From: a virus
DNA: 64,000 bases
Reading direction: 5' to 3' (one strand)
IMG/VR virus record: IMGVR_UViG_3300005573_000052
The notes under the pieces are model-generated. The model saw only the letters and a program-made list of their open reading frames with translations, had not been told where the DNA came from and ran no database searches. Positions 1 through 64,000 of the stretch are shown here, one piece after another (positions within the stretch are counted from its first letter, which is position 1; every line of letters starts with the position of its first letter). A program made the translations under genes and the position numbers.

Positions 1-280
1 TCTCGACTGAAACGTCAAATACATCGCCTGCTGACGGAGGGGACGAAAGGGGGGTAGACCCATCCTTGGACTCGACGGTCCCATCCAGCAACCTCGCATA
101 AATCTCGCGCGCGCGCCGGGGCGATTTGCCCAGCACCTTGCCCACAACTTTGACCCCCTCCACTCTCGGCAACCCATTTACCAGCGTCTTGAGCGCGGCG
201 ATGAGTTCGGCGGAGTAGATGATGTTACCGCGAGAATCGGTGGAAATGGCAAGAGCTACAGGGGAGGTGAGGTCAGGCAT
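1..280 (-). CDS. hypothetical protein, 3' end outside window
   Basis: ATG at 280; open frame MPDLTSPVALAISTDSRG... runs to the window edge. Confidence 0.5.
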   Translation of the reverse strand, partial: MPDLTSPVALAISTDSRGNIIYSAELIAALKTLVNGLPRVEGVKVVGKVLGKSPRRAREIYARLLDGTVESKDGSTPLSSPPSAGDVFDVSVE

Positions 281-394
281 GGATGTGAAGGTGGGGGTAT
301 AACCGGGCGTAATGAGATGGTAAGAAATAAAGTGGTCGCCGCGAGGCCGCTGCCCGGCGGCTGCGGGATAGATACACGCGGGGAGAGGAGGTTT

Positions 395-853
395 TTAGGC
401 GTCGGGCAGCGCGTCGTCCAGATACTGGCCGGGGCCAAGAACCAGATGGTGAGTCGCCCGCGTCTCGTTCTCCATCTCGCCCAACCAGTTGTCCCAGTTA
501 GAGGCCAGTAGGATGACGAAAGACTCGGGGCTGCCGCGCTGGCGATACCGTTCCAGATATTCTGCTAGACACTGGCGTGCCGGGTAGCACACCGAAAACG
601 ACAGGTTGGCTTGAACTAGCGCGTTGCGGACGACAGAGTGAGACGAGGCCAGCACGGGACCTTCGAGGCAAGCAATGTGAAAGATGTAGTTCGCGGGGAA
701 CTCGGGGTTGGGCACCCTCGGAATCTCGCCGTGGGAAACCCAAGAGAACTGGGACGAGTCGGAGTCATGCCAGCCGCGCTTCTTGGCGGCGTAGCTCTTG
801 CCGATACCGGGGAAACCGCAGATGATCACTGGGTTATTGGGAGGGTTGGACAT
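395..853 (-). CDS. small P-loop NTPase/kinase-like protein
   Basis: Walker A IICGFPGIGKS near the N-terminus; start moved to MSNPP. Confidence 0.6.
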   Translation of the reverse strand: MSNPPNNPVIICGFPGIGKSYAAKKRGWHDSDSSQFSWVSHGEIPRVPNPEFPANYIFHIACLEGPVLASSHSVVRNALVQANLSFSVCYPARQCLAEYLERYRQRGSPESFVILLASNWDNWLGEMENETRATHHLVLGPGQYLDDALPDA

Positions 854-1638
854 GGGAGAGTGGCGTATGCGTTTTCGATGCGTTTCTTGGCGATGGCAAA
901 GTATCCCTCGTCGCGCTCGATTCCGATGAAGCGGCGTCCAGCGTTCACGCACGCCACGCCGGTTGTGCCGCTGCCCATCGTGTTGTCGAGGACCAGTTGT
1001 CCCTCGTTTGTATAGGTGCGGACGAGGTATTCCATCAGCGCAACGGGCTTTTGGGTGGGATGGTAATGGGGATCAGACGGAGCAATCCCATCAAACCGAA
1101 CAATGCTGCGCGGGTATTTGAGACCGCTCTGGTCCGTCGCCACCGTGTCACTCTCTCCGTGGTAAATATCTGACTTAGGGCGATACTTGCGCTGTCCGGG
1201 TTTGACCCCCGTCGAATTATTGGGCTTGCCCTGAGTGCGAACAGGATTATATGTCGGTTGGGACCCGTAAAACACAACCACATCTTCATGGAACTTGAGT
1301 GGACGCTTCTTGGCATCAAGAAAGCCCGTGCCCCGGTTCTTCTCCCATATCCAACAATAGCGGAACCAACTTGGGTTACTCATCACCAGCGCGCTCGTAA
1401 AAGGCTGACTCGCCGTCAGAACGATAGCTGCGCTTGGCTTGCACACACGCCAATACGCCTCCCACAACGGCACAAAGGGTATCACCGCGTCCCATTTACA
1501 GGCAGTGGTTCCATACGGCAAATCGCACATCACCATATCCACGGAGCCGTCCGGTATCTCGGTCATGCGCTCTAGGCAGTCGCCCAAGAGAAGGGTCCAA
1601 GACACAAGGGTAGAATTGACAGGGGGTGAATCGCTCAT
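826..1638 (-). CDS. DNA N6-adenine/N4-cytosine methyltransferase (beta-type motif order)
   Basis: DMVMCDLPYG catalytic motif, HPTQKPVAL, VLDNTMGSGTTG SAM motif. Confidence 0.9.
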   Translation of the reverse strand: MSDSPPVNSTLVSWTLLLGDCLERMTEIPDGSVDMVMCDLPYGTTACKWDAVIPFVPLWEAYWRVCKPSAAIVLTASQPFTSALVMSNPSWFRYCWIWEKNRGTGFLDAKKRPLKFHEDVVVFYGSQPTYNPVRTQGKPNNSTGVKPGQRKYRPKSDIYHGESDTVATDQSGLKYPRSIVRFDGIAPSDPHYHPTQKPVALMEYLVRTYTNEGQLVLDNTMGSGTTGVACVNAGRRFIGIERDEGYFAIAKKRIENAYATLPCPTLPITQ

Positions 1639-2054
1639 AAAATAATGCCAAACCGCTCCTCGAACAGCTCGGCTGACAGGGGGAAGTCAGTCTCGCACAC
1701 AATCTCGGCATACCGCCAGCCCATGATGCGGACCACCCAGTCCTCCTTCTTGATATCGCGCTTCAGGGCGTTCTGGAAACCGGCGAGCGACTTGTGGAAG
1801 AACGGATTGAAACTGTGGGAGGAGAATGGTGAAACCTCGACAACGATACCTTGGTTAACGTTAACTAGGTCAAGACGGAGGCGAGAACCGGGTATGGGTA
1901 GCTCCTCCAGCACGATATCGCGCTCCCAATAGGGCCGGAGAAACCGCTTGACCTCGCCTTGCGGGCCAGACACCTCCCGCTTCGGGTCCCAGTCGATGAG
2001 GTGGGGCTTGTGCGAGACGGTGCAGTCGCGGCCTTGAAGGTTGCGGAGGCGCAT
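1635..2054 (-). CDS. putative PD-(D/E)xK-type endonuclease
   Basis: RLDLVNVNQGIVVEV resembles a PD..ExK core; overlaps the MTase start. Confidence 0.5.
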   Translation of the reverse strand: MRLRNLQGRDCTVSHKPHLIDWDPKREVSGPQGEVKRFLRPYWERDIVLEELPIPGSRLRLDLVNVNQGIVVEVSPFSSHSFNPFFHKSLAGFQNALKRDIKKEDWVVRIMGWRYAEIVCETDFPLSAELFEERFGIIL

Positions 2055-2061
2055 GGGCGAC

Positions 2062-2268
2062 TTAGAACAATTCGCGCGAATCCGGCGCGGCGCGCGATAG
2101 GACGGGACGGGGAGTAACCGGCGGGGTATACCATGCGGCCAATGCCCGGAGAGCGCGGGGCAATGGGCTAACGGTTAGCTCGTCATCCAACTCGTAACGG
2201 CGCGCGGCGCGGGCGCATTCGGATGGTTCTTCGTCACCAGAGGTAGAATGGGGGTTGCAATCGGTCAT
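2062..2268 (-). CDS. hypothetical protein
   Basis: fills the gap in the minus-strand operon (MTDCNPH...). Confidence 0.4.
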   Translation of the reverse strand: MTDCNPHSTSGDEEPSECARAARRYELDDELTVSPLPRALRALAAWYTPPVTPRPVLSRAAPDSRELF

Positions 2269-2270
2269 GG

Positions 2271-2537
2271 TCAACCTCCGCCAATATGATTGGTCGCGTG
2301 CCCGTCTGGGTGGCGCGAAACGGACGCAACCCATTCGGACCCGTCATAGCAGGCCGGGAAGTATACCCAATTGGCAGTCCAGACCATGAACGGGCCTCCC
2401 TTGGCTCCCCCCCATCCGTCGTCAAATGTGCGGTCAAGTTGCTCGTCGGTCAGGGTGGAGGAGACAATGTCGCCCCAGACCTCCCCATGGGTGGTCAGCG
2501 CCTCGATCAGCACGGAACGCCAAGTGATGGTGCTCAT
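2271..2537 (-). CDS. hypothetical phage protein
   Basis: MSTITWRSVL...; operon packing. Confidence 0.6.
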   Translation of the reverse strand: MSTITWRSVLIEALTTHGEVWGDIVSSTLTDEQLDRTFDDGWGGAKGGPFMVWTANWVYFPACYDGSEWVASVSRHPDGHATNHIGGG

Positions 2538-2550
2538 GGAATGGTTGTGC

Positions 2551-3714
2551 TCACTTGCCCCCGACCATATCGCGGAACTTGGCGAAGAGGTAGTCGGCCA
2601 CGTCCTTGCGGGATTCCAGCAGGGCATAAAGCTGGTTCATGCCTTGGACCTTCTCGGGGATGTCGGAGAAGCCTTTGTCGGATAGCTCCTTGAGGAGGAC
2701 CGGGCTGAGCGTGAACCAACTGCCGCCCTTGGTAATCAAGCCCCAGAGAAGGAGCTGGTCGGCGATTTCTCGCTCACGCCAGATGGCAGACCCGTTAGCC
2801 ACCCCATACTTGATGGGGATTTCCACTGTGACATACCGCTTCTCAGCGCTGCTCTTCTGCAACTTGACCTTGAGGATATGCCCGAGCGCAGGATTGGTCA
2901 AGCGGTTGAGTCGCTCATCAGGGTTCTTAAGAATCAGGTCGCCCTCATACCAGTTGAGGAACTCGGCGGTCTCGTTTGCATTGTGGCTGATAGAATTCCC
3001 GCCTGAGCTGTTACCTTGACGCGGCGGGGTCTTATCATACATATTGAGCTTGATTTCTGCCGTAACCTGAGAGATAAAAAATGCGATATGGCCCATCTCG
3101 TTGAGAGCCTGACCCATGCGCTGGAACATCTGAGCGGTCAACTTGGGTGCGCCAGCCACCCGTGCCTCCTCGTCGGTAGCCTTGTTGCGGTCATTCCGCA
3201 GAATCATATTGTTGAGCGAGTCAGTCACAAAAGCATAGCGACACTTGGTGGGGTTGTTCATGACGAGGTCACGCATCATGTCGATCCACGTCTCATAGAC
3301 ACTGTTTTTGAAGATGAGGATGGTGCCGGGAACCCAGTCCTTGGCGTCCGTAACGAGAGGGTGGCGGGCGCGGGCCATGTTCTTGGTGCTGAATCGCCCC
3401 TCTGCCTTGCACCATACCGCCCGACTACCGGGCACCTCGTCAAGGAACGTGTCCACCACATTGAGGACAAACGGGGTCTTACCCAGATTCGGTCCGCCAA
3501 GAATTCGATGTGCTCCTTCAGAAAATCCGCCGATTTCCATGTCAAGATTGAGTGAGCCCGAGGAAACGCGAAACGGAGGAACGGTCTCAGTTAGGTTGTA
3601 ATGGTCCTCGGCAGTCTTCTTGAGGTAAGCCTCCATCTGTGCGGTCGGGTCAAGGACCTTCTTGTCATCGGTCTTCTCGGGGGCGGGCTTAGCGGTGGAT
3701 TTGGGATTGGCCAT
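2551..3714 (-). CDS. recA: RecA/UvsX-like recombinase
   Basis: GSLNLDMEIGG, Walker A GGPNLGKT, AEGR, VTDSL Walker B, FISQV, GGSWF. Confidence 0.85.
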   Translation of the reverse strand: MANPKSTAKPAPEKTDDKKVLDPTAQMEAYLKKTAEDHYNLTETVPPFRVSSGSLNLDMEIGGFSEGAHRILGGPNLGKTPFVLNVVDTFLDEVPGSRAVWCKAEGRFSTKNMARARHPLVTDAKDWVPGTILIFKNSVYETWIDMMRDLVMNNPTKCRYAFVTDSLNNMILRNDRNKATDEEARVAGAPKLTAQMFQRMGQALNEMGHIAFFISQVTAEIKLNMYDKTPPRQGNSSGGNSISHNANETAEFLNWYEGDLILKNPDERLNRLTNPALGHILKVKLQKSSAEKRYVTVEIPIKYGVANGSAIWREREIADQLLLWGLITKGGSWFTLSPVLLKELSDKGFSDIPEKVQGMNQLYALLESRKDVADYLFAKFRDMVGGK

Positions 3715-3761
3715 AAAAAGGAAAGGGTGAAAACAGTAGTATGAAGGGGTGGCAAAAAAAA

Positions 3762-4214
3762 TCAGGACCTGAGAAACTCCGCCACGGTGCGCGGGCGCAC
3801 GGGGGGCGGTCCAGCATAACGATAGTCACTTGGGCTGGCCGTGTCAACATCTAAAACCGGGGAAGAGTCGGTTGGAACTGCCCCGGGTTCCGGTTCAGGC
3901 GTGACCGGAAAGTCAAAGTAAAAGAGTAACCAGTCGCTGGCTAGCTGCTCGGCCCCCTCAGGCGTCCGAAACCACAGCATGGAATTGAGGCTTTGCGCCC
4001 CGAAGGGCAACTCGTGGTGCTGCCAAAAGTGCAGTTCCGGGTAGGTCTTCCAGAGCCCGTGCCATGTCGATATCTCACGCGCCCAGTCCGGTCCCTTAAA
4101 CCGCTCGAAAACCTCGGGCTTGATGTAGCGGGCAAGGATGGCCGTGATGATCTTGCGCGGGGGAGCTTTGGGGACAGGGGAGTCACTCACGCCTCGTCCT
4201 CCACGTCCACCCAT
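3762..4214 (-). CDS. hypothetical protein
   Basis: ORF track; operon packing. Confidence 0.6.
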   Translation of the reverse strand: MGGRGGRGVSDSPVPKAPPRKIITAILARYIKPEVFERFKGPDWAREISTWHGLWKTYPELHFWQHHELPFGAQSLNSMLWFRTPEGAEQLASDWLLFYFDFPVTPEPEPGAVPTDSSPVLDVDTASPSDYRYAGPPPVRPRTVAEFLRS

Positions 4215-4630
4215 GTCAATTCACCCGGTTCGCCATCCTTGTCTGCCACGATTCGCACGCGTTTGATGGTGGCCCTGTATCCCGCCACCGGGAACCGCTT
4301 ACCCGCCAAAGCCTCCCGGAAACGACGGCGGAGCTGAGTGAGATTCCATCCGCGCCACTCGATTTGGTGCTGCTCGCTGTTGCGCTCAAGTCGGCCATCC
4401 ACCACCGCGTCGATGCAGGCGCTCTCGATAAGCGACGAGGGGTCAGAGTCGCTGTTCTCACGGATAACCGGTTCGAGCATTAGGCACGGACGCCCGAACT
4501 CGTAGCCCTCGTTTTGCCATGTGAGCACGTCGAAGGTCAGTTCATCGCCTTCCCGGATTCCTAACCAATCGCCAGAGCGCAACGTCTCTGCCGGTCCGTC
4601 CTCGGTCGTTTGTTTTTCTGTGCTGCTCAT
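4187..4630 (-). CDS. hypothetical protein, paralog A
   Basis: near-identical core to 4952..5353. Confidence 0.75.
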   Translation of the reverse strand: MSSTEKQTTEDGPAETLRSGDWLGIREGDELTFDVLTWQNEGYEFGRPCLMLEPVIRENSDSDPSSLIESACIDAVVDGRLERNSEQHQIEWRGWNLTQLRRRFREALAGKRFPVAGYRATIKRVRIVADKDGEPGELTWVDVEDEA

Positions 4631-5320
4631 AGTGGTTTGGTTTTCGCGGCAGAGCCGTGGCTCATCTCAGTGTTCGGCAGAGGCGGAATGGCCCCCGCTT
4701 TTTCAAGGGCGTTTATCACCCGTGGCAAAATGCGAAATGCGTCCGCGTCTGCCTTCGGTCCGTTGTAAAACTCGAAATGCAGCGTCAGCAGTAGCTCGCG
4801 TGTATTCTCCGGTAGGTCCGTCCGTTCGGTTGGATAAAAGTTGGACGTGCGATCAAAGACGGAGCCGAACCCACCGCCAGAGCCAATGACCACAGACTGT
4901 CCGTGGTCGGACGATTGTCCGGCTGTCAGAGCCGCCGGTGTGCTGCTGTGGTCATTGCTCATCGGAATTGTTAGGAAGATCGACCCAAGAAAGGTCCCCG
5001 TGCTTGTCGCGCACGATTTTCACGCGCTTGCGGGTCGCTCGGTAGCCCGCCACCGGAAAGCGTTTGCCAGCCAGCGCCTCGTTGAAGCGGCGGCGCTTCT
5101 GTTCCAGATTCCAGCCGCGCCACTCGATTTGTTGCTGCTCGTTGTTTCGCACGAGTCGGCCATCCACCACGGCGTCGATGCACACGCTTTCGATGAGCGA
5201 TTCCGGGTCGGAGTCGCTGTTCTCGCGGATTACCGGCGCGAGCATCAGGCACGGACGCCCGAACTCGTAGCCCTCATGCTGCCAAGTGAGGACCTTGAAG
5301 GTCAGGATGTCGCCTTCGCG
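4255..5320. repeat. direct repeat of ~290 bp (paralog cores)
   Basis: identical 28-mer GGCACGGACGCCCGAACTCGTAGCCCTC at 4483-4510 and 5248-5275. Confidence 0.85.
4627..4962 (-). CDS. hypothetical protein
   Basis: lies between the paralogs with overlapping start/stop. Confidence 0.5.
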   Translation of the reverse strand: MSNDHSSTPAALTAGQSSDHGQSVVIGSGGGFGSVFDRTSNFYPTERTDLPENTRELLLTLHFEFYNGPKADADAFRILPRVINALEKAGAIPPLPNTEMSHGSAAKTKPL

Positions 5321-5353
5321 GATGGGGAGGTAGAGGGATGAGTCGTCGGCCAT
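4952..5353 (-). CDS. hypothetical protein, paralog B
   Basis: shares LTWQxEGYEFGRPCLML...IEWRGWNL...ALAGKRFPVAGYRAT with paralog A. Confidence 0.75.
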   Translation of the reverse strand: MADDSSLYLPIREGDILTFKVLTWQHEGYEFGRPCLMLAPVIRENSDSDPESLIESVCIDAVVDGRLVRNNEQQQIEWRGWNLEQKRRRFNEALAGKRFPVAGYRATRKRVKIVRDKHGDLSWVDLPNNSDEQ

Positions 5354-5360
5354 GGTCGCG

Positions 5361-5603
5361 TCAAACCACCTTGGTCACCCGGTTGGTCTCACCGTCCACA
5401 ATCAGTGTCAATTCACGCCGGTTCAGCCACTTGTCCCGGGTAGGGCGGAGAGCCCGGAGAGCGGCCTTGTCCACGCCACCCGCGCCATAGTAGACCACGG
5501 CGCACTGCTGTTTGTGCGTCATGGCGATGGACAGGGCCTCGTCCACGGTGAGACCGACGAGGACGCGGCGGAGGGCGGGGAGAGGGAGTTTGGGGGCGGG
5601 CAT
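5361..5603 (-). CDS. hypothetical protein
   Basis: operon packing. Confidence 0.6.
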   Translation of the reverse strand: MPAPKLPLPALRRVLVGLTVDEALSIAMTHKQQCAVVYYGAGGVDKAALRALRPTRDKWLNRRELTLIVDGETNRVTKVV

Positions 5604-5605
5604 GA

Positions 5606-6646
5606 TCAGGGATAAAGGTTAAACACGTCCGGGCGCGGCATTTTCTGCCCAGTCTCCTCCAAGTGGTAATCCGCCCTGCACATGAGTCTCATATGGTCCC
5701 CGAACGACATCCGCGACGGCTTCCACCCCAGCTTCTCGACCGCCTTGGCTGGGTTACCAACCAGCTTGACCACCTCGTTCGGGCGCAAACGGGTTTTGTC
5801 CAGCTTGACATACTTGCGCCAGTCAAGATTGAAGTGTCCAAAGGCCGCATCAAGGAACTGCTCGCCATGGAAACACTCGCCCCGACAGATGACAAAGGTC
5901 TCGGGGGTCGGGAGTTGGAGCATCTTCCACATCATCTCGCAGCCAAAGTCGCTCCAGTGCTCATCCCGGTAAAAATCGAGGGAGCCTAAGGTGAGTTCAT
6001 CCTGCTTGCCCAACGCAATCCGTGCTGCACCGTTGGTGACACGGCGGACGTAGAAGGATAGATTTCGGTCGCAGTTGGAGTGGTTAAAAAGCACCCCATA
6101 GGTCGCGAACATGCCCATCTGCCGGTAATACTTGACCCAACGGGTGCCAAGCTCCTTGCCGATGGCATAGGGGGAACGACACTCGTATTCGGAGGTCTCG
6201 TCAAAAGGGCAGCGAGAGGGGTCTCCACCCAACAGCTCACTGGTCGCCGCGAAGTAGACCCGGGTGGACCGGGACAGATTGTAGAGTGAGTCGAGAAAGT
6301 AAAACACGCTCATACCGTCACAGAGCACCGTGCTCTCGGCGGAAGTGAAGGAAAGACCGACGTGAGACTGAGCGGCAAGCAGATAGACTTCGTCAATCCG
6401 CGCGAATCGCTCCAACACGCCGATTATCAGGGACTTGACCGAGCCGCCGTCAGACACGTCGCAGTGCTCTAGGTGCAATGCCGGATGGTTGCCATGCTCG
6501 GCCTTTACCGAGTCCAAATTCAGGTTAGCGGTTTTGCGATAGGTGCCGATTACGGTGTAGCCCTTGGATAGGAGAAGGGAGGTAAGGGCAGAGGCATCCA
6601 TACCGGTGATGCCTGTGATGAGCGCGGTTTTGCTCGCTCCACTCAT
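5606..6646 (-). CDS. gmd: GDP-mannose 4,6-dehydratase
   Basis: KTALITGITGMDASAL, YLLAAQSHV, RVYFAATSEL, SPYAIGK, LFNH, RLRPNEV; start at MSGASK. Confidence 0.9.
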   Translation of the reverse strand: MSGASKTALITGITGMDASALTSLLLSKGYTVIGTYRKTANLNLDSVKAEHGNHPALHLEHCDVSDGGSVKSLIIGVLERFARIDEVYLLAAQSHVGLSFTSAESTVLCDGMSVFYFLDSLYNLSRSTRVYFAATSELLGGDPSRCPFDETSEYECRSPYAIGKELGTRWVKYYRQMGMFATYGVLFNHSNCDRNLSFYVRRVTNGAARIALGKQDELTLGSLDFYRDEHWSDFGCEMMWKMLQLPTPETFVICRGECFHGEQFLDAAFGHFNLDWRKYVKLDKTRLRPNEVVKLVGNPAKAVEKLGWKPSRMSFGDHMRLMCRADYHLEETGQKMPRPDVFNLYP

Positions 6647-6936
6647 ACCCCGCCCTCCCGGGCCATTTCCTCGGCACTCACCACCGGGACATCCCGCCAT
6701 TCCTCGCGCAGGTAGAACCAGCCGGTGCGGTCCGGGGTATATCCCCATAGCTCGCCCTGAGTTGGTTGGCTGTCACGGCGCACGTCGCCGTCCTGCACGA
6801 CCCAAAGCTGTTGAAGCCGCCATGGGATGATCCAACCCGGGCCAGTTTCTGCTTCTACCCAACGCAAACCGTTGGTCAGGTGCTCGAAACGGGGAATGTC
6901 GGGGGGCGGGGAGACGAGGGGAGGAGTGTCGGTCAT
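6643..6936 (-). CDS. hypothetical protein
   Basis: ATGA overlaps on both sides. Confidence 0.55.
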   Translation of the reverse strand: MTDTPPLVSPPPDIPRFEHLTNGLRWVEAETGPGWIIPWRLQQLWVVQDGDVRRDSQPTQGELWGYTPDRTGWFYLREEWRDVPVVSAEEMAREGGV

Positions 6937-7382
6937 GAAGAAAATGAGGGGTTAGAGGTGAGCAGCTCGGGGTTCTCGTGAATATTGCCGATGACTACAA
7001 TATCGTCGTTAGTCGTATAATCGCCTCCGACCAAAAATCTTGACAAGAGCCGGTCCGACTCAACCTGATATTCGACCACCGAAATGTAGAAACGGTCATC
7101 TGCTACCCCCGGAGTATCACGAGGGTAGCGAACGATATCGCCCTCATAGATATCCCGGCCATTGCGGTCGGTCAAACCCGTGAACATCTCAATCTCCCTG
7201 CCGAAACCCGCGAGACGACACACACCCGGTTCCGGGTGCAACCAGCCGATTTCGATTCGCGGGTCATCAACCCAATGGTCTACGTGCCAGACGCGGAACT
7301 TGATGACTCGGATGTTATCGGGAGTGCTCATAATAGGTGCTGCTATCTCACCATAATAGCCCAATTGGGCTGCTTGCGTCAA
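6933..7382 (-). CDS. YopX-family phage protein
   Basis: IKFRVW, MFTGLTDRNGRDIYEGDIV, VIGNIHENPELL. Confidence 0.8.
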   Translation of the reverse strand: MTQAAQLGYYGEIAAPIMSTPDNIRVIKFRVWHVDHWVDDPRIEIGWLHPEPGVCRLAGFGREIEMFTGLTDRNGRDIYEGDIVRYPRDTPGVADDRFYISVVEYQVESDRLLSRFLVGGDYTTNDDIVVIGNIHENPELLTSNPSFSS

Positions 7383-7385
7383 CCA

Positions 7386-7808
7386 CTAAATCTGCGCCAG
7401 TATCTCGGAACTCGCCCGAATCTTGGCTCCCAGCCCATCCACGATAGCTATCCCCAACTCACAACACACCACCGCCTCGGGTATTTCGCCCGCGAACCTG
7501 TCGCCGCCCTTGGCGAAGATATATCGGTGGGAATCGCCCAATTCGGCGCGGATGAGACGGATGGTAGCGCAGACGCTCTTGTCCTCGTCCACCGACAGCA
7601 CCACATCATCCACCATGGCCAGCGACCGGACTATCTCTAGCCGATCCTCCTGCGATTGAAACGACTTGGAACCCTTGAGCGCGACTTGGTAGTCCGAGTT
7701 GACGATGACTATCAGTGTGTCGCCCAGCTCCTTGGCGCGCCAAAGGTAGTCGAGATGGCCAATGTGAAGGGGGTTGAAGTAGCCTGAGGCGATAACAATC
7801 GTGGACAT
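7386..7808 (-). CDS. cytidylyl/adenylyltransferase (HIGH-motif nucleotidyltransferase)
   Basis: ASGYFNPLHIGH, LIVIVNSD, FAKGGDR. Confidence 0.85.
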   Translation of the reverse strand: MSTIVIASGYFNPLHIGHLDYLWRAKELGDTLIVIVNSDYQVALKGSKSFQSQEDRLEIVRSLAMVDDVVLSVDEDKSVCATIRLIRAELGDSHRYIFAKGGDRFAGEIPEAVVCCELGIAIVDGLGAKIRASSEILAQI

Positions 7809-7840
7809 GAGGGGCAACAGATGGAGAAGTGGTTAGACCC

Positions 7841-7869
7841 ATGATAGCTCTGTCACCCACTCCTGTCAA
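7841..7869 (-). promoter_or_regulatory. sigma70-type promoter
   Basis: TTGACA-N17-TATCAT on minus strand. Confidence 0.7.
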
Positions 7870-7896
7870 CCACGCCAATTCGCGCGAAACGGGTGA

Positions 7897-8490
7897 CTAA
7901 GCCCAGCCCCACCGCTTCAACACCCGATAAACCTGCCAAAACACACCCTTGAACCAGTCGCACCGCCGGTAGTTCTCCTCCCCGTTCAGGTATAGCGGAA
8001 GCCATGCGTGCAACACCCTGACGCGCACCTTGGCAGACCCCGACAAATCCAAAGCCACGTTGTAGGTCCGTTCGTCAGACTGGTCCGACCAATTACCCAA
8101 GTCCACGTCGGTTTCACTGCCACCCCGGATAACGCGCCCGTGCACGGTGATATCATGAGAACCGCCCTTGATAGTGGCGACGAACAGGCCGCCCGACACC
8201 CAGTCATCCGCGTAGACCTCGATATGGTGGGAGCCGTTGTTGATGTCCAAGCAGTCCTCGCGCCCGCCCGGCAGCACGCCCCGCACAATGATGCGCAGAT
8301 AGGAGCAGTTGGACACCTTGATGGTATCGCTGTGCTGGCCGCTAGGCGGATCGAAATAGCCATTGCGTCCGGTGTCGGGGTGACCCGAGACAAACCATTG
8401 CGGCCCGGTGGTATCAACCTCCACGACCAACCAATTGCCAAGGCTGCCATGCCAGCCCGCGAAATCAAGGGGGGCGTAGTTGATGTCCAT
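7897..8490 (-). CDS. hypothetical protein, possibly beta-helix-like
   Basis: repeating short beta motifs (EDCLDINNGSHHIEV, TIKGGSHDITV). Confidence 0.55.
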   Translation of the reverse strand: MDINYAPLDFAGWHGSLGNWLVVEVDTTGPQWFVSGHPDTGRNGYFDPPSGQHSDTIKVSNCSYLRIIVRGVLPGGREDCLDINNGSHHIEVYADDWVSGGLFVATIKGGSHDITVHGRVIRGGSETDVDLGNWSDQSDERTYNVALDLSGSAKVRVRVLHAWLPLYLNGEENYRRCDWFKGVFWQVYRVLKRWGWA

Positions 8491-8516
8491 GTGGCCTAAG
8501 GTGGCGAGGAATCTCC

Positions 8517-9017
8517 CTAACCCGCCATCTGGAACGGCGACGTGGAATAGGAAATGAAGGGCTTGACAGCCTCGAAGGTGTCAACGCTCATCCGCTTGCG
8601 CTTGGTGTGCCGTGCACTGGCCACGGCCTCAGTTTGCGCGAGATGGCGCGAATGGACAAAATGAATGCGGCTGAGCAGGGTTGAAGGAGAAAGGCCCGGT
8701 TTGGTGAGATAGTCATTGGCTCCAGCTCTCGCTGCGGCGGCAAGAATGGCGGGTTCAACCACCCCGCTGACCACCACCATGGGGATGCGATAGGGGGCTA
8801 GCGCCTCCACCGCCTCTACGTCGCGCGCATCGGGCAAGATCAGGTCTACCAGCAAGATATCATAACTAGGGGCGGTGGAGGAGCTTAACCGTTCCCGAGC
8901 CTCCGCCAACGTCCCAACGCAATCAACCGCTATCTCGTTCTCACCCAGCGTGGTTTGAACGAATTTGCACACCTCAACCGAGTCTTCAACGTAAAGCACG
9001 CGCATGGGGAAAGTCAT
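8517..9017 (-). CDS. stand-alone response regulator receiver-domain protein
   Basis: RVLYVEDS, YDILLVDLILPD (phospho-Asp), VVVSG, GANDYLTKP. Confidence 0.85.
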   Translation of the reverse strand: MTFPMRVLYVEDSVEVCKFVQTTLGENEIAVDCVGTLAEARERLSSSTAPSYDILLVDLILPDARDVEAVEALAPYRIPMVVVSGVVEPAILAAAARAGANDYLTKPGLSPSTLLSRIHFVHSRHLAQTEAVASARHTKRKRMSVDTFEAVKPFISYSTSPFQMAG

Positions 9018-9439
9018 TGGCCCGTAAAGGTCTTATAAAGTTGGATGGCGAAAGCGAGGAACCCTGACAATCCCATGCCAATGGCAGCAATGAGCTTCCA
9101 GCCCTGAAGCAGGCTTTTCTTGTCGTCCTGTAGCTCCTTGATGTCCGATTCAGCTCTGAGTAACCGACCATTCGTCCGGCGAACCTGAAAATGAGTCTGG
9201 ATCAGTGCGTCAACCAGCCACTTATCATATTGACCACCAACGGATAGCTCATGCATGATATGCTTATCCTGAGGAGAGGCGTCTTCAAGAAGATGTTCTG
9301 GAATTTGACTCTTGAACTCTCCCGGTGGGGTCAAGACGGGATAAGTTGAATCGGGGATGGTTTTGTCAGAGGAGTCAGATTGGCTCATGGCATGGGAGTG
9401 GGGTGAAACGAAGAGGGTAGTAGAGACCTTCATATACAC
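9014..9439 (-). CDS. membrane-anchored protein, holin-like candidate
   Basis: coiled coil then a single C-terminal TM helix; GGTGTATA motif at its 5' end. Confidence 0.55.
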   Translation of the reverse strand: MYMKVSTTLFVSPHSHAMSQSDSSDKTIPDSTYPVLTPPGEFKSQIPEHLLEDASPQDKHIMHELSVGGQYDKWLVDALIQTHFQVRRTNGRLLRAESDIKELQDDKKSLLQGWKLIAAIGMGLSGFLAFAIQLYKTFTGQ

Positions 9440-9472
9440 CGCCCGAACGCCCCAAACGGCGCGAACTGGATG

Positions 9473-10333
9473 TCAGATCGGGATCAACACCCCGTTGGGA
9501 GCGGTAAAGGCCGGGATAACCATCGGGTCCTCGTCATAGGGGATAACGATGGTCTCCTTGGTGGGCCAGATGAAAGCGGTCATATTGCCCCCGCCACGGT
9601 CCGAATAGGCGGCACCCGTATCAATTGCAGCGAATGTCTCAGTTATCTGCGCGGTTTTGACCGGAGAATGGCCAAACACCCTAAACCACCCATCCTTAGG
9701 GAAGTCGATATCACGAGCCCATAGGGCGTGATACCAGTCCCCCTGATTCGCCACTAATCCATGGCCATTATGAGTGCAAAGCAACTTGAGTCCCCGTTCA
9801 TCAACCGGCGCGCTGGGAAAGGTCAGATAAGCAGGGAGTTGCTGCATCCAGTCGAGCACCCCAGTCGGCACTTCACACCCATCCTGAAACGGGACGTTAT
9901 CGTTTTCCATGGTCCGATAACGCGGCCAATTGTCCAGTGTCGCCTCACCCCCATTCCACAGCCAGACATCCCGGTCGTAGTAACTGGAGCAACGGGCCTT
10001 GTAACCGAGGCGGGAATGGGCGGAATAGGCCAACGCCAAATCACAATGATTCCCAAGCACATTCGGCACAGAATTATCCATGGCGAACTCCACCACCTTG
10101 CGCGAGTTCGGACCCCGGTCAATCAGGTCCCCGTTGAGGACCAACTGTGCGCCCGGATACTTAGCGACGACTTGATTGAGCAGGCGGACGAGGGTATAGA
10201 ATGTCCCATGCACGTCGGACACAATCACGACGAGTTGGTCCGGCTTCGTCTCGACCTCGCGCCCGGGCGAATAGGGCGATGTGACGGAGGCGGGCAGAGA
10301 ACGGGTGGGTGGGGGTTGGCGGGGAGGAATCAT
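9473..10333 (-). CDS. calcineurin-like metallophosphoesterase (Ser/Thr phosphatase type)
   Basis: SDVHG, GDLIDRGPNS, LGNH, FGHS, IDTG motifs. Confidence 0.88.
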   Translation of the reverse strand: MIPPRQPPPTRSLPASVTSPYSPGREVETKPDQLVVIVSDVHGTFYTLVRLLNQVVAKYPGAQLVLNGDLIDRGPNSRKVVEFAMDNSVPNVLGNHCDLALAYSAHSRLGYKARCSSYYDRDVWLWNGGEATLDNWPRYRTMENDNVPFQDGCEVPTGVLDWMQQLPAYLTFPSAPVDERGLKLLCTHNGHGLVANQGDWYHALWARDIDFPKDGWFRVFGHSPVKTAQITETFAAIDTGAAYSDRGGGNMTAFIWPTKETIVIPYDEDPMVIPAFTAPNGVLIPI

Positions 10334-10348
10334 GGAGAAAGGGAGGAA

Positions 10349-10531
10349 TCAGCGGTCATCCAACCCTAGCACCTTCCCCACATAAGTCAAGCACAAACCG
10401 CAATACGCCCCGCACCCGGTCTTGCGCTGGACATCCTCCAGTGTCGTGCAACCGGACGCAAGGGTAGGGAGGGCACTGAGCGGGGTGTCGGTGCAGATGC
10501 AGGTGAGAGAGTAGGGGTCTAGCTTACCCAT
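10349..10531 (-). CDS. BFD-like [2Fe-2S] small protein
   Basis: CIC...TGCGAYCGLC; start overlaps the RNR stop (TAATG). Confidence 0.6.
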   Translation of the reverse strand: MGKLDPYSLTCICTDTPLSALPTLASGCTTLEDVQRKTGCGAYCGLCLTYVGKVLGLDDR

Positions 10532-12510
10532 TAGCGAACTGGGCAAATTCCGCCCGCACACTCAAGCGAATCAAGGGTGGCACCTCGCGCCGCTTCACCT
10601 AAACACTGCAATGGTCGCACCTTAGCAACCATCTCCCAATATTGGTTTCCGGTGATGGTTTCATAAGGAGCTTGTTGAAATCCATGTAGGTCCTTGAGTA
10701 AGAACGAGACAGATTTAACCCCCTCGGCATAATTGGTGCTCATCCATTCTTTAAGGGCAGGCAACTCCTCTGGCGTATAGTAAGCCGTCACAGAAACAGC
10801 GTTGTCAGACCAAATGGTCTGAAGCTGCTTAACTAGATCGAGCTGCTGAACTACGCTCATGTCGCCCGCAAATAATGCTCCTTCGGGGGTCTTACAAGGA
10901 AATTCCACTACCATGGTGCCGTGGTCATCGGTCCCATCAAACCGCTTTTGAAACTTAACCACATAGCCCGCATCACGACAAACCTTGACCAGTTTATCGT
11001 CACTGCTCATCCGCACACGCCGAATATAATAGGGAGAATAAGCGGGGTGCACTCCGGGGGTCGCTCCGGCCAGCAAAGATAAACTCCCGCTCGGTTTCAC
11101 CGTGGTCAGCTTGATGCTTTCGGGCCAACCGCGCAATTTGCTCCACCGCTTGTCAAGAGCGCGAAGAGCCAGATAGCAGTCATCTAGCCATGCCAGCTTG
11201 TCCAACGACTGGCACACCCCAGTAACTCCGAGGCCTAATCGCATGTTCTTGTGCACGATGACATTAGTCTCCTCGTGAATAAATGGCATGGCGGCGACGG
11301 CTTTCTGAGTCTTGTAAAGCAGAGAGGCGCAGTCAATCAACTCATCCTTAGACCGGATGTTGTTGAGGTAGAGTTCAGAAAGATTGCAACTCTCTGATGA
11401 TGAAAGACTTATCTCTGCACAAGGGTTCACACCAGAACAGTTATCCCTGTCGGCAGGATAAAGATCACTGTCCTTCATCGGTCCATCTTTCAGCCGCCCA
11501 AAGCGTTGTGACAACGGCAAATTGAAAAATCCATAAGGCTCACCCTTAGCACGCCCTGTTTTGGGGTCCAGATAATATCCATTGCCCCAGACCTCCTCCG
11601 AAATATGGTCAAACGCATCTGCGTAAATGCTGTTGTTGGACATGCCTCTCCAATTAGGAATGTTACCCAAGGTCCAATTCTTGGCACGCAAATAGAGATA
11701 GTCGTCGGGGTCTCCCAAAGCAATCGTGGCGGAGCGTCTTACGTTGCCTGCCACCACAATGGACGCAATAATATTGCAGATGTCTAATACGTCAATAGAC
11801 CGAAGCTTCTTCTCCTCACGCGACTGCATGATGCGAACAATCTTGTCTACCCCCTCCATGAGGATGCCGGGGCCACTGGCGGTGCCGCCGAAACCCACTA
11901 TTTTCTCCCCTGCGCCACGCACAAGGATAGTAGAGTAGGTCATAGACTTGCCTGTGACATAGAACGAGTCAAAGACATGAGAGAGCAACTTGATCCAGCC
12001 TTGGCGCGAATCAGGCACGATGAAATCGGCGTCCTTGGTCGCCAAGTGAGTGATAGAGACGCCCTTCTTGATGCGCGGCAACTCGTGCACGTCCTCACGA
12101 CGGACAGAAAATCCCACCCCGGCCCCTAGCATGAGGTTTTCAAATAAGAACAGGAACGCCTTAGGGTCGTTCATAGCGATATAGAAGCAGTTAAGTAGGC
12201 TATTGGCTCCGAATTTCTCCACCAATGGGGTGCCAAGCTGCCACAACATGCGCCCAGCAAGATTACAGCGCAGGTTGAAAATGTGGTCATAAAGGCGCTC
12301 TGCCTCCTCTTTGGTATATTGCGCCCCGATTTTCTGCGCCCCGTTAATGCAACGAGCAACCGTCTCATACCACTCCTCATTGGTTCCATCCGGCTTGACG
12401 CGGCTATAGGTTCGTTTGTAAACCACGTAGCCCAAACCGTTGAAACCCCAAGGCACCGTCTGGTCCTTGTAACTGTTGATGAATTCGTTGGAAAGAATAG
12501 ATTCAGACAT
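10531..12510 (-). CDS. nrdJ: class II (adenosylcobalamin-dependent) ribonucleotide reductase
   Basis: YKRTYSR, LAGRMLW, NCFY, GNVRRSA, NPCAEI, TTVKPSG, C-terminal CAGGICP. Confidence 0.93.
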   Translation of the reverse strand: MSESILSNEFINSYKDQTVPWGFNGLGYVVYKRTYSRVKPDGTNEEWYETVARCINGAQKIGAQYTKEEAERLYDHIFNLRCNLAGRMLWQLGTPLVEKFGANSLLNCFYIAMNDPKAFLFLFENLMLGAGVGFSVRREDVHELPRIKKGVSITHLATKDADFIVPDSRQGWIKLLSHVFDSFYVTGKSMTYSTILVRGAGEKIVGFGGTASGPGILMEGVDKIVRIMQSREEKKLRSIDVLDICNIIASIVVAGNVRRSATIALGDPDDYLYLRAKNWTLGNIPNWRGMSNNSIYADAFDHISEEVWGNGYYLDPKTGRAKGEPYGFFNLPLSQRFGRLKDGPMKDSDLYPADRDNCSGVNPCAEISLSSSESCNLSELYLNNIRSKDELIDCASLLYKTQKAVAAMPFIHEETNVIVHKNMRLGLGVTGVCQSLDKLAWLDDCYLALRALDKRWSKLRGWPESIKLTTVKPSGSLSLLAGATPGVHPAYSPYYIRRVRMSSDDKLVKVCRDAGYVVKFQKRFDGTDDHGTMVVEFPCKTPEGALFAGDMSVVQQLDLVKQLQTIWSDNAVSVTAYYTPEELPALKEWMSTNYAEGVKSVSFLLKDLHGFQQAPYETITGNQYWEMVAKVRPLQCLGEAARGATLDSLECAGGICPVR

Positions 12511-12617
12511 GAGGAAAATAAAAAGAGTTAGATGATGAGGGGAACGGGCAATACACCATTGATTCGGACCGGAAAAGGCGGCTATAAACAGGTCCGCGCG
12601 GGGTGTAGTGCGGGAGA

Positions 12618-13472
12618 CTACTCCCGGATTAGTTCGGGTAGCGGCAACCCCCGATTGGTGTAGTAAGACTCGTTGAAACGCAACGAGTTAGACGACTCGT
12701 CCCAGCGGAAGGAGCATTCCCAGCCCCGGCCCCGGGTTTGGTATTCCACCTTACGCTTGGACCTCGCCTTGTTGGCGGGCGTGTCGCTCAACCACGTCCA
12801 ATGGCGCGGGTTGGCCACGGTGGGCGGGATGGTCAACGATGCCATCTGCACGTCATGCACCACCGGGCAATCCATCTTGCCCCGCTCCCAAGGCCGCGTG
12901 TAACGGACATTGTTGTCGTCCCAAAACCCGTCCGCCACGTAGCCTCCGCTATTGTAGAGGCGATGAATGCGAGGCGGCGTGAACGGGTCGGCCAGAAAAG
13001 TGTGACGGTCGAACACGGCGTTCCGGTAGGACAGTCGGAACCATGTCGTCCACTCGTTGACGGCGACAAAGTCCGCAATGCGCCCGATTTCAGCGACTGA
13101 CGTAATCTCGTCGGAGTCCCATTGCCAGATGGCGGTGGTCCCACCTTGGTCTAGTGCCCATTTCAGCGCCGCGCCGCGCGCTACGACCTCGGTCCGAGGC
13201 AAGTCTCCGTTGACTATGTGATCTATCTCGCCCCGGTCGAGCGCGCTCTGAAGATACTGGCGAGTGCCGTCCGGTTTGGTCCCGGTGTGGTCGAACCCGA
13301 CAAACGGGACTGAGACCGCCACGATGCGGAACTGGTGCTCGCCGGGTTTGGCGTTACGCCGGGCCTCAATCCATGGAGTGAGCGACTCGGGCAGGTAGTC
13401 CATGGCCTGCCATGCGCAGAAGATGATGGTGAAGGTGAGGGGGTTGGGAGAGGGAGGAGAGGAATCGGTCAC
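12618..13472 (-). CDS. putative GT-A fold (GT2-like) glycosyltransferase
   Basis: WQWDSDEI DxD-like motif; glycan cluster context. Confidence 0.6.
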   Translation of the reverse strand: MTDSSPPSPNPLTFTIIFCAWQAMDYLPESLTPWIEARRNAKPGEHQFRIVAVSVPFVGFDHTGTKPDGTRQYLQSALDRGEIDHIVNGDLPRTEVVARGAALKWALDQGGTTAIWQWDSDEITSVAEIGRIADFVAVNEWTTWFRLSYRNAVFDRHTFLADPFTPPRIHRLYNSGGYVADGFWDDNNVRYTRPWERGKMDCPVVHDVQMASLTIPPTVANPRHWTWLSDTPANKARSKRKVEYQTRGRGWECSFRWDESSNSLRFNESYYTNRGLPLPELIRE

Positions 13473-13479
13473 GGGGACT

Positions 13480-13509
13480 ATGGTAGCACGGTTGGGTCGT
13501 CCCTGTCAA
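13480..13509 (-). promoter_or_regulatory. sigma70-type promoter
   Basis: TTGACA-N18-TACCAT. Confidence 0.7.
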
Positions 13510-13652
13510 CCCGTTTCTGCCCCCGTTTCGCGCGAACCACCCGCTTGCGCCCGAACACGCGCTCCCAGCCCTCCTCATACGCCCCGGGTCTGTTGCTCGG
13601 CCTGCACTTTGAGCCCTTGCCGTTTTGGCCTGTCATGCTCATCATCCGCGAA

Positions 13653-14129
13653 TCACTTGCGAAGACTGAGAAATGTGGGTCCCGGATGAAACAAAAAGTC
13701 ATTCACGCTAGCGACAACCTGCTCATCGTTCTCGGGCCAAAATTGACGGATATTGGGCAATAGGTTCAAAAATCCGCGCACGTCATGGGCGTGATGACTA
13801 ATGCCTTCGGTCTTGTAGTCCATGTCTCGGCCCGCTCCTACAAGTCGAATAGACGGACCTTCATGATTGACATAGGTCCGAAGCAATTCAAATGGACGGA
13901 ATATCTCAAAGGGCGTGATGGTGTAGCACACCGGAATCCTGCCTTCCTGAGCTAACCCGATAGCCGCGCCGACCATGACAAATTCAGCCACCCCCATATT
14001 GTGATAACGATGGAGATAATCGGTTTGGATGGGGTCAACAAAAGAAAAACCGATGTCAGCACACAAAAAATGAATCCGTTGGTCGCGAGCCATGGCCGCG
14101 TGAAGATGTTGAAAGAAAAGTTTACGCAT
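13653..14129 (-). CDS. transketolase-like, pyrimidine-binding subunit
   Basis: LCADIGF, NMGVAEFVMVGAAIGLA, RPFE, HHAHD. Confidence 0.85.
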   Translation of the reverse strand: MRKLFFQHLHAAMARDQRIHFLCADIGFSFVDPIQTDYLHRYHNMGVAEFVMVGAAIGLAQEGRIPVCYTITPFEIFRPFELLRTYVNHEGPSIRLVGAGRDMDYKTEGISHHAHDVRGFLNLLPNIRQFWPENDEQVVASVNDFLFHPGPTFLSLRK

Positions 14130-14866
14130 TATGGAGTAAAGACCTGACCGGTTGCCTGAACCGCTTCAGCTTCCGTCTTAAACTGACCCAGCCATTCATC
14201 ACCGTTCCGCGCGGCCCAGCGTTGGCTTCTGGTGACGAAATGAACGCCCTTATATCTCGATGTTTTCTGCCTTGAGCGAGGAGGATTTTTGACGACCTCT
14301 TCAATGGAGAGGCCTCGGCGAAGGGCTCCATGCAATGTGTTCGGTTTCAGTCCTAATATCTCGGCCCATTCAGCTACACATTTACTTTCGCCCCGATACT
14401 CAACATAATGTGCGTTGCGTGAGTTGCGCCCCTGTGTCTTAGCATCGGTCCACCGACAGTTGCCGGGTTCATAATTGCCGTCGTTGTTAATCCGATCTAA
14501 GGACATAGATTGAGTCGGAGGCTCTCCCATGTCTTGGTAAAACCGCGAAAACTCATGCCACTCTGAGGTTACAGTAATACCCCTCGCTCCGTAAGCGTGA
14601 TAATAAGGGGCGTCTGGCTCATAACACCGCCGCAACATATCCCTCCATGCCGCCATCGTCTTTTTATAGAACGGAGTCCGATGCTTCTTGCGGGTGCATC
14701 CGCACGATTTTGCGTCACCCGTAGTTAGTCCGCCAGTCGTTACAACGGTTTCTTTCCCACAGTCACAACGGCACAACCATCGCTTTTTCTTGTTGTTATC
14801 TACGTGGGACAATCGAACAACCGTTAATATCCCAAACCGTCTCCCCGTATAATCGCGCTCAAGCAT
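14129..14866 (-). CDS. HNH-like homing endonuclease with AP2-like C-terminus
   Basis: WLCRCDCG, YGARGITV, SLDRINNDGNYEPGNCRW, SRYKGV. Confidence 0.75.
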   Translation of the reverse strand: MLERDYTGRRFGILTVVRLSHVDNNKKKRWLCRCDCGKETVVTTGGLTTGDAKSCGCTRKKHRTPFYKKTMAAWRDMLRRCYEPDAPYYHAYGARGITVTSEWHEFSRFYQDMGEPPTQSMSLDRINNDGNYEPGNCRWTDAKTQGRNSRNAHYVEYRGESKCVAEWAEILGLKPNTLHGALRRGLSIEEVVKNPPRSRQKTSRYKGVHFVTRSQRWAARNGDEWLGQFKTEAEAVQATGQVFTP

Positions 14867-15485
14867 GACCGATAATCTCCTTGTAATCCTCCTCGGACAA
14901 GACCTTGTAATGCCCGACTATGCCGCTGAGCGAGCGATAACGGTTACAACTCGTGTGATAAATCTGAATGGTGGGGTCAAGGGCAAGAACCATCGTTTCC
15001 AACTCATGCAAATCCAGAAAACGTAAGGTCGTCTGTCCGTTGAAATTAGCATGAATGCGCAAGTTATCTATTCCATTCACGGTCTTGTGTTTGAGTGTCT
15101 CCAAGCAAGCTCCCGAATCACACTCGCCGTCACTAATCAATACATGCACATTACGCGTTCGATCAGCCATTGCCATACCTAGGGCGATAGCCAATCCACA
15201 TCCAAGACTTCCCGCACTGACATGAATGCCATTGTCTGGATCGCGGTGAGGATGAGTGCGATGCTTGAGATAAAGCTGCTCGGCGTCTCGTCCTTCATAT
15301 TTTTCCAGTGCGACGTAAAGAGCCAACCCAGCATGACCCTGACTGAGAACAAAGAGGTCGCGAGGGGCCTTAGACTGATAAATTGAATCAATGATGTCAA
15401 TGGCGGTTAAGCAGCTACTCAAATGGCCGAGTTTGTGCTTGTAGGCCAATTGGAGGATTCGGTAGTGAAGACGGGGTATGCTCAC
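14859..15485 (-). CDS. transketolase-like, TPP-binding subunit
   Basis: GHLSSCL, LSQGHAG, GSLGCGL, ISDGECDSG...N TPP motif. Confidence 0.9.
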   Translation of the reverse strand: MSIPRLHYRILQLAYKHKLGHLSSCLTAIDIIDSIYQSKAPRDLFVLSQGHAGLALYVALEKYEGRDAEQLYLKHRTHPHRDPDNGIHVSAGSLGCGLAIALGMAMADRTRNVHVLISDGECDSGACLETLKHKTVNGIDNLRIHANFNGQTTLRFLDLHELETMVLALDPTIQIYHTSCNRYRSLSGIVGHYKVLSEEDYKEIIGHA

Positions 15486-16402
15486 GGGGTAGCGTAAGGG
15501 CTGAGGTAGTAGTCGCGGGTATCCAGTATCGCCGCTTCACTGGAATAGTCAAGCTCCAAATTGAACTCGCCCTGAATACGTGTGAGATTGGCAGAGTAGC
15601 GAGACGAGCCCACGTTGGAAACAAAGGTCTGGTCCGGTGCGGCGCGTGTAACAAGGTCCGGTGCAATGAGTTGCGCGGCCCGCTCCACCGTAATAACATC
15701 GTCGGAACCCGTGTCGTAGATGATGGGAGCCCTACCCCAAACCATCACGAACAGGGCCTGAGCCACGAAATCTGTGACATGGGCGAAGGAGCGATAGCAT
15801 GGTTGGACCGACACAACGAGCGGCTGGTTGGCCCGGGCGTTACGCAGAAACGACGCGATGGCGAAGTGGCCGTTTAGGTCCATTCCCGGCCCGATGACTG
15901 CATGAGGGCGCACGATGACCGCGTTCTCCGTCGTGATGCCTTGTAACCACCATTCGGCCTCGCCCTTGACCCGGGCATAGATGGAGGTGGAGGACGCCGC
16001 TTCTACCGCGCCCGAACTGACATAGAGCAGCCGCCCATCCGCGCGAACGACACCCTTGTAGAGGTTCAGCAGCCCCCGGTAGTGCGGACTGGCCAGTCCA
16101 TGCTCAACCGACAGCATTGTGCCCGGGTCGCCCGCGCAATGGATGGTGTAGTCGGCTTGGCTCTGGAACGGCTCGATGTAGGTAGTCTCATCCATGATGT
16201 CCCAGCCCGTGCGCCGCGAACCGCCCTTGACCTCCACGTTAACCCCAACCGTATCGCGCAGATAGGCGAAATAGGCGTGGAACCATGAGCCAAAGAACCC
16301 GGTGCTGCCCGCAATGAAGACCTTGGTATTGTGCAAGGCCTCGTGAAGGGGCTCGGTGCGCTGGGCCAAGCGGGCGAGATAGCGAGGTGGTGGAGTAAAC
16401 AC
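15482..16402 (-). CDS. NAD-dependent epimerase/dehydratase (extended SDR)
   Basis: FIAGSTGFFG, YVSSGAV, YARVK; probable GTG start at 16402. Confidence 0.8.
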   Translation of the reverse strand: MFTPPPRYLARLAQRTEPLHEALHNTKVFIAGSTGFFGSWFHAYFAYLRDTVGVNVEVKGGSRRTGWDIMDETTYIEPFQSQADYTIHCAGDPGTMLSVEHGLASPHYRGLLNLYKGVVRADGRLLYVSSGAVEAASSTSIYARVKGEAEWWLQGITTENAVIVRPHAVIGPGMDLNGHFAIASFLRNARANQPLVVSVQPCYRSFAHVTDFVAQALFVMVWGRAPIIYDTGSDDVITVERAAQLIAPDLVTRAAPDQTFVSNVGSSRYSANLTRIQGEFNLELDYSSEAAILDTRDYYLSPYATP

Positions 16403-16410
16403 GGGGCGAA

Positions 16411-17100
16411 TCAGTCCCAGACAATTTGATCGCGGATTTCGGGGGACGAGAACAGTTTGACCCGGGTGAGGACGAGAGGGGTAGGCTCGGGGTGGCGAAC
16501 CGAGCGGCCCGGGATATGGAGGATGAAAGACCTGCCGGGGATAAACTGACCCGGGGTGGTCGTCGGCCAGTTGTAGTGAGCCCAGTCGTAAGAATTGAGC
16601 AGCCATTGGTCCATCACCTTGATGCGCCCCGCAAACTCAGGCTTCTCTCGGTTGTCGGTCATGGCGTTCTGCTCCTTCCACTCCCGCGCGGTATACTCGG
16701 GTTCAACCTCCAACAAGCGGTCAAGCCATGTCCTCAGCCATTCGCTCTTGCGCAGGATGAAGACCCCCGCGTTCAGCCCATTGACATCTGCCGCGATGTA
16801 GAAGTCCTTGCCGTCCTCCAATAGTGACTCTACCGTGATGGTATGGGTCATGATTTGGGCGTGGCCATTAAGACAGAGAATGACATCCACGTCGCGCCCC
16901 TCGGGAAGGTTGCCAAAGAACAGGTCACGGATATAGGCCAGTCGGTCATAGGCGTAGTAGCCGGGGTCCGCGCGATACGGACGATTGCGCACGATGTGAC
17001 AATAACCGTGCTTGGCACAGTAGGCATCCTTGACCGGACCGTTTACATCATGAAGCGGCTGGTAGTCAGGAGTGAAGAAAGAAAGGACAGCGGTAGACAT
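16411..17100 (-). CDS. GT34 (GMA12/MNN10-like) glycosyltransferase
   Basis: KDAYCAKHGY, DVNGLNAGVFILR, WKEQNAM. Confidence 0.7.
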   Translation of the reverse strand: MSTAVLSFFTPDYQPLHDVNGPVKDAYCAKHGYCHIVRNRPYRADPGYYAYDRLAYIRDLFFGNLPEGRDVDVILCLNGHAQIMTHTITVESLLEDGKDFYIAADVNGLNAGVFILRKSEWLRTWLDRLLEVEPEYTAREWKEQNAMTDNREKPEFAGRIKVMDQWLLNSYDWAHYNWPTTTPGQFIPGRSFILHIPGRSVRHPEPTPLVLTRVKLFSSPEIRDQIVWD

Positions 17101-17109
17101 GAGTGGAAG

Positions 17110-18009
17110 TCAAGGAAGAAGATGGTTCAGGCCGTTCTCGATCCGGTTCGTGGCAAAAGTCAGGTCCGATACACCGTAACGGTGAAGCTGGACGAGCTTG
17201 GAGAGCGAAATACGGAGGTAGTAGGTCCAGAAACGCAGGTCAAAGTCACTTGGCTTGGGACCGGCGTGGAGGAAATAAGAGTCGAGGAAAGTCGGCCAAG
17301 TATCCGGGGTATGCGCGACGAAGGTAGCCCAGTAAGCGAGGTCAAAAATGGGGTCGCCAATCAGCGCGTCCTCCCAGTCAATAATGGCGGTGACAAGGTC
17401 CTGCTGGACGAAGACGTTGTGATCGTTGAGATCGCCGTGGAGAAGGGTGGTGGGGAAATTGGCCCACTTGTGCTGGCTGATGAAGCCGCCAAGCTTGGAT
17501 GAGACATAATGCACCTCGGCTTGGTCAAGCAGGTTGTGCTTCGTGGCGTAGTCAAGATGGGAAATCAGGTTGGTCTGAAGGTAATAGACCCAACAACCAT
17601 GCAATCCGGTGGGGGTTTCACTAAAGGGGTCGATCAGCCCTGCGCCACGCGCGTCTACCGCGTGCAAAATCGCCAGCGTGCGCCCAAGGTCCTTGTAGGC
17701 GGCGAGCTTCTGTCCGGGCGTGACCAATCTGGCAATCGTGGCACCCTGCGCCACCTCCATCTCCTGCCACGACTGGGTGGGCTCAAAACGGACGGTCTTG
17801 ACTCGCGCCACCGGCACGCCCGCCTTGTGCGCCGCCTCGATTACCCGCCCTTCCGCGATCATGGAATAGTCGTGGGGAGTGAAGGAGTAGCGGCGCAGGG
17901 TGGGGCGGTTCGCGGCCCAGTCGATGTGATGGCGGGTGCCAACGACCGGTTCATCCGTCTTGGGATAGAACAGGGAGCGGCGATGGGCGAGATAGTCGGC
18001 GGGGGTCAC
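17110..18009 (-). CDS. aminoglycoside-phosphotransferase/choline-kinase-like kinase
   Basis: LLHGDLNDHNVFV, IIDWEDA, GDPIFDLA. Confidence 0.85.
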   Translation of the reverse strand: MTPADYLAHRRSLFYPKTDEPVVGTRHHIDWAANRPTLRRYSFTPHDYSMIAEGRVIEAAHKAGVPVARVKTVRFEPTQSWQEMEVAQGATIARLVTPGQKLAAYKDLGRTLAILHAVDARGAGLIDPFSETPTGLHGCWVYYLQTNLISHLDYATKHNLLDQAEVHYVSSKLGGFISQHKWANFPTTLLHGDLNDHNVFVQQDLVTAIIDWEDALIGDPIFDLAYWATFVAHTPDTWPTFLDSYFLHAGPKPSDFDLRFWTYYLRISLSKLVQLHRYGVSDLTFATNRIENGLNHLLP

Positions 18010-18983
18010 TGCTGGAGCGTGTAGGCAAGGTCCTCGTAGTCAAATGCGTGGATGATGAGCTGAGCCTCCTTGGCAATACGGGTGCGGATGTCCACGGGGA
18101 GATTGCGAGCCTGAGCAAGGTTGTATTCCGTGGTCGGCTTCTCGACAGTGCCCCACGGCGGCAACGTGGTCAATTCGCGTCCGTTGAAAGACGGGTAGTT
18201 CAGGGCGTCGTCCCAAGGGAGTCCGATTTGAGCGAGGATGGGTTCGAGGGCGGCACGACGGTTGGCCAACAGGTCCTCAAGGCGCACGACGTGGAAACGG
18301 CCCGCATACTTGGCTCGGTAACCGTAGGCCAGCCCATGAGCCACGTTATAGGGGAGAAGATACTCCTCAAGGGACTGCTGGGGAAACGGGCGGCGCAGGT
18401 AGTCGGCATACGCGCTGAACGGGTTGCGCACGACATGGATGATATGGGCGGTGGGGAAATCAGCAAACAGCTTGTCGGTCTCTGCCACCATGCCGGGGTT
18501 GTAGCCCACATAGTGGGTCTCACGTCCCGAGTGGTTGAGGTTCTCCCATGCGTCGAAAAAGGAGCGGAAGTAGGCTTCGATGACCCCTTGACGAAAACCC
18601 TTCAAATGGCGAATTGCCAACGGATCGGTTGTGTGTCTCAAAAACGCCTCGCGCCGCTTCTCCTCGCTCATCACCATACCGCAGTCCCTAAACTTGCTCC
18701 GTTGCGGATTGCGCAGATAGGCCTTGCACTCCTCGTCCCACAGCAGGTCAAAGGCCCGCTCGTAACTCGTGCCCTCCGGGAACTCGGGATACCCGTAACG
18801 GACCGGATGGATGGAAGGGCAGAGGATGTTGCGGGAGAACTTGGTGCCAATCTGGGACTCGAAGCCGTAAGTGAGGCAGTTGGGGTGGCCATCGAAGTGA
18901 CGATGAGTCAAATTGCCGCCGTGTTCAAATTCGGCAGAAATCATGATGAGATTGAAGGGCGTGGGTGCGCTGGTAATAGTCAT
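18006..18983 (-). CDS. sulfotransferase-family protein
   Basis: EHGGNLTHRHFDGHP (5'-PSB-like), IIHVVRNPFSAYAD (3'-PB-like), VVRLEDL. Confidence 0.7.
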   Translation of the reverse strand: MTITSAPTPFNLIMISAEFEHGGNLTHRHFDGHPNCLTYGFESQIGTKFSRNILCPSIHPVRYGYPEFPEGTSYERAFDLLWDEECKAYLRNPQRSKFRDCGMVMSEEKRREAFLRHTTDPLAIRHLKGFRQGVIEAYFRSFFDAWENLNHSGRETHYVGYNPGMVAETDKLFADFPTAHIIHVVRNPFSAYADYLRRPFPQQSLEEYLLPYNVAHGLAYGYRAKYAGRFHVVRLEDLLANRRAALEPILAQIGLPWDDALNYPSFNGRELTTLPPWGTVEKPTTEYNLAQARNLPVDIRTRIAKEAQLIIHAFDYEDLAYTLQQ

Positions 18984-18991
18984 ATCCCACC

Positions 18992-19021
18992 ATGATAGCC
19001 CGTTTGGGGTGCCACTGTCAA
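18992..19021 (-). promoter_or_regulatory. sigma70-type promoter
   Basis: TTGACA-N18-TATCAT. Confidence 0.75.
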
Positions 19022-19022
19022 C

Positions 19023-19511
19023 TCACGGTTGCGCGCGTGTGGTGTAAATGTCCGTGACAAGGCCGAGATAGTTGTCCTCGGTCATGCGCCAACGGTTCTC
19101 GTAGTAGCGGTTGTTGTCCCCGCTCATAATCCAACCTAGCCCGTCTTTTTGTGCGGTGCGATGGGATACCGGGAGAGACCCGACAGGACGCCAATTGGCG
19201 CGATAAAGCACGACCTGTCCGGCCCGGAGAGACGAATAGGGATAAGAAAAATCGACCGCAATGTAGTCACCACCGTGAATCAGCGGTTTCATTGAGCCAG
19301 TGTCGCTCACGATGAAATAGCCCCCCCGCTCCATCTCGCCCGCCCGGAACATGGCGGCGACCCTCGCCTGAGCCCCGTTTGCACAACCCCAATGCACCAC
19401 CGGGTTTTCCGGATTGGCCATCTCGTCGCACGAGGCCACGCCAAACAGCAGCCATAGGGCCAGCAACAAGGGGGCTAGGAAAGTAATTGGTCGATAGCGG
19501 GATAGATGCAT
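19023..19511 (-). CDS. S24/S26 signal-peptidase-like membrane protein
   Basis: N-terminal TM segment, TGSMKPLIHGGD, VSHR, SGDNN. Confidence 0.55.
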   Translation of the reverse strand: MHLSRYRPITFLAPLLLALWLLFGVASCDEMANPENPVVHWGCANGAQARVAAMFRAGEMERGGYFIVSDTGSMKPLIHGGDYIAVDFSYPYSSLRAGQVVLYRANWRPVGSLPVSHRTAQKDGLGWIMSGDNNRYYENRWRMTEDNYLGLVTDIYTTRAQP

Positions 19512-20296
19512 GACTTCAACGGGATGTCGTTGACCCGTAGAGCACTGAGATATATCGCATTGGGATTGATGGGTTGGATGGCAGGGAGATATTGGTCGCC
19601 ATAATAAGCAGACGAGTATAACCCAAGCGCCCGCTGCTTGTAAGCCCCGGCAACATGTCCCATGCCCGTGTCCGTGTGAATGAGAGCCCGGCAAGCCAGC
19701 ATGTTACGGACTGAGTCGAAATAGTTGGTCGGTAGACAAATTGTTCCACGTAGAACAGGCTCATCTGCCCCGCCCAACTGAAGGACACGGAATCCCTGCG
19801 ATAAGATGTAATCCGCGATGGACTGTGCTGTCTCAATGTCGAGCCGCTTGTCGTTGCCGGGGTTGTAAAAACCCGCGAAAGCCGCCAACGCCACCGCGTC
19901 CTTGAAATCGTCCCGGACACTAAACCACTTAGTCAACACGGTTGAGATATCGGCGGGGATGGGCAGCCCAACCATATATGCGGCTTCGGCATTTTGATGC
20001 CGATATCTCCACCAATCCTGTTCGCGATGAGGGGGGAAGCCGTTGAAAACTATGTCGTAACGGGAACGATGAAGATAATCACGGTCCATTTCGTTGGGCC
20101 AGCCTTGGTAAGAATTGTAAACGTGGATGTCGTCGTAGTAAGGATGCCGAGCGAAAAGAGGAGCCATGTCGGCAAACTCTGGACCGAGACCGAGAGTGAG
20201 GGACGTATTGGGGTGCTGTTCTTTGAAGGCTCGGGCGGCGACGGTGGACATGACAAGGTCACCCCGAAGACCGAGATTAAACCCTATGGCTCTCAT
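19475..20296 (-). CDS. GT9 (heptosyltransferase-like) glycosyltransferase
   Basis: LRGDLVMSTVAARAFKEQHP, HTDTGMGHVAGA. Confidence 0.75.
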   Translation of the reverse strand: MRAIGFNLGLRGDLVMSTVAARAFKEQHPNTSLTLGLGPEFADMAPLFARHPYYDDIHVYNSYQGWPNEMDRDYLHRSRYDIVFNGFPPHREQDWWRYRHQNAEAAYMVGLPIPADISTVLTKWFSVRDDFKDAVALAAFAGFYNPGNDKRLDIETAQSIADYILSQGFRVLQLGGADEPVLRGTICLPTNYFDSVRNMLACRALIHTDTGMGHVAGAYKQRALGLYSSAYYGDQYLPAIQPINPNAIYLSALRVNDIPLKSCIYPAIDQLLS

Positions 20297-21248
20297 GAGT
20301 TATGTGATTTAGTTTAGCCCGGTCTCCCCAGACAATTTTTGCCTGTTCATTATAGGCAATTGCGGCTTCTTTTTCTGTGTCAAACGATCCAAGATTGTGG
20401 TTTTTCCCACCGTGTCTTATTTGGGCAAACCATTTTCCGGTTCGCTTGTAAAATGAAACACCCCGATATTTAGAAAGTCCTCTCCCAAAATTTTCACTTT
20501 TGATTTCTTCTTGCAACCGATCACACTCAACTAAAATAAAGTTACGAGAAGACTCCAAATTAGGATTCTTCAACAGATAACATTCTCTAACTTCGGCGGC
20601 TTTCCTTTCAGAGGCGAAACGACCTAAAACTTTTCGTTTGCCATTTTCCATAACATAAGTTTTCCATTTTCCTGATACCTCTTGAATCACCCCGATAAAC
20701 AACGACGAAGTCTGTTTTTTTAATTTTGGTCGGTCTATTTTTTCCGTGACCATTTTTATTTCTTCTTCCGTTGCGTCTGGAACATTTTTCGCAGCAAATT
20801 CACCAACCAATCGTGTCGCCATTATATCCCTAGCGATGGAAGCTTCTCGCAAGGAAGTAAAATAACGAGAAACGTGTGTTTCGCCGTCAACTTTTATTTC
20901 AGCGTTCCATTTACCCGTTCTGCTATCACAATAAACGCCCCTATGTCCGACTTTGTTTGTTACATAAACTTTTGAATTATGATGATTTTGAGACTGTGTT
21001 GCCAGTCTTAAATTACTTTTTTGATTATCCAACCCATTTCCGTTAATGTGATCGACTACTTTGTCTCTAATGTCATACCCGTTTCTTTCCATGACAAAAC
21101 GATGTAAAAAACCTAACTCCGAATGTTTTGCGTAACGAGTTTGTTTTCGTGGAGACCCAGCCAAACTCCACCGAAAGGGTAGCGCAGCAAGATAATCTTC
21201 GTCGTCAAGCAGAGCCACTTTCCCTTGAGATAATTGAAGTTCTTTCAT
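20277..21248 (-). CDS. HNH-AP2 homing endonuclease
   Basis: VDHINGNGLDNQKSNLR plus AP2 repeats (SKYRGVSF...KWFAQI); AT-rich. Confidence 0.85.
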   Translation of the reverse strand: MKELQLSQGKVALLDDEDYLAALPFRWSLAGSPRKQTRYAKHSELGFLHRFVMERNGYDIRDKVVDHINGNGLDNQKSNLRLATQSQNHHNSKVYVTNKVGHRGVYCDSRTGKWNAEIKVDGETHVSRYFTSLREASIARDIMATRLVGEFAAKNVPDATEEEIKMVTEKIDRPKLKKQTSSLFIGVIQEVSGKWKTYVMENGKRKVLGRFASERKAAEVRECYLLKNPNLESSRNFILVECDRLQEEIKSENFGRGLSKYRGVSFYKRTGKWFAQIRHGGKNHNLGSFDTEKEAAIAYNEQAKIVWGDRAKLNHITHESHRV

Positions 21249-21359
21249 AGAACCTATTATACACCCACTGTCTTGCCTTTTGTGACTCGTGAGGATCAAA
21301 TCAATCTATTATTACGATCCCCACGATTCGTTCTCCCTCTCGGCTCAATTCATCTCCCC

Positions 21360-21959
21360 TTACTGGTGATGCTCCCCCAGCCCCACCTCGGCATCGCCCT
21401 CAACCAAGTGCCTGCGCTGCTTCATCAGCACCCGGGGAATTGCGTGGCCGTTGTGTCGGTCATCCCGCGCATAGACCCGAATCGGCGCGAAATGGGCGCG
21501 ATACCGGTCCTCGTAGGCCCAGCGCACATCGCCCAGAAAGTCGTCCACCAGCACCCACGGGATGTCCAAGTCGAGCGCAAGCTGGTAGTCGTTCTCCACC
21601 CCGCCGCGCGAATGGTCACCGTCGAGGTTGAACAGGTCGAACCGCTGGCCCGCCAAGTCGCCCCGCACGTCTGCACTACTTTTCTGGAGCAGAGTGAAAC
21701 GGTCGGGGAAGGCGGATTGGAGGAGAGGGGCGTTGCTCAGCAGGTTATCGGTGCCCTGCATGGGGTCCACGGAGGTCAACGTGGCGTCGCCGCTCAGGTA
21801 GAGCAAAGCCGCAGCCGAACCGCCCCGAAAGAACCCGGTTTCGAGGATGTTGCGCGGGCGCGTCAGGGCGATGACATCGGAGAAAATGGTGTGGTCGCAA
21901 CCGGGCGTAGTGCGGGTTGAGTCGTAACCGAAGTGGATTAGGAGGTCGGCGGGGGACAT
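21360..21959 (-). CDS. class I SAM methyltransferase (Methyltransf_24-like)
   Basis: ILETGFFRGGS, FDLFNLDGDHS, LVDD. Confidence 0.8.
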   Translation of the reverse strand: MSPADLLIHFGYDSTRTTPGCDHTIFSDVIALTRPRNILETGFFRGGSAAALLYLSGDATLTSVDPMQGTDNLLSNAPLLQSAFPDRFTLLQKSSADVRGDLAGQRFDLFNLDGDHSRGGVENDYQLALDLDIPWVLVDDFLGDVRWAYEDRYRAHFAPIRVYARDDRHNGHAIPRVLMKQRRHLVEGDAEVGLGEHHQ

Positions 21960-22630
21960 CACCAGTTAACCATCTCGACCGGCGTGGCATGGAGGAACTT
22001 GGCCTCCTGCTTGGGATAAAGCATGACCTTCTCGCTGTAGGGTCGGTTGGCGCAACGAAAATGATGGGCGTTCCAGCCCCGATCCCACAGCCAATAGTCG
22101 CGCACAGGAAGGGCCATCTGCCCGAGGAACTGGGCGAAGTTGTTGGGGTCTACCATGAGGGCGGGGTAGAGATAGTTATGGGTCACGTTGGCGTGCGGGA
22201 TGCTGATGATGATGTCGCCATCCGGCTTGACCAGCTTCTTGATCTCGGCAAGGCAGTGATAGGGATTAGTCAGGTGCTCTAAGGTCTCAAGACAGAAAGC
22301 TACGTCAAACGGACCGCACAAAGTCGTATCACGATAGGTGGCAAAGGGATGATGGTCCAAATCAGCCCGAAACCAGTCGCCCTTACACAACTGCTGTTCC
22401 GGGGTTACCTCTGCCCCGTCAATCACCCAGTATTCGGTGGTAGGGTCGAGTCGCTTGCCAAGGAAGCCTAGTCCTCCACCCACGTCCACCACGCGCTTGC
22501 CCTTGAGCTGTTCGCGCAGGTTCCAATGGCTGAGCATGGCGTCAAGACGAGGACCGTGGTCACGGTCATAGGCGTGAAGGTAATCTTCATCAGGGTTCTT
22601 GACGAAAAAATTAGAGACAGAGGAATCCAT
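21959..22630 (-). CDS. class I SAM methyltransferase
   Basis: VVDVGGGLG, FDVAFCLETLEHL. Confidence 0.85.
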   Translation of the reverse strand: MDSSVSNFFVKNPDEDYLHAYDRDHGPRLDAMLSHWNLREQLKGKRVVDVGGGLGFLGKRLDPTTEYWVIDGAEVTPEQQLCKGDWFRADLDHHPFATYRDTTLCGPFDVAFCLETLEHLTNPYHCLAEIKKLVKPDGDIIISIPHANVTHNYLYPALMVDPNNFAQFLGQMALPVRDYWLWDRGWNAHHFRCANRPYSEKVMLYPKQEAKFLHATPVEMVNW

Positions 22631-22654
22631 GTGAAAGCAGTTAGCGCGAATCAG

Positions 22655-23083
22655 TTAGCTCACCACTGCCGTAGCCGGGGCCACCCTAGTCTTCTCCGCC
22701 AGCCAGTGCTCCACCACCCGCTTGTGGGCCGGGCCGATGTTGGGACAGTTCGCCAGAATAGCGCGCAGATGGTCAACCTCAAACTCCTTGATGGGCCGGA
22801 ATCGGAGCGGCTGTTTACCATCCTTTCCCCTCGTGCCCCAAAGCAGCTTGGCCGCGATGACCTCAAACGGGTCTTCGTCAGTCAAACAATACTCCTGATA
22901 CCGATTCTGGGCGTCAAGACGGATGAAATCGCCCCCGCGCCGACAATACTCACGGCCACCGTCAAGGATAAGGACGCTAGAATCGGCGGCGAGCGTGTGC
23001 TCGATGTAGTCGTGGACGTGAGAGGAGACGAGGTAGAGGTCTTCCTCGTATACGTAGGCGGCGTTCTGCAACAGTGTAGGCAT
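22655..23083 (-). CDS. hypothetical phage protein
   Basis: operon packing; LDGGREYCRR...LLWGTRGKDG. Confidence 0.65.
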   Translation of the reverse strand: MPTLLQNAAYVYEEDLYLVSSHVHDYIEHTLAADSSVLILDGGREYCRRGGDFIRLDAQNRYQEYCLTDEDPFEVIAAKLLWGTRGKDGKQPLRFRPIKEFEVDHLRAILANCPNIGPAHKRVVEHWLAEKTRVAPATAVVS

Positions 23084-23379
23084 CAGAGTGTTATGGATTT
23101 GAGGGTAGTGCGATCGGAGTCAAGCAGAGACATCCCGCGCGGATTGCGACGGTCAGTCACAACCCTGAGCCCTCCCAATACCTCCTCGTTGTCCGGGATA
23201 ACGGGATAACCGTGGTGGGAATTGACTGCGCAACCAATAGAGAGATAGACAGGCGGATTATCCCAGTCCCAATTAGAGAAGGTGTAAGATTTGACTAGTC
23301 GGTCGGCACTAGCCAGTAGCTCCTCACGGATGGCGGCGGAGTGATCAGGAAGAGAAGATAGAGGGGCTTGCGTGGACAT
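23083..23379 (-). CDS. hypothetical protein
   Basis: start MSTQAP just downstream of a promoter. Confidence 0.55.
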   Translation of the reverse strand: MSTQAPLSSLPDHSAAIREELLASADRLVKSYTFSNWDWDNPPVYLSIGCAVNSHHGYPVIPDNEEVLGGLRVVTDRRNPRGMSLLDSDRTTLKSITL

Positions 23380-23394
23380 GGAAACGACAACGGT

Positions 23395-23424
23395 ATTATA
23401 GGGCATTTGGGACGCAAGTGTCAA
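23395..23424 (-). promoter_or_regulatory. sigma70-type promoter
   Basis: TTGACA-N18-TATAAT, perfect hexamers. Confidence 0.8.
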
Positions 23425-24206
23425 GTCGCAATCAGCGGCTTGGTCAAATCGTCCTCCTCGGCGGGCGACGCAACACCAATGTGCCCGCACCGGATCATCT
23501 CGGGGTTGAAGCAAGCGAAGGGGAGGCCAGTTTCATTCCACGAAAGGAGTGCCATAGCCCGTCCCATGCCGTGCTCGGAATGGCGCGGCAAATTGGTCTT
23601 GGCTATGAAGGTAAGTGCGGCGCGAAGGTCCCGTGTGCGCGCAACATGAGGGTGATTGGACCAATCGTTCTGCCGGAACCAGCGCGATTCAATCAAGTCC
23701 ATCACCGCCCGGCCATCAATGTTGTGCTTGGCCTTGAGGCCGTTAATCCGATCCATCTCATTGGTGAACCGTGGGATGCGGACTTGGACGATGGAAGGGT
23801 CCTTGTCAAGGATGGAAACCGCCTCGTGCAACCAGTATTCGAGATCAAACTCATAGGGGCGAACCTGCCAATCGTCCTCCGAAAAATAAATGTAGGGAGT
23901 AGTGACATGGCCGAGTAACGTCATTTGGTCCTGCAAAAAGCCGAGCTGGTGGGAGTCGTCATTGTGCCTCCACTGTCCAACTGTCGTGCGTCCATGAAAC
24001 CCGTGTTCGCGCAGAAACGCCGCCATCTCCTTGGCCTTCGCTTCGCCTTCGGGTGTTGGGTCTACCTTGATGTGGCTGAGTAAATCTCCCCACGATGACG
24101 CAGGCACTTGGGCGAGAAGGGATTGGACGGTCCGTTGATAGGTAGAGCGCCCGAAATGCCCTTTGGAACTCGTGTATAAGCAAACGGTTAGGTTATTGGG
24201 GTGCAT
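23421..24206 (-). CDS. putative GT-A fold glycosyltransferase
   Basis: YIYFSEDDW motif; cluster context. Confidence 0.55.
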   Translation of the reverse strand: MHPNNLTVCLYTSSKGHFGRSTYQRTVQSLLAQVPASSWGDLLSHIKVDPTPEGEAKAKEMAAFLREHGFHGRTTVGQWRHNDDSHQLGFLQDQMTLLGHVTTPYIYFSEDDWQVRPYEFDLEYWLHEAVSILDKDPSIVQVRIPRFTNEMDRINGLKAKHNIDGRAVMDLIESRWFRQNDWSNHPHVARTRDLRAALTFIAKTNLPRHSEHGMGRAMALLSWNETGLPFACFNPEMIRCGHIGVASPAEEDDLTKPLIAT

Positions 24207-24217
24207 GGAAAAGCGAA

Positions 24218-25099
24218 CTAGGGAATAGGTAGAGCTTTGCGCGGGTCGTGGCTGTCAACCACGTCGGTTCGCCCGCAAACCACATGGTGATAGTGATCCG
24301 AAAGCACCTTCTCCGCCCGCAGATAATCCTTTAGCTCCTCATCCAGCGGCGCGGACAGGAGAGCGGTGAGGCCATCGGTGGTGAGGGGGTAGCCCCGGGT
24401 CTTCATCAACCGCCTGAACGCCAACCGCCTCTCCTCGCGCTCGGCAAACTGCTGGTTGCGGTCCCCGGGGGGAAAGTGGTCGAGACCAAGGGCACAGGTG
24501 TTGGAACCGGCGGGATAACTGATGTAGTAACGACTGTAATGCGTCAGCCAGTGGAATGGCTGGTTCGCGCGCTTGACAGGCCGCACGTTCAACCTCACCT
24601 TGCTCTCGTCCGGCTCAATAGTGGACCACTCTATCCCCCGCCCATTCCAGCCGATAAGACTCCAATGCGGCGAATTGCGGTATTCCATGGTCTCACGATA
24701 ACGCATAAGGTAAGGCTTTCCCCACCCAAAAATAACATCCACGTCAGTCTCGTCCATCATCGGACCAATCTCGGTCTTGATGCGCGAGACGAACTCGATA
24801 GCAGGGCGTTCTTCAAGATCGGACCAAAGGACATAGTCTCCCTCTTCTATCGGCCCGCAGAACAGGGTGTGGTTCATGTTATGGAAATGACGGCCGCGAG
24901 ACCACGGAGCATAAATGATCTTCCCCGCCCCTTTGACCGACTCCAGATAGCGCGAGACGGGAGCGTCGGTGGGAACATCATTGAGCGACCAGACCACTCC
25001 GTCCAGCCACGGGAGCAACGGCTCAACCATCTCGGTTGCGTTTTCGGCAGACGGGGAGCCCGACATGCTAGTGAGCCAGAGTTTGGGTGCGGGAGTCAT
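24218..25099 (-). CDS. putative GT-A fold glycosyltransferase
   Basis: YVLWSDLEER motif; similar layout to 26022..26840. Confidence 0.55.
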   Translation of the reverse strand: MTPAPKLWLTSMSGSPSAENATEMVEPLLPWLDGVVWSLNDVPTDAPVSRYLESVKGAGKIIYAPWSRGRHFHNMNHTLFCGPIEEGDYVLWSDLEERPAIEFVSRIKTEIGPMMDETDVDVIFGWGKPYLMRYRETMEYRNSPHWSLIGWNGRGIEWSTIEPDESKVRLNVRPVKRANQPFHWLTHYSRYYISYPAGSNTCALGLDHFPPGDRNQQFAEREERRLAFRRLMKTRGYPLTTDGLTALLSAPLDEELKDYLRAEKVLSDHYHHVVCGRTDVVDSHDPRKALPIP

Positions 25100-25320
25100 G
25101 ATTTAGGCGTGATGACGACGTTGCCCTTGTGCAAAACCGTCTTAAACCCTCCATCAAACTCAAGCACATTCCCATCCGCGTCGGTCGCATAACACAATGC
25201 CTCCCCGCTCTCTTCGTCGGCCGTAATGCAACGACCAAGGAGTTTCCCGTCCAAGGTGACGGTCGCACCGAAAGCATCAGAGGAATAACCCGGATCGGTT
25301 TTGTCTACACTAAGCCTCAT
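25096..25320 (-). CDS. hypothetical protein
   Basis: ATGA overlaps. Confidence 0.6.
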   Translation of the reverse strand: MRLSVDKTDPGYSSDAFGATVTLDGKLLGRCITADEESGEALCYATDADGNVLEFDGGFKTVLHKGNVVITPKS

Positions 25321-25613
25321 GACTGGTTCTCCCCTCCTGCTCGCTCGTCCTCATCCTCCGCCGCCTTACGCAGCAGAGCCATCTTGGCGTCGTCGGCTAT
25401 GGCGTAAGCAACCGCCCTTTCCACCGCCTCAACCATCCCGGTGTCATCGGGCAAGACGCAGCCCGCTTCAGACTCATCAAATCCCACGCATCGTCCCTCC
25501 GGTCCGTAAAGCGTAACCCAGCCCGCGCCGCGCTCAATGCAGACCTTGAGGACGTAGTCGAGGGGGAGATGTTCGCAAGCGCGGTCGAGAGCGTCGGAGA
25601 GGGTAATGCTCAT
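25317..25613 (-). CDS. hypothetical protein
   Basis: overlapping start/stop with neighbours. Confidence 0.6.
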   Translation of the reverse strand: MSITLSDALDRACEHLPLDYVLKVCIERGAGWVTLYGPEGRCVGFDESEAGCVLPDDTGMVEAVERAVAYAIADDAKMALLRKAAEDEDERAGGENQS

Positions 25614-25987
25614 TTAGAATCGTCCCACTTGCCAATGGTGCGCAAAAACGCCTCGGCGCGCTGGGGGGCAGTTACTCCGTGAGCCCACCGATGGATGGGG
25701 ATGGAGTTGGCGTCGTCGGCCGCGCGAACGGCGAAAGGAATGAGGTGCCCGTGATACTCCCATGTCTGAGACATGGTTAAAGTCATTTCCGCCTCATGCA
25801 TCCAGTCCAGACTCTGAGTATAGTTCGGCACGAACCTTCACCGTCCATCCACCGGGCTATTTCCGCGCAGACCCTCCCACGGATAAAGGCATCGTGGATC
25901 AATATCCACGTCTTGGCCCGATTCATAGCGGATGTCGGTCCAACCGCAGGAGGTGGCGATGGCGATATTTTGGGCTTGAGGAGTCAT
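25610..25987 (-). pseudogene. hypothetical phage gene interrupted by an in-frame TGA, or two small ORFs
   Basis: ATG 25987 (MTPQAQNIAIATSCGW) is in frame with 25831..25610; single TGA at 25838-25840. Confidence 0.45.
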
Positions 25988-26000
25988 GGGGGAGAAAGCT

Positions 26001-26030
26001 ATGATAGCCCGGTTGGGACGGTTATGTCAA
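26001..26030 (-). promoter_or_regulatory. sigma70-type promoter
   Basis: TTGACA-N18-TATCAT. Confidence 0.75.
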
Positions 26031-26840
26031 GGGCAAACCATGCTTGATGAGCGGGTGGCCGTCCAACTGATATCGCTCGGTCGCCACGTCCTCGGTCGCG
26101 CCGGACCGCTTCTCCCAGTGCTCTTTCCAGAACTCCTTGCCCAGTTTGGCCTTGCGTTCAAGGTCAAGGAAACCGAGGTGAACTACATAAGGCGACGCGA
26201 CCAACATATAAACAAGGTTAGGCTGGAGATAGGGGCGAGGAGCCAACGGCATAAACTGGGCCAACTCGCCATTCGCCAGTAGGGGCTCAGTCGAGTCGCT
26301 GGCTTTGGTGTTAAACAGCCCGCCACCCATCTCGGCGAACCGGGGCACTCCGCGCCGCACGACGCTGGCCTTGTGGAGGCGAAATTTTACACCCACCTGC
26401 TGGTCCGCGCGAATCAGACTCATGTCCGAATATACGTCGATAACCGGGATGAGGTAGCCGTCTGTGAACGGGTTGGACAGCAAGGACTCTGCGGCGGCAT
26501 TCCACATTGGGCGATTGGACAGGGGGAACAGTTCGTCGGCATCAGCGATGACCCGGATAGGATGAACGCACGCCTCCAACGCGGCAGTCTTCAGGTCGCC
26601 ATCGAACCGGTTGTTACGGCGGTAGTCGATGGTGGTTTGGATGACCTTGAACCGATCCGCGCCCAATTCGCGCTCGTAGGCGAGGAGACGGTCGAGCGTA
26701 TCGTCATCGGAGGGGACGGTGGCACAGACCGTCTGGTCGAAGAACTGGGTAAAATTGTGGACGCAGCCGTCGAGGTCGAAGTCGCGCAAACGGGCGTTAA
26801 AGAGGTAAAAATATAGGCTTAGCTTAGGTGCATCGCTCAT
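26022..26840 (-). CDS. GT2-like glycosyltransferase
   Basis: VIADADELF DxD motif, SDDDT, VHLGF. Confidence 0.65.
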   Translation of the reverse strand: MSDAPKLSLYFYLFNARLRDFDLDGCVHNFTQFFDQTVCATVPSDDDTLDRLLAYERELGADRFKVIQTTIDYRRNNRFDGDLKTAALEACVHPIRVIADADELFPLSNRPMWNAAAESLLSNPFTDGYLIPVIDVYSDMSLIRADQQVGVKFRLHKASVVRRGVPRFAEMGGGLFNTKASDSTEPLLANGELAQFMPLAPRPYLQPNLVYMLVASPYVVHLGFLDLERKAKLGKEFWKEHWEKRSGATEDVATERYQLDGHPLIKHGLPLT

Positions 26841-27166
26841 ACGCCATCCTCCTCCTTGGAATACCCATCCGGGTCCAGCCACACCCCTGCGCTCAACCCT
26901 CGTATCGCGGGCTTGGTCGGCTCCCGCTTCACCGTCACTTGGTCCCTCACCGGCATCCCCACTTGGTCAAACAGGGCCAGCACCTTCTCCACAGTGCACT
27001 TGTCGGAGCGGGAATGGTGGTAACGCCAGTCTTCCATCACGTCCTTCATGACACTGTAGACCTCCCAAGGCATGTCGTAGGTGATGGTCTCGGTGGAGGA
27101 GACTTGGACGATCCGGGCGGTTTGAGGAGCGACGATGTTCATGTCCAGTTCTCCAAATGCGACCAC
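26837..27166 (-). CDS. hypothetical protein
   Basis: operon packing. Confidence 0.5.
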   Translation of the reverse strand: MVAFGELDMNIVAPQTARIVQVSSTETITYDMPWEVYSVMKDVMEDWRYHHSRSDKCTVEKVLALFDQVGMPVRDQVTVKREPTKPAIRGLSAGVWLDPDGYSKEEDGV

Positions 27167-28008
27167 ATGACCTCGTGATCCAAGTCAACCAGCACCTTGT
27201 CCTCGCCGGGCACAGTGGTCCATCCACTCTCCCTCTTCACCGTCTTCCCATCCATCCAAAGGCCAACCTCGGGATGAAGGTGACACACGGCGGCAGTCGG
27301 GTCATGAAAGGCCTTGGAGTCGTGCCCCTCGAAATAGAGCCTCGCCGCCTCGCAAAATAGCTCTGACGCAGCGTTGATAGGCTTCCCAAACCGGGCGAAT
27401 CGCTTCCGGTCGAACTGGACCGTATGACACACGTTCTTCCCGACCATCTGGCGCGGCATCGCGGCACTGAGGAACCGTTGCCCGTTGGGGCGGTCGGCGT
27501 TGAGGTTGAAAGTGGGCATCCATGCTTTGTCCTCGAACTTGTCGAGGGTGATCTGGGGACGATAGACCGAGTAGGGGACGAAGCCACCTTGCATGGTGGT
27601 GCGGCTAAAGGGCCAATCCTTCGCCCATTCAGACCCCAGATAGGTGCCTACGCTCGTCACAGGACCAATCACGAACGCCTCTACGTCCTCGCGCGTGTCA
27701 TCCTCCATGATGCTATAGACCACGTCGATACCCGACACGTCCGCCTCTGCGTGCAGGGGCTTGCCATAACGCTGGAGCAAAGCGCGGTGAATGGAGCTAG
27801 ATATTCCTTTCTTGCGCCCCATCTGTGCCGCGCCGATAGGGATGTCCAGCTTTAACCGTTCGCACACCAGCCGCGCAATGGCTATCTGGTCGGGGTCACC
27901 CGGCGACACGCAGATCGCGCGGATGTTGACTCCCGCCGCCGCAAGGTAGCAAATGGCAAATAGGTCATCGGGGTCGTGACCAAGGTCGGTCTCGATAACG
28001 AGGTTCAT
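27139..28008 (-). CDS. inosine-uridine-preferring nucleoside hydrolase family protein
   Basis: IETDLGHDPDD Asp cluster, GPVT, MQGG, FNL, HDP. Confidence 0.8.
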   Translation of the reverse strand: MNLVIETDLGHDPDDLFAICYLAAAGVNIRAICVSPGDPDQIAIARLVCERLKLDIPIGAAQMGRKKGISSSIHRALLQRYGKPLHAEADVSGIDVVYSIMEDDTREDVEAFVIGPVTSVGTYLGSEWAKDWPFSRTTMQGGFVPYSVYRPQITLDKFEDKAWMPTFNLNADRPNGQRFLSAAMPRQMVGKNVCHTVQFDRKRFARFGKPINAASELFCEAARLYFEGHDSKAFHDPTAAVCHLHPEVGLWMDGKTVKRESGWTTVPGEDKVLVDLDHEVMWSHLENWT

Positions 28009-28892
28009 CGCCCCTCCCTCTCCGCCACGCGCCGCCGCAAATCCCGAATGTAGTCGGTTTCCATCTGGGCCAGCATGGTGTGGTCCCAGCACCGGAACGA
28101 GTCCTTGATCTCCTGTGACGGGATGCGTCCGTCCTCCCAGTCGCCCCGTGCTGCGACGGCAAACTCCTCGTCAGTCAGCTTGGGGTAGGCCGGATTCTTA
28201 ATCTTGGGCGGCACGATACAAAAGAGAGATTTCACATCCGTGCGATGGCACCACAGCCCGCCGTCCCCCATGTCTCGAACCGCATAGACCCCGTTGTCCT
28301 GAACGAGAGGAGCCGGATAGATATGGTGGACCAAATTGTGCTCCCGGTAAAACCGCTGCATTTGGGCCTCGCGCCATTCGCCGTCATGGTAGGGACCGGC
28401 TCCGTGGTAACCCAGCACCCCGGCACGCTCAAGGTCTTGGTAGAACATGGTGGGAATGATATGGGCACGTTCCGAGTAGGTATCTGGCCCGCACGGCGCG
28501 CCCGCGAGACTGATGGAGGCGATGATTCGACCCTGTGGGTCCTTCTGGCCCAGTAGCGAGACGATGTGGTCCAACTCGGTTTGCTCCAAGTCGCACGCGA
28601 AGAACTGGTCACACTGGACCGAGCAGGTGATGGGCGACGCGGACAGCGCAAAGGTATCACGGGTCCCGAGCCCCAGTCCTCGCGACTCGCAGTTGACGAT
28701 AAGCTGGTCAACCAGTCCCTCCCTCACAAAGCCCAGTGCGTAATCCTCGCCGCTCCCGTTATCGCAGAAGATGATGCGATGCGGGACTTTGACGTGGTCG
28801 CGGATGGATTTGAGACAGATGTGGCTCTCAATGGGGCGACGGTAATCTAGGACCACGATGGAGAGAAGGGGCTCAGTGTAGGTGGGGGTCAT
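28005..28892 (-). CDS. GT2-family glycosyltransferase
   Basis: LSIVVLDY, IIFCDNGS, VQCD. Confidence 0.7.
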   Translation of the reverse strand: MTPTYTEPLLSIVVLDYRRPIESHICLKSIRDHVKVPHRIIFCDNGSGEDYALGFVREGLVDQLIVNCESRGLGLGTRDTFALSASPITCSVQCDQFFACDLEQTELDHIVSLLGQKDPQGRIIASISLAGAPCGPDTYSERAHIIPTMFYQDLERAGVLGYHGAGPYHDGEWREAQMQRFYREHNLVHHIYPAPLVQDNGVYAVRDMGDGGLWCHRTDVKSLFCIVPPKIKNPAYPKLTDEEFAVAARGDWEDGRIPSQEIKDSFRCWDHTMLAQMETDYIRDLRRRVAEREGR

Positions 28893-29125
28893 GATTGGGT
28901 GAGTTGCCTGCTCGCTATCTCAATCTCCGTATCGGCCTCCGCCCATCCCGCGCAAAAAGACTCCCGAAACAGCCCCACGTCTTCGGGCATCGGCGCGCCC
29001 ATGTCACGCATGAACCATCCGGCCAAAAACGGGCCTAACTGAGGCGAGTTCCCAGAAGAAAAGTCCTCCCAGCGGCGGCAAACCACAGACCAACGGACAA
29101 GGGCGGAGTCCAAGGTGGTGATCAT
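28889..29125 (-). CDS. hypothetical protein
   Basis: ATGA overlaps. Confidence 0.55.
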   Translation of the reverse strand: MITTLDSALVRWSVVCRRWEDFSSGNSPQLGPFLAGWFMRDMGAPMPEDVGLFRESFCAGWAEADTEIEIASRQLTQS

Positions 29126-29586
29126 GATTGGGCTTCCGGGCTCTCCCCGTCCTTGGGCGGCGGGATCATCATGAGGCCATCCCGATAAACGGCGACGATT
29201 TCGTGATCAGGTGTATAGGTGACGATGGTGCCAAGAAGCCCCTTAGATACAAAAACGAGCGCCGGTGAAAAAAGAACGGACCGGGCCACTGCACACCGTT
29301 CCGCAAGGACCCTGTAATCGTCAGACCCGTAGGCCAGCTTGTTGAACTGCCAAAAGCCCGGAACGCGCCCATCGTCATCGGGCACATGACTGGCAGCCCA
29401 AAGCAAAAACGGCACACCCGCCGCCTCCAGTTTGGCCGAGCACTCCTCGATGACCTCAAGACGCACCCGCTCCTCGTCGCTCATCTTGGTCTTCAACTCG
29501 GCACGCGTCCGGTTAAGGTCCTCTTGGACGGCCTCGAAATGCTCGGCGTTGTTCGGGATGGTGGGAGCAATAGGTTTGGTGCTCAT
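29122..29586 (-). CDS. hypothetical protein
   Basis: operon packing. Confidence 0.6.
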   Translation of the reverse strand: MSTKPIAPTIPNNAEHFEAVQEDLNRTRAELKTKMSDEERVRLEVIEECSAKLEAAGVPFLLWAASHVPDDDGRVPGFWQFNKLAYGSDDYRVLAERCAVARSVLFSPALVFVSKGLLGTIVTYTPDHEIVAVYRDGLMMIPPPKDGESPEAQS

Positions 29587-29589
29587 AAA

Positions 29590-30546
29590 TCAGGTTTCCT
29601 TGCTCAGCTTGCCAACCACATCCAATATGCGTCGCGCCACGGCAGTCTTGCCCAGATAGTCGCGCAACACCTCAGCCCGTTCCAAGCAATACGCCTGTTC
29701 GCGCGCCTTGAGGTCAGGGTTGCTCTCCAGCAGCCTGAGCCGATAGGCCACGGAATGAGCGTTGGGGTAACAGCCCCAGTAGGCTGGATAAAAGCCCTCG
29801 TGAAAGGTGGTGAGGTCCGAACAGACGATGGGAATGGCCCCGCAAACGATGCCTTCGAGCGGCGGCAATTCCAGTCCGCCCGCCGCCGAGGCACAGAGAA
29901 CGTAGTCCACAGAATTGTAGAGGTCGCTTAGCATCTCGGGCGAAACGGAGCCCATGTAAGTCCCCCAACCGAGCGGCTCACTACCAACCACCGCCACCTC
30001 GGTCTCCGAAAACCCGGCCATGACAAGGGCATTGACGGCCAGTTCGGCGCGCTTGGAGGGGTCACGCAACCGGCCCACCATCATGGCTTTAAACTGGGGA
30101 TAAGGACGTTTGCCCGCAACCCGCGCGTCCGCCGTCACGTCCATGATAGGCTGGTAGATTAGGTAGGAGGGCAGCGCGTAATACCGGTGAATCTGGGACT
30201 GGACGTAGCGCGAAATGGCGCAGATGGCGTCGGCGCGCTTGAGGATGTCGAGCTTCTCGTAGGGGTTGTAGCCGGAGGGGAGGTTCCACTCGGGAACATC
30301 GAGACAGGTGAGAACAAGCTTGGCGGAAGGGGCATGGGCATCTCGCCAGTTCGCGGCTTCCTCCCAACGCTCGCTGTCGTTGGCGTAGACGAAGTAAGGG
30401 AGATTGCCGGGCTGCTCGTCGCCCTCCATCGCCCCCAAGGCGCGGAATCCGTCCTCAATTCTGGGCAATTGTGAGGACAAGTGACGCGCGCCAAAGGCCT
30501 TGAATCGCAGACGGGAATAAAGGGGGGCAGTTATGGGAGCATCCAT
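29590..30546 (-). CDS. GT4 (GT-B) glycosyltransferase
   Basis: ADAICAISRYV, VGR, LYNSVD, GGLELPPLEGIVCG. Confidence 0.75.
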   Translation of the reverse strand: MDAPITAPLYSRLRFKAFGARHLSSQLPRIEDGFRALGAMEGDEQPGNLPYFVYANDSERWEEAANWRDAHAPSAKLVLTCLDVPEWNLPSGYNPYEKLDILKRADAICAISRYVQSQIHRYYALPSYLIYQPIMDVTADARVAGKRPYPQFKAMMVGRLRDPSKRAELAVNALVMAGFSETEVAVVGSEPLGWGTYMGSVSPEMLSDLYNSVDYVLCASAAGGLELPPLEGIVCGAIPIVCSDLTTFHEGFYPAYWGCYPNAHSVAYRLRLLESNPDLKAREQAYCLERAEVLRDYLGKTAVARRILDVVGKLSKET

Positions 30547-30564
30547 GAGAACAGGTGTATACGC

Positions 30565-30656
30565 ATAGTAGCCTGATTGAGCCCGCGTTGTCAACCCAAA
30601 TCTCGCCCGATTCGCGCGCTTTGTGGTTGACACGCCCGGCCCAAACGGGCTATGGT
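30565..30656. promoter_or_regulatory. back-to-back sigma70-type promoters at the strand switch
   Basis: minus: TTGACA-N18-TACTAT (30594-30565); plus: TTGACA-N18-TATGGT (30627-30656). Confidence 0.75.
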
Positions 30657-30686
30657 TTTCCTCGTTCCTTGCAGTCAGTCCAATTT

Positions 30687-30871
30687 TCCGGGCAAACCGG
30701 AGCGTAATGGGGCGGTGCGTTAATCACTGGTCACTTCATCGCGCGAGCAGTCACCCCACCAAAAGCTGCTCGACGGGCGAAAGTCCGTCAGGTATTGTGC
30801 CGCCGGTTTTCGGTATTGGTTGTCCGGTGGTCAGCATTCCATACCTGTTGGGCAAGCACGTAAAACCCAAC
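30687..30871 (+). ncRNA. candidate structured ncRNA
   Basis: five consecutive hairpins downstream of the plus promoter; no convincing ORF. Confidence 0.4.
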
Positions 30872-31266
30872 CCCCCTCTCGTTCTTTGACCCTTTCCTAT
30901 CCACCCCCAAGGTATTCACGTCCACTCGCGGTCGCGCGTGGGCAGGCTCCACATCCCAATACCGGCTTAGGCTTGTTTCTCCGAAACGGCCACTTAACCG
31001 ATGCGATAACTGAGCTAGGTGCCGCCCCGAACTGGCGCGCTTTGAGTCCCCCGAGAAGCGGGAACGCAAGGGTGGATGGGTTTTATTTTGAGTGGCGGCG
31101 TGGAAAGGACTGGAGAAATCCGGTCGCGCAGACACGCACCATGGCGTTCCAATGTATGTCGCGGCCTGCGGAGATTGACACCGACAGGCGGTAAGGCTGG
31201 CGCACCTCTACACATGACGGTGCCAACAAGCGATTCGGCTCAAAACCGAACATCCGCAGATCACGG

Positions 31267-31860
31267 ATGCGAGTTACGACAGTCCCGAACGTAGTCACAG
31301 CCGGGTTAGCGTCCGGCCCACTCTATCTCGTTGCGCAGTGTCCTCTCTCCCGGTGCTACATCGAGACGCGGCAGAAAGCCGTGGAGAAGCAACAGCCACC
31401 CGACACCTCTCCCCATGGAGTCAATCATGGGCCTATTTTTCCTGTGTCCGACTTTTCCCTCTCTGCCCGGCCTGCCAATTCGCGCGAACTGGCCTGCCAT
31501 CTGTCCACTCTGCGCCCCTACCAAGTGGTCCATATCCCGGTAGACGGACGCCACATCTACTCCTTTGCCGTGATAGGCGCGACGCCCGGCACCAACCGGC
31601 AAGGCTCATGGAATGACTCGGCGGTCCCCCGCCAGATGGCGATAATCTGGTATCGCGAGTCCGAACGACACTTCACCCTGCAATACTACCCACACCAAGA
31701 CGCGGCGCAAATCGTGGAGAAGCTGCCGTTTTCGGCACTAGGCCAAGCAGTGGATGACCTAATCGCCGCCGGATTTGATATGAGACAACCCGTTGCAAAC
31801 CAACCAGTTACGCAACCTACTCCACAAATCGCACAAAAACACTTGCCAAACGCGGGGTAA
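31267..31860 (+). CDS. hypothetical protein
   Basis: longest ORF in the interval. Confidence 0.5.
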   Translation: MRVTTVPNVVTAGLASGPLYLVAQCPLSRCYIETRQKAVEKQQPPDTSPHGVNHGPIFPVSDFSLSARPANSRELACHLSTLRPYQVVHIPVDGRHIYSFAVIGATPGTNRQGSWNDSAVPRQMAIIWYRESERHFTLQYYPHQDAAQIVEKLPFSALGQAVDDLIAAGFDMRQPVANQPVTQPTPQIAQKHLPNAG

Positions 31861-32407
31861 CTGGGCTACTATGCTGGTATACAAATCACAAGTCGGCGGG
31901 TGTATAGCCCGCTGACACAATCTCAACCACTCTCCCAATTTCACCTTCCATGTCCATAACCCACCAATTTACGCTTACTACCCGGACCACATCGCTGGCC
32001 TCGGCGCAGTTGCGCGAACAGGGGTATTGCGGCGTGGCGAGTTGGTCCAAGATGGATAAAGCCATTGCGACCAATTCACCCACGGCGGAGGGTCTCTCCG
32101 ACAAGCTCACCTAAGAACCATTCTTAGCCAAACTTTTCAAGACCCGCCCAAAGCCTAGCAGCCAAAGCGGGTTTTTTCTTTGACATATCACATAACTCGG
32201 GTAGGCACTCCCCGAGACTAAAGAACTAGAGTCACCGCAGCCGGGCGAGAGCTATGTCCTTGAATCTCGCTTTACCCCACGGGAGGGCGCTATCCCGCGA
32301 CTTTTGCCTGCTTTCCACTACGAGAGCAAGGGTTTCAGAGTAAACGATACGATTGCAGGGGAGAGTGGTTTGGTAAGCAAAACCCAAAGACCTCCCCTTT
32401 ATTTTCT

Positions 32408-32479
32408 GGCCCATTCGATAATCAGCTATGTCGGCGTGTTTTCACCACGCAGTAGGGAGGGCGGCACTCCCATGGGCTA
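32408..32479 (+). tRNA. tRNA-Glu(UUC)
   Basis: GGCCCAT/ATGGGCT; GCGTG-TTTTCAC-CACGC; T-loop GGCGGCA. Confidence 0.8.
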
Positions 32480-32480
32480 A

Positions 32481-32555
32481 GCCTCAGAGATGTTGACAGA
32501 TGCATGTCAGTCCGCCAGACTGAATGACCCGGAGCGTTGCCGGGCTGGGGCACCA
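32481..32555 (+). tRNA. tRNA-Gly(GCC)
   Basis: GCCTCAG/CTGGGGC; TCAGT-CCGCCAG-ACTGA; CCA. Confidence 0.8.
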
Positions 32556-32560
32556 ATTTA

Positions 32561-32641
32561 TCCCTCGTTAGCTCAGTCGGGTTAAGAGCAGCCCGCTTTT
32601 AACGGGTAGGTCGCGTTGTTCCCAACACGCACGGGGGACCA
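32561..32641 (+). tRNA. tRNA-Lys(UUU)
   Basis: GCCCG-CTTTTAA-CGGGT; irregular T arm; CCA. Confidence 0.85.
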
Positions 32642-32709
32642 TTCCTGTTAGACAGATTTCGGACCAGCGGTCCATAAACCTCTAACGACTGGGTGTATAT
32701 TACGGCGAC

Positions 32710-33708
32710 ATGTCCAACAAACGTCGCACAAGCGCCATATGGCAAATGCCATCAGATCAGTTCAAGACCATCGTTGCTCAGAGTTTTACTCTGACAGAGG
32801 TTCTTTCGCATTTCTCAATGCGCAACGTAGGTAGTAACAATCTCACCCTCAAGCGTCGCATCAAGGAGGAAGGAGTAGACATCTCTCATTTTAGACGAAA
32901 GGGTGGTGGTCGAAAGGGTCCGCGAGGCATGACACTCGAAGAGTGTATGTCCACCGTATTTATCGAAGGAAAGGTGGGATGTAAAAGCTCCGTGAGGCGT
33001 TACCTGAGAAGGTTCAAGTTGGTAGAAGAAAAATGTGCCATATGCTCACTGGGGCTAGAATGGAACGGCCAACCTCTTACACTTCAATTGGATCATATTA
33101 GTGGAGATTCTACGGACGACAGAGTGGAAAACTTGCGTTGGATATGTCCCAACTGCCACAGCCAGACAGATACCTACACCGGTAAGGCGAACAAAGGCCG
33201 GGTAGGGGCTAAAATCTTTTCACTTCCTAAAAGGACCGTTCCCACTGCCAACGAAACTTTGGTTATTACCGACAACGGAGAGACAAACATAGTCAAACGG
33301 GCTTCAATGACACGGGCCGAGATTAACGCCAAACACCGTAGCCATTGGCCATCCAAGGAGACATTGAGTGCCAAGGTATGGGAGAAGCCTCTCACTCACC
33401 TGAAAGACGAGTTTGGGTTCAAATCTATTACCTCGTTAAAGCAAATGATCAAGTTGTATCAAATACAAGCACCTCCTGTCGGATTCTGGGCTCGTTTGAA
33501 AGCCGGTTGGTCACGCGACCAAGCTATCAACCCTCCCACGCAGGCTCCGAAAAGATGCCTTCGTAAATTCACTGACGATCAAGTGCGTGAAATTCGCTCT
33601 CGCCTCGATAAAGGAGACAAACCGGCGGCTCTGGCTAGGGCCTATGGATGTAGCCACAAGACGATGCGAGATATACGAGACCGTCAACGATACGTTTCCG
33701 TCGTCTAA
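32710..33708 (+). CDS. HNH homing endonuclease in the tRNA island
   Basis: CAIC...LQLDHISGDSTDDRVENLRWICPNCH; HTH-like C-terminus. Confidence 0.85.
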   Translation: MSNKRRTSAIWQMPSDQFKTIVAQSFTLTEVLSHFSMRNVGSNNLTLKRRIKEEGVDISHFRRKGGGRKGPRGMTLEECMSTVFIEGKVGCKSSVRRYLRRFKLVEEKCAICSLGLEWNGQPLTLQLDHISGDSTDDRVENLRWICPNCHSQTDTYTGKANKGRVGAKIFSLPKRTVPTANETLVITDNGETNIVKRASMTRAEINAKHRSHWPSKETLSAKVWEKPLTHLKDEFGFKSITSLKQMIKLYQIQAPPVGFWARLKAGWSRDQAINPPTQAPKRCLRKFTDDQVREIRSRLDKGDKPAALARAYGCSHKTMRDIRDRQRYVSVV

Positions 33709-33772
33709 TCTTTCCAGTCCCGGAGGCCATTCCTAGCGCGACCTTTCCAAGGCGTGATGAATCCCGAGTTTT

Positions 33773-33846
33773 GACGGATTAGCCAAGCGGCGAGGCCACC
33801 CTCTGCAAAAGGGTTCAGACCAGTTCGACTCTGGTATCCGTCTCCA
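33773..33846 (+). tRNA. tRNA-Cys(GCA)
   Basis: ACCCT-CTGCAAA-AGGGT; TTCGA; U73-CCA. Confidence 0.92.
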
Positions 33847-33938
33847 CCTTTCCCCCTCCGTAAGATGTCCCTTAGCAGGGTTTAAGATACGGCGTGCGTG
33901 CTGACAAGGCAAAGCGCAAGGGATGCGAGGAAAATTTT

Positions 33939-34018
33939 GGGGCACGGGGCTGCTTGGCGTGGCCACCTCTTTTGCACAGAGGTTAATCAGCAGGTTTCGA
34001 TCATCTGGTGCTCCACCA
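33939..34018 (+). tRNA. tRNA-Ala(UGC)
   Basis: G3-U70; CCTCT-TTTGCAC-AGAGG; CCA. Confidence 0.85.
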
Positions 34019-34140
34019 ATTTATGCGGCCTCGGATAAACGGGGTTCCATGGTAGCTTGAAGCGGGGGTGCACTCCTGCCATTGGCCATGAGAGCCGTTA
34101 CGTCCGGCATGGGTGAAAATCCTTGAGTCCGCCCAATTTA

Positions 34141-34215
34141 GCCTCAGAGATGTTGATGGACACATGCGAGTTTTCCAAACTTGACTACTCGGATCGTTAC
34201 CGGGCTGGGGCACCA
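34141..34215 (+). tRNA. tRNA-Gly(UCC)
   Basis: same acceptor stem as Gly(GCC); loop TTTCCAA; CCA. Confidence 0.85.
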
Positions 34216-34302
34216 TCGTGTATTAGACCGTTAAAGACGCGGGGCAGATTGTAAACCTGTCGCCTTCGGGCCGACTCAGAGCGTTACTGAGATACACGAC
34301 CA
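34216..34302 (+). tRNA. tRNA-Tyr(GUA)
   Basis: loop TTGTAAA; long variable arm; CCA. Confidence 0.85.
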
Positions 34303-34308
34303 TTTCAC

Positions 34309-34381
34309 TGGCAGATAGCTTAAGTAGTGAAGCCCGCGATTGATAATCGCGAGAGTATCAGTGCAAATCTGATTCTGCCAA
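34309..34381 (+). tRNA. tRNA-Ile(GAU)
   Basis: CGCGA-TTGATAA-TCGCG; no encoded CCA. Confidence 0.85.
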
Positions 34382-34389
34382 ATTTTCCA

Positions 34390-34464
34390 CAGGACCGACA
34401 GGTATGTTATCGGCGAGCACTCCAAACGCTACGCGAGTTAGTTAAATTCTAACCGGTCCTGCCA
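34390..34464 (+). tRNA. tRNA-Trp(CCA)
   Basis: CAGGACC/GGTCCTG; loop CTCCAAA. Confidence 0.8.
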
Positions 34465-34465
34465 T

Positions 34466-34537
34466 GGAGTCCGGTCTAGTGGCCAGTTTCCCCTGAAGAG
34501 GGAGACGGACGCGATGCGATCTCGCGGGGCTCCACCA
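34466..34537 (+). tRNA. tRNA-Phe(GAA)
   Basis: TTCCC-CTGAAGA-GGGAG; CCA. Confidence 0.8.
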
Positions 34538-34545
34538 TTTTACGT

Positions 34546-34628
34546 TGCAGTCACAAGCCGAATGACGCTGAGGGTCTTCATACGTCCCGCGAAAGCTATG
34601 CCGAGTGAAACTCTCGGGGCTGCATCCA
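34546..34628 (+). tRNA. tRNA-Met(CAU) with extended variable region
   Basis: loop TTCATAC; GC-GAAA-GC extra hairpin; CCA. Confidence 0.7.
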
Positions 34629-34632
34629 ACTT

Positions 34633-34708
34633 TCACTCCGTGGGACATTGGTTGTCCGCCAGTTTTGGGAACTGGATCAAGTGTGTCCGATTCACACCGG
34701 GGTGACCA
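34633..34708 (+). tRNA. tRNA-Pro(UGG)
   Basis: CCAGT-TTTGGGA-ACTGG; CCA. Confidence 0.85.
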
Positions 34709-34783
34709 TCTTGAGGGAAACGCGGGTTCAACCCCCGCCGGGGCCACGGGGCCTCGTCGTCTAGACAGGTTAAGAAACCCTCT
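34709..34783 (+). ncRNA. circularly permuted, anticodon-less tRNA-like RNA
   Basis: 3' half (GAGGG-AAAC-T arm-CGGGGCCA) precedes 5' half (GGCCTCG-D arm-CCCTC). Confidence 0.75.
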
Positions 34784-34792
34784 AACTTTTTT

Positions 34793-34870
34793 GGCGCGTT
34801 AGCTCAGTCCATTCAGAGCAGCCCGTTGTCTGCGGGAAGGCCATGGGAGAGAAGCCCATACGCGCCGCCA
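34793..34870 (+). tRNA. tRNA-Asp(GUC)
   Basis: loop TTGTCTG; T-loop AGAGAAG; G73-CCA. Confidence 0.8.
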
Positions 34871-34874
34871 TTTT

Positions 34875-35032
34875 CTCCTGTGTCCGTCTGATTATCCCGT
34901 GCGTAGGGACTCAGCGCTAGTTGACAGCAACGCCACCGCTTTGTGGCTTAGGCTTAGCTAAACCCAATGCGTCCCGTAGTAGGTGAAAATTAGCTCTCAT
35001 CGCCCGGGCTACGCGATTGGTAGACACAGGAG
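34875..35032 (+). ncRNA. tmRNA mRNA-like-domain-like RNA
   Basis: 10-bp closing helix, pk1-like pseudoknot, UAGUU|GAC resume context, 12-codon frame. Confidence 0.5.
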
Positions 35033-35046
35033 GATTCATTTCGTTT

Positions 35047-35135
35047 GGGGGATTAGCTCAGTTGATTAGAGCGCTTCGTTTACACCGAAGAGGCCGAATA
35101 GGTTCACGCGGGTTTGAATCCTGCATCCCTCACCA
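35047..35135 (+). tRNA. tRNA-Val(UAC) with long variable arm
   Basis: CTTCG-TTTACAC-CGAAG; 17-nt variable region; CCA. Confidence 0.85.
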
Positions 35136-35141
35136 TTTTAT

Positions 35142-35238
35142 TGCTCAGACCCAGATGGCATGTTAGCTGGCTTCGACTGTTAATCGAATGCGGGGAGATA
35201 GTCTCAAACCAACGGTGGGGCGGCACCACCCTGAGCAG
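35142..35238 (+). tRNA. tRNA-Asn(GUU) with long variable insertion
   Basis: TTCGA-CTGTTAA-TCGAA; T-loop GGCGGCA; G73. Confidence 0.75.
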
Positions 35239-35239
35239 C

Positions 35240-35315
35240 GGGAGACGAATCGTCTAGTGACGATGTTTGCACGACACGCAAAATCAGTAGGGTGCAATCC
35301 CCTAGTCTCCCACCA
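35240..35315 (+). tRNA. tRNA-Val(GAC)
   Basis: TTTGC-ACGACAC-GCAAA; CCA. Confidence 0.8.
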
Positions 35316-35321
35316 TTTTAC

Positions 35322-35400
35322 CGGTCTGTAGGGTAGCCTGCCTTATCCCGCTTGCATGGGGTGCAAGAAATCGCCAGTTGAAATCTGGCCAGACCGACCA
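35322..35400 (+). tRNA. tRNA-Pro(GGG)
   Basis: CTTGC-ATGGGGT-GCAAG; C1-G72, A73. Confidence 0.85.
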
Positions 35401-35406
35401 TTTTAT

Positions 35407-35483
35407 CAGCACGTAGCTCAGCCTAGCAGAGCGATTGCCTCGGGTGCAATAGGTCGGGGATGCGATTTCCTCCGTGCTGACCA
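35407..35483 (+). tRNA. tRNA-Pro(CGG)
   Basis: ATTGC-CTCGGGT-GCAAT; CCA. Confidence 0.88.
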
Positions 35484-35487
35484 TTTC

Positions 35488-35640
35488 CGGGCTCGCAAGG
35501 GTCCGTTGTCATTCCACCTACGATGCAGCTTTACCGCTGACGCAACCGGAGGCAACAACGGAATGCACTTCCAGTGTCGTCCAAGCCTCGATAGGCGGCA
35601 CTCGAACAGGCAGGATACTACTGCGGGAGTCGTAGACATT
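35488..35640 (+). ncRNA. candidate structured ncRNA
   Basis: multiple hairpins plus long-range CTACGA/TCGTAG pairing; followed by a T-run. Confidence 0.4.
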
Positions 35641-35644
35641 TTTT

Positions 35645-35769
35645 GGGCCGTCAGTCGGCGCGCAACGGGGACAAACCCACCGGTAATCAACCCGGTCGCG
35701 ACCGGCACTAGCGAGCCGTGCGATTGCCTACGGGAGCGCGCGGAGAGGATGCGATTTCCTCGCGGTCCA
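35645..35769 (+). ncRNA. alanyl-acceptor tRNA-like RNA (tmRNA TLD-like)
   Basis: GGGCCGT/GCGGTCC with G3-U70 and A73; no D stem; 3-nt linker to T arm. Confidence 0.6.
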
Positions 35770-35781
35770 CTTTTGTTTTAC

Positions 35782-35888
35782 CGTGCTGAAGTTCAGCGTA
35801 AGGCCCGGGTTGATCACCGGGAGATAACGCGAGGAGAACACTCCCCGGAAGGAGAAGGTAGGAGGTGAAATACCTCTCGGCACGACCA
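35782..35888 (+). ncRNA. tRNA-like RNA with 8-nt anticodon loop and 39-nt insertion
   Basis: CGTGCTG/CGGCACG-A-CCA; CCCGG-GTTGATCA-CCGGG. Confidence 0.55.
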
Positions 35889-35949
35889 ATTCCGCGCTCA
35901 TTCTGGAAAGTCTGTAAAGCCGACGCGGGCAAAGTATCGGCGCTTTCAT

Positions 35950-36026
35950 GGTCCTCTGATGTAAATGGATAAGCATACCGCCCTTTGAAGGCGAGAGTCA
36001 CGTTTGCCAAGCGTGGGGGACTGCCA
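35950..36026 (+). tRNA. tRNA-Gln(UUG)
   Basis: CCGCC-CTTTGAA-GGCGA; G73-CCA. Confidence 0.8.
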
Positions 36027-36033
36027 ATTTTAC

Positions 36034-36109
36034 TGCTCCGTGGGATAACATCTAGTCCACACCCCTCTGAAGGGTCGAGGCGTCCGTGAGACTCGGGCCG
36101 GGGCAGCCA
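36034..36109 (+). tRNA. tRNA-Gln(CUG)
   Basis: ACCC-CTCTGAA-GGGT; G73-CCA. Confidence 0.8.
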
Positions 36110-36113
36110 TTTT

Positions 36114-36189
36114 GGGCCGTTAGCTCATTCAGCAGAGTATCGCTATGGCATAGCGGAGGTGGGGAGAGCAAAGCTCCCACGGTCCACCA
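36114..36189 (+). tRNA. tRNA-Ala(GGC)
   Basis: G3-U70; TCGCT-ATGGCAT-AGCGG; T-loop AGCAAAG. Confidence 0.85.
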
Positions 36190-36190
36190 A

Positions 36191-36445
36191 TTTCAAGCAG
36201 GAGAGCGTTCGCGGCAGAGATTGCTACGGCCATCTGTCGAGGAAGTTCGCGCCAGAAAAGAAGCCGACTGGGAGGGTGGCTTGGCTTGACCGCCGTCATT
36301 CTTACCGATGACCACCACCCGCCAACACCACATGGTATCTGCAACCCGAAAGCGCCCGAGGGTAGTTCTTCCCGCCAGCAGGGCATGGTTGGGGCTCAGA
36401 CAAATGAACGCATGAAACAGAAGCGCGGCTACGTCCACTTGAAAA
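36191..36445 (+). ncRNA. rnpB: RNase P RNA-like ribozyme with reduced specificity domain
   Basis: GAGGAAGTTCGCGC (CR-I) pairs with ACAGAAGCGCGGCTA (CR-V); P1, P2, P3, P5, P15 (GGGTAG) and P18 can all be drawn. Confidence 0.8.
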
Positions 36446-36451
36446 TTTTAC

Positions 36452-36538
36452 GGATCGGTCCCTATAGCAGCGATTAGCCCTGACTCTTAATCAGGTTGGC
36501 GAAAGCCTACGACGTGGGTGCGAGTCCCACCCGGTCCA
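36452..36538 (+). tRNA. tRNA-Lys(CUU) with long variable arm
   Basis: CCTGA-CTCTTAA-TCAGG; GGC-GAAA-GCC arm. Confidence 0.8.
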
Positions 36539-36539
36539 C

Positions 36540-36613
36540 GGTAGAGACAGCAAGAGCTGAGGACGGTTTCATAAGCCGTGCCGAGTAGGTTGCAATTACC
36601 TCCTCTACCACCA
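36540..36613 (+). tRNA. tRNA-Met(CAU)
   Basis: ACGGT-TTCATAA-GCCGT; CCA. Confidence 0.75.
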
Positions 36614-36617
36614 TTTT

Positions 36618-36693
36618 GCTGACCAAGCATAGACAGCGATGCACCACATTGGTAATGTGGATATGATGGGCGCACATCCCATGGTCAGCTCCA
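36618..36693 (+). tRNA. tRNA-Thr(GGU)
   Basis: CCACA-TTGGTAA-TGTGG; T-loop CGCACAT. Confidence 0.85.
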
Positions 36694-36698
36694 TTTTT

Positions 36699-36786
36699 GG
36701 GGTTGTGGCGTAACTGGATAGCCGTGCGAGGTCGAGAGCCTCGTGGTCGTGAGACCGTAGGGGTCCGAGTCCCCTCTTCCCCACCA
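36699..36786 (+). tRNA. tRNA-Leu(GAG)
   Basis: CGAGG-TCGAGAG-CCTCG; variable arm; CCA. Confidence 0.8.
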
Positions 36787-36791
36787 TTTTC

Positions 36792-36866
36792 GGGCGTATG
36801 ACGTAACTGGATAACCGTGCTGAGTTTAGACCTCAGATTTTGCAGGTCCGAGTCCTGCTACGCCTA
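36792..36866 (+). tRNA. tRNA-Leu(UAG) with short variable loop
   Basis: CTGAG-TTTAGAC-CTCAG; variable loop ATTTT. Confidence 0.8.
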
Positions 36867-36867
36867 C

Positions 36868-36942
36868 GGGGTCATCGAATAAGAGTAGTTCACCAGATTC
36901 TCAATCTGGAAATCGGAGTGCGTTGGCTCCGTGGCCCCACCA
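36868..36942 (+). tRNA. tRNA-Glu(CUC)
   Basis: CCAGA-TTCTCAA-TCTGG; CCA. Confidence 0.8.
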
Positions 36943-36947
36943 ATTTA

Positions 36948-37030
36948 CGGCTAGTGGATAAGGGAAACTGGTTACAACCGCGAAACTTAAAATTTCGTAT
37001 CCGCTGTGGGTCCGAATCCCACCTAGCCGA
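36948..37030 (+). tRNA. tRNA-Leu(UAA)
   Basis: CGAAA-CTTAAAA-TTTCG. Confidence 0.8.
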
Positions 37031-37035
37031 CTTTC

Positions 37036-37127
37036 GGGCGTATGGTGTAACAGAAACACGGAGGTCTCAAAAGCCTCTTTTGGGGCTCGCCCCCATATTT
37101 ACGGAGCATTGCCGTATACGCCCACCA
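37036..37127 (+). tRNA. tRNA-Leu(CAA)
   Basis: GAGGT-CTCAAAA-GCCTC; long variable arm; CCA. Confidence 0.82.
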
Positions 37128-37132
37128 TCTTT

Positions 37133-37269
37133 CAGCGGTAGCATATCGGTCAATGCTGTCCTCGCAACATGGGACTAGTCTGCCCAGCCTCCAAAGGCCA
37201 CGGATTAAGGTTGGGCAGAGAGACGCCCGCAAAGAGCGTTGAAGTGGGGTTCAAATCCCCTCACGCTGA
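37133..37269 (+). ncRNA. tRNA-like RNA with ~65-nt two-hairpin insertion
   Basis: CAGCG/CGCTG acceptor, D arm GCAT/ATGC, T arm GGGG-TTCAAAT-CCCC; 8-nt anticodon loop. Confidence 0.55.
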
Positions 37270-37350
37270 ATTCACCTATAGGGTTGACGGGCGGTAGCGC
37301 AGTTTGGCGACACCGGGTCGCTCGCAAACTGCTCCGATACCCTCCTTTTC

Positions 37351-37425
37351 GCGCATGTAGCTCAAAGGAAGAGCAGAGGACTCATAATCCTTTGGTTGAG
37401 ATGTCGGAATTCTCCGTGCGCACCA
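37351..37425 (+). tRNA. tRNA-Ile2/Met(CAU)
   Basis: GAGGA-CTCATAA-TCCTT-TGGT resembles Ile2-type anticodon arms; CCA. Confidence 0.8.
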
Positions 37426-37429
37426 TTTT

Positions 37430-37507
37430 GGTTCCTACTCCTAGATCAGCGAGGACCTCGACTCGTAATCGAGAACTGAGGCGGCTGCGATGCCGCAGGA
37501 ACCTCCA
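37430..37507 (+). tRNA. tRNA-Thr(CGU)
   Basis: CTCGA-CTCGTAA-TCGAG; U73-CCA. Confidence 0.8.
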
Positions 37508-37526
37508 TCTTTTTTTACTTTTTCAC

Positions 37527-37556
37527 TTGACACCGGCCACCCAATCGGGCTATGGT
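37527..37556 (+). promoter_or_regulatory. sigma70-type promoter of the Y RNA-Ro60 unit
   Basis: TTGACA-N18-TATGGT after a T-rich tract. Confidence 0.7.
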
Positions 37557-37584
37557 ATCCGTGTTCATTCTCACTTTCCCTTTT

Positions 37585-37661
37585 GCCGTGGTGCCAGACG
37601 ACCAGTTCCTCGCTGTAATCGACCGGACGAAAGTCCACTCTGGTCGTCGCCTGTTCCCGGC
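37585..37661 (+). ncRNA. Y-RNA-like RNA A
   Basis: GCCG/CGGC and CGACCAG/CTGGTCG stems; TGGTG...TCGCCTGTTCC motif shared with B and C. Confidence 0.7.
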
Positions 37662-37670
37662 AGTTATTTT

Positions 37671-37758
37671 TCTGCGATGGCGTCAGATGACGGTTACTTC
37701 TTCAATCCATAACTGAATCGCCCGCAAGGGCTAACCGTTCTCGCTTGTTCCTCGCAGA
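37671..37758 (+). ncRNA. Y-RNA-like RNA B
   Basis: TCTGCGA/TCGCAGA and ACGGTTA/TAACCGT stems; TGGCG...TCGCTTGTTCC. Confidence 0.7.
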
Positions 37759-37775
37759 TTCTCTTTCTCACTTTT

Positions 37776-37919
37776 GGAGTGGCGTAGAGCTAACCAGTTC
37801 CTCGAATACGGATCGAGAGGTCGGGGTTCAAATCCCCGGTGTCGCTTCGGCGACACTAGTGTAACGGTAGCACGCTTAGTGGTCGCAAGGCCACGCTCTG
37901 GTGCTCGCTTGTTCCCTCC
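37776..37919 (+). ncRNA. YrlA-like Y RNA C with permuted tRNA domain
   Basis: T arm, 7-bp acceptor-like stem capped by cUUCGg, D arm; shared motif; directly upstream of the TROVE gene. Confidence 0.85.
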
Positions 37920-37973
37920 AAATTCATTTCCTCGTTGCGCAGCAATTACGCCGCCGACGATGGCACTAGACCC

Positions 37974-39293
37974 ATGAAGACCAATACAAAATCCCCCCGC
38001 GCCAAAGTGTTTACCCACGAAGGTGCTCCCGCTGCCCACGCCACCGCCAAGCAGCAACTCCGCCGCTCCGTCATGTCCTGCATGCTCTGGGAGTCGGAAT
38101 TCCATGAAAGCGGCGAAGATATCGCCCAGCGAATCGCCTCGCTCGTTGCCAAGTGCAAACCTGAGGACGTGGCACTGATCGCTCGCGAAGCCCGCGAACA
38201 GATGAAACTGCGACATGTCCCGCTGCTCCTCGTGCGTGAAATGGCCCGCCTGCCTTCTCACCGCCCTTACGTGGCCGACACGCTTAACGCCGTCATCCAG
38301 CGCGCCGACGAACTCTCCGAGTTTCTGGCTATCTACTGGAAGTCGGGCAAAGACCAGCCTCTCGCCGCTCAGGTCAAAAAGGGACTGGCTCGGGCCTTCA
38401 CCCGATTCGATGAGTATGCCCTGAGCAAATATGACCGCGCCGGTGATGTCAAACTGCGGGATGCTCTCTTCCTCTGTCATGCCAAGCCGCAGGACAAGAA
38501 GCAAGAACGCCTGTGGAAACGACTCGTCAATGGCGAATTGAAGCCTGCCGGAACTTGGGAAGAGCAGCTTTCCGCCGGTAAGGACAAAAAGGCAGTGTTC
38601 ACCAAGTTGATCAAAGACGGTGAACTGGGCGCTCTCGCCCTGCTCCGCAACCTGCGCGGCATGACCGAGGCGGGAGTTAGCCACGAAATCATCACCCAAG
38701 CATTGGCTGGCATGAAAACCGAGCGGGTTCTCCCGTTTCGCTTCATCTCTGCCGCACGCTACGCCCCCCAGTTCGAGGCCGAATTGGAACAGGCGATGTT
38801 CAAGTGTCTTGAGGGAGTGGACAAGCTGAAGGGCTACACCATTCTGCTTGTGGACGTGTCGGGCTCCATGGATTCACCGATCAGCGCCAAGTCTGACCTG
38901 ACGCGTATCGACGCTGCTTGCGGACTCGCCATCCTATTGCGCGAAATCTGCGAACGGGTGGATATCTGCACGTTCTCCAGCGGGATAGTCGGAGTCCCTC
39001 CTCGCCGAGGATTCGCGCTGCGGGATGCCATCAAGAACTCGCAGCCCCATGCAAGCACCGATCTAGGTAGAGCACTCGATACCCTCAAGTATGGAACGGG
39101 TAAAGATCGCATCGTCGTCATCACGGACGAACAGTCCCATACGGCGGTTAATTCCCCCAAGACCACGGGTTACATGCTCAACGTCGCTTCAGCGGCAAAC
39201 GGAGTGGGTTACGGGGCCTGGAACCATATCGACGGTTGGAGTGAGAGTTGTGTGAAATTCGTGGCCGAGCTGGAGAAGCAAAGCGCCGATTGA
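37974..39293 (+). CDS. rsr: Ro60/Rsr TROVE-domain RNA-binding protein with vWA domain
   Basis: FTHEGAPA, KLRHVPL, IQRADE, FDEYALSKY, TWE, LALLRNLR, LPFRF, LVDVSGSM (MIDAS), VITDEQ. Confidence 0.95.
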   Translation: MKTNTKSPRAKVFTHEGAPAAHATAKQQLRRSVMSCMLWESEFHESGEDIAQRIASLVAKCKPEDVALIAREAREQMKLRHVPLLLVREMARLPSHRPYVADTLNAVIQRADELSEFLAIYWKSGKDQPLAAQVKKGLARAFTRFDEYALSKYDRAGDVKLRDALFLCHAKPQDKKQERLWKRLVNGELKPAGTWEEQLSAGKDKKAVFTKLIKDGELGALALLRNLRGMTEAGVSHEIITQALAGMKTERVLPFRFISAARYAPQFEAELEQAMFKCLEGVDKLKGYTILLVDVSGSMDSPISAKSDLTRIDAACGLAILLREICERVDICTFSSGIVGVPPRRGFALRDAIKNSQPHASTDLGRALDTLKYGTGKDRIVVITDEQSHTAVNSPKTTGYMLNVASAANGVGYGAWNHIDGWSESCVKFVAELEKQSAD

Positions 39294-39316
39294 CCGGGCT
39301 GAAAGGTCAAGTTTAC

Positions 39317-39349
39317 AGAGGGGGCGAACAAGCCTCCTCTTTCTTTTTT
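39317..39349 (+). terminator. intrinsic terminator
   Basis: AGAGGGGG/CCTCCTCT stem plus T tract after rsr. Confidence 0.65.
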
Positions 39350-39351
39350 AC

Positions 39352-39427
39352 GGCTCGTTGCCTCAGTGTTCACAGGAGTGCCTTTGTAGCGCACCATTCG
39401 GCGGTTAAAATCCGCCACGAGCCTCCA
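39352..39427 (+). tRNA. tRNA-Thr(UGU)
   Basis: loop TTTGTAG; GGCTCGT/ACGAGCC; U73-CCA. Confidence 0.75.
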
Positions 39428-39434
39428 TTTTCAC

Positions 39435-39596
39435 GCCCTAGTAGCTCAGGCCCTACCAAATATCGGGTATCAGAAGAGCGCGCTCATTAGTTGGTCACCC
39501 AAGCGAACGGCACTTAGTGAACTCATCAATTGAGGGTTTGCGATGCTGCCGTTCGACAAGCGAGGTCGTCGGTGCCAAATCCGACCTAGGGCTCCA
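39435..39596 (+). tRNA. tRNA with ~65-nt insertion in the anticodon loop and a hairpin in the D loop
   Basis: perfect GCCCTAG/CTAGGGC, GCTC/GAGC D stem, CGCTC/AAGCG, AGGTC, T arm, CCA. Confidence 0.65.
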
Positions 39597-39602
39597 TTTC
39601 AT

Positions 39603-39681
39603 GGTGACAAAGGCAGAAGTAACTCAAAGCGCGGCCCTGTGAAGGCCGTTTAAGCGGGTGTGAGACCCGTTTGTCACCCCA
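39603..39681 (+). tRNA. tRNA-His(GUG)
   Basis: 8-bp acceptor with G-1:C73; CGGCC-CTGTGAA-GGCCG. Confidence 0.88.
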
Positions 39682-39687
39682 ATTCAC

Positions 39688-39764
39688 GCGACACTCGGCA
39701 ACCGAATAGTCACCCTGCTTGCGGAGCAGAATCAGTCCCAGTTTGAATCTGGGGTGTCGCACCA
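39688..39764 (+). tRNA. tRNA-Arg(GCG)
   Basis: CTGC-TTGCGGA-GCAG; CCA. Confidence 0.78.
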
Positions 39765-39772
39765 TTTTTCAT

Positions 39773-39855
39773 GCGAGCGTAGCCGAAGGGAGCTTCTATC
39801 TCCTTCCCCGTAACCGGAGCTGCAAATGGAGGTTCGACTCCTCTCGCTCGTGCCA
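39773..39855 (+). tRNA. arm-swapped tRNA-Arg(UCU)-like
   Basis: anticodon hairpin (loop CTTCTAT) precedes D-like arm (loop AACCGGA); canonical T arm; G73-CCA. Confidence 0.65.
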
Positions 39856-39859
39856 TTTC

Positions 39860-39935
39860 GCGCTGGTCGGCAATGTATAGTCAACCTCGTTTCGACCGAG
39901 AATCAGTGTGGGTTAGAGTCTCACCCGGCGCACCA
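39860..39935 (+). tRNA. tRNA-Arg(UCG)
   Basis: CTCG-TTTCGAC-CGAG; CCA. Confidence 0.8.
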
Positions 39936-39941
39936 TTTCAC

Positions 39942-40022
39942 GCGAACGTATCCCCTCGGTTTCCTAAACCGGCGAAAGGGTAATCGGAATCCATGGAGGA
40001 TCGTCCCCTCTCGTTCGCACCA
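39942..40022 (+). tRNA. arm-swapped tRNA-Arg(CCU)-like
   Basis: TCGGT-TTCCTAA-ACCGG precedes GGGT-AATCGGA-ATCC; A73-CCA. Confidence 0.7.
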
Positions 40023-40099
40023 CTTGAACCCCATGAAGGTTCCACCCGGCGAGCCTCGGACAGAGCGGTTACAGGCCGAATCACAGCGTTAATTTTTAC

Positions 40100-40189
40100 G
40101 GAGAGGTGGCAGAGTGGCCTATTGCACTGAGCTTGAAACTCAGAACAGAGTAATATCTGTCGCGAGTCCGAATCTCGCTCTCTCCTCCA
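40100..40189 (+). tRNA. tRNA-Ser(UGA)
   Basis: CTGAG-CTTGAAA-CTCAG; long variable arm; CCA. Confidence 0.9.
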
Positions 40190-40193
40190 TCTT

Positions 40194-40283
40194 AGAGAGC
40201 CAACTGAACGAGGTTCAGGACTGCTTGGAAAGCAGCTCGGGCCGCGCAAGCGACCTACGGGGCAGCACCGTGACTCTCTGCCA
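40194..40283 (+). tRNA. tRNA-Ser(GGA)
   Basis: CTGC-TTGGAAA-GCAG; G73-CCA. Confidence 0.82.
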
Positions 40284-41409
40284 TTTTCACCGGTCGTCCA
40301 CGTCTCCCTCGAAAAGTCGAAGACAACAATCCAAATCGTATCATCGCGTCACGTGTTACCTCGTGATTAAATCCAATGGCTAATCCAGCCTGTCGAAGAG
40401 ACCCTTTCGTTTTAAACACTTCGTAAGCTAATTGTGCCTGCTCGGCTGTTGGACGATGAAGTGGTTTACGAATGCGTTTTTGGCTCACGAGAGCCTGTTC
40501 ATGAGTATATCCCGCATGGCGTCGAACCCAATAACCTATAGGAGGTAACGCAACTCCGTATCGCTTGGCCCAACGACGAACCGAGTTACCGTTTACGCCA
40601 TAATCCTTGGCTATGTTCTCTATGGACTTACTCCACACAAGGATGGTCAACTCTTCCTTGGAAGGCCACACTACCTTACGGGAGGCCACTGCGGCAGCAG
40701 CTCGATTGCCATATATGGGCTTGTCCAGAGAACGCAAATATTCTTTCGCCTCGGGAGTCATAGCCCTAACGGATCGTTCTTTGGGGGATATCCGTATGTG
40801 CACGTCACCGAGGTCTCGCGACGTATCCGGTTCGTCTGTAGACCGAAAAACCAACCCCTCTTTGGCCATGATTCCATGAATGGTGTCGTAATTACGACCC
40901 TTAGGGGCCAAACCCAATCGCCGACACACATCACTCGGACTAGTGCATTGGGGGATTGCCTCAATATACATCTGGCGAGATACCTTGACTGTTCGTTTAC
41001 GCGTGGCGGCCCCCTTGTGATTAGGGGCTAATCCATGACAATTTCGACAAAGAACCTGAAGATTCTTTAACTCGTTATTATTATGGTTACCGTCTACGTG
41101 ATGTAACTCTATCGGTATCGGCTCTCCCTGCCATCTGTCATTACCGCATCTCTCACAGACAGGACTTTTAAGACCCTCTCGAAAAAGACGCTTCTTCAAA
41201 TTATCGCTCGCGAGAGGATACTGATTAGATAGGTAAACCTCGATAGGGCGTCCACTGTAAGGGGGCCAGTGAGACGTGTCAATCTGATTCTCGGCAAGGA
41301 GTCGTCTAATACGTTTTTTGTCTCCTCCTCCAAGAAGACGCAAAAGCATATTGCAGGAGGTTGATTCGGCGGCAAGTTGACGTAGTTGGTCGATATTAAG
41401 GGTAGTCAT
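40255..41409 (-). CDS. HNH homing endonuclease, antisense to the tRNA island
   Basis: CERC...IELHHVDGNHNNNELKNLQVLCRNCH; shares WPSKE..VW.K..PP.G.W with 32710. Confidence 0.85.
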   Translation of the reverse strand: MTTLNIDQLRQLAAESTSCNMLLRLLGGGDKKRIRRLLAENQIDTSHWPPYSGRPIEVYLSNQYPLASDNLKKRLFREGLKSPVCERCGNDRWQGEPIPIELHHVDGNHNNNELKNLQVLCRNCHGLAPNHKGAATRKRTVKVSRQMYIEAIPQCTSPSDVCRRLGLAPKGRNYDTIHGIMAKEGLVFRSTDEPDTSRDLGDVHIRISPKERSVRAMTPEAKEYLRSLDKPIYGNRAAAAVASRKVVWPSKEELTILVWSKSIENIAKDYGVNGNSVRRWAKRYGVALPPIGYWVRRHAGYTHEQALVSQKRIRKPLHRPTAEQAQLAYEVFKTKGSLRQAGLAIGFNHEVTRDAMIRFGLLSSTFRGRRGRPVKMAESHGAAP

Positions 41410-41475
41410 GTTCACCCTAGATACACCGCTGAAGACCCGGTTTGTGTGCAATTCTCCACTTTCCGCCATTTTTAC

Positions 41476-41565
41476 GGTAGGTGAATCCGTGCAGGTCACG
41501 GAGCGGCCCTCGAAAAGCCTGCGCGCCCGCAAGGACGTTTTCTGCGACTGAAACGCCTACCGCCA
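41476..41565 (+). tRNA. tRNA-Ser(CGA)
   Basis: loop CTCGAAA; variable arm; G73-CCA. Confidence 0.72.
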
Positions 41566-41566
41566 C

Positions 41567-41654
41567 GGTAGATAAACTCGGGAAGCCCGGGCGCGCATTG
41601 CTAATGCGATGGACGGCGAAAGCCGTTGAGGACCATGACCTCTGTCTACCGCCA
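41567..41654 (+). tRNA. tRNA-Ser(GCU)
   Basis: CGCA-TTGCTAA-TGCG; GACGGC-GAAA-GCCGTT arm; G73-CCA. Confidence 0.85.
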
Positions 41655-41741
41655 TTTTGCCCTTGACATTCGCTCCCCTATCACACGAAATCCTACTCCT
41701 GTTCCTCTCCCCATATCCACTTCACCCCCCTATCACCAATC

Positions 41742-42365
41742 ATGAGCACCATCCTCGACAAGCAGATTTGCCTCAAGCTAAACAAGAACTGGCAAGGCGT
41801 AGGCTTTGTCACGATAAAACAAGCTGTCACCTTCCTCTGCTCGGAGCAGGACGGCGAGCATCCCGGTTTCGCGCTCGATATCGAGATGGTCACAAATGAG
41901 AACGGCGAATCGGTCCTGTCCTACGCCAACCCGACCAAGTGGGAGGACTGGCTGAAGCTTCCCGTGCGCGAGTCCGACCTTGCTATCACGACTGGTCGCG
42001 GGCAAATTCGCGCTCCGCTGGTAGTTGTCTGTGCCAACTATGCCAAGGTTCCGACCCGCACCACGCGCTGGTCCACGGGCAATGTCCATCGCCGCGACAA
42101 TTACACCTGCGCCTACACGGGCGAGAAGCTCAGTCACGCAACCGCCACGGTTGACCATATCCAGCCCCGTTCACGCGGCGGCAAGGACGCGTGGGAAAAT
42201 ACCGTGTCGTGTCACAAGCGCGTCAACCTGCTCAAGGCCGACCGCACGCCCGAGGAAGCCGGACTGAAACTGCTCGTCAAGCCCAAGGCTCCGCCCATCA
42301 TGCCCGTGGTCATCACGGCGGATGAGGCGCGGCACGAGGCGCAGCGACACTTCCTGATTAACTAG
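41742..42365 (+). CDS. HNH endonuclease (McrA-like)
   Basis: RDNYTCAYTG...TVDHIQPRSRGGKDAWENTVSCHKRVN. Confidence 0.88.
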   Translation: MSTILDKQICLKLNKNWQGVGFVTIKQAVTFLCSEQDGEHPGFALDIEMVTNENGESVLSYANPTKWEDWLKLPVRESDLAITTGRGQIRAPLVVVCANYAKVPTRTTRWSTGNVHRRDNYTCAYTGEKLSHATATVDHIQPRSRGGKDAWENTVSCHKRVNLLKADRTPEEAGLKLLVKPKAPPIMPVVITADEARHEAQRHFLIN

Positions 42366-42376
42366 CCCAGCCCATC

Positions 42377-42412
42377 AATCCCTCTGACCTTAACCGGCGG
42401 AGGGATTTTTTT
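42377..42412 (+). terminator. intrinsic terminator
   Basis: AATCCCTC/GAGGGATT stem plus T tract. Confidence 0.65.
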
Positions 42413-43004
42413 GTTGACATCGTATGACCAATTTGTCTATCATGAAGTAAACGTGACCCAACTGACCTTCAACCAAGTTCTTCATCGAGAGTATTTGGGC
42501 TCGCCCGTCTGGAAAGCAAAACGAGAAGAGGCCATAAATCATTATGGGCCAGTCTGTTCTCGATGCAAAGAATACGGAACAGACGTTCATCATAAAACTT
42601 ACATTCGGTGGGGTGGCAATGAATTAATGGAAGACCTTGAAATCATGTGTCGTGAGTGCCACGACGCGCATCATCGGGTAGAAAAGGCAACCCGACAAAA
42701 GAAAATCAAGAAAAAAGGTCTACGCAGAGAAGCTATCTACCGATACCTGTCTCCAAGCCAAAAGAAAATCCTAATTGACAGGTTCTCTCTGTCTGGAGAT
42801 AAGGACCTCTACGGAAGAATTGTTTTAAGTAACTCCTTGCCAATAATTAACGAAGCGTTGAAAATTCTTGGTTGTGATTACGCCTATGGACCAAAACAAA
42901 TTTTCAGACCTCCTGTAAGCAAAAAAGAAAGAGAAAAAAATCTTCAACGGGTAAAAAGACAAGAGGAGGCTTACAAACTCGCAATCTCAGGTAAATTACC
43001 GTAA
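42411..43004 (+). CDS. HNH endonuclease (true start probably GTG ~42453)
   Basis: CSRC...VHHKTY...NE...LEIMCRECH; TTGACA-N18-TATCAT at 42414-42443. Confidence 0.75.
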   Translation: MLTSYDQFVYHEVNVTQLTFNQVLHREYLGSPVWKAKREEAINHYGPVCSRCKEYGTDVHHKTYIRWGGNELMEDLEIMCRECHDAHHRVEKATRQKKIKKKGLRREAIYRYLSPSQKKILIDRFSLSGDKDLYGRIVLSNSLPIINEALKILGCDYAYGPKQIFRPPVSKKEREKNLQRVKRQEEAYKLAISGKLP

Positions 43005-43019
43005 CAATCTACAATCTCA

Positions 43020-43760
43020 ATTTAACCACGAGTGTATCTCGTGATCCTACAGTCACTGGCCCGGGTTTAATGGGCGGCACTGGCGACGGGTGTCAAAGTA
43101 AGCCGTCGTAGTTTCATGGATAGGTTCCGCTTGCCGCTGCTGAGTTTGCCACTTCTAAGCAGGAAAGTCGGTTGCAACACCGATGGGGATGAAACATGTC
43201 ACTCTTACCTCGTTCGCGGGAGTCATCCGCCGCGACGTTCCGGGCAACCGGGGCCGGAAGAGTGTTCTATGGGATAGGGACGGGGAGAAACCGTATTGAA
43301 ACAGCGCCGCGCTTTAACCGCCCGGTTCTGGCTCTCCGAGACCATCAGGGTCGAATTGGAACCGAGACGTTGGTAAAAGACCCGCGAAGCTCTCGCGCGA
43401 CTTCCATAGGCTTTCTGCTTCCCTTTTCGCCCGGCGATAGGGAAAGTGGTTACCCATGAACAGGTTTCCACTTTCGTTGCTGTCGCAACGAGGCACTCCG
43501 CTGCGCTCCGTGCCAAATGACGAGAATTACTATCTTTCGCTTCTCCTCTCCACCTTTCTCCTTCGCCCGGTTCACGGGTGCTCCTTGAAGCCCTCTCTCT
43601 TACGTCTCACCCCTAAAGCTGAACACCTATAACTAATGGGGCTTAACGTTGAGCCCATTTCGCCGGAAACCCGGTTCATCTGAAAAATTACTCATGGTTC
43701 AGTGAATAGTATAATACTAGTGATGGTTCAGTATCTGTAGGCCAAGTTCCTGCTACCCAA
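43020..43760. other. long non-coding, hairpin-rich interval
   Basis: no credible ORF; about ten stem-loops. Confidence 0.45.
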
Positions 43761-43778
43761 AGAAATGCGCGAAAAAGG

Positions 43779-43808
43779 TTGACACTTGGAGGGAAACCGG
43801 GCTACAAT
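43779..43808 (+). promoter_or_regulatory. sigma70-type promoter
   Basis: TTGACA-N18-TACAAT. Confidence 0.78.
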
Positions 43809-43869
43809 AGCCGTGTCAGAGTTCCCGGTTGCACCGTTACGCACCCCAATCTCACCGCTTTACCCCTTC

Positions 43870-44361
43870 ATGCTCACCATCGCCTACGTCAAGAACCTTC
43901 TGTTCTCGCATTTCCTGTCCCAAACGACCTTTGACCTGAAAAGCGACCTAGCCTCCATCAAATTCCCGGCATCCAAGGGCAAGGGGGTGGAGTTGGATTC
44001 AAATCTAGCCGATAAGCATTCCGCCCTTGTGCGCGCCGCGCTGGATGACTTTGTCAAGGACGACATGTTGGTGGAGTTGGAACCCAAGGGGAGTGGTCTC
44101 TACATCCTACGCCTTCCGCTTGACAGCTTTACCCAGACCGTGGAAATCTCGCCCGGATTGGCGGAGATGATTGCCGACCTCATCAATGGGTTCGGTGAGG
44201 CCCAAGACCGGGCCTTGGGTTCAGAGGATGAGGAGGAAGATTTTGAGGGAGAGGCGCGGCAGCACTATCAGTGCGACCGGATGAACCTGAGCGAACGGGA
44301 CATCGCCATCATTGTGCATATCTGCCATTCGCTCATCAACGACATAGGTGACGGGAAGTAA
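43870..44361 (+). CDS. hypothetical protein
   Basis: MLTIAYVKNL, downstream of the promoter. Confidence 0.65.
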   Translation: MLTIAYVKNLLFSHFLSQTTFDLKSDLASIKFPASKGKGVELDSNLADKHSALVRAALDDFVKDDMLVELEPKGSGLYILRLPLDSFTQTVEISPGLAEMIADLINGFGEAQDRALGSEDEEEDFEGEARQHYQCDRMNLSERDIAIIVHICHSLINDIGDGK

Positions 44362-44379
44362 TAAGGGGAGACATTCCAC

Positions 44380-45264
44380 ATGGACACTCTTGCCTTTCTC
44401 GTCGTCTACGTCCTGTCCGCCGCATTCCTGTTCCATGTGTGGGCAAGGTCCGATTTGACCAAGGTGCCGCGCGAATGGGTCATGCGCGTTTCGCCGGGCT
44501 GGGTGAAATACATGATGCAGTGTCCATTATGTCTGGCGTTTCATGCTGGATGGTTGGGCACGGTGGGATATTGGCTGGCCACGGGCGTAGTGCTGTTCGC
44601 GCCGGTCATCCTGTTTGCCGCGCCGATGGCGGTGCTGATGGTTGACTTGGCCCTGCGCGCTCTAATTCGCGCGAACGAGCCTCCGCTACTTGAGGTGAGC
44701 TGTGGGTCTCAGGAGTCGGTTCTAAACCTTTTCTCGTCATGGGCGAACGACAAAAAAGAAAGAGAGAGGCTGATCAATGACGCTGTGACCGCACAACTAG
44801 TCAGAACGACATTGGCAGGTCCAAGCACGATTTTGTCTTCAGGTCTTCCACGGGCAGTTTTAACCCCTGAGGGTGAAGTGCGGACGGGTTGGGATAGCTC
44901 CATTCTGCCCGGTCAATTTCATACTCCGCCACCCCCCTTGTGGAAGGGACCCATCCCAGAGGGGTGGGAAGTGACAGATTCAGGAACTCTTTACGGATTA
45001 TCGTTCTCGTGTCCCGGGTTGCACGGGCGCAAGGTTCGGACTTCGTATTTTCAAGGTAAGACCGGGGTTATCGTTAATGGATTCCGTAACGGCGATGATT
45101 GCTCGGACGCATGGGGAGAATTGATGTATACACTACGATGGGAACCAAACCAGATATGGTTTGATCAACCCCTAATAGGCGAAAGCTCTGTGCCCGTCAA
45201 GAGTTGTGTATTTCTGGACGATGGGGAGCCGTTTAACCCCGTCGCCCACGAGCAGACCAAGTAA
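44380..45264 (+). CDS. hypothetical membrane protein
   Basis: three N-terminal hydrophobic helices; CPLC motif. Confidence 0.65.
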   Translation: MDTLAFLVVYVLSAAFLFHVWARSDLTKVPREWVMRVSPGWVKYMMQCPLCLAFHAGWLGTVGYWLATGVVLFAPVILFAAPMAVLMVDLALRALIRANEPPLLEVSCGSQESVLNLFSSWANDKKERERLINDAVTAQLVRTTLAGPSTILSSGLPRAVLTPEGEVRTGWDSSILPGQFHTPPPPLWKGPIPEGWEVTDSGTLYGLSFSCPGLHGRKVRTSYFQGKTGVIVNGFRNGDDCSDAWGELMYTLRWEPNQIWFDQPLIGESSVPVKSCVFLDDGEPFNPVAHEQTK

Positions 45265-45273
45265 CGCCGCCCC

Positions 45274-45912
45274 ATGACCGAATACGAACTCATCGAGCGG
45301 GTTAAGACCTCCCAAGACAGTCAGGCCCTCGTGGACCTCGTCAACCAGCACACCGGGGCCTATTTCGCGGTGGTCAACCGCTACGCCTCGGCCTACCCCG
45401 GCGTCATCCGCGCCGAAGACATGGGCGATGACAAGCTGCTCAACTTCTATACCTTCATCTGTGCCTACGACCCGACCAAGGGGACCAAGCTAAGCACGTT
45501 TATCACCCAGCGCACCGACTACCTGTGCAAAGTCATGCTGAAGAAGGGGAAACACAACCCGCTGGATGGGTGTGGATATGGCTCATCCGGCATCATGCCC
45601 ATCACCGAAATGGGCGAATTGGGGGAGAGCGGCTCGACCAGCACATTGCGCCCGCTCAATCTGACCGACACCAGCCGGGAAGCTCAGGTGTCCGAGGAGG
45701 CCGGGCTGCACTTGGATGGCGATGCAGTCATGCAGGCGGCGGAAGAGGTATGTCCCGACAAACGGTTCGGGCGCGTGTTTGCTCTGCGTCACCATGAGGG
45801 GCTGAGTTGGCGCGAGATTGGGCGGAAGATGAAGCTGAGCCACGAGCGCGTGCGCAGACTCTACTTGGAGCACGTCGGGGCGGTGGTGGAAGGGATGAAG
45901 GAGACGGTATGA
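45274..45912 (+). CDS. RNA polymerase sigma factor (sigma70 family)
   Basis: region 2 YDPTKGTKLSTFI; region 4 LSWREIGRKMKLSHERVRRL. Confidence 0.85.
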   Translation: MTEYELIERVKTSQDSQALVDLVNQHTGAYFAVVNRYASAYPGVIRAEDMGDDKLLNFYTFICAYDPTKGTKLSTFITQRTDYLCKVMLKKGKHNPLDGCGYGSSGIMPITEMGELGESGSTSTLRPLNLTDTSREAQVSEEAGLHLDGDAVMQAAEEVCPDKRFGRVFALRHHEGLSWREIGRKMKLSHERVRRLYLEHVGAVVEGMKETV

Positions 45913-46172
45913 ACCTCCTCCGCCAAACCCTCAACTGGTTCAACCTCCAGTCCGCCGCCAAGAAACGGCGCGAAAAGGTTGTAGCCCAGTCCTACCAGAC
46001 CGATGTCACCCATTCGCTCTGGATGCCGACCCCCAACCGGTATATCGAACACGACATCGGGTTCAAGCTAATCAAGATGCCAGACGGGTCCAAGCAACGG
46101 GTCAGGACGCGCAAGGTCGCTGATACCGGCGGAGTAGCGTTTTACGTGTTTGACGAGTCGTTTCGGTTTTGA
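45909..46172 (+). CDS. hypothetical protein
   Basis: ATGA overlap with the sigma gene. Confidence 0.55.
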   Translation: MNLLRQTLNWFNLQSAAKKRREKVVAQSYQTDVTHSLWMPTPNRYIEHDIGFKLIKMPDGSKQRVRTRKVADTGGVAFYVFDESFRF

Positions 46173-46211
46173 GTTTTTCACTGTTACCAATTACCCCACT
46201 TCCTTCCCCCT

Positions 46212-47291
46212 ATGTCCAATCAGTTTGTTTTTAACGCGCCCCTCAACAACGTGAGTTTTGGTCAAACCTCAATCGCCATCCTCCGCGAGATGTATAAGCG
46301 CGGATTGATGCCTCAGATCATGCCCATCGGGCAAGTAGACCTATCGTCTCAAAAGCCGGATCAAGGGTTCAATGTCTGGCTCCAAAACTGCATCAATAGC
46401 GCGCCCCTGAAGCACTCGCGCAAGAACACGGCTTACAAGCTCTGGCACGTAATGCAATCAAACGAGACATACTCATCCCAAGACAGTCGCCTCATCACAT
46501 TCCAAGAAACGGGGCAGCTTACCCCGGTTGAAGTGAACCTGCTTAAGCAACAGGACAAGGTCTATGTGACCAACCGATATGCCCAAACGTTTTTCAGGAT
46601 GTATGGGATTGAAACGACGTATATGCCGCTCGGGTTTGACTCTCACAACTTCACCTCACTCCCGGTCCGTCCAAAAATTGAAGGAGTGACATCTTGGCTC
46701 TTGACATCAAAAGCGGAGCACCGCAAGCATACCTATCGTCAACTCGGGCTTTGGGCAAAGAAATATGGGAACAGGAAGGAACATAGGCTGAATGCGGCGA
46801 TGACCAATCCATTCCTGAAACCGGAAGACCAGCAAGCGTTGATTTCGCGGGCGTTGGACGGGAAGGCTTATTGGAACATCAATTGGCTGGATTTTGCGCC
46901 GACCAACGCGGAGTATTCGTGCACCCTCCAGTCGTCCGACATTATCCTGTGCTGTAGTGGAAGCGAGGGGTTTGGATTGCCAGAGTTCCATGCGACAGCA
47001 CTGGGCGCGTGGCCAGTGGCTCTCAAGGCTCACTCGTATCTCGATTTCTTCACCGACGAGAACGCAGTGCTGGTCAACCCCAACGGGATGGTTCCCGTCT
47101 ATGACGGAATCTTCTTCCGGGAAGACTCCCCAATTAACAAGGGTAACATTTTTTCGTTCGCTGATGAAGATTGGTATGCGGCGTGTGAGGAGGCGGAAAG
47201 ACGAGTTAAGTTGTTGGGAGTCAATAAGAAGGGTCTTGAACTTAAAAATTGGACATACGCTAAAGCTGTCGATATTTTGATGGAGAAATAA
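46212..47291 (+). CDS. GT4-like glycosyltransferase
   Basis: PLGFD, KAEHRK, SGSEGFGLPEFHATALG. Confidence 0.75.
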   Translation: MSNQFVFNAPLNNVSFGQTSIAILREMYKRGLMPQIMPIGQVDLSSQKPDQGFNVWLQNCINSAPLKHSRKNTAYKLWHVMQSNETYSSQDSRLITFQETGQLTPVEVNLLKQQDKVYVTNRYAQTFFRMYGIETTYMPLGFDSHNFTSLPVRPKIEGVTSWLLTSKAEHRKHTYRQLGLWAKKYGNRKEHRLNAAMTNPFLKPEDQQALISRALDGKAYWNINWLDFAPTNAEYSCTLQSSDIILCCSGSEGFGLPEFHATALGAWPVALKAHSYLDFFTDENAVLVNPNGMVPVYDGIFFREDSPINKGNIFSFADEDWYAACEEAERRVKLLGVNKKGLELKNWTYAKAVDILMEK

Positions 47292-47317
47292 AACCCATTG
47301 AGAATGGGTGTATATAG

Positions 47318-48388
47318 GTGAAACCCCACCTCTCCATGAAAAGGAAAATACAAAAAGAATGGCATGAAGAAATCTGCCAAAAACGGCGAAGCGGCCAGAC
47401 CGTAAAGTCTTTGGCAAAAGAATATAATGTTAGCGAAACAGCCATCGGAAGAACGCTTAGGGCGAATGGGGTAAAAATAGCACCGCGATATTTTCGCAAA
47501 CATTGGTTTGATTTCCGTTTTTTTGATGAGATCGACTCCGAAGAAAAATCTTACATTTTGGGCTTTTTATATGCAGACGGCTCCAATTGTCCTAAAAATG
47601 GTAAGGTTACTTTAGAACTTCAGGATGCTGATAAGGAAATTTTAGAAAAAATTGCAACGGCAATAGGTTTCAGCGGAAAGTTATTTCCTTTAACCCCAAG
47701 ATGCAAAGGGAAGGTTTATCCTTCATGCCGACTTTCACTAAATAGTCGAATATTTTCAGATCGTTGTTCTGAACTCGGAGTTGTTTATGACAAATCCTTT
47801 AAGATTCAGATGCCTTCAGAAACAATTGTTCCTCCCTCTCTTCTTCCCCATTTTATCCGGGGCTATTTTGACGGAGATGGGAGCTTTTCTTTTCGACCAG
47901 AAAAGAGTCGCTTTGCAACGATAAATTTTATTGGGAACCCCTTGTTTATCGACCAATTACAACAATATTTTGTATCTGCTCTCAGCATCAAAGGGTCCAC
48001 CCATCCTCATAAAAACCAAAAATCGAAATATCTAGGTATCTCTGGTAACCTTCAGATAGAAAGGGTTTTGGAACATTTGTATCAAAATGCCACCATTTAT
48101 CTTAAACGGAAACACGATAAGTATATTATCTTTAAGGGGTTGCGTAGAACTTTCTCTCGTAAGGCCGGATGCTCATCTCGGTTTTTTGGTGTTTCTAAAA
48201 CTGAAGACAAAACATGGAAAGCTGGGGTAAATTTTGGAGGCAAACAGCACTATCTGGGAGCCTTTAAGACAGAGGAGGAGGCGGCACGGGTTTACGATAA
48301 ATGGTGTAGAGAACGAGGTCACAATCTTCAGTTGTTGAATTTTCCTAAGTCCGAGGCGGTAGACATACTGCTTGCTGGGGTAGGGTAA
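47318..48388 (+). CDS. LAGLIDADG homing endonuclease with AP2-like C-terminus
   Basis: YILGFLYADGS and FIRGYFDGDGS; AT-rich. Confidence 0.88.
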   Translation: MKPHLSMKRKIQKEWHEEICQKRRSGQTVKSLAKEYNVSETAIGRTLRANGVKIAPRYFRKHWFDFRFFDEIDSEEKSYILGFLYADGSNCPKNGKVTLELQDADKEILEKIATAIGFSGKLFPLTPRCKGKVYPSCRLSLNSRIFSDRCSELGVVYDKSFKIQMPSETIVPPSLLPHFIRGYFDGDGSFSFRPEKSRFATINFIGNPLFIDQLQQYFVSALSIKGSTHPHKNQKSKYLGISGNLQIERVLEHLYQNATIYLKRKHDKYIIFKGLRRTFSRKAGCSSRFFGVSKTEDKTWKAGVNFGGKQHYLGAFKTEEEAARVYDKWCRERGHNLQLLNFPKSEAVDILLAGVG

Positions 48389-48415
48389 AAATGGCCCGAT
48401 TATCGCCCCAAAAAC

Positions 48416-48457
<42 letters not shown>

Positions 48458-48534
48458 AGTAGAGGAGACGTGTGTTTGTTGGTGTATCAGGTGATGATAT
48501 CACCTCAAGCCTTCCTCCTTAACCCACTCCCATC

Positions 48535-48918
48535 ATGGCCATTATCAACCCCGTCGCCCAGACGCCCTTCGGTGCGGCCCTCACCAATGTTGCGCTTTCC
48601 TCCCTCAGTGTCCAATACATGCAGGACAACTGCGTGGTCCAGACCCTCGGGGCTACGGGGGTCGATGATGGGTATGCTGGCATTTACACGTTCTCCGGGG
48701 CCTGTGCGGTTGCGGCGGACGGGTTCAACGTGCTGGTTACACCGACCACGGGCCGGTGGATTAACTGTGCGACGCGCACCCCGGCAAGCGTCAATTTGAC
48801 TGGGGACGTAACGGGCGCAGGAGGCACTACGGTTATCGTGGCTCCGAACGGGTTGCCCGTGACAGCCATATCTAAGAAAGCCACTGATGCCACGGCCTGC
48901 CCATCACCCTCTACGTGA
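48535..48918 (+). CDS. hypothetical, possibly virion protein
   Basis: GGTGTAT motif upstream; NLTGDVTG motif. Confidence 0.6.
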   Translation: MAIINPVAQTPFGAALTNVALSSLSVQYMQDNCVVQTLGATGVDDGYAGIYTFSGACAVAADGFNVLVTPTTGRWINCATRTPASVNLTGDVTGAGGTTVIVAPNGLPVTAISKKATDATACPSPST

Positions 48919-49298
48919 AAGACGTGCCCGTGCTGACGAGCGGTGCGCCTGCGGACATTGCGACGATTGCGGTGCCTGCGGGGATTACGCGGTGGATGAT
49001 TCAAAGCTCTTTTGATATTGCATCAAACCCAAGGGCCATTGGATGTTCTGCCGTAGTAGAAAGCGCAGTAGGCACGCTGGCCTCCGGGATTTTCCGGGTG
49101 AACACAGCGGATGCTGGAGGGGGGATGACCCTCATTATCATAGAAAATCGGCTGACCACGGCGGGGAGCATAGCTGTTTTCGAGATGGGAGACGAAGTAG
49201 ATATGTCAACGAACACGACTCTTTACCTCCATCAATCAACAGCCTCCGCCAACGCAGGCACCGTTTCATTCTACTTGACAATATATCCCCTCCCTTAA
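48915..49298 (+). CDS. hypothetical, possibly virion protein
   Basis: GTGA overlap; beta-rich composition. Confidence 0.55.
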   Translation: MKDVPVLTSGAPADIATIAVPAGITRWMIQSSFDIASNPRAIGCSAVVESAVGTLASGIFRVNTADAGGGMTLIIIENRLTTAGSIAVFEMGDEVDMSTNTTLYLHQSTASANAGTVSFYLTIYPLP

Positions 49299-49816
49299 AT
49301 GTGTTTCCAGTGATTCCTTAGGACGATATCTCTGACACATCCACACCCAACCCCGAACTGTCGGGATATAGCCGGTCGGGAGACTCCAGACGAGCGAAGC
49401 CTCCTAATCTCTAAAACGTCAGAATCGGTCAGCTTCGCGTTGTGGTGGCTCATCCCCTTCCTTCCCGTCTTCAGTCCAGTCCTGAACGCGTGATTATGGT
49501 TTTCACTGACCGAAACCCACTCAAGATTTTCACTTCGATTGTCCGATTTTATGCCGTTTTTATGGTTAACCTGAGGTTTGTTGTCGGGGTTAGGAACGAA
49601 CGCTATAGCCACTAGTCTATGGACGAGAAAACTTTTCGCGACTCCATCTCGTTGAAGGGTCGTCCCGGGATATAGGCCCGGGAGAACGGCAATTCTCATT
49701 ATGTGAATTTTCGGCTTGGTTCTCCGAGAATTCATCAAGGAACGCACTCGTCCTAGATTACTGATCTCGTAGAGGTTCTCAAAGCCTAGAATTGGTTTCC
49801 ATTGTTCATTGTCCAT
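49295..49816 (-). CDS. NUMOD4-HNH homing endonuclease
   Basis: EQWKPILGFENLYEISNLGRVRS; VNHKNGIKSDNRSENLEW. Confidence 0.9.
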   Translation of the reverse strand: MDNEQWKPILGFENLYEISNLGRVRSLMNSRRTKPKIHIMRIAVLPGLYPGTTLQRDGVAKSFLVHRLVAIAFVPNPDNKPQVNHKNGIKSDNRSENLEWVSVSENHNHAFRTGLKTGRKGMSHHNAKLTDSDVLEIRRLRSSGVSRPAISRQFGVGCGCVRDIVLRNHWKHI

Positions 49817-49944
49817 ACCTTCTTATAGCCATAAGAGATAAAAGTGTCAAGTCCATTCTATTTACCCGCTGCCTTAAGCCGTGGGAGCGAGACAGGTAAT
49901 CCAACAATCGGTTCGGGTGTATAGAAGAGACACGCAGTCCACCC

Positions 49945-50541
49945 ATGCCCTCACCGTCCTCCCTATCACTCCCGTCCAGCTCGACCAAGTGCCCATGGTG
50001 CGGGCTGCTCACCGCCGGGCGAGACGCAGCGCGAAAGGACAACTGGTGTGATAACGGGCATCATTATTCAGACCTATCGGCGCTGATAGCCTCGATTAGC
50101 ACCGTTGACTCCTCCGCTCCCACCTCCGCGAAGGAACCCCGTGACTCAACCATCAAGGAGAGGAATAAAACAGCTAGCAATCCGCCCGCTGACCAGTATC
50201 CCAACCCGAGTGGGGGTGGGCCAGCTAGCTCGCCCAATCCTGACAACCCGACTGTCCAGAACATCCCCATCGACACGACGTATGTCGGTAGTCCACCCGA
50301 TTACTCAACCCAGCAGTGGTTCATGGGCAAGCGTTCTGATACCACGGCATGGGTGCTGGATTGCGACGAGAAGACTGGGTTTGCCAAATGGCCGCTCTCG
50401 TTCAAGGTCATCGAGCACGATTTCACCCGTCCGAACAAGCCATTGAACCGGGGGCAGGAGTCCAAGACTACGCCCAATGCCGCGCCGGACAAAGGTGGTG
50501 AGACCTCTCCTCCGTCCATCGGCCCGGTTGGTGCTGCCTAG
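49945..50541 (+). CDS. hypothetical protein
   Basis: GGGTGTATAG upstream; CPWC motif. Confidence 0.55.
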   Translation: MPSPSSLSLPSSSTKCPWCGLLTAGRDAARKDNWCDNGHHYSDLSALIASISTVDSSAPTSAKEPRDSTIKERNKTASNPPADQYPNPSGGGPASSPNPDNPTVQNIPIDTTYVGSPPDYSTQQWFMGKRSDTTAWVLDCDEKTGFAKWPLSFKVIEHDFTRPNKPLNRGQESKTTPNAAPDKGGETSPPSIGPVGAA

Positions 50542-50570
50542 CCGCCCGCCGCCCGGTTCGCGCGGACGAG

Positions 50571-50600
50571 TTGACAGATCATCCTCACGTAGCCTACAAT
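50571..50600 (+). promoter_or_regulatory. sigma70-type promoter
   Basis: TTGACA-N18-TACAAT. Confidence 0.78.
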
Positions 50601-50608
50601 ACCCTATC

Positions 50609-51016
50609 ATGCCCCTTTACGCCTTTGAACATGCCAAGACCGGCGAAGTGCGAGAAATCGTATTTCACATGAACGAGGACAAGACTTACAATGGGGAGGA
50701 TGGAAAGGAGAAGGGGCTATGGAAGCGGGTGTGGTTGAAGCCGCAGATGGCGGTGGACGCAAAACCGGTGGACCCGTTCTCGCCCAAGGATTTCGTCAAG
50801 GCCACCAACAAGAAGGGTTCGCTAGGAGACCTCTGGGACCGTTCAGCCGAGCTGTCGGCCCAACGCGAGGAGAAACTGGGTGAAGACCCGGTGAAAAAGA
50901 AGTTCTACAAGCAATACTCAGCGAAGCGCAAAGGGACAAAGCACCCGCAGGAGGCGCGCGAGAACGTGACCAAAAAAATGAAGGGGATTGGGCTGACTGC
51001 CAAGTGGGACGACTAG
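50609..51016 (+). CDS. FmdB-like protein lacking the Cys ligands
   Basis: MPLYAFEHAKTGEVRE. Confidence 0.6.
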   Translation: MPLYAFEHAKTGEVREIVFHMNEDKTYNGEDGKEKGLWKRVWLKPQMAVDAKPVDPFSPKDFVKATNKKGSLGDLWDRSAELSAQREEKLGEDPVKKKFYKQYSAKRKGTKHPQEARENVTKKMKGIGLTAKWDD

Positions 51017-51231
51017 AATCCATCCGCCCCGCTCGCCCGCATTCCGGCAATCCAGTTAGCCCGTTCCGTGGTCAGCCAGACCCACTTGGCCCGCGCATAA
51101 CCCACATCATAACCCACTTTCTCTGATTCCAGCCACTTAACCCGCGCAATCTGTTCCTGCTCAGCTAGATGCCGAGAAAATAGTGAGGAATGCTCGATGG
51201 GAAAAGCGCCGGTTAGAGAGGTATCGCTCAT
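51013..51231 (-). CDS. hypothetical protein
   Basis: KWLESEKVGYDVG motif. Confidence 0.6.
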   Translation of the reverse strand: MSDTSLTGAFPIEHSSLFSRHLAEQEQIARVKWLESEKVGYDVGYARAKWVWLTTERANWIAGMRASGADGF

Positions 51232-51238
51232 TTGGGAG

Positions 51239-51268
51239 TTGACAGTTGGACCCCAACTGGGCTATCAT
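51239..51268 (+). promoter_or_regulatory. sigma70-type promoter
   Basis: TTGACA-N18-TATCAT. Confidence 0.78.
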
Positions 51269-51321
51269 ACACCTGTCAGTCACTTCACCCATACCCAACA
51301 ACACCCAACCCATACATCACC

Positions 51322-51996
51322 ATGGCATTCGGCAAAGGCTCAGGCTCCAACTTCCCTCCGGGAACCAAAGTATATTACGTCAAGATTCGCTCCAAGGACC
51401 TCCCGGCTCCCATTTTTGAAGTCGCTCAAAAGGGCGAAGATGGCAAACCGGTTATTGTTGACCCCGCCGCGACCCGTGTCAGCGGTAACATCATCGGTGT
51501 CAACCACAAGGAATTCACCAACCCGAAGAATAAGGAGGTCATCAAGTCTGTCACCGTGATGATTCAAGATGGCAACGAGGCCTACTACGTAGGCGTGCCC
51601 TACTCGTATCTTGGTCGCGGGATCATGAATAGCATTCTGGCCTTGACCAAATTTGGTGGGGTAGAAATGTCGCTCTACCAGAGCAAGCCGAAACCCGATT
51701 CCGTCAACAAGACGGGCTTCGCCTCCTGTGCGCTCCGCCAAAACGGTGAGTTGGTCTATGGCCGATTCAAGAAGGAAGACTTGCCCGAGATCAAGAAGGT
51801 TAAGGTTGGCGATAAGACCTTCTCGGACGATGCGGAAATCAACGCCTTCTTCAAGGCCCACATCGAGGAACTGAACAAGGTTATCAAGGCCAAAACGCCC
51901 GAGGTTAGTGGCGAGCTGACGCATACCGAACCCGTTTCGGGCGGCGCAACCAATTTTGTTACGGGGGAGGACCTTGACAGCGATGTTCCTTTTTGA
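51322..51996 (+). CDS. putative single-stranded DNA-binding protein
   Basis: acidic C-terminal tail DLDSDVPF. Confidence 0.6.
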   Translation: MAFGKGSGSNFPPGTKVYYVKIRSKDLPAPIFEVAQKGEDGKPVIVDPAATRVSGNIIGVNHKEFTNPKNKEVIKSVTVMIQDGNEAYYVGVPYSYLGRGIMNSILALTKFGGVEMSLYQSKPKPDSVNKTGFASCALRQNGELVYGRFKKEDLPEIKKVKVGDKTFSDDAEINAFFKAHIEELNKVIKAKTPEVSGELTHTEPVSGGATNFVTGEDLDSDVPF

Positions 51997-52430
51997 TGTC
52001 CGAGAGTAAGATTTGCAGGCGTTGTGCTCAGTCAAAGTCTTTGAGTGAGTTCTATCCTCACTCAAAGATGAAGGATGGACATCTAAATATCTGCAAGTCC
52101 TGCACAAAAGCAAGGGTTTCTGCTCATAGAGCAGCTAACGTAGACAAGATAAGAAATTATGATAGAAAAAGATATCAAGAGTCTGCGCGAAAAGAAAAAG
52201 CTGCCACAAGAGCCAAACAGTTTAGGGTTGATTTCCCTCAGAAATATAAAGCTCACATGGCAGTGGGAAACGCAGTCCGAGACGGAAGGTTAGAAAAGAA
52301 ACCCTGCGAACGGTGTGGAAGAGAAGATTCTCACGGTCATCATCATGATTACGGTCGTCCTTTAGACGTGGTTTGGCTTTGCCCCGTTTGTCACGCCAAG
52401 GAGCACAAACGAATAAAAGACTCCCACTAG
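51993..52430 (+). CDS. small HNH-like endonuclease
   Basis: CRRC...CKSC; CERC...HGHHHDYGRPLDVVWLCPVCH. Confidence 0.75.
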   Translation: MMSESKICRRCAQSKSLSEFYPHSKMKDGHLNICKSCTKARVSAHRAANVDKIRNYDRKRYQESARKEKAATRAKQFRVDFPQKYKAHMAVGNAVRDGRLEKKPCERCGREDSHGHHHDYGRPLDVVWLCPVCHAKEHKRIKDSH

Positions 52431-52441
52431 GCACTTACCCC

Positions 52442-52471
52442 AAGGGGCCGGAGCAATCCGGTCCCTTTTTT
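52442..52471 (+). terminator. intrinsic terminator
   Basis: AAGGGGCCGGA/TCCGGTCCCTT stem plus T tract. Confidence 0.7.
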
Positions 52472-52482
52472 GTGCGCGCGAG

Positions 52483-52512
52483 TTGACAGTGAGGGGCTTG
52501 GGTGGATATGAT
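52483..52512 (+). promoter_or_regulatory. sigma70-type promoter
   Basis: TTGACA-N18-TATGAT. Confidence 0.75.
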
Positions 52513-52528
52513 AGGGGATATCCCATCC

Positions 52529-54511
52529 ATGTCTCGCCATCGTATCCTGCTCCAGACCAACCCTTGCTTTTTGCGCACAGGTTTAGCCGAGAACGCCAAG
52601 ACCCTCCTCCGTTACCTCTACTCCCGGCCCGATCTCTACGAGATAGCTCACTACTGCACGCAGGGCACCGTAACCAACGACCCACGCCTAAACCTCACCC
52701 CGTGGAAATCGTTTGGATGCATTCCGCCCGACCAAGAAATCATCAACCGTATCAACTCGGACCCCGGGTTTGCGCGCAACGCCACGTATGGCTCGGTCAA
52801 CATTGACAACGTGGTCAAGGAGTGGAAGCCGACCATCTGGATTGGGTCGGACGACGTGTGGAGTCATCCGCTTTCCGATTACGCCGAGAAGCCATGGTTC
52901 CAGCGCATCAACTCCATCCACCATTCCACGATTGATTCTGTTCCAGTGCTGGATCAAGCCTTTGAACAGGCCAAGAAGTCCAAGGTCTATCTGACGTGGG
53001 CCAAGTTCGCGGCGAAAGAGATGCGCCGGGTGGGCGGCGCGACGATGAACCACGTCTCGTCCATCTACGGCGCGATGGATACCAAGCTGTTCAGTCCGGT
53101 CTCCGAACAGGAGCGGCAAGCCTTTCGCGCGCGCTTCAATATCAGCCCCGATACCTTCGTCTTCCTATTCGTGTCCCGCAACCAGTTGCGCAAGCAGTTC
53201 CCGCGCTGTCTGGAGGCGTTCGCCATGTTCAAGCGCGACAACCCCGGCGTCAAGGCCAAGCTGCACTTTCACACCTCGTTCTCCGAGAAGGGCATGGGCT
53301 GGGACATCGAAAAGCTGGCGAAGTATCACGGTATCAAGACAGAGGACATCCTGTGCACCTACGTGTGCAAGGCGTGCGGTGCGTGGCTTATCGCCCCCTA
53401 TACCGGCGAAGATATCAACTGCCCGGTATGTCACGCCGAAAAAAGCATGGTGACCGCCAGCATCGTCCACGGCGTGCCGGGCGACCAGATGAGACTCGTC
53501 TATGGGGTTGCGGATGCGTGCCTGAGCATCTTCACCTCGGGCGGACAGGAATACCATAACGTCCAGTCGCTGCTCTGCGGCAAGCCCGTCGCTATCACCA
53601 ACTATTCATGTGGCGAGGATTTCTGCACCGACGAAACCGGCCCCTTCGTCTACCCCATCCGGTGGAAACCGTATGACGAGGCGGGGACGAATTTCACCAA
53701 GGCCGCGAGCGATGCGACTGAAATCGCCCGTTTCATGCGCAAGGTGGTCAATACGTCGAAGCGTGACTTGGCAGCATCGGCGGAAAAGGGGCGCGACTGG
53801 GCGGTGCGTAATTTCAGTATCGAGACCATCGGGGCGCAGTGGGATAAGCTGTTTGCGTCGTTGCCCTCCAATCTGGACTGGAGCACCGTGGACCTGACCA
53901 AGGCCGCGCCCAAGAACCCGGATTATCGCCCCGCAGCGGAAATCACGGACGACGGGAGCTGGCTGAAGGACATCTATCAGGGCATTCTGAATATGGCGGT
54001 GTCGGACCGGGATGAGGGATTATTGCACTGGCTGGAGCGACGACGGGCGGGTATCACCCGGGAGCAGATTCTCGCGTTTTTCGTCCAGACGGCCCAGCAG
54101 GAGAACCAGAAGAATGGGCATAGCACGGCGGGCGCGCCGACTGACTTTGGCGCGTTGCTGGACAATACGGGCAGGAAGCGAGGGCTAATCGTCATCAAGG
54201 AGAGCGTGGGCGACATCTGCATGGTCACATCCCTGTTCCCCTCATTCCACCGCCAGCATCCTGACACGGACCTGTATGTCATGGTGGGCCCCAAATATGC
54301 CGAGTTGCTGGCGGGCAATGAGCATGTCCACAAGGTGCTGCCCTACATCCCGGCGGGCGAATTGGAGTTGGCGATGATTGGACAGGGGACGGGGCGGGCT
54401 CTGTTCGATTGTTTTTATCACCCGGCTATCACCGCTCAACGCCACCTTGGCTACCTCAGTTCGCCCGAGCCCGAGTTCGACGTGAAAGACAAGACGGAGA
54501 CCCAATCATGA
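52529..54511 (+). CDS. GT4 glycosyltransferase with Zn-ribbon insert and GT9-like C-terminal segment
   Basis: VSRNQLRK, CKAC...CPVC, SGGQEY, ESVGDICMVTSL. Confidence 0.75.
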   Translation: MSRHRILLQTNPCFLRTGLAENAKTLLRYLYSRPDLYEIAHYCTQGTVTNDPRLNLTPWKSFGCIPPDQEIINRINSDPGFARNATYGSVNIDNVVKEWKPTIWIGSDDVWSHPLSDYAEKPWFQRINSIHHSTIDSVPVLDQAFEQAKKSKVYLTWAKFAAKEMRRVGGATMNHVSSIYGAMDTKLFSPVSEQERQAFRARFNISPDTFVFLFVSRNQLRKQFPRCLEAFAMFKRDNPGVKAKLHFHTSFSEKGMGWDIEKLAKYHGIKTEDILCTYVCKACGAWLIAPYTGEDINCPVCHAEKSMVTASIVHGVPGDQMRLVYGVADACLSIFTSGGQEYHNVQSLLCGKPVAITNYSCGEDFCTDETGPFVYPIRWKPYDEAGTNFTKAASDATEIARFMRKVVNTSKRDLAASAEKGRDWAVRNFSIETIGAQWDKLFASLPSNLDWSTVDLTKAAPKNPDYRPAAEITDDGSWLKDIYQGILNMAVSDRDEGLLHWLERRRAGITREQILAFFVQTAQQENQKNGHSTAGAPTDFGALLDNTGRKRGLIVIKESVGDICMVTSLFPSFHRQHPDTDLYVMVGPKYAELLAGNEHVHKVLPYIPAGELELAMIGQGTGRALFDCFYHPAITAQRHLGYLSSPEPEFDVKDKTETQS

Positions 54512-55782
54512 CCAAGCTAGTATCCCAATATGCCAAGGCTACAGGCCTGACGGTGTCGAAGCCAAACATCAAGGAGCAGTTCTATCCCATAGCGTTTGAC
54601 CGGTATGTCACGTTGCAGACGGGCGCGGGTCAGGACCCCAAAAAATACAGCTACTATCAGGAAGTTATCGCGCTGGTCAAGCCCATCCTCGACGCCAACC
54701 ATATCATCATCCTGCATCTCGGCGGCAAGGACGACCCGCAGGTCAACGGCGTGCATGATTTGCGCGGCAAGACCACCTTCCTGCAAGCCAACTATCTCAT
54801 CAAGCGCGCGGTCGCCCATATGGGCAACGATAGCTGGCTGATGCACTGCGCGGGCTGGCACTTCAAGCCACTGATAGGCCTGTTCGGCTCCACCCACCCG
54901 GATCAACACGGCCCCTATTGGTGCGACCCGGCCAACACGGTGCTGCTTCAGTCCCACCGCTGGGGTGGAAAACCGACTTACAGTGCGGGCGAGAATCCGA
55001 AGAGCATCGACACCATTCCGCCCGAACAGGTGGCTAACGCCCTCCTGCGCCTCCTCGGCATTAAGGACCAGTTTGCCTACCAGACCCGGTTCATCGGCCT
55101 GCTCTACACTGCCACGGTCATTGACCTCATCCCCGACTCCTTCCCGAACGCCGAGTTCTTGCCGGGCGCGCCGCTCAACGTCCGCATGGACTATTTGCAC
55201 AACGAGCAGGTGCTGGCTGACCTGCTGGCAACGGGCCGTAGGGTTAACATCTTCACCAAGGCCCCGATGGACATCAACTTGCTGAACAACCATCGGGGTC
55301 AGGTGCTGTCCTACAACCATGAGCTGGACGCGGGCACAGACGAGGCCAAGCTGCCCACCCTGCAATACGTGGACTTGATTCGCGCTGTGTGCCCGCACTA
55401 CGCCTTCTTCACGCGCGAGCAGGACGCGGCGAAGGTCAGTGCCCTGCGCTTCCGCTACTTTGACCACGTCACGGTCGAGCAGGTCAAGGACTTGACCAAG
55501 GAGGAATATCTGGGAGCGGCGATGGCCTATCTGAACTGGAAGGGCGAAGAGAAAAGGCTTGACTTGGGTAGGGAAGTGGCGCAGACTGGCGGGGTGCTCC
55601 GGTTCAAGACCAACAAGTTCATTTTAGCGGGTGGTTCGGCCTACCTCTCATACGCTCATCTCGCCGCCAAACAACCCACTCAGTCGCTTCAGGCGAACGA
55701 GGGGGAGGTAATTGACACTCCAGACCTGTGGAGAGATATCAATCACATGATGGTAACTTGGACTCCGGGCACACCCTCTTAA
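54508..55782 (+). CDS. GT9-like glycosyltransferase
   Basis: LHLGGKDD, DLRGKTT, GNDSWLMHCAG, GLFG. Confidence 0.7.
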   Translation: MTKLVSQYAKATGLTVSKPNIKEQFYPIAFDRYVTLQTGAGQDPKKYSYYQEVIALVKPILDANHIIILHLGGKDDPQVNGVHDLRGKTTFLQANYLIKRAVAHMGNDSWLMHCAGWHFKPLIGLFGSTHPDQHGPYWCDPANTVLLQSHRWGGKPTYSAGENPKSIDTIPPEQVANALLRLLGIKDQFAYQTRFIGLLYTATVIDLIPDSFPNAEFLPGAPLNVRMDYLHNEQVLADLLATGRRVNIFTKAPMDINLLNNHRGQVLSYNHELDAGTDEAKLPTLQYVDLIRAVCPHYAFFTREQDAAKVSALRFRYFDHVTVEQVKDLTKEEYLGAAMAYLNWKGEEKRLDLGREVAQTGGVLRFKTNKFILAGGSAYLSYAHLAAKQPTQSLQANEGEVIDTPDLWRDINHMMVTWTPGTPS

Positions 55783-55788
55783 CTTCCT

Positions 55789-56616
55789 ATGTCAACCCCT
55801 CCTGACTCCCCCGCTCCTCTCTCCCGCGCCTTTGAGCGCGACGCCCGCGGCCTCATCAAGGGCGTGGATTACTTCTATACCCCCGAAGGTCTGGTGGACT
55901 ATCGCCGTATGGTCTCGCCACGCTTCCTCTATGTCGCCCGTGAACACGAGGCCAAGGTGATTCAGCAGCAAAACAAGCCGTTGGCTGAGATTGACCTGCT
56001 GGCTGTGCGCGACGAATGGCTGCGCATCAGGATCGGCGGTATCAACCAACTCGCCCAACTGCGCGGGTATACGGACCTGAATTACTCCCAGTTCCAGACT
56101 CGCGAGGGATTCGCGGCGGTCGTGTGCTCGATGACGTTCATCGGCAACTACGAGACCAGCCATCAACCATTCACCTGCTCAGCCATCGCCAGCGCCACGA
56201 TGCGTTCCGTGGACCGCAATTTCACCCCCTATCTTGAGACGTTTGCCGAAAACCGGGCGTTCAGTCGATGCGTGAAGCGGGCACTCCAACTCAACATCCT
56301 CGCCGATATTGAGATTGGTGGAGATGGGCGGGATGCGGCCAAGGATAACGGTTCGGACGCTGAGGTTCATGAGGCAGTCATTGGCACGGCCCCGGGCGGC
56401 TTTGAGCCCAAGGACGAGCTGGCTCGCCTCTGCGCGGCGCAGAAGACCCCCATCACGTTTGAGGCCCTGAAGACCGGCGCGCTGAAATACGTGGCGGAAC
56501 TGAAGTCCAACCCGGCGGAATGGACGGGGTTTGATTCCATCCAGCCCATTGATGCCTACGTGCTCATCAACAAGATTCGTGACGGGGCGAACAAGGTCAA
56601 GGCAGGGCAACGGTAA
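55789..56616 (+). CDS. putative single-strand annealing recombinase (Rad52/Sak-like)
   Basis: GGINQLAQLRG, AENRAFSRCVKRAL; near the SSB-like gene. Confidence 0.5.
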   Translation: MSTPPDSPAPLSRAFERDARGLIKGVDYFYTPEGLVDYRRMVSPRFLYVAREHEAKVIQQQNKPLAEIDLLAVRDEWLRIRIGGINQLAQLRGYTDLNYSQFQTREGFAAVVCSMTFIGNYETSHQPFTCSAIASATMRSVDRNFTPYLETFAENRAFSRCVKRALQLNILADIEIGGDGRDAAKDNGSDAEVHEAVIGTAPGGFEPKDELARLCAAQKTPITFEALKTGALKYVAELKSNPAEWTGFDSIQPIDAYVLINKIRDGANKVKAGQR

Positions 56617-56631
56617 CGAAAAAGGTTAGCC

Positions 56632-56925
56632 ATGACGGGCTCTCCCTCAACTCCCGCCGATTCAACGGCCCCGTGTGCCGGCCTCGGCTCTGAGCGATTG
56701 TTAGCCGTTTCCTCTGTGAGCAGGCATGGCACGTTACACGAGTGGGAGCTGTGTGCTGATGGAATCTACTATTCCCGTTGCGGGCGCACATGGGAGAAAC
56801 CGGAAAACCTACAGAATACCACGGAGGCGATAAAGCGGTGCCGCTTTTGCTTTCCGGCTAATATTGACAGTCAGACGCAGCCACCATCACCAATCAGCCT
56901 TAACCATGCCAACCTTGACGCCTGA
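56632..56925 (+). CDS. hypothetical protein
   Basis: ORF track; Cys-containing. Confidence 0.45.
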   Translation: MTGSPSTPADSTAPCAGLGSERLLAVSSVSRHGTLHEWELCADGIYYSRCGRTWEKPENLQNTTEAIKRCRFCFPANIDSQTQPPSPISLNHANLDA

Positions 56926-57130
56926 AAACAAAAACGTGAGTGCCAGCCGGACAAATAAGGTCGTTATTCGTGGTGTCCTTGTCAGGGGTCTCCTGAAATC
57001 GTGGGCATGGTTCTGGTGCATAATCGCCGCGCCATTTGGATACATAACCGTGCTCTGCTCCTTAATCGGACTTGGCCCGAAGAAGGCTAAAAATTGGGCA
57101 AAACACTGCGGACTTCCGTGGTTTCCCTAA
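56906..57130 (+). CDS. hypothetical membrane protein
   Basis: hydrophobic segment. Confidence 0.45.
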   Translation: MPTLTPENKNVSASRTNKVVIRGVLVRGLLKSWAWFWCIIAAPFGYITVLCSLIGLGPKKAKNWAKHCGLPWFP

Positions 57131-57193
57131 CAAACGCACTTCAGACACGAGCGAAGCGAGTCGTCTGTAAAGCAATAGTTAGACTTTCACTTT

Positions 57194-57430
57194 ATGATTA
57201 AAGGACGAAAATTTTACGAAAAAAACTGGAGACGGCTAGAGCAAAACGAGATTCCAGCTTACGGAGACGTTTGGTTCCCCGGCGGCCCATGTTCAGGATG
57301 GAAGCCAAGAGTCTTAAAAGAAGGCGAGGACTGTTTAGACCCCGTTGGTGCTCAGGATGGGGCTATTTACCGGAAACGTAATGGAAAGAAGCCGGAATTT
57401 TGGACGCCTAACGAAAAAGGCCAAACATGA
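57194..57430 (+). CDS. hypothetical protein
   Basis: operon packing. Confidence 0.5.
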   Translation: MIKGRKFYEKNWRRLEQNEIPAYGDVWFPGGPCSGWKPRVLKEGEDCLDPVGAQDGAIYRKRNGKKPEFWTPNEKGQT

Positions 57431-57687
57431 CGCACTCTCATTCATCTCTAACAAATTATCCGGCAACGTGTGCGGCATTGCCTGTGCCGCCGGATTCGGC
57501 GGAGGACGCTTTATTACCAGAAACAGAAGTTCGGGCGGAGTATGACCGCCTGTGCAAGCAACTCGACACAACCAAATGGACCGCCGCCGATTACGGAACT
57601 TTTTTCTGTTTCTTTTCCCACGGGTGGTATGGTCGCGCTTCTGAAGCGGCCTATCAACAGAAGCCGAACGGTCCCGATGACGCATGA
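57427..57687 (+). CDS. hypothetical protein
   Basis: ATGA overlaps. Confidence 0.5.
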   Translation: MTHSHSSLTNYPATCAALPVPPDSAEDALLPETEVRAEYDRLCKQLDTTKWTAADYGTFFCFFSHGWYGRASEAAYQQKPNGPDDA

Positions 57688-57917
57688 TGAAACCGGCCAA
57701 AACACTCTCAAAGACGCAGCGAAATTCGCTGTGTCTGACAGGTGATTGGGCGCAGGAGATGCGAAAGCACCAAGAGCGCGCCGCAGTAGCGCGTGATATG
57801 ATGTATCGCTCCGATACGCTCATTGAGCATAAAAGGTGGAAGGCTTTCTGCGAAAGCCGCGAGCGAATGGCCGAGACATGCGTCCCTCTAGCACCCAACA
57901 CCAAAATTGTGCCATAA
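57684..57917 (+). CDS. hypothetical protein
   Basis: ATGA overlap. Confidence 0.5.
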   Translation: MMKPAKTLSKTQRNSLCLTGDWAQEMRKHQERAAVARDMMYRSDTLIEHKRWKAFCESRERMAETCVPLAPNTKIVP

Positions 57918-57960
57918 CAGGACGCAGCCTTGAGAAAATGCTTGACAAGCTGGTCAAAGT

Positions 57961-58185
57961 ATGAATAATGGAGAGAATATGAAAAAACTTACGAAAGAAT
58001 TGGTTGGCAAAACGCTCAAATGCGGGGAAGAATGGTATGGTGGTTTTGTTTTTTACGTTGGCGTATACCAAAGTCCTAAGGGCGACTTTTTGGCTGAACG
58101 AAAAGTGTATGTAAATTCATACACGAACAAGATTGAAAGGGAGAAAAAAATGCGGAAGTGTTTGTGCCTTTTGGGTTTGAGATAG
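57961..58185 (+). CDS. hypothetical protein (AT-rich)
   Basis: TTGACA at 57942 upstream. Confidence 0.45.
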   Translation: MNNGENMKKLTKELVGKTLKCGEEWYGGFVFYVGVYQSPKGDFLAERKVYVNSYTNKIEREKKMRKCLCLLGLR

Positions 58186-58215
58186 CCAGCGAATCTGACT
58201 TGCCAAACTCTAAAG

Positions 58216-58539
58216 ATGAACCAGATGGCCAATCTACCTGACATGAAAACCACCAAAAAACATGCGCGCGTGCATCTTGGCTTTGGCGATTTGTTCGGCG
58301 AGGGCGCTTGGCCGCTCCCGAAACGCTTCGATTTTCCGGACGGATCAACGCTGCGGCGCTTTGCCCGCAAGACTCCCCGAGATGGTGGAACTACCGACTG
58401 CGTGGACTGCGGCACCGCAATCTCACAGGGTGCACTCTGCGCCTCGTGCTGGGCAAAATGCGCTTTTCCATCTTCGCTGAACGTGGAGATGAGCCACGGC
58501 GCTCGCGAGGACGGAGCTAAGCACAACCCAAAACCATGA
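58216..58539 (+). CDS. hypothetical protein with Zn-finger
   Basis: CVDC...CASC. Confidence 0.5.
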   Translation: MNQMANLPDMKTTKKHARVHLGFGDLFGEGAWPLPKRFDFPDGSTLRRFARKTPRDGGTTDCVDCGTAISQGALCASCWAKCAFPSSLNVEMSHGAREDGAKHNPKP

Positions 58540-58582
58540 CGCGAGCGACGTTGGTTCTCTATCGACTGGTTAGCCACTTTTT

Positions 58583-58858
58583 ATGGACGCAATACAAAAC
58601 CCAATAATCCCCGACGCCTACGCGAACTTCGCGAGGGCTTGCGCTGCGCTCGCCGAGAGCCACGGCATCTCAACCTTCCAACTCAAGATCACGCCGAAGT
58701 GGCGCGACCCGATGCCGCCGAACGTCCAAATTCACGGCGACGTGCAGATCAACTATGCGGCCACGGACGGACGCGGACGCCCATGCACAAACCTCAGCGT
58801 GTATCTGACGACCAACACGCAACTGGGCGTCGTCCGCACACCGGAGTCTTGTGGCTAA
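58583..58858 (+). CDS. hypothetical protein
   Basis: ORF track. Confidence 0.55.
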   Translation: MDAIQNPIIPDAYANFARACAALAESHGISTFQLKITPKWRDPMPPNVQIHGDVQINYAATDGRGRPCTNLSVYLTTNTQLGVVRTPESCG

Positions 58859-58900
58859 CAAACAGGTGAGCAACGCCCCGCAGAGCGTGCCGCCGACCCT

Positions 58901-59167
58901 TTGAAAACCATGAACTCTCCGAGCGTAGAACAAACTCACGAGCAACCCCCGATGCGGGGCGTTGGCTCTAGCGACAGTTCGGCAATTCGCGAGATGCACC
59001 TCGGAACAATGACCGACGCCGAGCAGCGCCGCTGCCTCGAAATCGGGAAGCGCATCCCATCGCTGCGCTGGTGGTATTCGATGCACGCAAAACTCGGCTG
59101 CTCTCCCCGTGACGCGGTGGACGCCGGACGTTTCGCCGACGTGGAAGCCCTCTTGCCGAACATTTAG
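58901..59167 (+). CDS. hypothetical protein
   Basis: ORF track. Confidence 0.5.
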   Translation: MKTMNSPSVEQTHEQPPMRGVGSSDSSAIREMHLGTMTDAEQRRCLEIGKRIPSLRWWYSMHAKLGCSPRDAVDAGRFADVEALLPNI

Positions 59168-59237
59168 CTCAGCCACGGCGCAAGCCGTTGGCTGGGGCGT
59201 CTGGTTGGGCGCTTCCCGACCGAAAACCAAAACATCA

Positions 59238-59480
59238 ATGCACTACAGAAACGGCCGAGAGGCCAAAAACGGTGACAAAATCGTCCGCCTGAACGGCGGC
59301 AAAATCGAAGCCTTCGGCGTGCTGCACAGCGCCACTCCGGGTAACGACTACTGCAACGGCAATATCGCCGTGGTCCAGTCCGCGCAGGAATACGCCTGCA
59401 TGTGCGACTGCATCCACGTCGATGACCTCGCGGCGATCCTCGCCGAAAAGGGCCTAGATAAACGTCCCGCTGGCAAGTGA
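59238..59480 (+). CDS. hypothetical protein
   Basis: MHYRNGREAKNGDKIV. Confidence 0.6.
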   Translation: MHYRNGREAKNGDKIVRLNGGKIEAFGVLHSATPGNDYCNGNIAVVQSAQEYACMCDCIHVDDLAAILAEKGLDKRPAGK

Positions 59481-59513
59481 TGCCTGACAGCCGGGAAAGA
59501 CCGGCACCAATCT

Positions 59514-59867
59514 ATGAACACTCGAAATCTCAACTGGGCGCAGGTGAAACCGCTGGAAGACAAGCAACTCTTCATCGGGTGCGCGTGCTGCTCGACCGCG
59601 TGCCGAATCGCTCACGCTGACCTGCCAATCGCGGTCGGCTTCGGCTCCGCTGTGCTCACGAAAGACGACGAGCTGATCTACTCCGAGACGCAGGACGGGC
59701 CGGTCTGGACCGTGGCAGACGCCGAAAAGCTCGCCGCAGCCGACCCGGATCACGACTGGCGTATCCAGAAGGACGGGCCGCTGCACGGTGAAACCTTCCA
59801 GCGCCACGCGAAAGGCAAATATGCCGGCCAGTGGGTCTGCATCGAGAGCAACCAAGGCTTCGCATGA
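59514..59867 (+). CDS. hypothetical protein
   Basis: CACC motif; ORF track. Confidence 0.6.
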   Translation: MNTRNLNWAQVKPLEDKQLFIGCACCSTACRIAHADLPIAVGFGSAVLTKDDELIYSETQDGPVWTVADAEKLAAADPDHDWRIQKDGPLHGETFQRHAKGKYAGQWVCIESNQGFA

Positions 59868-60045
59868 TTTCGCCCAACAAAGGAATATGACGACTAGCAC
59901 CTCATAATCGCCTCTAATTAAACAAGCAAACAAATCCGTATCAATGTGTTGCGGCGTTAGCGAGACAACCGCAGGCATTATCAGCTTTGTTTTACTCCGT
60001 CCTAAGTTAAGAGCATAGAGCGGTGTATAGAAGGGGAACCGCTCC

Positions 60046-60495
60046 ATGTCCTCCCTGTTCACCCCCACCCAGTTAACCAGCTATGACGCCGCGCTGGACA
60101 ACGTGTTCGACACGTTCAAGCGCCCCATCATGGCGTATGTCGAGGCGCAGGCTATAACCCTGTCGTCTTCAATGACTTACAGCCGGTTCGGCCAGCATGA
60201 CCAGAATGTGCTGAACCCTCCGGTCACCCCCCAAGGCACCCAGATTTACGCGTGTATCAGGTATGGCAACGGTCAAGCTTACGATTTCATGGCCCCGGGC
60301 AGTGATGTGCAGTTAAAACTGCGCGAATCGGAAGGACTGGTTCGCATCAAGGTAGACGCGACTGGCTACGAAATCATGAAGAATGCCAAAACGGTGGTCT
60401 TGGATGGTTTCACTTTCACCATTGACTCGACGCCGCGCCCGCATGGGCTGGTCACTCCGCACCGTTGGACATTCATGATGCGGAAAACGGATTAA
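60046..60495 (+). CDS. putative head-tail adaptor/closure protein
   Basis: late motif upstream; position before the neck/tail genes. Confidence 0.55.
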   Translation: MSSLFTPTQLTSYDAALDNVFDTFKRPIMAYVEAQAITLSSSMTYSRFGQHDQNVLNPPVTPQGTQIYACIRYGNGQAYDFMAPGSDVQLKLRESEGLVRIKVDATGYEIMKNAKTVVLDGFTFTIDSTPRPHGLVTPHRWTFMMRKTD

Positions 60496-60499
60496 GGCC

Positions 60500-61159
60500 A
60501 TGGCCATCTACATCGACATCCCGTTGCGGACACGCCAAGCCATCATTGAGGAGGCGGGATTGACTGTCCGGCGCGAAGCCGAGCGGGTCATCAAACGGGA
60601 GTATTTCGACCCGGCGGTGGAGCAGATGAAGCAGGATTTTCTGAGCCATCCAGTGACGGAGGAACTGAAGCTGGGAGCGCAAAATGCCGCCAAGACGCCC
60701 AATATCAGTGGGACACTGGAAGGCGATTTCAAGCTGGATGGCGAGGACACAACCACGCCTAACCTGTTCTCGTTCATTGGGTTCAATGAGGGAGAAGACC
60801 CCACGGTGCCCATTGAGGAAGCTCTGAACTCGCGCCAACCGGGCATCGGCCCCACCCTTGAGTTTAAAGAGAAACAGAAGAATGACAAAGGGGTGAGATT
60901 CGTGTTTCAGGTGTCTGCGCCAGACGAGAACGTCATCTACAATGACACTCCCATGCCGGGGTGGGATGACATGTCGTGGGCTTACCGCATCGAGCACGGC
61001 ATCCCGGGCATCGGGTTCTTTCTCAATGCCGAGCGCAAGAACAGCTTGTCGGGTGGAGGTATTCAGGTTCGCAATAAACTGCGGGGAGGGCGTTTTCGCC
61101 CGGTTAGCTACCTCACCACCATCTTCAAGGACTTCCTGCGGCGCGCGACGCCGAAGTGA
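60500..61159 (+). CDS. putative neck/tail-completion protein
   Basis: synteny; WAYRIEHGIPG. Confidence 0.5.
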   Translation: MAIYIDIPLRTRQAIIEEAGLTVRREAERVIKREYFDPAVEQMKQDFLSHPVTEELKLGAQNAAKTPNISGTLEGDFKLDGEDTTTPNLFSFIGFNEGEDPTVPIEEALNSRQPGIGPTLEFKEKQKNDKGVRFVFQVSAPDENVIYNDTPMPGWDDMSWAYRIEHGIPGIGFFLNAERKNSLSGGGIQVRNKLRGGRFRPVSYLTTIFKDFLRRATPK

Positions 61160-61220
61160 TGGGTAGAGCGGGTGTATAGGAGGGGAAAGGTGTGCCTAGG
61201 CAGGCCACCGACACTCCCTC

Positions 61221-62090
61221 ATGGTCCCCCAGTTCTCCAATAACCTATACGCGAGCACCTTCCTCTGGCTTGAACATCAGTTCGCCCAGAAGGCGGTCGC
61301 GTATCAGACCCTGACGACCCCACTCTACTACGTGCCCGACACCCAGTTGCCAGTGGGTTACGTGCGCTACAGTTCGCCTCTAAAAGGCTGGGTTTATGAT
61401 TCGGGTGTCAGTGGAGCAGTGGTGATTCAAACGGTCAGCGGGGCAAGCGGCATTTTGCTCCAACGGTCGAGCGGGATGAAGATCGACTACAACAACGGTG
61501 GCATCATCCTACCCTCTTCTTATGGCACAGGTCTCACGCTGACTGGCACTTACAGCTTCCGTGAGGTCAATATGTATCAGGCCAATGAGACTCAAGAGGC
61601 CCTGATTACGCAGGGAAAGTTCTTCCGCAACCCCCGGTTCGTTTATCAAGCCACCTCAGGTATAGCTCCCTATACCTATGTCACGCCCGCCGTGTTTCTT
61701 GACATCCTCAGTTCCAAAACCGATGCATTCCAGTTTGGCGGGTTGATAGAAAGCACCGTGACCTTCACGGCGACCATTTTGGCTGAATCCACCTTCCAGC
61801 TCAACGCGTTGCTGTCCATTTCCAGTGACCAGAAATATCAGTATCTGCCCGTCTTCAACGCCATTGATGACGTGGTGGACGAATGGGGCGATACCAAAAG
61901 CGGGCTCTACAATTACAATGCGCTGGTTGAGATGTGGGGCACGCCCGGCAATCTCGCCTACGTCAAAAACGTGAGAACGGCCAAAATGTCGGACCGGGTC
62001 AAGGCCAACCCTCTGCTGTTCATCGGAGTGGCTGATTTCGAGATAAGCTATGTCCGGCAAGCACCGATTTCGACTAATGTGTTCGTTTGA
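61221..62090 (+). CDS. putative tail terminator/completion protein
   Basis: synteny; late motif upstream. Confidence 0.5.
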   Translation: MVPQFSNNLYASTFLWLEHQFAQKAVAYQTLTTPLYYVPDTQLPVGYVRYSSPLKGWVYDSGVSGAVVIQTVSGASGILLQRSSGMKIDYNNGGIILPSSYGTGLTLTGTYSFREVNMYQANETQEALITQGKFFRNPRFVYQATSGIAPYTYVTPAVFLDILSSKTDAFQFGGLIESTVTFTATILAESTFQLNALLSISSDQKYQYLPVFNAIDDVVDEWGDTKSGLYNYNALVEMWGTPGNLAYVKNVRTAKMSDRVKANPLLFIGVADFEISYVRQAPISTNVFV

Positions 62091-62269
62091 TGACTGTTTC
62101 ACTCCGCTACCCCAAGTGTATCTCCTGCTCTCAACCCCTTTTTCCAGTCCAGCTAGCCCAAGGTCCAAGGTAACGTAACCCACCCCGCCCATGCCCAACG
62201 CACGTTAGCTCGGGTAAAAATAACAAGAGAATCTGTCGAATCTTGTTCTGGCGGGTGTATAGTAGGCCG

Positions 62270-63508
62270 ATGCACAAAGGTTACAGTTTCCGCCTTTACC
62301 CGACAGAGACCCAAAAGGCTCTGCTTGAAAAGCATTTTGGTTGCGCTAGATGGGTCTATAATTGGGCTCTGGAACAGAAAATCGCCTATTACCAGAAAGA
62401 AAAAAAGGGAGTGTCAATGTATGAGGTGGCAAGGGAATTGACCAAGCTAAAGCGTGAAGAGGGGAAAGAATGGCTTCAAGAAGTGTCGAGTCAGTCTCTC
62501 GGCTATTCCATGATGCATTTGGATAGAGCTTTTACTAATTTTTTCAAGCACAAAAAGGGATTTCCTAAGTTCAAAAGCAAGAAAAAGAGCCGAGCGAGTT
62601 TCACTCACAATTTGAGTAACGATCTCAACGAAGAGAAGGGGCTTGTTTACGCAACCAATTTTAGAGAGGGGATAAGATGTGTTTTCACTCGTCCTGTCGA
62701 AGGGAAGATTAAGCGGATGACGTTTTCCCGGACCAAGACGGGAAAATACTATGTCGGGATATTAGTCGAGACCCCGGAGGAGTTCCCCACACCCCCGCCT
62801 CCAAGGGAAGAACTCTCCGTAGGAATAGACTTAGGGCTGAAGACGTTTGCAACATTAGACGACGGAACCAAGATTGATACCCCGAAATTCCTTCAAGGTT
62901 CCCTCCAAAGGCTCAGGCGAGCGCAAAAGCATTTAAGTCGCTGCCAATATGGGTCCAAAAATTGGGAAAAGGCGCGTGACAAGGTGGCCAGACTGCATGA
63001 GCACGTAGCTAACTCCCGAAAAGATTTTCTGCACAAGGTCAGTCATAAACTAGTATGCGATAATCAAGCTACTACGTTATGCATTGAAAACTTGGACATA
63101 ACAGAAATGATAGAAAAGGCCCCTTCGCGGCGTAAAAGGTCGATTTACGACGCGGGGTGGAGGATGTTTAGGGGTATGCTAGAATACAAGTGCGAGTGGC
63201 ACGGCAAAAATTTAATGATGATAGGCCAGTTCGAGCCTTCAAGCAAGATATGCTCGTGCTGTGGGGAGATGAACAAAGACCTCGGCAAAAAACGAGAATG
63301 GACGTGTAAAAAATGTGAGACACACCACGACCGAGACATCAATGCCGCCAAAAACATAAAAAAAATAGCCTTTTGCAAGCAGAACACTGTGTCTGCCAAG
63401 ATTTTACCGCCGGACAGGCGGGATGTTAAGCCTGTGGAGAGTTCCGTTTTGGAATTCAACGAAGCAGGAACGGAAAAGGATCGCCTAACTCCCTCACGGG
63501 GTGTATAG
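62270..63508 (+). CDS. tnpB: TnpB RNA-guided endonuclease (IS200/IS605 or IS607 type), no TnpA nearby
   Basis: YSFRLYPT, FGCARWVYN, GIDLG, CIENL, CSCC...CKKC, DRDINAAKNI. Confidence 0.93.
   Translation: MHKGYSFRLYPTETQKALLEKHFGCARWVYNWALEQKIAYYQKEKKGVSMYEVARELTKLKREEGKEWLQEVSSQSLGYSMMHLDRAFTNFFKHKKGFPKFKSKKKSRASFTHNLSNDLNEEKGLVYATNFREGIRCVFTRPVEGKIKRMTFSRTKTGKYYVGILVETPEEFPTPPPPREELSVGIDLGLKTFATLDDGTKIDTPKFLQGSLQRLRRAQKHLSRCQYGSKNWEKARDKVARLHEHVANSRKDFLHKVSHKLVCDNQATTLCIENLDITEMIEKAPSRRKRSIYDAGWRMFRGMLEYKCEWHGKNLMMIGQFEPSSKICSCCGEMNKDLGKKREWTCKKCETHHDRDINAAKNIKKIAFCKQNTVSAKILPPDRRDVKPVESSVLEFNEAGTEKDRLTPSRGV
63405..63500 (+). ncRNA. TnpB omega-RNA scaffold and possible guide
   Basis: AAGCCTGTGGAG...GAAGCAGGAA overlapping the tnpB 3' end. 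Confidence 0.6.
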
Positions 63509-63552
63509 ACGTAAACCGACTCTGGTGTCAATTTTCTTTCAAGGAGCCCACA

Positions 63553-64000
63553 ATGCCTAACACATTTTTCCAAGGTGCCGAACTGGCCATGTCCAGCGGC
63601 GTAACGCCCGGAGTAATGGCCAACATCCAGCGTCTTCAGGATGTCCGCATTGACTACCAGATTCCCCGCACCGAGGTCCGAACCTTGGGCCGTTTCAAAC
63701 CCCTGAACGACCGCCCAGTAATCAATTATACCCCGGTTAACATGTCGGTCAGCTACGTCAAGTCTAACAAGGACGTAGAACGTAATTTAGGCATCCTGAA
63801 CAGCACGGGTGTGGCTGTGCAAATCGGTCAGAATGTGGAACTTACAAGCTGGGGCTGTCGGAACTACACGCTTTACAACGCTCCGGTCACATCGCCCAAC
63901 TACGCCAATGAGTGGGACGTTGTCTCAGGCGTCCTCAAGTCGTTCGCGCTCAATGGGTCGGTTGGCCAGCCGGTCAACGGGTCGTTCAGTGTGGAAGCCC
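63553..64000 (+). CDS. putative major tail/tube protein (partial)
   Basis: MPNTFFQGAE...RLQDVRIDYQIPRTEVRTLG; late motif upstream. Confidence 0.55.
   Translation, partial: MPNTFFQGAELAMSSGVTPGVMANIQRLQDVRIDYQIPRTEVRTLGRFKPLNDRPVINYTPVNMSVSYVKSNKDVERNLGILNSTGVAVQIGQNVELTSWGCRNYTLYNAPVTSPNYANEWDVVSGVLKSFALNGSVGQPVNGSFSVEA

What the first reader, a model, noticed from the sequence alone, without database searches (positions are those of the whole stretch)
39773..40022. Two tRNA-Arg genes (UCU and CCU) with anticodon and D arms in swapped order
Seen: both have GCGARCG acceptors, GGAGG/CCTCT T stems and CCA. After the 5' acceptor strand comes first an anticodon hairpin with a canonical loop (CTTCTAT at 39793; TTCCTAA at 39961), and only then a D-like arm with loop AAYCGGA (39812; 39982). 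Known: A20 after G18-G19, and A/G73, are ArgRS identity elements, and both RNAs have them. UCU and CCU are exactly the Arg isoacceptors missing from the canonical set. Inference: a functional, topologically rearranged tRNA architecture that standard finders would miss or mis-call. I know of no description of it.
Basis: partly seen in the sequence, partly recalled or inferred. Interest (0 to 1): 0.85.

Follow-up and report, generated by a model that had tools for sequence, protein, structure and literature searches.

The report
Rewired phage arginine tRNA pair
Two genes in this phage's tRNA array very probably encode working arginine tRNAs whose D-loop comes after the anticodon and whose D-stem is built from strands on either side of the anticodon arm, a non-cloverleaf layout that is widespread in phages, missed by a standard tRNA finder and not described in any paper I could search.

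Summary
Both RNAs are real (39773-39855, UCU; 39942-40022, CCU) and the loop order is swapped. The layout, however, is not two swapped hairpins. In 54 aligned homologues, compensatory changes show the anticodon arm nested inside the D-stem, with the D-loop (UARYYGG-N20) as a one-sided bulge on the 3' strand; RNAalifold finds this fold unaided. About 250 distinct relatives occur, nearly all in phages, including cultured Pseudomonas, Vibrio, Streptomyces and crAss-like phages. Searches that left the anticodon free returned only Arg (plus 2 Val); Ile forms were found separately. Position 20 tracks the amino acid (Arg A, Ile/Val U), base 73 fits each synthetase, and the 15-48 Levitt pair covaries, so the displaced loop probably still builds the L-shaped core. 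A related phage has an ordinary tRNA-Arg(UCU) in the same slot. ARAGORN missed 168 of 179 members; one GenBank 'tRNA-Val(AAC)' is a miscalled member. Expression, charging and decoding are inferred, not shown. No paper was found in ten open-access searches. This scan has noted the class on other DNA (42 notes); one note says part of the claim fell on checking, and I could not see which part.

The parts
39773..39855 (+). Rewired tRNA-Arg(UCU), long type (83 nt), G73, encoded CCA
   Evidence: 80.4 bits
39781..39786 (+). RNA1 5' strand of the nested arm: 39781-39783 pairs with 39819-39821 (short extra helix); 39784-39786 pairs with 39808-39810 (D-stem equivalent; third pair is an A.C mismatch in this copy)
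   Evidence: covariation
39788..39804 (+). RNA1 anticodon arm, anticodon UCU at 39795-39797
39811..39818 (+). RNA1 displaced D-loop U13-A14-A15-C-C-G18-G19-A20 (A20 = 39818); Levitt partner U48 = 39827
   Evidence: 15/48 and N20 covariation
39828..39844 (+). RNA1 T arm, canonical loop
39942..40022 (+). Rewired tRNA-Arg(CCU), short type (81 nt), A73, encoded CCA, degenerate T loop
   Evidence: (41 bits)
39952..39980 (+). RNA2 nested arm: CCC 39952-39954 pairs with GGG 39978-39980, enclosing the anticodon arm 39956-39972 (CCU at 39963-39965) and a CGAAA linker
39981..39988 (+). RNA2 displaced D-loop (A20 = 39988); Levitt partner U48 = 39994
39860..39935 (+). Canonical-order tRNA-Arg(UCG) lying between the two rewired genes
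39688..39764 (+). Canonical-order tRNA-Arg(GCG) just upstream; the four Arg genes form one tight block

Best explanation
These are phage elongator tRNA-Arg genes for the rare AGA and AGG codons, built as a connectivity isomer of the cloverleaf. SHOWN by comparison: after U8-A9 the chain runs into the strand that normally follows the D-loop (positions about 23-26), round the anticodon arm, up the strand that normally precedes the D-loop (about 10-13), through an open D-loop (14-20) and then by a short linker to Y48 and the T arm. In the long type a further 2-3 bp helix ties nucleotides 9-11 to the bases just after the D-loop. INFERRED: the same helices stack into the usual L shape (U8.A14, R15.Y48, G18/G19 to the T loop); the transcript is cut out of the array; host ArgRS charges it through A20, C35, U36 and base 73; and it decodes AGA/AGG on the host ribosome during infection. 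Ile and Val versions of the same scaffold serve IleRS and ValRS, which like ArgRS are subclass Ia enzymes. Why phages keep the rewired form is not established; my best guess is that it is a working alternative spread between arrays, favoured where nucleases aimed at the ordinary gene or tRNA miss it.
For: Nested fold: 97.1% of cells paired, 20 of 23 pairs with two-sided changes, 0/500 shuffles as high; found unaided by RNAalifold; about 14, 7, 8 and 3 co-occurring changes on a tree for pairs 11-47, 13-37, 14-36, 10-48 (rough parsimony); three D-stem pairs kept in 141/141 short-type members (the first of the three was half fixed by the pattern). Levitt pair: A15-U48 82, G15-C48 9, crossed 2 among 99 de-duplicated members, p about 1e-10. 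Identity: among members not selected on position 20, 28/28 Arg have A20 and 16/16 Ile have U/C; anticodon-free scans gave 63 long-type and 75 short-type Arg, all A20, plus 2 Val(UAC) with U20 and A73; base 73 is A in 85/85 Ile and A/G/U, never C, in Arg, matching Table 1 of PMC9976931. Context: 134 of 179 lie within 300 nt of another tRNA gene. Related phage L275 has the order His, Arg, Arg(UCU), Arg, Arg(CCU), Ser, Ser like the window, with an ordinary tRNA-Arg(UCU) in the slot of RNA1 and a near-identical rewired CCU gene. Rewired and ordinary copies tend to exclude each other for ACG (p 0.016) and GAU (p 0.011).
Against: For UCU no mutual exclusion with an ordinary copy is seen (10 of 21 loci hold both, p 0.8). 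For these two copies alone, folding energies do not separate nested from local pairing (-19.0 vs -18.9; -20.7 vs -21.8 kcal/mol), and single-strand folding predicts other folds. The two bases that would close a local D hairpin (G12-C, U13-R) are also well conserved (138/141, 134/141), so a triple or a switch there is possible. RNA2's T loop is degenerate. The columns fixed by my search patterns (U8, A9, C12/G38, UAR..GG) are invariant by construction.
Confidence: 0.8

Rival explanations
1. A charged or uncharged tRNA mimic that is not used on the ribosome: a decoy for tRNA-cutting host defences or synthetases, or a regulatory RNA.
For: No direct functional data; some arrays hold both an ordinary and a rewired UCU or GAU gene; a decoy would also keep identity elements and anticodon loops.
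Against: It takes the slot of an ordinary tRNA-Arg(UCU) in a related phage; it is the only AGR reader in this array; the 7/5 acceptor-T branch, 7-nt loop, U33 and purine 37 are kept across ten anticodons.
Confidence: 0.12
2. One reading: two independent hairpins in swapped order (anticodon arm, then a local D hairpin).
For: G12-C and U13-R could close a 7-nt D loop in most members; in RNA2 a 4-bp local hairpin is possible and slightly more stable.
Against: Only 70% of cells paired and one pair with two-sided change; third pair 7/141; variants with compensatory 10-48, 11-47 or 12-38 changes break the local hairpin but keep the nested pairs (L039:252, L232, L136); the L275 orthologue of RNA2 cannot form the 4-bp hairpin.
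Confidence: 0.04
3. A D-armless tRNA with a long variable arm, like mitochondrial tRNA-Ser(AGY/UCU) or a Ser-charged allo-tRNA, i.e. a missense tRNA.
For: Rfam aligns RNA1 in this way; 9/3 allo-tRNAs also carry AGA/AGG anticodons (PMC5389517).
Against: Acceptor/T branch is 7/5, not 8/4 or 9/3; the 'variable' stretch holds A14-R15-GG with Levitt covariation; N20 and base 73 follow the anticodon's amino acid, not serine.
Confidence: 0.03
4. A precursor that is cut and re-joined into an ordinary cloverleaf, as permuted or split tRNA genes are.
For: Permuted and split tRNA genes exist in algae and archaea (own knowledge).
Against: Swapping two internal segments would need several cuts and joins; no bulge-helix-bulge motifs; the pairs of the unspliced form are under compensatory selection.
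Confidence: 0.01

Closest known systems
Canonical bacterial and phage tRNA-Arg (cloverleaf, Rfam RF00005; e.g. the ordinary UCU gene at L275:4401-4475)
   Same: 7-bp acceptor, 5-bp T stem, 5-bp anticodon stem with 7-nt loop, U8, A14, R15-Y48, G18-G19, A20, CCA, position in tRNA arrays.
   Different: D-loop lies 3' of the anticodon arm; D-stem strands flank the anticodon arm instead of forming a hairpin; three-way rather than four-way junction; 79-93 nt.
D-armless mitochondrial tRNA-Ser and the engineered E. coli mini HisT (PMC11551756)
   Same: No D hairpin between acceptor and anticodon arm; shows that E. coli ribosome, EF-Tu and a synthetase can accept a non-cloverleaf tRNA.
   Different: Here the D-loop and D-stem are kept and re-ordered, not lost; natural, phage-encoded, bacterial cytoplasm.
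Allo-tRNAs and irregular tRNAs (Mukai et al., PMC5389517)
   Same: Non-standard tRNAs from metagenomes and phages, some with AGA/AGG or AUA anticodons, missed by finders.
   Different: Allo-tRNAs are 8/4 or 9/3 cloverleaves with long variable arms and mostly Ser/Ala identity; these are 7/5, keep anticodon-matched identity and change the arm connectivity.
YrlA-type Y RNAs and permuted tRNA genes (own knowledge)
   Same: tRNA modules joined in a different order.
   Different: YrlA closes the acceptor and has no anticodon; permuted genes mature into ordinary cloverleaves. Here the ends, CCA and anticodon are normal and only the core is re-ordered.

Membership tests
Canonical cloverleaf tRNA | 7-bp acceptor stem, discriminator, CCA end | tested here: met
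Canonical cloverleaf tRNA | 5-bp T stem directly before the acceptor 3' strand | tested here: met
   RNA2's T loop is degenerate
Canonical cloverleaf tRNA | Anticodon arm with 7-nt loop, U33, purine 37 | tested here: met
Canonical cloverleaf tRNA | D arm as a hairpin 5' of the anticodon arm | tested here: not met
Canonical cloverleaf tRNA | Tertiary core (R15-Y48, U8.A14, G18/G19 to T loop) giving the L shape | tested here: inconclusive
   15/48 covaries; the other contacts are invariant by search design; no 3D data
ArgRS substrate (tRNA-Arg identity) | A20, C35, U/G36, A/G/U73 (PMC9976931) | tested here: met
ArgRS substrate (tRNA-Arg identity) | Arginylated and decodes on the ribosome | not testable with these tools
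   needs charging and reporter assays
Functional tRNA gene | Expressed and processed to a mature RNA | not testable with these tools
Allo-tRNA (Mukai 2017) | 8/4 or 9/3 acceptor/T branch with long variable arm | tested here: not met
   7/5 branch
D-armless tRNA | D stem and D loop absent | tested here: not met
   D-stem pairs and D-loop present in re-ordered form

The most novel reading that the evidence does not exclude
A natural, widespread second secondary-structure class of translating tRNA in bacterial cytoplasm: a strand-swapped isomer of the cloverleaf that reaches the L shape by another chain path, is charged by ordinary ArgRS, IleRS and ValRS, and has not been described.
Probability: 0.62. 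Interest if true: 0.9.

Novelty: new variant of a known kind. Interest (0 to 1): 0.82.

Why it matters
A 2024 paper states that all known bacterial tRNAs are cloverleaves and that it is unclear whether a fundamentally different fold can be used in cytosolic translation (PMC11551756). A natural family of hundreds of members, present in cultured phages of Pseudomonas aeruginosa, Vibrio, Streptomyces and Bacteroides, makes that question directly testable. It would show that tRNA shape does not need cloverleaf connectivity, give a new scaffold for synthetic biology, and mean that phage tRNA inventories are under-counted or miscalled for Arg and Ile (for example the annotated tRNA-Val(AAC) of Streptomyces phage Yaboi), which affects codon-usage and anti-defence arguments about why phages carry tRNAs.

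Tried and rejected
Single-strand folding was uninformative: weak z-scores and mixed folds. BLAST of the window's Arg block against cultured phages found no close relative. No whole genome is held. The scan of prokaryote genomes gave 20 pattern hits, only about 5 real, all on short MAG contigs; plasmids gave none: the class looks phage-borne. The Anabaena trn-operon paper, the non-canonical tRNA review and the allo-tRNA paper do not describe it in the passages searched; the cluster M mycobacteriophage paper was not held. Ten full-text searches found no description; subscription journals and older T5-era tRNA papers are largely outside the library. ARAGORN's alternative cloverleaf (anticodon taken from the UANNNGU linker, giving CCG, AAC, ATC, AAT) was rejected: the call changes from member to member. 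No synthetase or tRNA-modifying enzyme was seen among the 40 longest ORFs scanned. My parser's 'Arg GCG' at 34793 is a mis-parse of an Asp(GUC) gene, and four 'ATA' anticodons are mis-registered UAU loops; both were set aside.

Full report
Setting. The window looks like part of a large phage: ribonucleotide reductase, UvsX-like recombinase, many HNH/LAGLIDADG endonucleases, sugar-modifying enzymes and a TROVE/Ro60 gene, 55% G+C, with an array of more than 35 tRNA-like genes at 32.4-37.5 kb and 39.35-40.3 kb. No whole genome is held. The two RNAs sit in a block His, Arg(GCG), RNA1, Arg(UCG), RNA2, Ser, Ser, the Arg genes 4-8 nt apart.

Observation. ARAGORN finds neither RNA; Rfam scores RNA1 just under its threshold as a D-armless tRNA and does not list RNA2. 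The only canonical-order Arg genes in the window are GCG and UCG, so AGA and AGG (42 and 44 of 11,172 codons in 36 long ORFs, against 264 CGC) would be read only by these two.

Relatives. Loci fetched through the TROVE protein gave a first outside copy (L017:5286). A pattern built from the two copies found 53 hits in IMG/VR, 52 of them tRNA-like. Further scans raised the set to 175 distinct parsed members plus about 75 more. Two sub-types exist: a long one like RNA1 (8-nt 5' connector, 83 nt, mostly Arg) and a short one like RNA2 (7-nt connector, GAAA linker, about 80 nt, Arg and Ile). Cultured carriers include Pseudomonas phage PA11, Vibrio phage PG07 and about 300 Vibrio phage records, Maribacter phage Panino, Streptomyces phages such as Yaboi, and the crAss-like phage tikkala; the records shown have no tRNA annotated there, except Yaboi gt020, annotated tRNA-Val(aac), which is a rewired Arg(UCU). 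ARAGORN missed 168 of 179 members, miscalled 6 and gave the right anticodon for 5. Prokaryote genomes gave about five real hits, all on short MAG contigs, and plasmids none.

Structure. Fifty-four long-type members align without gaps (mean identity about 64%). Mutual information ranks the acceptor, anticodon and T stems first, then 11-47, 13-37 and 14-36 (z about 7). The nested model (9-11 with 47-49, 12-14 with 36-38) has 97.5% and 91.4% of cells paired with 14, 3, 11 and 21 two-sided changes at 11-47, 10-48, 13-37 and 14-36, and RNAalifold predicts it unaided. On a tree built without those columns the changes co-occur about 14, 3, 7 and 8 times (a rough count on short sequences). In 141 short-type members the three nested D-stem pairs are all kept, and the third local pair is kept in 7. 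So the anticodon arm is nested in the D-stem and the D-loop is a bulge on the 3' strand. One point is open: the two bases that would close a local D loop are also conserved, so base triples or a small switch there are possible, and energy alone does not decide for the two window copies.

Mapping on the L shape (inference). In ordinary tRNA the D stem stacks on the anticodon stem, so that strand 39-44 lies in line with strand 10-13, and nucleotide 9 lies beside 23 (own knowledge). The family's chain path 9 to 23, 44 to 10 and 20 to 48 joins neighbours in space and needs no change of shape. The test available here is the Levitt pair: the base at D-loop position 15 predicts the base before the T stem (A-U 87 of 87, G-C or G-G 9 of 9; 82, 9 and 2 crossed after de-duplication to under 75% stem identity, p about 1e-10).

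Identity. The base after GG follows the amino acid. In members not selected on it, 28 of 28 Arg have A and 16 of 16 Ile have U or C. Patterns that left anticodon and position 20 free returned, among tRNA-like hits, 63 long-type and 75 short-type Arg, all with A20, and two Val(UAC) with U20 and A73 (Ile anticodons were excluded from the short-type scans by design and were sampled). Base 73 is A in all 85 Ile and A, G or U in Arg. This matches the published identity sets: Arg A20, C35, U/G36, A/G/U73; Ile A73, U20; Val A73 (PMC9976931). All three synthetases are subclass Ia. This argues for selection on recognition by the cognate synthetase, and against serine-type allo-tRNAs, which are 8/4 or 9/3 (PMC5389517).

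Replacement. L275, from a 191-kb contig, has a near-identical rewired CCU gene with the same odd T loop and the same gene order, but an ordinary tRNA-Arg(UCU) where the window has RNA1. Across 69 loci with eight or more ordinary tRNAs, rewired and ordinary copies rarely co-occur for ACG (0 of 7, p 0.016) and GAU (5 of 26, p 0.011), never for UCG, CCU and UAU (not significant), but freely for UCU (10 of 21, p 0.8). The evidence for replacement is therefore real but mixed. In PA11 an HNH endonuclease gene overlaps the 5' end of the rewired gene, in line with earlier notes of this scan that homing endonucleases travel with it; I did not test that further.

What is shown and what is not. Shown: the genes, their conservation, the nested secondary structure, covariation of one tertiary pair, identity bases that track the anticodon, phage-wide spread, failure of ARAGORN. 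Inferred: transcription, processing (the array has a weak RNase P-like match at 36193-36442), L shape, charging, decoding, and the selective reason.

Novelty. It works like a tRNA-Arg but fails the cloverleaf's defining arm order. PMC11551756 (2024) states that all known bacterial tRNAs are cloverleaves and that arm size is the only diversity among cytosolic tRNAs. Ten full-text searches found no description, but most subscription journals are outside the library. I reached the nested model before reading this scan's notes; these show the class was noted on other DNA at least 42 times, with the same model. They are not independent evidence. One carries the remark that part of the same claim fell on a later check; I could not learn which part, and I hold the odds of 'functional and undescribed' at about 0.6.

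Verdict: real, probably functional, a new structural variant of tRNA; interest 0.82.

Noticed in passing
window 37772-37921 and 37935-39293: A structured RNA with a T-loop hairpin, a closed acceptor-like hairpin and a D-loop-like hairpin in that order, directly before a TROVE/Ro60 ORF; looks like a YrlA-type Y RNA (my reading; no Rfam hit; my motif did not match in the TROVE relatives).
   Followed up: partly
window 36193-36442: Weak match to archaeal-type RNase P RNA (26 bits, E 1.6e-4, far below the gathering score) inside the tRNA array.
   Followed up: no
window 32408-40283: Most tRNAs of the array have degenerate T loops while stems and anticodons are intact; ARAGORN finds 13 of more than 35. 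L275 shows the same trend.
   Followed up: partly
window 35645-35890: Two long tRNA-like units with acceptor and T arm but no clear anticodon arm.
   Followed up: no
window 39435-39596: tRNA-like unit with about 70 extra bases, not parsed by any finder used.
   Followed up: no
L344:4 and L348 (minus strand, from 10713): Rewired tRNAs with Val(UAC) anticodon, U20 and A73: a third amino acid for the class.
   Followed up: partly
L245:32145-32225 (Streptomyces phage Yaboi NC_048730, gt020): GenBank tRNA-Val(aac) is a miscalled rewired tRNA-Arg(UCU); two more unannotated members at L245:36463 (CCU) and L245:20002.
   Followed up: yes
L028:1173, L052, L057, L071, L112, L036:5764: Some members carry an extra small hairpin between the post-D-loop helix and position 48, like a variable arm.
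   Followed up: no
L128:1556-2064 (Pseudomonas phage PA11): HNH endonuclease gene overlaps the 5' end of the rewired tRNA-Arg(UCU); ARAGORN finds no tRNA in this stretch.
   Followed up: no
L131-L241 (CAU members): Rewired CAU-anticodon members with U20 and A73; many have acceptor stems resembling lysidine tRNA-Ile2 (own knowledge), but Met is not excluded.
   Followed up: no
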